Sequence record: SRR22947725_2292 | Direction: 5' to 3' (one strand) | Length of the DNA: 20,000 nt | Shown: in pieces, positions 1 through 20,000 of the stretch | Numbering within the stretch: position 1 is the first letter of the stretch | Layout: every line of letters starts with the position of its first letter | Program-made: the position numbers and the translations under genes | Notes under the pieces: generated by a model | What the model was told of the DNA's origin: nothing | The model's input: the letters and a program-made list of their open reading frames with translations, nothing else | Databases searched by the model: none

Positions 1-1020
1 AAGGTATGCCCTCCTGGAGCGGCAACACCAGCTCCTATAGCCGCCTCTACTGCGGCGACAAATCCTGCCCAGAGCGACGAAATCATCTTTGCCTCAAAGG
101 AAATGGCCAAAACAATGGAAGTTGCCACCATGGTATCGGCCAACGACTTTTCAAGTTTATTAATCACTGGCGAAAGTGGTAGTGGTAAAGGCATGCTTTC
201 ACGAGCTATTCACAAAATGGGGAGCCGCTCAAAGAAACCATTTGTTGAAATCAACTGTTCTGCATTACCGGCAAACCTGATCGAGTCTGAACTTTTCGGC
301 CATAAACGCGGTGCTTTTACCGATGCCAAAGAAGATAAAGTCGGCCTCATTGAACTCGCGAATAAAGGAACCTTGTTCCTCGATGAAATTGGCGATATGG
401 ACATTAAACTTCAGAGTAAACTATTAAAAGCCATTGAAGAAAGATCCTTCCGCCGGATAGGCTGTACGAATAATATTAAAGTAGACATCCAAATCATTGC
501 CGCTACAAACGCCAATATTTTTGAATCAATCAATAATGGTGATTTCAGGCTTGACCTTTATTATCGCCTCAGTGTCATTCCCGTTGAATTGGCCCCATTG
601 AGAGATAGGAAAGATGACATACCTGCACTTTGTGAACACTTTATAAAAATGTATTCGCGGAAATTTGGTAAGAAGATTACTGGCTTTACTGACAATGCGA
701 TCAAAACCATGAATGCCTATCCATGGCCTGGTAACGTCCGTGAGCTTAGTAATGTTGTTGAACGCGGCTGTATTTTAGCGAAAGACAAATCCATAGATGC
801 CGACCTACTAATGCTCCCCAAAGATGCTTCTTTAATCCCAACGGGCCCTGGTGGTGGATCTAAGCCTACAGAAGTAATGACTTTAGCGCAGGCAGAGGAA
901 CACGCCATAGAGGTAGCAGTCGCCAAAGCTGACGGCAATAAAAATGAAGCGGCTCGCTTATTAGGTGTCCACAGGACGACTCTTTATAAAAAACTCGAAG
1001 AGTACAAAATCGATATTTAA
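1..1020 (+). CDS. Sigma54-dependent transcriptional activator (NtrC/AtoC-family bEBP), 5'-truncated by window edge
   Basis: Frame is open from base 1 (KVCPPGAATPAPIAAST... Pro/Ala linker), so ATG103 is internal. Walker A GESGSGKG, ESELFGH, GAFTDA loop, Walker B LFLDEIGD, FRLDLYYRL, WPGNVREL, C-terminal Fis-type HTH (GNKNEAARLLGVHRTTLYKKL). Confidence 0.95.
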   Translation, partial: KVCPPGAATPAPIAASTAATNPAQSDEIIFASKEMAKTMEVATMVSANDFSSLLITGESGSGKGMLSRAIHKMGSRSKKPFVEINCSALPANLIESELFGHKRGAFTDAKEDKVGLIELANKGTLFLDEIGDMDIKLQSKLLKAIEERSFRRIGCTNNIKVDIQIIAATNANIFESINNGDFRLDLYYRLSVIPVELAPLRDRKDDIPALCEHFIKMYSRKFGKKITGFTDNAIKTMNAYPWPGNVRELSNVVERGCILAKDKSIDADLLMLPKDASLIPTGPGGGSKPTEVMTLAQAEEHAIEVAVAKADGNKNEAARLLGVHRTTLYKKLEEYKIDI

Positions 1021-1039
1021 TAAAGATTATAGTTTCAAT

Positions 1040-1069
1040 AAAAAAGCGCCTTGAGAAAGGCACTTTTTT
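1040..1069. terminator. Bidirectional intrinsic terminator between convergent bEBP and nitrate reductase genes
   Basis: AAAAAAG-C-GCCTT-gaga-AAGGC-A-CTTTTTT: stem-loop flanked by A6 and T6; the C1047/A1062 mismatch becomes a G-U pair on the minus-strand transcript. Confidence 0.85.
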
Positions 1070-1071
1070 AT

Positions 1072-3282
1072 TTATTCCCAGTACTCGGCTTTCTTAATCT
1101 TCACCGCACATGCTTTGTATGACGGTTGACGTGAGTACTTATCAAATGACGGAAAGGTCAACATATTGGTCTCAATGTAATGCATCGGCATGAAAACCTG
1201 GCCTTCTTTGACATGGTAACTAGGGCAAGCACGCGCTTTAATTTTTCCGCGGCGTGAAATAACCCAAATCCACTCAGAAGGTTCAACTCCCATTTTCCGG
1301 GCTTCTGTAGAATTTATTTCTACATAAACTTCATTCGGATAAAGTTTACGCAAGACTGCCGATTTTTTAGTACGCGTCTGCGTATGCCACTGAGAAGACG
1401 TACCACGACCGGTGAGCAGCCAGTGCTTATATTCTCTACAAGGAGCTTCTAAAGGCTTTCTGGGCTCTTCAAATAAAAACTTTGCTTTACCGTCTGCATG
1501 ATAAAATTTATTATCCTCAAATAAACGGCGTTCACTCACAATAGTCTCTGTACCTTTAGGCAAAGGCCACTGAATACCGCCATTTTCATCAATCATCCGG
1601 TAATCTTTTATACCCGTGATATCACAAGGCTGATCAATAGTACAATCCCGCAACATTTTAAAAACGGCTTCTGCCGAAGTCCACTTCTTAAAAAGATCAG
1701 CACAACCCCAATATTCCGCGACGAGCTTAAAAATATTAAAATCTGAAAGAGCTTCACCTGGTGCTTTTCGCACTTTTTTAACTAAGCCGAAACGGCGCTC
1801 TGAGTTCACAAAAGTACCATCTTTCTCAGCCCAAGCGGCGGCTGGCAACACCAAGTCTGCTAATTCAGCAGTTTCTGTCGTATGGTACATGTCTTGAACT
1901 ACGAGGTAATCGAGATTCTTTATAACATCTCTAAAGCCCTTTTGGTTAATCCATGAGTGAGCCGAGTTCGTAGCGATAACCCACAAACCTTTAATTTTCC
2001 CTTGGGAAATTCCTTCGATAATTTGATCGTAAGCCCAACCGAGCTTATCAGGTATAACAGCAGGATCTATCTCTAAAATATTCGCTACTTTTTCGCGATG
2101 TTCCGGATTTGAAAAGTCATGGCCACCAAGAAGATTCGTAGTATTACTGAATAAGCGCGAACCCATTGCATTACATTGACCAGTAATCGAATTTGCGCCA
2201 GTTCCTGGACGACCGATATTGCCCGTCATTAAAGCAATATTTATCATGGACTGGGCAACACGGACACCTTCATGACTCTGGTTAACTCCCATAGTCCACC
2301 AAAATGAGACCTTTTTACCAGCTGCAATAGTATCTACTAATTTCGCTAGTTCCTCTGGGGGAATACCTGATTCTTCTTCAACGACTTCAGGAGTATATTT
2401 TTTAACGTGTTCAACAAAGTCATCGAAACCATTAGTATACTTATCAATATAGTCTTGCTTGAAACAACCTTTTTCAATGAGCTGATTAGCGACTCCGTAG
2501 AAAAAGCTTAAGTCTGACTTCGGGTTAATCGCATAATGTTGAGTTGCCGCTACAGCGGTTTCTGTTTTGCGTGGGTCAACTACAATTATTTCTGGATTAT
2601 TTTTGTTTAAATGAACTCTTTCCCACATGATAGGGTGAGCAATACAAGGGTTGGCTCCCACAAAAACTAAAACATCAGACTCTTCAAAATCTTTATAAGT
2701 ATAAGGAGGAGCATCAAAACCAAAACTTTGCTTGTAAGAAACGACTGCCGTAGCCATACACTGGCGGGTATTGCCATCACCATGGAGCATATTCATACCA
2801 AACTTCGTCAGAGCGCCTAAAAAGGCAAGTTCTTCTGCAACGATCTGACCGGTACCAAGAAAAGCTACAGATTCATTACCGTACTTCTCTTGTATACCTT
2901 TAAAGTTATCGACCATGCGCGTCATGGCGCTATCCCAAGAAGTCTGAATCAATTTACCAGAAGAGCTTCTACGGTAGGGCTTAGTAGCTCGGTCATCAGC
3001 CTTTAATGCCGCAATAGCCTCCCAGCCTTTCGGACAGGCCATACCAAGATTGACTGGGTAATCTGTATCTGGTGTTAAATTAATCGCTTCACCATCTTTC
3101 AGGTGTAGATTTAAACCACAACCCGTAGAGCAATACCCACAAACAACAGTGGTTGTTGCGTCAGGCTTCATTTTCTCAGGAACTTTACCAAGACCAAAAT
3201 TACCCGGTTCCAATAGTAGTTCTCTAGTTAAAGGGCCATTCCACTGACGAATAACTTCGCTAATTTTTTCTTTTAAGGCCAT
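1072..3282 (-). CDS. nasA: Molybdopterin (Mo-bisPGD) nitrate reductase catalytic subunit, NasA/NarB-like
   Basis: [4Fe-4S] motif CGYCSTGCG...CPKG; Mo-ligand region NTRQCMATA (Cys-Met as in Nap/Nas); [30 protein letters not shown]-terminal TGR...WHTQTRT molybdopterin-dinucleotide domain. No twin-arginine signal and no C-terminal BFD [2Fe-2S] extension. Confidence 0.85.
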
Positions 3283-5000
3283 TATGCACCTCCTGGCATT
3301 TTCTTACTCACCACAGCGGCAAAGAATAGGAATCTCTCACAGAATTCGCCAAACAAAGCTAAGATGAAAGAGGCCACTGATAATCCTAGCATCATTGCTA
3401 AGTTACCTTCTGGTGGTGGCTCTTGAATAGATATTACACAAATCATTAATGGTAGGATAAGACCACCCACTAAACCACATGCATAACGAAGTTTTGTGGC
3501 AATTGGCAGGTGATTAATCATAACCAACGCTGAGCGTTTAAACATCGAATATGTTTGATCTTTTAGGTGCCTAAATATACTGGCTTCCCAAGCTAATTTA
3601 GCCGTAAATGCACAAATCATTAATAGCGATAGCTTCGAAGTATAAACCTTAGTTACTAGTTCACCGTGCTCAGGCTGCATAAAGTACACGCCCGCCAAAG
3701 ATGAGGTCATAATTGTTGCTAAACCGAGCGTTAATGACGTACCGAAAAACTTCAAGCCTGTTATCGAGCCACGCCACAGTTCTTTCTTACAGTCATCATA
3801 AATCATCACTGAACAGATGACACCAAGAATACCACTAAAAGCGACACCCACGCCAATTAATTCACGGAAGTGAACACTTTTGATAAAGCCGGGCAAACTA
3901 ATACCAGTTAAAGACTCTATATGGGCAACCCAAAACAATGCGGCATAAGTCGATGCAAAACCTGCGAATAAATTGAAGGCAAGAATTTCACGACTCAACC
4001 ACGATTTCTTTAAACCCAAAAGAGCTCTAAAAGCATATTGAGGGCGGCCAAGGTGCAGTACCGAAACACTTAAAGCCAGAAGACCAAGGCACAATGCCAC
4101 AATCGAGTGCAAAGGCTGCATTTCGCTAATGAGTGGATTACTTTGCAGATAATTCATTAAAATATCAACACAAAAAGCACCAACTGAAAGCTGTGTTAAA
4201 ACAAGCATGCCTACTAATGGTGGGTGTGAATGCTGAGGTTGAAGTGAATAATAGTCACTCCCCAACATATTCTTTTGAAGGGGTTTACTACTTTCAAAAA
4301 TCGTTGTCGGCTGAGTAAACTCGGATGACGGTGCCCCTGGAACAACTGCACTATCCTGTGAATCTTCCAAGATGCGATCTTTATCAACAATTTGAATGCT
4401 AATAGCACTCGTCGGACATGATTGAACACATGCAGGTGCTTCACCTACTTCTAAACGATGCGTACACATGTCACACTTTCTAACAATTCCTAAACGCTTA
4501 TTATAGGTAGGGACTTCGTAAGGGCATTTTAAGATACAGTACTGACAGCCAATACACTGATCATCTAAATGCTTGACAATACCAGTAACTTCATCTTTGT
4601 CGTAAGCATTAACCGGGCATCCATTGGAGCAGGCCGGATCTAAGCAGTGATGGCAAGCACTCGTAACGTGTTGCTGATTAGCTTCTTCACGGTTTCCACC
4701 TCTTAATAAGCCTACATTACGCCAAGTCTCATCTTCATCGAGACCATTAAGATTGTGACAAGCCGTTACACAGGCTTTACAACCTGTACAGGCATCTAAA
4801 TTAACCTTGAACGCGTACTGTTGCCCTTCCTTAGGCTGACTTAATGGAATAAGGCTTTCATAATATTGCTTTTGAACAGGGATCTGTTTATTCTCATGCT
4901 TCTGCGAGAATTCTTCAACGGCAGTCAATTCTTGCTGTTCTTGCAGCAAATTGGTCAACAGCGCCTGTTTATCTACTAAAACTTTTCCTTCGGAATTCAT
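3282..5000 (-). CDS. Fused DmsB/NrfC-type 4x[4Fe-4S] ferredoxin + DmsC/YnfH-family membrane anchor
   Basis: Four Cys groups ([41 protein letters not shown]...ACVQSCP), then about 8 hydrophobic helices with DmsC motifs [15 protein letters not shown]...SWLSRE and [10 protein letters not shown]. Stop overlaps the nasA start (TAATG at 3280-3284 on the minus strand). Confidence 0.9.
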
Positions 5001-5035
5001 ACATACTCTTAAAATTATTCAATAGTCTGGTATTT

Positions 5036-5051
5036 TGTAGGCATAATTACA
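5036..5051. promoter_or_regulatory. Putative NtcA/CRP-family operator TGTA-N8-TACA
   Basis: TGTA-GGCATAAT-TACA, 35 bp upstream of the nitrate reductase operon start codon; matches the GTA-N8-TAC consensus. Confidence 0.4.
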
Positions 5052-5128
5052 TCGCCTTTCATTACAAATCAATATTCAATTGTATATTTGAATGTTATTT
5101 TTGTAATATTTAATCATAAATTTACGAT

Positions 5129-5148
5129 AATGTAATAAATATCACATT
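5129..5148. promoter_or_regulatory. Putative CRP/FNR-family operator TGTAA-N6-TCACA
   Basis: AATGTAAT-AAAT-ATCACATT: 8-bp arms with one mismatch; one mismatch from the CRP consensus TGTGA-N6-TCACA. Confidence 0.4.
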
Positions 5149-5227
5149 GTAAAGTAAGCTTTTTTACCCAAAAGAAAGTAAGATGAGAAAATTGCGTTAG
5201 TTTTGTTTATAAAAATAAGGAAGGGAC

Positions 5228-6031
5228 ATGAATAAAGTGAATAAAATTATTTTTGGATGCTTAGGTACTCTAATAATCGCCATAATATTAAGCTGGTTTG
5301 CACTCAATTGGCTTAAATCTAAAACTATTAACTTTATTGCTGAAACAAGTCACGAAGTCCTAAGTGACAGTCTCAAGCAATCCAAACTCCCGAAAGATCA
5401 AAAAAAGGCAATACTTACAGTCTCTCAAAGGCTACTCGACGCTGTTTCATCTGGGGAGATTGACTTTAATTTTGATGGCAGTTTTAAAAATCCCGAAGCT
5501 GCAACTGAAGCTATAGCAGTCGCCGGCAAAGAGGCATTTGCCTCAATTGAACATAATAAAAGTGAACAAATCATCTTTAATCAACAGATCGATAGGCTCC
5601 GCCAAAATTTTCTTGCCGATAACATCACTCCAGATGAAACAACCCAAATGGCTGAGCAGCTCGCTAAGGGCCCATTTGGCCTCAGCTTTACAGCTTGGGC
5701 AATACACAGCCACTATGTAATACCCTCTACTCTTTCTAATAATGAAAAAGAAAACGCTAAAACAACTGTCAATACTCTTATCAATGGTATAAACAACAAA
5801 CTTATAAATATAAAAGATATAGAAACTATCCTAGAGCCCTATCAAGAAAAAAATACTGATGGCCAAAAATCCTTAAAGAGCCAACTTAGCGATAATGAAA
5901 TCAAAAATATTTTTAGCGAATTCAATAAATTAATTACTAACAACAAAGTTACTCCTCCTGAGACTTCTCTGAGTATTGCTAATGAATTAAAAAAGGCTTT
6001 TGATGACGCTGGCATGGATAAACTAAAATAA
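5228..6031 (+). CDS. Hypothetical membrane-anchored helical-repeat protein
   Basis: RBS AAGGAAGGGA; N-terminal hydrophobic helix (IIFGCLGTLIIAIILSWFAL); 3-4 degenerate ~27-aa helical repeats; no recognised catalytic motif. Confidence 0.8.
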   Translation: MNKVNKIIFGCLGTLIIAIILSWFALNWLKSKTINFIAETSHEVLSDSLKQSKLPKDQKKAILTVSQRLLDAVSSGEIDFNFDGSFKNPEAATEAIAVAGKEAFASIEHNKSEQIIFNQQIDRLRQNFLADNITPDETTQMAEQLAKGPFGLSFTAWAIHSHYVIPSTLSNNEKENAKTTVNTLINGINNKLINIKDIETILEPYQEKNTDGQKSLKSQLSDNEIKNIFSEFNKLITNNKVTPPETSLSIANELKKAFDDAGMDKLK

Positions 6032-6150
6032 TAAATAGAAAAACATCAGAAAGCCTTCATATGATTTTAGCAAAGTGAGCAAAATTTTAGAGAAGCATGT
6101 AACGTCGGTAACATTTAAGGGAAAGTCAGGAAAAGACATAGAGGAATTTT

Positions 6151-6672
6151 ATGCAAGACGCCCAACATGGAGAATTCATCAAAAACTTCGCTGCCATTCA
6201 GCCAGCGCTGCACCGCTATATATGCTCTTTACTGCCTAATTTTAATGAAGCTGATGACATTTTACAGGAAGTCGCCATAATTTGCTGGGAGAAATACGAT
6301 AACTATAATCGAACACAAGCCTTTCAGGCTTGGGCTTTTGGTATTGCCAGAAATAAAGTCCTCCATTCTAAAAGGCGTTTTTTAAGAACACAGAATCTGA
6401 TGGCTAAAGCCTTAGAAGAAAAAGCAGAACAGCACTTCGCTCATAGCTCTTTAAATCATCAAGAAGAGAAACAGGACGCTCTACTGAACTGTATTGAGAA
6501 TCTCGATCACAAACAACAAAATGTCCTTCTCCTGCGGTACAAAAATAAGCTTTCAAGTGATTCCATCGCACAACAACTCAAGCGTAGCTCAGAACAAATA
6601 AGAACACAACTTTTTAGACTTCGCAGTAGTCTCAAAAGCTGTATCAATAATAAACTTATGAGTTCCAAATAA
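6151..6672 (+). CDS. ECF sigma-70 factor (Planctomycete/Verrucomicrobia type)
   Basis: Region 2 (LHRYICSLLP..EADDILQEV..W...F.AWAFGIARNKV) and region 4 (LLLRY...IAQQL....IRTQLFRLRSSLKSC); RBS GAGGA; TAATG overlap with the next gene. Confidence 0.93.
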   Translation: MQDAQHGEFIKNFAAIQPALHRYICSLLPNFNEADDILQEVAIICWEKYDNYNRTQAFQAWAFGIARNKVLHSKRRFLRTQNLMAKALEEKAEQHFAHSSLNHQEEKQDALLNCIENLDHKQQNVLLLRYKNKLSSDSIAQQLKRSSEQIRTQLFRLRSSLKSCINNKLMSSK

Positions 6673-8558
6673 TGGATGCTTTTCATAAAATTGATCGCTT
6701 AGTTGAGAAATGCCTTCATAACGAAGCCAATACATCTGAATATGACGAGCTCCAAGAATTGTGTAGCCAGAACAAGGAAAACTTAAAGCACTATTTAGAG
6801 GCAATTGATCAGCAAGTCACTCTCAGAGAAGTTCATGAAGATTTATTTATTATAGGGCAATCTCTTAACACGAGTAGTTCAAAAAAAATAAAGTTCCCCA
6901 TATGGTTACTACTCACTTCCGCTATTGTTAGCTTTGTTATAATCAACATTTTCTTTAACCCTAAAACGAACTCACACACTCTGGTTATATCGAAACGCTC
7001 TTATGGGCTTTCATTTATTCGGCAAAATGGTGAAGTAGAGAATATTCATGGCCTACAATTAAAAGAGCAGGACTTTATTGAAGTTGATGAAAAAGGTGAA
7101 CTCTGGCTCAAAATCAATAGCCAAAGCCAACTCTATATTGCCGGTAATAGTCTCTTAAAAGTTCAAAGTCACTCTCGAGAAGACTTTGTCCTTATAAAAG
7201 GGAGTCTAAATGGTGAAGTTAACCTACTCGATGAAAATTTTATCTTCATCACACAGGACTTAGAAATAAAGGTCTCCAAAGCCACTTTCTCTCTTAATCA
7301 AGAAGGGGAAAACTCCTCCTTAAAAGTCTATAGCGGCGAACTACAATTGACTCATTTAAAAACAGGAGAATCTTTAATTCTTAAAGAAGGCAATAGTTAT
7401 CAGAGCCAATCTCGAAAAATTAACGAAATTCAAGTGCCCTCTACACCTTCACTTTTCCCTGTACTAGAAAATGGCCTTAAATATACCTACTTTCAACTTC
7501 AGCAAAATGGCAAACCTGACTTCAAGAGAATTATCGATCAGGGCATTACGAACAAATTAGCAGTTAAGCGTGGAGCTCATGAAGGCTTCGTTCACTTTCA
7601 GCATAATATTCACAGTCATATAAGCTCTAGAGATTTTGCGATGAAATTTTCTGGTTTCTTTAAAGCCGAAGAAACTAAAATCTACACGTTTAAGATTAGC
7701 GGTATCACTCCTTCAGAACTTAAAATAAACAATTCCAAAGCCTACCTTACCGATATTGATCAAGAAAGGGTTTTGACGCTTAAGCTCGAAAAAGGCATTC
7801 ACCCTGTGGAATTATCAACCATCGGTATTGTCGAAGATGATCATGATGGTCATAGCGTCCAAATCGAAATGAAAAATAATAAAGATGCTTTCGAGCCTAT
7901 ACCTGAAAAACTTTTATTCTTCAGTAATCCAATACCACTGCCAAAAGTATTTAGTCAAGGCAGTATCAATAGTGGTTTAGTGGCTCATTTACCTCTTAAA
8001 GGCACCTTTAAAGATAGCTTAAATCACCTCGACGCTGCCGCAAAAGGAAACCCACTTTTTGTTAAGGACAAAAAATTCGGAACTGTACTGGATTTTGATG
8101 GCAAAGACGATTATCTCATTCACATGCCTGTTGATAAACTCGGCATGAACCAAAGCTACACAACCAGTTGCTGGGTCAAACTAAAAAAAATAAACCACAT
8201 TGATCAAGTCCTATTTTCAAACCAAAATGGCGCGGATAGTACTCTTGTCTTATTAATACGACGTATGTATCCTTACCATGCTCATTATGGCAATGACACC
8301 ATCGCCGACGAAAAATTGGAAAGTGACAAATGGAATCACATCGTTTTCCGTTATCACCAAGGAAAGCAAAGTATATTTGTAAATGGAAAACTCGCAGTAG
8401 TTTCCCATAATCATAATATACTTGCATCAAACCAACCGTTACAGGTTGGCCGTTGGGGAGAAAGATATTTACGCGGTAAACTTCACGATATTCGCTTCTA
8501 TAACACTGCCTTGCATGCTGAAGATATTCTCCGTTTATATGAAAAGACTACTAACTAA
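6672..8558 (+). CDS. Anti-sigma factor: cytoplasmic N-domain, TM, FecR-like domain, PA14-like domain, LamG/ConA-like domain
   Basis: TM at aa ~75-95; FecR-like (LIKGSL...ATFSL...LKVYSGEL); PA14-like (NGLKYTYF...FAMKFSGFF...YTFKI...GIHPVEL...IPEKLLF); LamG (LDFDGKDDY, YTTSCWVK, WNHIVFRY, IFVNGKL, LHDIRFYNTAL). Translationally coupled to the ECF sigma. Confidence 0.82.
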   Translation: MDAFHKIDRLVEKCLHNEANTSEYDELQELCSQNKENLKHYLEAIDQQVTLREVHEDLFIIGQSLNTSSSKKIKFPIWLLLTSAIVSFVIINIFFNPKTNSHTLVISKRSYGLSFIRQNGEVENIHGLQLKEQDFIEVDEKGELWLKINSQSQLYIAGNSLLKVQSHSREDFVLIKGSLNGEVNLLDENFIFITQDLEIKVSKATFSLNQEGENSSLKVYSGELQLTHLKTGESLILKEGNSYQSQSRKINEIQVPSTPSLFPVLENGLKYTYFQLQQNGKPDFKRIIDQGITNKLAVKRGAHEGFVHFQHNIHSHISSRDFAMKFSGFFKAEETKIYTFKISGITPSELKINNSKAYLTDIDQERVLTLKLEKGIHPVELSTIGIVEDDHDGHSVQIEMKNNKDAFEPIPEKLLFFSNPIPLPKVFSQGSINSGLVAHLPLKGTFKDSLNHLDAAAKGNPLFVKDKKFGTVLDFDGKDDYLIHMPVDKLGMNQSYTTSCWVKLKKINHIDQVLFSNQNGADSTLVLLIRRMYPYHAHYGNDTIADEKLESDKWNHIVFRYHQGKQSIFVNGKLAVVSHNHNILASNQPLQVGRWGERYLRGKLHDIRFYNTALHAEDILRLYEKTTN

Positions 8559-8592
8559 TTGTAGGCGACTTATAATATAAATTTCATGTAAC

Positions 8593-9378
8593 TTATGGTA
8601 AAGTTGAAGCTATGCCTCGTACAAGAGCCCCTTTAACTGCTTCTGTAGCTTCGACTAATTTCAAATTTAACTTTTTTGCTGAAACGATAAAACGTTCTTC
8701 TTGGTATGCGAAATCCTGCTTCTTTCTATATTCTGTGGCTTCACTATGAGAAATTGACGTTCTACCTGATTCGGCATACTCTCCTTCATTTTTGTAGCTT
8801 GAGCTACCCGAATTAGAACTTTTGGTAGTCGTCTTCCTCGTAGAAACAACCCCTCCTTCAATGCGCTCGCCGACACTTAAGTCAACTACAAAATCGTAAG
8901 AGATAACTCTATTCCTATTATCCATAGCTTTCCCTGCCGCAGCGCCTGCAGCCGCACCGGCACCGGCACCTATAGCTACATTGGTACCTGATCCATCGCC
9001 AAGACTACTCCCCAACAACGCTCCTGCAAGACCACCAACAATTGTCCCGAAAATTGTGCTCCCATAACTCTGGTGCTTCTTTTCTCCGACATACCGTAAA
9101 TCTGCTATTAAAACAAAAGATGCTTCATCTAAATTATGGGTTAATTTATAACCCTGTGAAGTGACTTCTTTTAAAACTGAATTTCTTATGTCAATATCTG
9201 TACCTGAACTATTTCTAAAACGTACAAATGCCAACATATCCTTTGACCCCAAAGGACGCTGTTGAATTTTACCGATGCGCCTCGAGTTGACACTCATCTC
9301 CTTGACTGAGGGATCCATAAATCCCGTACATGAGCATAAGAAAAGGACCATCAAAACAGATATAAACTTCTTCAACAT
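8593..9378 (-). CDS. traT: TraT-like (complement-resistance family) outer-membrane lipoprotein with glycine zipper
   Basis: Lipobox LCSC after a hydrophobic signal; FVRFRNSSG...GYKLT.N.DEA.F.L.A segment typical of the TraT family; Gly/Ala zipper GGLAGALLG...GAGAGAAAGAAAG; RBS TGGAGA. Confidence 0.72.
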   Translation of the reverse strand: MLKKFISVLMVLFLCSCTGFMDPSVKEMSVNSRRIGKIQQRPLGSKDMLAFVRFRNSSGTDIDIRNSVLKEVTSQGYKLTHNLDEASFVLIADLRYVGEKKHQSYGSTIFGTIVGGLAGALLGSSLGDGSGTNVAIGAGAGAAAGAAAGKAMDNRNRVISYDFVVDLSVGERIEGGVVSTRKTTTKSSNSGSSSYKNEGEYAESGRTSISHSEATEYRKKQDFAYQEERFIVSAKKLNLKLVEATEAVKGALVRGIASTLP

Positions 9379-9490
9379 CTTTCATCTCCAGTTAATAGAC
9401 ACAAAAAGGCCTACATATTAATAATGTATCTCTAATTAGTATAATCTCTTCTTAATAGGGTAATCTCATACTCTATTGAAATATTTAAAA

Positions 9491-9805
9491 CTATTTTATG
9501 TACGAGCAACAATAATCAGTTACTTCTTTAATAACTAATTTAAATTTAGAGTCTGCGGGAACATTAAACGACTGACCGCCTTTAATCGCCTGCCAATCAT
9601 CAGAACCAGGTAATAAGACATCTAAATCACCTGCCATGATCTCCATTATTTCTGCTTCTGCAGTACCAAATTCATAGTCGCCAGGCATCATAATCCCAAG
9701 CGTCTTTGTAGTACCATCTGTAAACTCAACTGTTCTGCTAGTTACTTTACCATCGAAATAAACATTGGCAGCTTTAATAATTGTTACATTTTCAAATTTT
9801 GACAT
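9491..9805 (-). CDS. ppnP: Pyrimidine/purine nucleoside phosphorylase PpnP (DUF1255/YaiE, cupin fold)
   Basis: [28 protein letters not shown]...EIMEI..G, F.VPADS.F and C-terminal DYCCSY are characteristic of PpnP; RBS AAGGA. Confidence 0.93.
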
Positions 9806-9843
9806 CTTCTTTTCCTTTATTTAAAATTTATTCAAAATTGTAG

Positions 9844-10159
9844 TTGGGAATTCTTTTTTTTCGAGAAAATGTTACAAATAAAAATCAGGAACCTATCGAT
9901 TTTAGTATTGATCAATGCCCAACATGTTCAGGAGTTTGGTTTGACACCAATGAATGGGAAACTCTTAAATTGCATGAATTGTCGAATAAGCTACACTTGA
10001 TATTCACAGGAACTTGGCAAAAATATAAAACGATGGCTAAGTGAAAAAAGAAAAATTGACATCTAAATGAATAAGTTTGGTAAAGATAATCTCAAGAAAT
10101 TAAACGATATCAAATCTTGGTTAAATCAACAAGAACATAAGACGCTTATGCTAGCTTAA
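9844..10159 (+). pseudogene. Decayed zf-TFIIB (zinc-ribbon) domain gene
   Basis: Frame 1 gives IDQCPTCSGVWFDTNEW..LK...L...LHLIFTGTWQ. After an A-run near 10019-10023, frame 2 continues NIKRWLSEKRKIDI*MNKFGKDNLKKLNDIKSWLNQQEHKTLMLA* with an internal TAA at 10064-10066. The first CxxC pair and a credible start are missing. Confidence 0.7.
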
Positions 10160-11209
10160 AGAAGCAATAATTTTCGCTGCTATTTTATCTAAAGGTAACA
10201 CTTCACTAACTGCATCGGCTTTAATTGCCATATTCGGCATGCCAAAAATAGTGCATGTTTCTTCATCTTGAGCTACTGTATATGCTCCTGAATCATAGAG
10301 CATCTTTAAACCTTTGGCTCCATCAGCGCCCATTCCTGTCATAATTATACCAAGAGTATTATCGCCAACTTCTTGGGCTGCCGATCGAAACAAGTAATCT
10401 ACTGCAGGGCGACAATGGTTCTCTGGAGGAGCATCACAAGATATTTTAGCATAGTATTTACCCGATCTCTTTTCGACACCCATTTGAGTCTGACCAGGAG
10501 CAAAATAAACATAACCCGGAGATAACTCTTGATCATCTGTCGCTTCAACAACTGACAACTGACTCTTTTTATTTAGTGAATTTGCTAATGAAGTAATAAA
10601 TAATGGTGGCATATGCTGAACAATGACCACTGGGGCAGAAAGAGTTGAAGGTAATTGAGGAATAACCTGGCTTAAAGCATTTGGGCCACCGGTAGAAAGT
10701 CCAATACAAACCAAATCCACCTTTTTAGAGTAAGGCGAAGACTTATGCACTATCGCTTTTCTTTCAGCCTGTAAAGTAGAATTTCTATCGCTGATAGGAA
10801 CTAGACCTTGATGAAGAGCGGTCAATAAAGGGGTTAATTGGGCAACCAGTTGATTTTCACTCTCAAACCGATCCTTCCCTTCTGGTTTGGCGATAAAGTC
10901 ATAAGCTCCTAATTCAAGAGCCTTAATAGTTACTGAAGCGCCTACTGTTGTAAATGCACTGCACATAATAACAGCTGGAGATTGACTACTCTTATTTAAT
11001 TTTGTCATAACACCGATCCCATCCATTATCGGCATTTCAACATCTAAAATAACCACATCTGGATTATTGACTCTAATACTAGTGAGTACTTTTTCGCCAT
11101 CGGCAGCTGAACCCGTAATTTCAATCCAAGAGAATGACCGTAGAATTTTTTTCAAAAGTGCGCGATAAACAATTGAGTCATCACCAATTAAAACTTTTAA
11201 TTTTCGCAC
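10151..11209 (-). CDS. cheB: Chemotaxis response regulator protein-glutamate methylesterase CheB
   Basis: REC domain (VLIGDDS, LDVEMPIMDG, FIAKP) + methylesterase with intact Ser-His-Asp triad (GLSTGG, QHMP, TGMGADG); GTG start with RBS AGAGG. Confidence 0.96.
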   Translation of the reverse strand: MRKLKVLIGDDSIVYRALLKKILRSFSWIEITGSAADGEKVLTSIRVNNPDVVILDVEMPIMDGIGVMTKLNKSSQSPAVIMCSAFTTVGASVTIKALELGAYDFIAKPEGKDRFESENQLVAQLTPLLTALHQGLVPISDRNSTLQAERKAIVHKSSPYSKKVDLVCIGLSTGGPNALSQVIPQLPSTLSAPVVIVQHMPPLFITSLANSLNKKSQLSVVEATDDQELSPGYVYFAPGQTQMGVEKRSGKYYAKISCDAPPENHCRPAVDYLFRSAAQEVGDNTLGIIMTGMGADGAKGLKMLYDSGAYTVAQDEETCTIFGMPNMAIKADAVSEVLPLDKIAAKIIASLS

Positions 11210-11219
11210 ACAAGCCTCT

Positions 11220-11522
11220 TTATCGGGGATTAACTTGGAAGTATTTATCTAAACGCATCAATTTAAACATATGCATAATATCTTCAGAAGTATTCATCAA
11301 GCTTAGGCTGCCCGACTTTTTCTTAAGTGAATTCTGGATTGAAATTAGCAAGCTAATTCCTGTTGAGTCAACCATTTCAACTTTAGCTAAATCTAACTCT
11401 ACCGCATTTAAGCCATCATCCATCTGACCAAGTATTTCACTCTTCACTCCATTCACTGAGGCGGCAGTCAAATCCGCATCCAGATTTAATAATAAAGTGT
11501 TCTCATTCCTCTGACTATCCAT
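11220..11522 (-). CDS. STAS-domain anti-anti-sigma factor (SpoIIAA/RsbV-like)
   Basis: LDLAKVEMVDSTGISLL (DSxG phospho-Ser motif) and FKLMRLDKYF; start overlaps cheW end by 8 nt. Confidence 0.9.
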   Translation of the reverse strand: MDSQRNENTLLLNLDADLTAASVNGVKSEILGQMDDGLNAVELDLAKVEMVDSTGISLLISIQNSLKKKSGSLSLMNTSEDIMHMFKLMRLDKYFQVNPR

Positions 11523-11973
11523 TACTCATCTCCCCTATTGATACCTCATCAACCTTTGCTATTCCTTCAACATTTAATACTGTGATAAGCTCACCGTCTA
11601 ATTCAAAGACTCCTTTAATATGATCTGCATCCATCCCATGTGGAACTGCGGGCGATGACTCTACACTACTTTGTGGTTGCTCTATCACATCCAATACTTC
11701 AGTGATCATAAAACCAATATGCTCTGTATCATGTTTAACAACGATCGTTGCCATCTGCTCTGCTTCAGTGCCCATATTAAAAAACTTCTGCAAATCAATA
11801 ACTGAAACAATTTCGCCTCTTAAATTAAGGACACCGCAGACATAAGTATCTGATCTGCAAATGCTTGTTAAATTCTTAGTGTCCCTAATAATCTCCTGAA
11901 CATCTAAACAATCCAAAGCGCAAACCAAATCAACCACTTTGAAAATTATGTAATTTTTATAAATCTTAGCCAT
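11515..11973 (-). CDS. cheW: Chemotaxis adaptor CheW
   Basis: VQEII, GVLNLRGEIVSVIDL, IGFMITEVLDV, IKGVFELDGELITVLNV. Confidence 0.93.
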   Translation of the reverse strand: MAKIYKNYIIFKVVDLVCALDCLDVQEIIRDTKNLTSICRSDTYVCGVLNLRGEIVSVIDLQKFFNMGTEAEQMATIVVKHDTEHIGFMITEVLDVIEQPQSSVESSPAVPHGMDADHIKGVFELDGELITVLNVEGIAKVDEVSIGEMSNG

Positions 11974-11984
11974 TATAATATCCT

Positions 11985-14900
11985 TTAGACGCTTACTTGG
12001 TCGTATAAATAATGCTTCAAATTCTGTAAGATCTCTTCTCTATCGAGCTTAATAAGGTATTCATTAAAACCTAAGCTTTTACCCTTCTCTAAAGCTGAGT
12101 CTCCAGAAACTGATGTCACTGCGATAACAGGTAAATTTTTAAGAGCCTGGTCCCTACGGATTTCCTGGATTAGTTCAAAACCATCCATTACTGGCATTTC
12201 AATATCTGCTAAGACTAAGCTTATATCTACTTTTGAACGTAAAACATCTAGAGCTTCTTTACCATCCATCGCTATCTCAGTCACATAACCGGCCTCTTCA
12301 ATAAAAGAGCTAATTTGATTAACAAAAAACTTTGAATCATCTACAACTAAAATCTTATGATTAACTTCTGCTTTTTGAACATTTATACCACGCTTATCAA
12401 CCCACTCAGGCTTCTTCTCCGCAACAATTCCAAATAAATCAATAAGTAGAGTTAAATGATCATCAATAAACGCTGATCCAAATATTCCTGGTTGCCTATG
12501 AGTCGCTTCATCGAACTCAACAATAATTTCGACCGAATCAATAATTTCTTTAACAAGTAAACCTAATTGACGCCCAAGGGCTTCAAAAATAACAATTGAG
12601 CATTGGCCATCCAACTCTGCCTTTGAAATGTTTGCTACATCTTCCACTCTAAAAAGAGCTATACTTTTGCCATTATAATCATAGGTAACTTGTGTCCCAA
12701 CCTTCTTTATTCTTTCTGCAGGGACACGCTCTATTCTGATTATATTACTTATAGGAATTGCCAGCCTTTCACTCGTGCCATTATTAACGATTAGTAATTT
12801 CTGTAGCTCTCCTCGATCATCGCCCTTCTCACTTTTCTCTTCATCGTGATCTTCTTGAGCGATATGAGAAATGTTTAGCTCAGCAGCAATACCAGATATA
12901 TCGAATATCGGAGCTATATCACCATTACCCAGAATAGTCGCACCAGCATAAATCTTAAGAGGCTTTAAGTGCCGACCAAATGGCTTAACGACAATTTCAG
13001 GTGAATCTAGAGTTTGATCAACAATTATACCATACTTTAACTCGCCAACTGACACTACGAGAATGTGAAGTGGCTGCGTAAAACCAAAACTATCATCATC
13101 CATATCAATTAATGTTGGTTCATCAAGAAGAAAATCATCTCCTCTAACTATTTGAATAAGCTCATCCATAAAACGAAGAACCAAAGAAGCTCCTATATGC
13201 TGTATCTTCTCTCGTACTTCTTTTACCGGTACTCTGACTATTTGCAGTAAATTCACCTGGGGTACCGCATAAGTCTTATTACTTACAGACACTAATAAGC
13301 TGGGCATGATTGCCAAAGTAAGAGGTAGACTAATCTTTAGATGTGTGCCTTGCCCTGGACGTGAATTTAAATCAACGACACCGCCTAATTTCTTCAAATT
13401 AGTCAGTACGACATCCATGCCAACACCTCGACCTGAAATCTCAGTCACTTCATCGGCTGTAGAAAAACCAGGTTTAAAAATAAGATTGGTAATTTCCTTG
13501 TCCGTCATACGCTCTAAGGCTTGCTCTGTAACAACCCCAGTCTCAAGTGCTTTGGCAGAAACTCGTTCTACATTTACACCACGGCCATTATCTATAATCT
13601 CAACAACAACTTTACCTGCTTCGTGAAAGGCTTTTATTGTCAAAGTGCCTTTCGCAGACTTACCTGCTTTTATTCTTTCCTGAGGAGTCTCCAAGCCATG
13701 ATCCATTGAATTGCGAACTATATGGGTCAATGGATCACCGATCGACTCAATGATCGTTTTATCCATCTCTACATTTTCACCCTCAATAATAAGCTCAATA
13801 TCCTTGCCAAGGTCATTACATAAATCGCGCACAATCCGTTTAAATTTATTAAATACACTGCCAACTGGCTGCATACGCGTTTTCATGATGGCTTCTTGAA
13901 GAGAAGAAGTCACTATATTGATTTGCTGCGAAGCAATCTTCATTGAAGTAACTTCATCATGCTCTGAAGCTTGCAGTAACTGATTTCGAGCTAAGACCAA
14001 TTCTCCAGCAAGAGACATAAGGTTTTCCAATAAAGAAATACTAACTCTCAAGTTTTCATTAGAACCAGTCTTCTTAACAATAGCCGGTGACTTTTTTTTA
14101 GCCTGTGGAGCTGCTAATGCTGTTTTCACCGTTGCAGGAGGAGCTGATGCTACCGGCTGAGGTGTTAATTTAACATCTTCCTTTGTTGGTTGGGCAGAAT
14201 TTAATAATTGTTCAACTAAATCATCCGTGGATGGGGCAGATAAAGGAGTCGCTTGATCTAAAGCTGCCGTCAATTCATCCAATTCATTAGCTGTCACCGA
14301 ATCGTTTACCTCAACAGAGTTTCTAGCTTCAGGGTTGATCTCATTAATCGGCTGCCTTTGATCATTGAAAGTCGTAATACTGCCATTTTCTATATCAAAA
14401 AACTCAAAGACCATATCAGGCTCTAAAACAGTCGATACTAACACATAAAAAGGTAAAGACACCTTACTAAAATTCTCTAAATCTGGAACATGCTCAAAGT
14501 CTACTTTACTTTCGACTATATAACAAAGTTGGACCAGCTCTTCAATTACCACCTGTGGCTGCTTTCCCTTTTCCTCCACATCTTTAAGAAGGTCATATTT
14601 CAAAAGGTATAGATTCGGCCCGCCTTTCAATTTATTCTCGCAATCAACCAAATCTTTATTATCAACGACAAAAATAAGATCTCCTTCTTTAGAAGAAATC
14701 TCTATTTGTCCTTCTTTAGCGGTAGAATTTGAAGAAGCCCCCTCCCCAGATTCAACAGACTCTAATTTTTTCAAAGAATCTGAAATATCGTAATCGTCCA
14801 TAGCCTGAGGATTATTAATCATCGCAACTAGGTGATCAATAGCTTCAAGTAAACTCTGAACTATGACTGGTGTTGGCACCAGCTGCCATTTGCGAATTTT

Positions 14901-15125
14901 ATCCAAAATGCTTTCCGCAACGTGAGTTAGATCCTTTACCTTAGTCAATCCAAAAAAGCTCGAGCCACCTTTTATTGTGTGCATAGCCCTAAAAACTTTA
15001 TTAACCTGATCTACATCAATATCAGCCCCGGCTTTCTCTATCGCTAACAAATCATCTTCAATACCTTCTAGATGCTCTAATGACTCTTCCAGAAAAAGGT
15101 CGAGAATCTCATCATCTTCATCCAT
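11985..15125 (-). CDS. cheA: Hybrid CheA histidine kinase (Hpt - P2-like - dimerisation - HATPase - CheW - CheW - REC)
   Basis: Hpt FRAMHTIKGGS; dimerisation LRVSISLLENLMSLAGELVLARNQL; HATPase HIVRNSMDHG, DNGRG, FKPGFSTA, SGRGVGMDVV; two CheW-like domains; C-terminal REC (ILVVDDS, ADIEMPVMDG, AVTS, LIK). RBS GAGGAG. Confidence 0.96.
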   Translation of the reverse strand: MDEDDEILDLFLEESLEHLEGIEDDLLAIEKAGADIDVDQVNKVFRAMHTIKGGSSFFGLTKVKDLTHVAESILDKIRKWQLVPTPVIVQSLLEAIDHLVAMINNPQAMDDYDISDSLKKLESVESGEGASSNSTAKEGQIEISSKEGDLIFVVDNKDLVDCENKLKGGPNLYLLKYDLLKDVEEKGKQPQVVIEELVQLCYIVESKVDFEHVPDLENFSKVSLPFYVLVSTVLEPDMVFEFFDIENGSITTFNDQRQPINEINPEARNSVEVNDSVTANELDELTAALDQATPLSAPSTDDLVEQLLNSAQPTKEDVKLTPQPVASAPPATVKTALAAPQAKKKSPAIVKKTGSNENLRVSISLLENLMSLAGELVLARNQLLQASEHDEVTSMKIASQQINIVTSSLQEAIMKTRMQPVGSVFNKFKRIVRDLCNDLGKDIELIIEGENVEMDKTIIESIGDPLTHIVRNSMDHGLETPQERIKAGKSAKGTLTIKAFHEAGKVVVEIIDNGRGVNVERVSAKALETGVVTEQALERMTDKEITNLIFKPGFSTADEVTEISGRGVGMDVVLTNLKKLGGVVDLNSRPGQGTHLKISLPLTLAIMPSLLVSVSNKTYAVPQVNLLQIVRVPVKEVREKIQHIGASLVLRFMDELIQIVRGDDFLLDEPTLIDMDDDSFGFTQPLHILVVSVGELKYGIIVDQTLDSPEIVVKPFGRHLKPLKIYAGATILGNGDIAPIFDISGIAAELNISHIAQEDHDEEKSEKGDDRGELQKLLIVNNGTSERLAIPISNIIRIERVPAERIKKVGTQVTYDYNGKSIALFRVEDVANISKAELDGQCSIVIFEALGRQLGLLVKEIIDSVEIIVEFDEATHRQPGIFGSAFIDDHLTLLIDLFGIVAEKKPEWVDKRGINVQKAEVNHKILVVDDSKFFVNQISSFIEEAGYVTEIAMDGKEALDVLRSKVDISLVLADIEMPVMDGFELIQEIRRDQALKNLPVIAVTSVSGDSALEKGKSLGFNEYLIKLDREEILQNLKHYLYDQVSV

Positions 15126-15181
15126 AAAACTGACTCCTCAAGATATTCTTTAGTCTCAAAAATTGATTTAAGAGTAAATTC

Positions 15182-15198
15182 CGCAACAATCTTGCCAA
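15182..15198 (-). promoter_or_regulatory. Sigma54 (-24/-12) promoter for the cheA operon
   Basis: Minus strand reads TTGGCAAGATTGTTGCG versus consensus YTGGCACGRNNNTTGCW; GG(15196-15195)-N10-GC(15184-15183) spacing is exact; lies about 57 bp upstream of the cheA ATG. Confidence 0.75.
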
Positions 15199-15252
15199 TT
15201 GTTTTTGACAAAAGTGAATGACCGTTGTGATTTAAATAAAAAGAAATTACAT

Positions 15253-16068
15253 ATGTTCTCAAAAGATATACTTTATACCTTACAAAAAACAAAAGAGCTC
15301 AAGCAGCGAGTATGCTTTCTTACCGGGGCAGGCATCTCTGCTGAAAGTGGAATTCGTACTTTTCGTGGCGAAGACGGCTACTGGACCATTGGCAGTGAGA
15401 TATATACTCCACAAGAAATGGCAACTTTAAAAAAGTTTAAACAAACTCCTGATGAATGTTGGAAATGGTATCTAAAGAGATTTTTAAGCTGCAATACTGC
15501 CAAGCCCAATGAAGGTCACTTCGCACTAGTCGAATTAGAAAAGAAAATACCCAACCAATTCTCTCTTATTACCCAAAATATCGATGCCCTACATATCGAA
15601 GCTGGTTCAAGTACGGACAAAACATTTCAAATTCATGGTAGCATAAAACACATGCGCTGCAGTAAAGAATGCTCACTGAAAACTTTCCCACTTTCAATAA
15701 AGCAACGCTACTTAAGCCCTCGAAAAATAGATAAGGTTATAAAAGAATTAATTTGCCCTTTGTGTGGAAATATTTCTAGACCACATGTGCTTTGGTTTGA
15801 TGAATGCTACAACGAAATTCATTACCGAGCTGATTCCGCCATGAACGAGGCCATGCGTAGTGATTTACTCATCATCGTCGGCACAACACTGCTTACCTCT
15901 CTACCGGCTATGATCGTCGATTATTTTCAAAATACATACAAACCTATTATCGCCATCGACACTGAAGAAGGAAACTCCAGTGAAGTAGCTAATCGCTCTC
16001 GAAAGGGAGGCTTCATTCAAGCCACAAGTTCGGAGGCTCTTCCAAAGGTTACAAAATTACTGGCCTAA
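15253..16068 (+). CDS. cobB: NAD-dependent protein deacylase, Sir2/CobB family (class III-like)
   Basis: The protein reads directly on the + strand (TTG15199 ... ATG15253 ... TAA16068); the ORF track's '-' label is wrong. Motifs GAGISAESGIRTFRG, WYLKR (YxxR), TQNIDALH, catalytic HG, Zn CSKEC/CPLC, RPHVLWFDE, VGT. ATG15253 preferred over TTG15199, which abuts the cheA sigma54 promoter. Confidence 0.9.
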   Translation: MFSKDILYTLQKTKELKQRVCFLTGAGISAESGIRTFRGEDGYWTIGSEIYTPQEMATLKKFKQTPDECWKWYLKRFLSCNTAKPNEGHFALVELEKKIPNQFSLITQNIDALHIEAGSSTDKTFQIHGSIKHMRCSKECSLKTFPLSIKQRYLSPRKIDKVIKELICPLCGNISRPHVLWFDECYNEIHYRADSAMNEAMRSDLLIIVGTTLLTSLPAMIVDYFQNTYKPIIAIDTEEGNSSEVANRSRKGGFIQATSSEALPKVTKLLA

Positions 16069-16757
16069 CCACTAACCAGACTGTCTGCTTCTTCGGCCAA
16101 CTCTTTACAATGAAGATATAACTTATCAAGCATTGTAACTGCAGTACTCCTTTGACGACCTTTAACCAATATTTCAATCTTGCGCAATAACTTAGCAGCA
16201 GGCGTATCTCCTAAAGCTGAAAGGGCTCCTTTAAAGCCATGAATTTTTTTTGCAAGATCACTATCTCCGGCGTCAAGAAAAGCTTCTTTAATCATTGATA
16301 AATGGCCTTCATATCCTTCTAGAAAAGCTCGACAGATCCTTTGAGCCAAGGGCTTATCTCCAGCATAATGACTCATAATAATCTCACGCAATGTAGAATC
16401 TGCGTTCTGTTTATTTTGCTGCAGACTCAAGCCATACTGAAACTTATGCAAAAACTCTTCTTCTGTAAAAGAAGGCTTCATAAGCAGCTTTTTATCTAAA
16501 ACAGGAATAGAATCATCTGTTTCTAGAAAAAGAACCGGGCTTTTAAGCTTTGAATTTTTATCAAATATTTCTTCGCCGTTACTGCAAGAAGCATCCACAA
16601 TAACAACATCGTAAAAATGAACTTTCACATCATCCTTCAACCCATCAAAACTCTCTACATCATTAACTGCATGGCCTTGTTTCACCAACTTCATCTTGGT
16701 CAAAGTTCTGCTTATGTGACTACCTGAGTACAATAAAATTTTAAGTTGTGAATTCAT
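16065..16757 (-). CDS. Degenerate receiver (REC) + Hpt phosphotransfer protein
   Basis: N-terminal REC-like fold (KILLYSGS..., YDVVIVD, PVLFL, LMKP); C-terminal Hpt signature IHGFKGALSALG; 4-nt convergent overlap with the sirtuin stop. Confidence 0.8.
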   Translation of the reverse strand: MNSQLKILLYSGSHISRTLTKMKLVKQGHAVNDVESFDGLKDDVKVHFYDVVIVDASCSNGEEIFDKNSKLKSPVLFLETDDSIPVLDKKLLMKPSFTEEEFLHKFQYGLSLQQNKQNADSTLREIIMSHYAGDKPLAQRICRAFLEGYEGHLSMIKEAFLDAGDSDLAKKIHGFKGALSALGDTPAAKLLRKIEILVKGRQRSTAVTMLDKLYLHCKELAEEADSLVSG

Positions 16758-16957
16758 TTTTATACTTTAATTGTTGAGTCTAATTTATAAAAACAACGAC
16801 TAAATATCAAGGCATTTGGCAAAGTCGTAAAAAATAGCGATAAATTCCCTCACCAACAAATACAAAACTAAGCTATAAAAGGCTAATGGAGAATGTTGGT
16901 ATTTAACTAGAGCAATTGTATATTTGCGCGTTCCTGACAATTTTGAGGTGGAAGCTC

Positions 16958-18346
16958 GTGTCCGAAGAAAATACAGATTTAAGAAATATCCAGGACGCAC
17001 TGGAGTCCAAAGATACCGACAAGCTTAAGAGCATTATCTCTGGCCTCAAAGCCGCCGATATTGCTGACCTTGTTGACCACCTCGACAGTCCAAAATTTAA
17101 ACTTCAAGTTATCGATACACTCGATGAAGATATCTGCTCTGAAGTCCTTCTCTTGGTCGACCGTGAAACTGAAGAAAGCCTAGTCAAGTCCATACCAAAT
17201 GAAAAACTAGCAGACCTTGTTGAAGAAATGGCTCCCGACGATGCGGCAGACTTTCTTAGTGAAATTGACGATAAAGGTAAATTTCAAAGTTTACTTAAAA
17301 TAATCAATGATGACGAACGTAAAGAAATACTTAACCTTCTAAGCTTCAACGAAGAGTCCGCCGGTGGTATCATGACCTCCGAATTTCTTCCCTTCCCAAG
17401 CTCGATGCGAGTCGAAACTGTTCTAAAAATGATTCGCGCCGTTGAAGACTTAAAAGACCCGATAATGTACGTATATGTCGTTGAGCCCGTCACCAAGAAA
17501 TTCCTCGGTTCCGTCAGCTTAGTCGATCTTATCAAAGCCGACTCTCAAACCCAATTAGTTGACCTTATTGAAAAAGATTACGTTTGGACAACAGTTGATG
17601 CCGATCAGGAAGATATCGCTAAAGATTTCCGCCGCTACAATCTATGGGTTATGCCGGTTCTCGATGACCAACACCGTCTTGTAGGGCGTATTACTGCAGA
17701 TGACATTCTTGACGTTTCAATCGATGAAGCCGACGAAGATATCGCTCAAATGGCTGGTACCCCCGACCTTCTTGATGAAAATGTATCTCCTCTAAATATC
17801 ATGAAACTTCGGTTACCATGGCTCATGATCACCCTCGCTCTAGCCTTGGTTAACAGTATCGTCATTGAAAACATGCTTGAAAAGGCAGGGAATATCGTCG
17901 CCTTGGCTGTTTTCCTTCCCGTAATCATGGCCATGGGTGGCAACACTGGCATGCAGTCTGCCACAATTATTATCCGTGAAATGGCTATGGAGAAAATTCT
18001 CCCTGGAGACCTTAAGGCCATTGCCAAAAGAGAAAGTTTTGTCGGCTTAAGTATGGGCCTCATATGCGGCATAAGCGGGAGCTTAATCGCATATACTTAT
18101 ATGTCTCTAAATAACGTTGAAACTGCCGCTCTCAGTAAAGCCGATATCTCAATAATTGTCTTTTTTGCTATAGCCAACACCATGACATTCTCATCATTTT
18201 TTGGCACTGCTATTCCGCAAGCCCTCAAGTTGGTCAATATCGACCCGGCCGTTGCTGCAGGACCATTCGTCACCACACTCAATGACATCATATCCTCAGT
18301 GATCTACTTCTTGACAACCTATGCCTTAATGTACTGGGCTTTTTAA
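16958..18346 (+). CDS. mgtE: Magnesium transporter MgtE
   Basis: MgtE N-domain (ADIADL, EMAPDDAADFL), ESAGGIMT + CBS pair, RLPWL, MGGNTGMQS, DPAVAAGPFVTTLNDI. Likely start GTG16958 with RBS GAGGTGG at 16945-16951, rather than 16916. Confidence 0.95.
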   Translation: MSEENTDLRNIQDALESKDTDKLKSIISGLKAADIADLVDHLDSPKFKLQVIDTLDEDICSEVLLLVDRETEESLVKSIPNEKLADLVEEMAPDDAADFLSEIDDKGKFQSLLKIINDDERKEILNLLSFNEESAGGIMTSEFLPFPSSMRVETVLKMIRAVEDLKDPIMYVYVVEPVTKKFLGSVSLVDLIKADSQTQLVDLIEKDYVWTTVDADQEDIAKDFRRYNLWVMPVLDDQHRLVGRITADDILDVSIDEADEDIAQMAGTPDLLDENVSPLNIMKLRLPWLMITLALALVNSIVIENMLEKAGNIVALAVFLPVIMAMGGNTGMQSATIIIREMAMEKILPGDLKAIAKRESFVGLSMGLICGISGSLIAYTYMSLNNVETAALSKADISIIVFFAIANTMTFSSFFGTAIPQALKLVNIDPAVAAGPFVTTLNDIISSVIYFLTTYALMYWAF

Positions 18347-19947
18347 TGTATTTCGAAAACGAACTCAATAAGAGCTGGAAATGGATTTTAGGAATGGTTA
18401 GCGCTATGCTTCTTCTTCCCCAATTGGCTATGAAAGAATTAACGAGCTCTGAAGCTGAGTTCGGGCTTATGTCACGGCATGCATTTGACACTGGTAATAT
18501 TTTTTCGACAATCGCTCAAGGGCAATTAATTGAAGCTGGCCATCTCTTCCCTTGGCTGATCAATTTCTTTGGCTTATTCGGTGTAAATGAATTTACTATC
18601 CGTCTACCATCTATTCTTGGACTAGCTATAATGATCTTCACTGCTGCCTTCGTTACTTATCAGTACGGAAGCCGCCAATCTGCCATTGTTGCAGGAACTT
18701 GCATGCTTAGTACTGTTGCGGCGGTTAAAATGGGAACACGTGGGGAAGAAAACCTTTTAGCCTCAGCTTTCATTAGTCTTGCTTGGATGGTTTGGTTTCA
18801 TTATAGCCGCAGTCAAAAACAATGGTTCAAAGCTTGGTTTTTCAGCTTATGCTTAACATCTCTAGCCGCTTATTGCAGTGGTTATTTTAGTTTTCTCATC
18901 TTTTATCTACCGCTCTTTTTCCTTCGTAGGCCAACGGATATACGAAAAAGAGTCTTTCACCTACCCCATTTCAAAGCACTAGGCGTCATTATAATTTTGC
19001 ACTTTATCATCTACTCATTAGCTGTTAATATTACCGCAAATCATGACCAAACCGTAAACCTAGGCCTCAATATGAGTATCCAAGACTATGAATCTGAAAA
19101 TTTTATTAATTTCCCTTTTAACGCCCTTTACTTACTACTTCCATGGACTTTTTTCAGCTGGCCTGCTTTTTGCTCTGCTTTCGAAGCCATGGAAAAAGAT
19201 CATATACTCTTTCACTTTCTCAGAACAATATCAGTCAGTCTTTTTGTCGTTTGCTGGCTACTACCCGGCAGTTCGCCTCTCGCACTTCTACCAGTCCTCG
19301 TTCCCATTGCTATTATGACTGGCCTTCATTATCAAATTCTCGTTAGACGTCACCACATTCCCATACGAAAGCTCATTCGCTTTACACTAGGTTTAATTTT
19401 ACTCGTTAATATTGGTTGGCTAATCTTCTTCGCCCTAACTCTCAATGGCATGACAGATATCCATATATCAACTCAGTGGGTTTATATAAATTCAGGCATC
19501 GCTATACTGGCCATTCTCTTAGCTGTTTTTATGCTACTTAAAGGTAAAGAGTACCCCGTTTGGCTAAAAATAATCTGTATGGTCGTGCTAGGCCACTGGT
19601 CCATCATTACTTTTAATAGCCTTCCTTTCAGCGGCACAATTTCCGCAAAATTAATTGGCCAGAAACTGGTTCATAACATTCCTGTAAATAGCCTTGTCTA
19701 TAACATGACCGGTGAACACAATTCAAGGATCATGTTTTATAGCAACAGAAATATTTCTTTTGTCACCGAGGAACTTTCCTCAGACAAAGAAGCTTTACCT
19801 CGTGAAGTCTACGTCATTGGCTATGTAACTCCCCCTGTTTCACTCACTGTCAACCCTGCTCATTACAAATGGCAACCTACCTCTCAGCCTATTTCGGGAG
19901 AAAACAAGACCTTCCAAGCTTGGAAAGGCACTTATAAAAGCCCATAA
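18346..19947 (+). CDS. ArnT/PMT-2-like GT-C family membrane glycosyltransferase (divergent)
   Basis: Polytopic membrane protein with LFGVNEFTIRLPS, LLPWT and a C-terminal periplasmic tail, typical of the ArnT family; TAATG overlap with mgtE. Confidence 0.75.
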   Translation: MYFENELNKSWKWILGMVSAMLLLPQLAMKELTSSEAEFGLMSRHAFDTGNIFSTIAQGQLIEAGHLFPWLINFFGLFGVNEFTIRLPSILGLAIMIFTAAFVTYQYGSRQSAIVAGTCMLSTVAAVKMGTRGEENLLASAFISLAWMVWFHYSRSQKQWFKAWFFSLCLTSLAAYCSGYFSFLIFYLPLFFLRRPTDIRKRVFHLPHFKALGVIIILHFIIYSLAVNITANHDQTVNLGLNMSIQDYESENFINFPFNALYLLLPWTFFSWPAFCSAFEAMEKDHILFHFLRTISVSLFVVCWLLPGSSPLALLPVLVPIAIMTGLHYQILVRRHHIPIRKLIRFTLGLILLVNIGWLIFFALTLNGMTDIHISTQWVYINSGIAILAILLAVFMLLKGKEYPVWLKIICMVVLGHWSIITFNSLPFSGTISAKLIGQKLVHNIPVNSLVYNMTGEHNSRIMFYSNRNISFVTEELSSDKEALPREVYVIGYVTPPVSLTVNPAHYKWQPTSQPISGENKTFQAWKGTYKSP

Positions 19948-20000
19948 TCTTTTAAGTATTAATCTGATTTGAGTAACCGTAAATTCTAGACCATTCCAAG

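Follow-up and report, generated by a model that had tools for sequence, protein, structure and literature searches.

The two-gene operon on the minus strand at 1072..5000 of the window (the whole 20,000-nucleotide stretch of record SRR22947725_2292 analysed here) would encode, with a probability that we put at about 70%, a membrane-bound, cytoplasm-facing and non-electrogenic menaquinol:nitrate oxidoreductase serving nitrate assimilation. The upstream gene, P0001 (3282..5000, 572 aa; ORF and Pfam evidence), fuses a four-cluster ferredoxin to a DmsC-type membrane anchor, and the downstream gene, P0002 (1072..3282, 736 aa; likewise), encodes a Nas/Nap-type Mo-bisPGD catalytic subunit. The two products may form one complex, whose membrane module probably passes electrons from the quinone pool to the molybdenum enzyme.

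The translational coupling of the two genes described in an earlier note on this DNA, made from the letters alone, is present as claimed: the P0001 stop codon TAA (3284-3282) and the P0002 ATG (3282-3280) overlap as TAATG (3280..3284, minus strand) in the junction sequence ...GCATAATGGCC..., and overlaps of 1 or 4 nt between such genes recur in 33 of 79 related loci. On the 3' side of the P0002 stop lies a two-way intrinsic terminator (1037..1072), a hairpin with its core at 1046-1063 between an A-run and a T-run, which the pair has in common with a convergent sigma-54 regulator gene; read from P0002, the hairpin and U-run have a folding energy of -18.6 kcal/mol and a z-score of -7.4, equalled by none of 200 shuffles. 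A Pfam scan of the 16 ORFs of the window found no diaphorase, nitrite reductase or transporter, and we saw no nitrogen genes other than the pair in its 20 kb, so that the note's terminator-ended operon lacking these functions holds up on both counts. Marine read runs cover only small shares of the window. Two contigs from an RNA library (X8) are at least 99% identical to it, at 3066-3216 and 3260-3410, and three from a possible RNA run (X7) match within 1489-2178 at 95-99% identity; we do not count these as evidence of expression, because no X7 or X8 contig spans the P0001/P0002 junction under a 31-letter rule and DNA carry-over is possible.

Three parts follow one another in P0001: a conserved N-terminal extension (residues 1-60), a domain for four [4Fe-4S] clusters (residues 61-206, nt 4383-4820, minus strand) and, after a linker, an eight-helix DmsC-type anchor (residues 259-572, nt 3285-4226, minus strand). 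The 16 cysteines of the four cluster motifs are invariant in 65 sequences, and the domain is matched by Pfam Fer4_11 (112-203, 82.6 bits) and by the DmsB-like model TIGR02951 (127.9 bits). The anchor is matched by Pfam DmsC, PF04976 (261-560, 40.1 bits against a cut-off of 22.3), and hhalign pairs residues 262-562 with E. coli DmsC 7-277 across all eight helices at 95.5% probability. An AF2 model likewise shows eight helices, with pLDDT of 84-98 in the membrane part and low confidence in the Fe-S domain; Foldseek matches the model to PsrB/FdnH and ActC/PsrC. Pfam, hhalign and AF2 thus agree with the fusion as originally read.

The anchor carries the residues of a quinol site. In the loop HLGRP...WLSRE (3987..4055, minus strand), His316 (4053-4055) and Glu338 (3987-3989) stand 22 residues apart, and hhalign equates them with E. 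coli DmsC H65 and E87, bearing out a match that had been proposed from the spacing. We take E87 to be a menaquinol-site residue alongside H65. All of 85 sequences from several phyla keep His316, Glu338 and the neighbouring HLGRP...SWLSRE residues unchanged. A role of DmsC H65 at the menaquinol site is described in the relevant passage of PMC8076601.

By the positive-inside rule, the Fe-S domain and H316/E338 would lie on the cytoplasmic side of the membrane. With helix borders set by the E. coli DmsC alignment and the AF2 model, the four loops on the Fe-S side and the tail of P0001 hold 17 Lys and Arg, whereas the four loops opposite them hold 3; the Lys/Arg concentration noticed earlier is thus real, and the loop strings quoted for it are present. 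Family means are 14.9 and 2.8, and the bias has the same direction in 85 of 85 members, in agreement with the proposed inverted, N-in topology, whereas in E. coli DmsC it is reversed (8 vs 4). Neither protein has an RR motif at its N-terminus, and Tat-like motifs are missing from all 79 Mo subunits and all 79 Fe-S/anchor proteins of related loci; the two proteins indeed lack a Tat signal, as had been stated.

The catalytic subunit consists of Molybdop_Fe4S4 (44-87), Molybdopterin (98-523) and Molydop_binding (621-726) domains and ends after the last, with no diaphorase domain. Its N-terminal [4Fe-4S] cysteines are C48, C51, C55 and C83, and the presumed Mo ligand is Cys175 (nt 2758-2760). In alignment, the active site has the C-M, TGQxNAMG and WTMGxNQS signatures of Nas and Nap: a 22-residue stretch and WWTMGVNQS align with annotated Nas and with E. 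coli NapA, whereas FdhF has U-H and RGQ. The assignment of a NasA-type rather than formate-dehydrogenase-like enzyme is upheld by these signatures. Identity to annotated plasmid-borne Nas genes is 32-36%.

P0002 falls below every curated NCBIfam cut-off: the best model is Fdh-alpha (490.7 bits, under 666), NasA_Halo gives 442 (cut-off 1000), NasC 413.6 (cut-off 1100) and the two NapA models 350 and 337 (cut-offs 904 and 930), and NarG is absent among the 25 matches listed of 26. These scores are weak evidence either way, because the scores of a canonical NasA-diaphorase fusion encoded in a nirBD operon likewise stay under the cut-offs. In a 28-row tree, the P0002 family forms a clade of its own (all 19 rows fall on the same side of a branch with support 99/100), with a Cetobacterium molybdoenzyme of 44% identity as its sister; E. 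coli FdhF, E. coli NapA and Halobaculum NasA have long branches, and the tree gives no firm order of the clade among Nas, Nap and FdhF. The phylogeny check against NasA, NarB and NapA that the earlier note had called for therefore yields a distinct family but no firm deep placement.

Such pairs are widespread. At least 7996 fused Fe-S/DmsC proteins occur in the protein collection, along with 296 short DmsC-only matches, most of which carry a partial label or come from short contigs, and the pair family occurs in 44 of 401 sampled Verrucomicrobiota genomes and 25 of 301 sampled Planctomycetota genomes. The Mo gene is immediately 3' of the fusion gene in 79 of 80 loci. A survey of these neighbourhoods, which had been suggested as a check, favours a link to nitrate: outside the Lentisphaera-type lineage the pair sits in nirBD/narK operons, with nirB within 10 kb in 62 of the 80 loci, nirD in 60 and a narK-like gene nearby in 32. 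In Lentisphaera-type relatives, as in the window, the pair stands alone, away from other nitrate genes.

For the nitrite reductases and transporters of the window's host we rely on these relatives, at 80-84% protein identity. NirBD, NrfH-NrfA and a NarK-like transporter are each found in five of five Lentisphaera-type genomes, and an FNT nitrite channel in none of the five; NrtABCD was seen in a locus of relative G408. As a marker of menaquinone, MenA was dropped (its matches, of 72-79 bits, all lie under the cut-off of 102) in favour of MqnA/D, which has two matches in each of the five genomes. The nearest relatives, G408 and G409, have no second nitrate-reductase candidate; their one other P0002-like match is 28% identical and, in G408, where it was checked, is an FdhF/YdeP protein.

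A shared palindrome points to a common regulon. The AT-rich divergent promoter region between the pair and the gene at 5228-6031 (plus strand) occupies 5001..5227, and in it, 122 nt before the start of P0001, lies TTACGATAATGTAA (5122..5135), the one match to TTAC-N6-GTAA in all 20 kb of the window (expectation 0.36). The motif is found 44-122 nt upstream of the pair in six of six Lentisphaera-type loci. It also precedes nirB of nirBD in three of three loci examined, narK in five of five genomes, two amtB-glnK pairs and glutamine synthetase III (GS-III) in relatives, and nrtA and a porin cluster; there, at L125, six sites occur against 0.38 expected, a number that 0 of 200 shuffles reach. None lies within ~1.5 kb of nrfA (nrfHA) in any of five genomes. 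The pair of the Lentisphaera-type lineage, although unlinked from other nitrate genes, thus probably belongs to the same nitrogen-assimilation regulon, with the palindrome as its candidate operator.

Sites of the loose palindrome show no genome-wide enrichment (109, and 115 for a reversed control), so the operator interpretation rests on where the sites are; AT-rich spacers raise the chance rate to ~1% per promoter by our own arithmetic. Several strict-pattern sites were set aside: that of L137 sits at the 3' ends of convergent genes, and those of L138, L142, L143, L149 and L150 are intragenic. L136, L145 (twice), L147 and L148 carry a different, longer palindrome, AG(C/T)ACTTACA-N4-TGTAAGTGCTT. 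A CRP-like reading of the promoter (TGTGA-N6-TTACA) and a sigma-54 promoter sought by eye upstream of P0001 were both given up for the palindrome that is kept across six loci.

We propose the following path. Menaquinol would dock at the His316/Glu338 loop of the anchor, close to the cytoplasmic side of the membrane, and its electrons would run through the ferredoxin part of the fusion, with its four [4Fe-4S] clusters, to the [4Fe-4S] cluster of P0002 and on to the Mo-bisPGD centre at Cys175, where nitrate would be reduced to nitrite in the cytoplasm and the product handed to NirBD. Since protons would be released from quinol and taken up in nitrate reduction on one and the same side, the enzyme should be non-electrogenic; electrons delivered to the quinone pool by a pumping NADH dehydrogenase would already have paid for themselves. 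The earlier note had left the role between assimilation and a redox sink. An operator common to nitrogen-assimilation genes favours the former over a pure redox sink.

The same chemistry could also be mainly dissimilatory in Lentisphaera-type cells, as the sole source of nitrite for periplasmic NrfHA or as a sink for excess quinol, with NarK exporting nitrite. We think this unlikely as the main role, although it draws on several observations: NrfH-NrfA and a NarK-like transporter are universal in the five relatives, NarG is found in none of them and NapA exceeds its cut-off in only one, and Lacipirellula parvula, which has the operon together with NrfAH, is positive in the API 20NE test for nitrate reduction (PMC6995999). 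Against it, the palindrome of the pair marks nirB, narK, nrtA, amtB-glnK and GS-III and is missing from the surroundings of nrfA, the pair adjoins cytoplasmic NirBD in the 62 loci elsewhere, and a non-electrogenic enzyme would not conserve energy directly. Both roles could coexist.

It is improbable that the DmsC domain is a mere tether and that a soluble donor, ferredoxin or an NAD(P)H flavoprotein, feeds the four-cluster domain in place of quinol. All characterised Nas enzymes have soluble donors, the part of Wells 2020 (PMC7331816) on partner subunits gives the Nas clade no four-cluster or anchor partner, and the nitrate-transport cluster of the nearest relative contains, behind TTAC-N6-GTAA, a 666-aa flavoprotein that resembles the N-terminal part of NirB, has a BFD [2Fe-2S] domain and, being without an assigned partner, could be another donor. 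A passive tether is nevertheless hard to reconcile with quinol-site residues that are invariant in 85 of 85 sequences; moreover, tblastn of the 80 loci with the flavoprotein found no separate diaphorase gene, matching only the N-terminal half of nirB. That the substrate of the Mo subunit is not nitrate but formate, chlorate, selenate or some further oxyanion seems very improbable. Fdh-alpha as best NCBIfam model, formate dehydrogenases as top sequence matches among solved structures, the loose deep placement in the tree and the family's Cys in TGQ(C/P)NAMG, where Nas and Nap carry Pro, all leave some room for it, but Met rather than His follows the ligand Cys, the formate-dehydrogenase Arg of RGQ is Thr in P0002, most loci show the nirBD/narK linkage, and the operator is common to nitrogen-assimilation genes.

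The menaquinol:nitrate oxidoreductase that we favour has a close published parallel in SoeABC of Allochromatium vinosum and Aquifex aeolicus, described in the relevant part of PMC8076601 as a complex iron-sulfur molybdoenzyme predicted to face the cytoplasm, with a haem-free DmsC-like anchor that has His65; the likeness of that anchor to P0001 is taken from the published description. The same text expects SoeC to be inverted in the membrane. Hence, while topology, Tat, active-site and neighbourhood results all agree with the cytoplasm-facing quinol:nitrate enzyme first proposed, its inverted DmsC-like anchor has a precedent. SoeABC also has a four-cluster subunit. It differs in comprising three separate polypeptides rather than a B-C fusion, and SoeA oxidises sulfite and reduces quinone, whereas P0002, whose active-site motifs and gene neighbourhoods point to nitrate, would oxidise quinol and reduce nitrate. 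E. coli DmsABC shares the DmsB-like four-cluster domain and the eight-helix anchor with its H65/E87 pair, but its B and C subunits are not fused, its Lys/Arg bias runs the other way, and DmsA is Tat-exported, periplasmic and of another clade.

P0002 resembles NasA, NasC and NarB in its cytoplasmic location (predicted here), N-terminal [4Fe-4S] cluster, Cys-Met at the Mo ligand, TGQxNAMG and WTMGxNQS motifs, and association with nitrite-reductase and uptake genes, by nirBD/narK linkage in other phyla and by the palindrome in common with nirB, narK and nrtA in relatives; it differs in forming its own clade under the curated NasA and NasC cut-offs and in having the Fe-S/DmsC fusion instead of a ferredoxin- or flavodoxin-type partner or a diaphorase domain or subunit. 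NarGHI passes electrons from quinol to nitrate at an active site in the cytoplasm, as proposed for the pair, and also has a four-cluster subunit, but its anchor NarI, a dihaem cytochrome b, takes quinol electrons on the outer side of the membrane, which makes the enzyme electrogenic, and NarG is a type II enzyme of ~1200 aa, against 736 aa for P0002 and a DmsC-type anchor for the pair. NapA, unlike P0002, has a Tat signal and NapB/NapC or NapGH partners. The operon of the Cetobacterium sister enzyme has the three-part make-up (catalytic, electron-transfer and NADH-oxidase subunits) of the C. ljungdahlii nar cluster, a likeness of operon make-up and not a claim of orthology; the clostridial enzyme differs in being soluble and without a membrane anchor, its partners being an FAD subunit and a small dicluster ferredoxin. 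Deletion of the C. ljungdahlii cluster abolishes nitrate reduction, according to the passage concerned in PMC9124969.

The earlier note knew of no biochemical characterisation, and our literature search found no activity, localisation or topology measurement for any member of the pair family. The architecture itself has, however, been in print once: the same operon is noted, without biochemistry, in one passage on Lacipirellula parvula (Dedysh 2020, PMC6995999). We found no nitrate phenotype for Lentisphaera species in the literature, and PMC13526803 mentions neither nitrate nor nitrite. The M. smegmatis narB and MSMEG_2237/6816 deletions (PMC7816997) were left out of the evidence.

The textbook donors of assimilatory nitrate reductases are soluble only (ferredoxin, flavodoxin or NAD(P)H). 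A large phylogenetic survey states, in its passage on partner subunits, that no member of the Fdh/Nas/Aio/Nap clade has canonical four-cluster or membrane-anchor subunits (PMC7331816), and the pair family contradicts that statement. The window adds a case in which the pair is unlinked from other nitrate genes. It also supplies a candidate nitrogen-regulon operator for its phylum, for which we know of no described nitrogen regulator. We suggest, tentatively, that next to Nar, Nap and Nas the pair may represent a fourth type of nitrate reductase in bacteria, combining quinol-routed assimilation with the role of sole nitrite source for NrfHA in Lentisphaera-type cells without Nar or Nap; if so, one enzyme would serve assimilation and dissimilation in these cells. 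If quinol is the donor, gene-based inventories of the nitrogen cycle that label these genes 'nasA', 'napA' or 'formate dehydrogenase iron-sulfur subunit' would misread them, and in many PVC, myxobacterial and acidobacterial lineages of soil and sea nitrate assimilation would vie directly with respiration for the quinone pool.

The operon under study lies on the minus strand and consists of two genes, which stand where the earlier note had put them and overlap as it had claimed. The first (3282-5000) encodes P0001, a 572-aa fusion of a four-cluster ferredoxin with a DmsC-type anchor; the second, downstream (1072-3282), encodes P0002, a 736-aa Nas/Nap-type molybdoenzyme, and the stop of the former and the start of the latter have one base in common (TAATG). 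The four [4Fe-4S] motifs of P0001, with 16 Cys in total (residues 71-81, 116-128, 149-159 and 176-195), precede a Pfam DmsC domain (PF04976, residues 261-560); its top NCBIfam model is DmsB, at 127.9 bits and under the cut-off. P0002 has the Pfam domains Fe4S4, Molybdopterin and Molydop_binding, with no domain C-terminal of these. A twin-arginine motif is absent from both proteins, as had been read from the sequence, and so is a hydrophobic leader; at related loci a Tat-like motif was found in none of 79 Mo subunits and none of 79 fusion proteins. The P0001 N-terminus, ahead of the cysteine motifs, is instead a conserved hydrophilic stretch (residues 10-55, LLxEQQxLTAV...KYYxxLIPL), and P0002 likewise has a conserved hydrophilic extension (residues 10-45); these are not signal peptides and may serve in docking.

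The proposed terminator was recovered by folding as a hairpin with a U-run 3' of the P0002 stop (-18.6 kcal/mol, z -7.4), which also terminates a convergent gene for a sigma-54-dependent response regulator, whose 3' part occupies 1-1020 of the window on the plus strand. The full regulator gene in G408 and G409, the two Lentisphaera-type genomes nearest to the window, encodes 456-460 aa and is preceded by two small genes, one of them histidine-kinase-like in G408, the genome scanned for this. By eye, no sigma-54 promoter was seen upstream of the operon. Divergent from it on the plus strand (5228-6031) is a gene whose 267-aa product has a single hydrophobic helix, at the N-terminus, and matches nothing in Pfam or NCBIfam; G408 has a 42% identical homologue at the same position, so the operator-bearing spacer discussed below is common to this gene and the operon. 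Besides the operon and the regulator gene, the ORFs of the window encode an unknown membrane-anchored protein, a Rhodopirellula/Verrucomicrobium-type ECF sigma factor accompanied by a FecR-like protein in which PA14 and Laminin_G_3 domains are present (6151-8558), a CheA-CheW-STAS-CheB cluster (10151-15125), a TraT-like lipoprotein, Ppnp, Sir2, MgtE and a glycosyltransferase. Pfam found no nitrogen-oxide genes among the remaining ORFs of the 20 kb, in accord with the claim that no diaphorase, nitrite reductase or transporter belongs to the operon. The observation made from the sequence alone is correct in every checkable particular.

The neighbourhoods of homologous pairs elsewhere were drawn from a scan limited to a single genome for each species, in which 590 of 600 candidate stretches were confirmed. 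The 80 best loci were retained; they represent Poribacteria, Sorangium and other Myxococcota, Planctomycetota, Verrucomicrobiota, Vicinamibacterales and one actinomycete. At 79 of these the Mo gene is the next gene downstream and has the same orientation, the remaining locus ending at a contig edge; an overlap of 1 or 4 nt joins the two genes at 33 of the 79. From this invariant gene order and coupling we infer that P0001 and P0002 form a complex. A survey for nitrite reductase genes, suggested as a check in the earlier note, found nirB within 10 kb of the pair at 62 of the 80 loci and nirD at 60; a narK-like gene (≥200 bits) is present at 32 and nirB or narK at 68, several of the loci with neither being short contigs. 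Fusion of the Fe-S domain to the anchor is the rule, with at least 7996 fused proteins against 296 short DmsC-only matches, most of which come from short contigs or are marked partial. The earlier note mentioned similar pairs in PVC genomes; of 401 Verrucomicrobiota genomes sampled, 44 have a member of the family (E≤1e-30), as do 25 of the 301 Planctomycetota genomes sampled (E≤1e-60).

The pair also occurs, each time on its own, in five Lentisphaera-type genomes (identity 71-80% for P0001 and 77-84% for P0002). Two of them share synteny with the window; thioredoxin-like, kinase and gyrase genes flank the pair in the remaining three, G407 among them. The G407 fusion gene is split into frames of 459 and 116 aa, with one TGA within the match (L097 9172-10889), and the downstream Mo gene is intact. 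NirB is encoded in all five genomes, away from the pair, with NirD seen in both of the loci that were annotated. All five also have a NarK-like transporter (288-293 bits, slightly under the cut-off) and two MqnA/MqnD matches, which indicate the futalosine route to menaquinone. An FNT channel and NarG were found in none of the five, and NapA passes its cut-off in one. A nirBD-linked NasA-diaphorase fusion occurs in three, and G408 and G409 are without it; their sole further P0002-like match is 28% identical and, in G408, where it was checked, scores as an FdhF/YdeP-family member (941.6 bits). This leaves the pair as the sole apparent candidate for the nitrate-reducing step in these closest relatives.

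A possible connection of the orphan operon to other nitrogen genes comes from its upstream DNA. Six upstream regions of the pair were aligned; their flanks are weakly alike (mean column identity 44%), and the single common element is the palindrome TTAC-N6-GTAA, 44-122 nt before the start codon at all six loci. In the window it lies at 5122-5135, the sole match in 20 kb against 0.36 expected. Later checks used loci that had no part in defining the motif. The nirB gene has 1, 2 and 2 sites upstream in the three genomes whose nirB promoter was examined, and narK has sites in five of five. The G408 locus of nrtA and its porin cluster has six sites in 20 kb against 0.38 expected, a number reached in 0 of 200 shuffles. 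Behind a palindrome this NrtABCD cluster holds, besides the porin-like gene and within L125 1699-4980, a 666-aa flavoprotein that corresponds to NirB's N-terminal half, having its FAD/NAD and BFD domains and lacking the sirohaem part; next come a multihaem cytochrome of 424 aa and a Tll0287-like protein. In G408 and again in G409, two sites separate the gene for a NirA-family sirohaem protein of 783 aa, with TusA at its C-terminus (L124 8149-10500, minus strand, in G408), from a divergent gene for a GAF-domain sigma-54 activator (L124 10832-12385, plus strand). One site precedes the type III glutamine synthetase gene of G408 by 9 nt, and another lies 231-243 nt before each of two tandem amtB-glnK pairs in G375, also a Lentisphaera-type genome. 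Outside the window the sites are at L120 11965; L121 7558 and 7703; L122 7357 and 7500; L124 10705 and 10776; L125 272, 302, 5946, 12664 and 12693; L126 9765 and 9902; L141 2517; and L146 235 and 2522.

Genome-wide, the loose palindrome shows no enrichment: 5.3 Mb contain 109 sites, and the reversed control gives 115. Its core is TTACA-N4-TGTAA, and this strict form occurs 12 times against 5 in the control in G408 and 17 against 4 in G375, although part of these counts belongs to another, longer palindrome. The latter, AG(C/T)ACTTACA-N4-TGTAAGTGCTT, is found repeatedly between genes in two Lentisphaera-type genomes (L136 1925; L145 2857 and 3241; L147 2532; L148 2488); it has the look of a repeated hairpin element and was not counted as the operator. 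By our arithmetic the chance of a site in a 250-nt AT-rich spacer is about 1%, so repeated sites at independent nitrogen-assimilation promoters are far beyond chance. We conclude that the orphan operon is probably part of a nitrogen-assimilation regulon, through this putative operator, and regard the palindrome as the candidate operator at which a global nitrogen regulator would act in Lentisphaera-type genomes.

The interpretation in the earlier note finds support in silico, and of the readings of the pair, that of a menaquinol:nitrate oxidoreductase which faces the cytoplasm is the best supported. A chiefly dissimilatory role, in which the enzyme would supply NrfHA, is compatible with an assimilatory one and is kept as the novel alternative; in its favour, NrfH-NrfA is present in all five Lentisphaera-type relatives, away from the pair. 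Against it, no palindrome lies within about 1.5 kb of nrfA in any of the five genomes. Another rival makes the DmsC domain a passive tether, with a soluble electron donor. On this point, hhalign paired residues 262-562 of P0001 with 7-277 of E. coli DmsC (probability 95.5%), with HLGRP falling on HLGSP (H316 = H65) and WLSRE on LSNE (E338 = E87), matching the His and Glu picked out in the earlier note; ten residues are invariant in 85 of 85 family sequences (H316, G318, R319, P320, R325, S333, W334, S336, R337 and E338), which sits more easily with a quinol site than with a tether. An AlphaFold2 model of P0001, built from 65 sequences and without clusters, has eight long helices (membrane-part pLDDT 84-98) and a poorly modelled Fe-S domain; Foldseek likened the Fe-S half to PsrB/FdnH and the anchor half to ActC/PsrC, and a PDB sequence search matched no DmsC-type chain. 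With helices taken from the DmsC alignment and this model, the loops and tail have 17 Lys+Arg on the Fe-S side against 3 opposite, the concentration that had been noticed; family means are 14.9 and 2.8, with the same sign in 85 of 85, whereas the bias of E. coli DmsC is reversed (8 in the alternating loops against 4 in those on the side of H65/E87). This reversal suggests an anchor turned over in the membrane with its geometry to the Fe-S module kept: the quinol site would adjoin that module as in DmsC, but the anchor would be inverted. Geijer and Weiner reportedly described in 2004 a role of DmsC E87 at the quinol site. DmsC H65 is required for quinol oxidation according to an excerpt of a published account (PMC8076601). 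The same excerpt treats SoeABC, the nearest precedent for an enzyme that faces inward on an inverted DmsC-like anchor.

A further rival has the Mo subunit act on a substrate other than nitrate. No curated NCBIfam model attains its cut-off with P0002, and Fdh-alpha scores highest (490.7 bits, against 442 for NasA_Halo, 413.6 for NasC and 349.8 for NapA); this rank is not diagnostic, because a 1168-aa NasA-diaphorase fusion encoded behind nirBD in a relative scores alike (Fdh-alpha 575, NasC 559). The active-site segments seem more informative. The third is WWTMGVNQS in P0002 and its family; the segments of annotated Nas enzymes and of E. coli NapA read C-M, (S/L)TGQPxA(M/C)G and WTMGxNQ, E. coli FdhF has U-H, RGQNNVQG and WGMGVTQF, and alignments to solved formate dehydrogenases show the same contrast with P0002. 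Cys occupies residue 370 of P0002 (window about 2173-2175) throughout the family and in its Cetobacterium sister (TGQCNAMG), nearly invariant at ≥90% (28 sequences); Pro stands there (TGQPNAMG) in four of six annotated Nas rows and E. coli NapA, and Ala in the Halobaculum Nas row. In a maximum-likelihood tree of 28 catalytic subunits, the 19 family rows form one clade (support 99/100) with a Cetobacterium molybdoenzyme, 44% identical, as sister. Deeper nodes lack resolution, so this tree neither puts the family within Nas nor joins it to formate dehydrogenases. The Cetobacterium plasmid operon (L130 4007-8724) encodes the molybdoenzyme, a 135-aa dicluster ferredoxin, an FAD oxidoreductase and a TDT-family transporter, resembling in make-up alone the three-part nar cluster of C. 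ljungdahlii, deletion of which abolishes nitrate reduction according to an excerpt of PMC9124969.

The excerpted text of Wells et al. 2020 (PMC7331816) states that no member of the Fdh/Nas/Aio/Nap clade has four-cluster or anchor subunits; the present family is an exception. An excerpt of Dedysh et al. (PMC6995999) reports the same operon in Lacipirellula parvula, adjoining NarK and NAD(P)H nitrite reductase, in a strain positive in the API 20NE nitrate-reduction test. Openly available full-text literature yielded no biochemical study of the family, and the earlier note likewise knew of none; the architecture is widespread and has been mentioned once in print. What is new is that the pair is unlinked from other nitrate genes in Lentisphaera-type genomes, that the two nearest relatives appear to have no further nitrate-reductase candidate, and that a candidate nitrogen-regulon operator may link the orphan operon to assimilation.

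The pair combines known kinds: a catalytic subunit of Nas type would be mounted on a CISM-type quinol module inverted like that of SoeABC. In the menaquinol:nitrate oxidoreductase that we propose, electrons would enter from menaquinol at the H316/E338 site and pass through the four clusters of P0001 and the cluster of P0002 to Mo (Cys175). Nitrate reduction and quinol deprotonation would take place on one side of the membrane, so the enzyme by itself should build no membrane potential. Its gain over an NADH-dependent Nas would be that electrons from NADH first cross a pumping NADH:quinone oxidoreductase.
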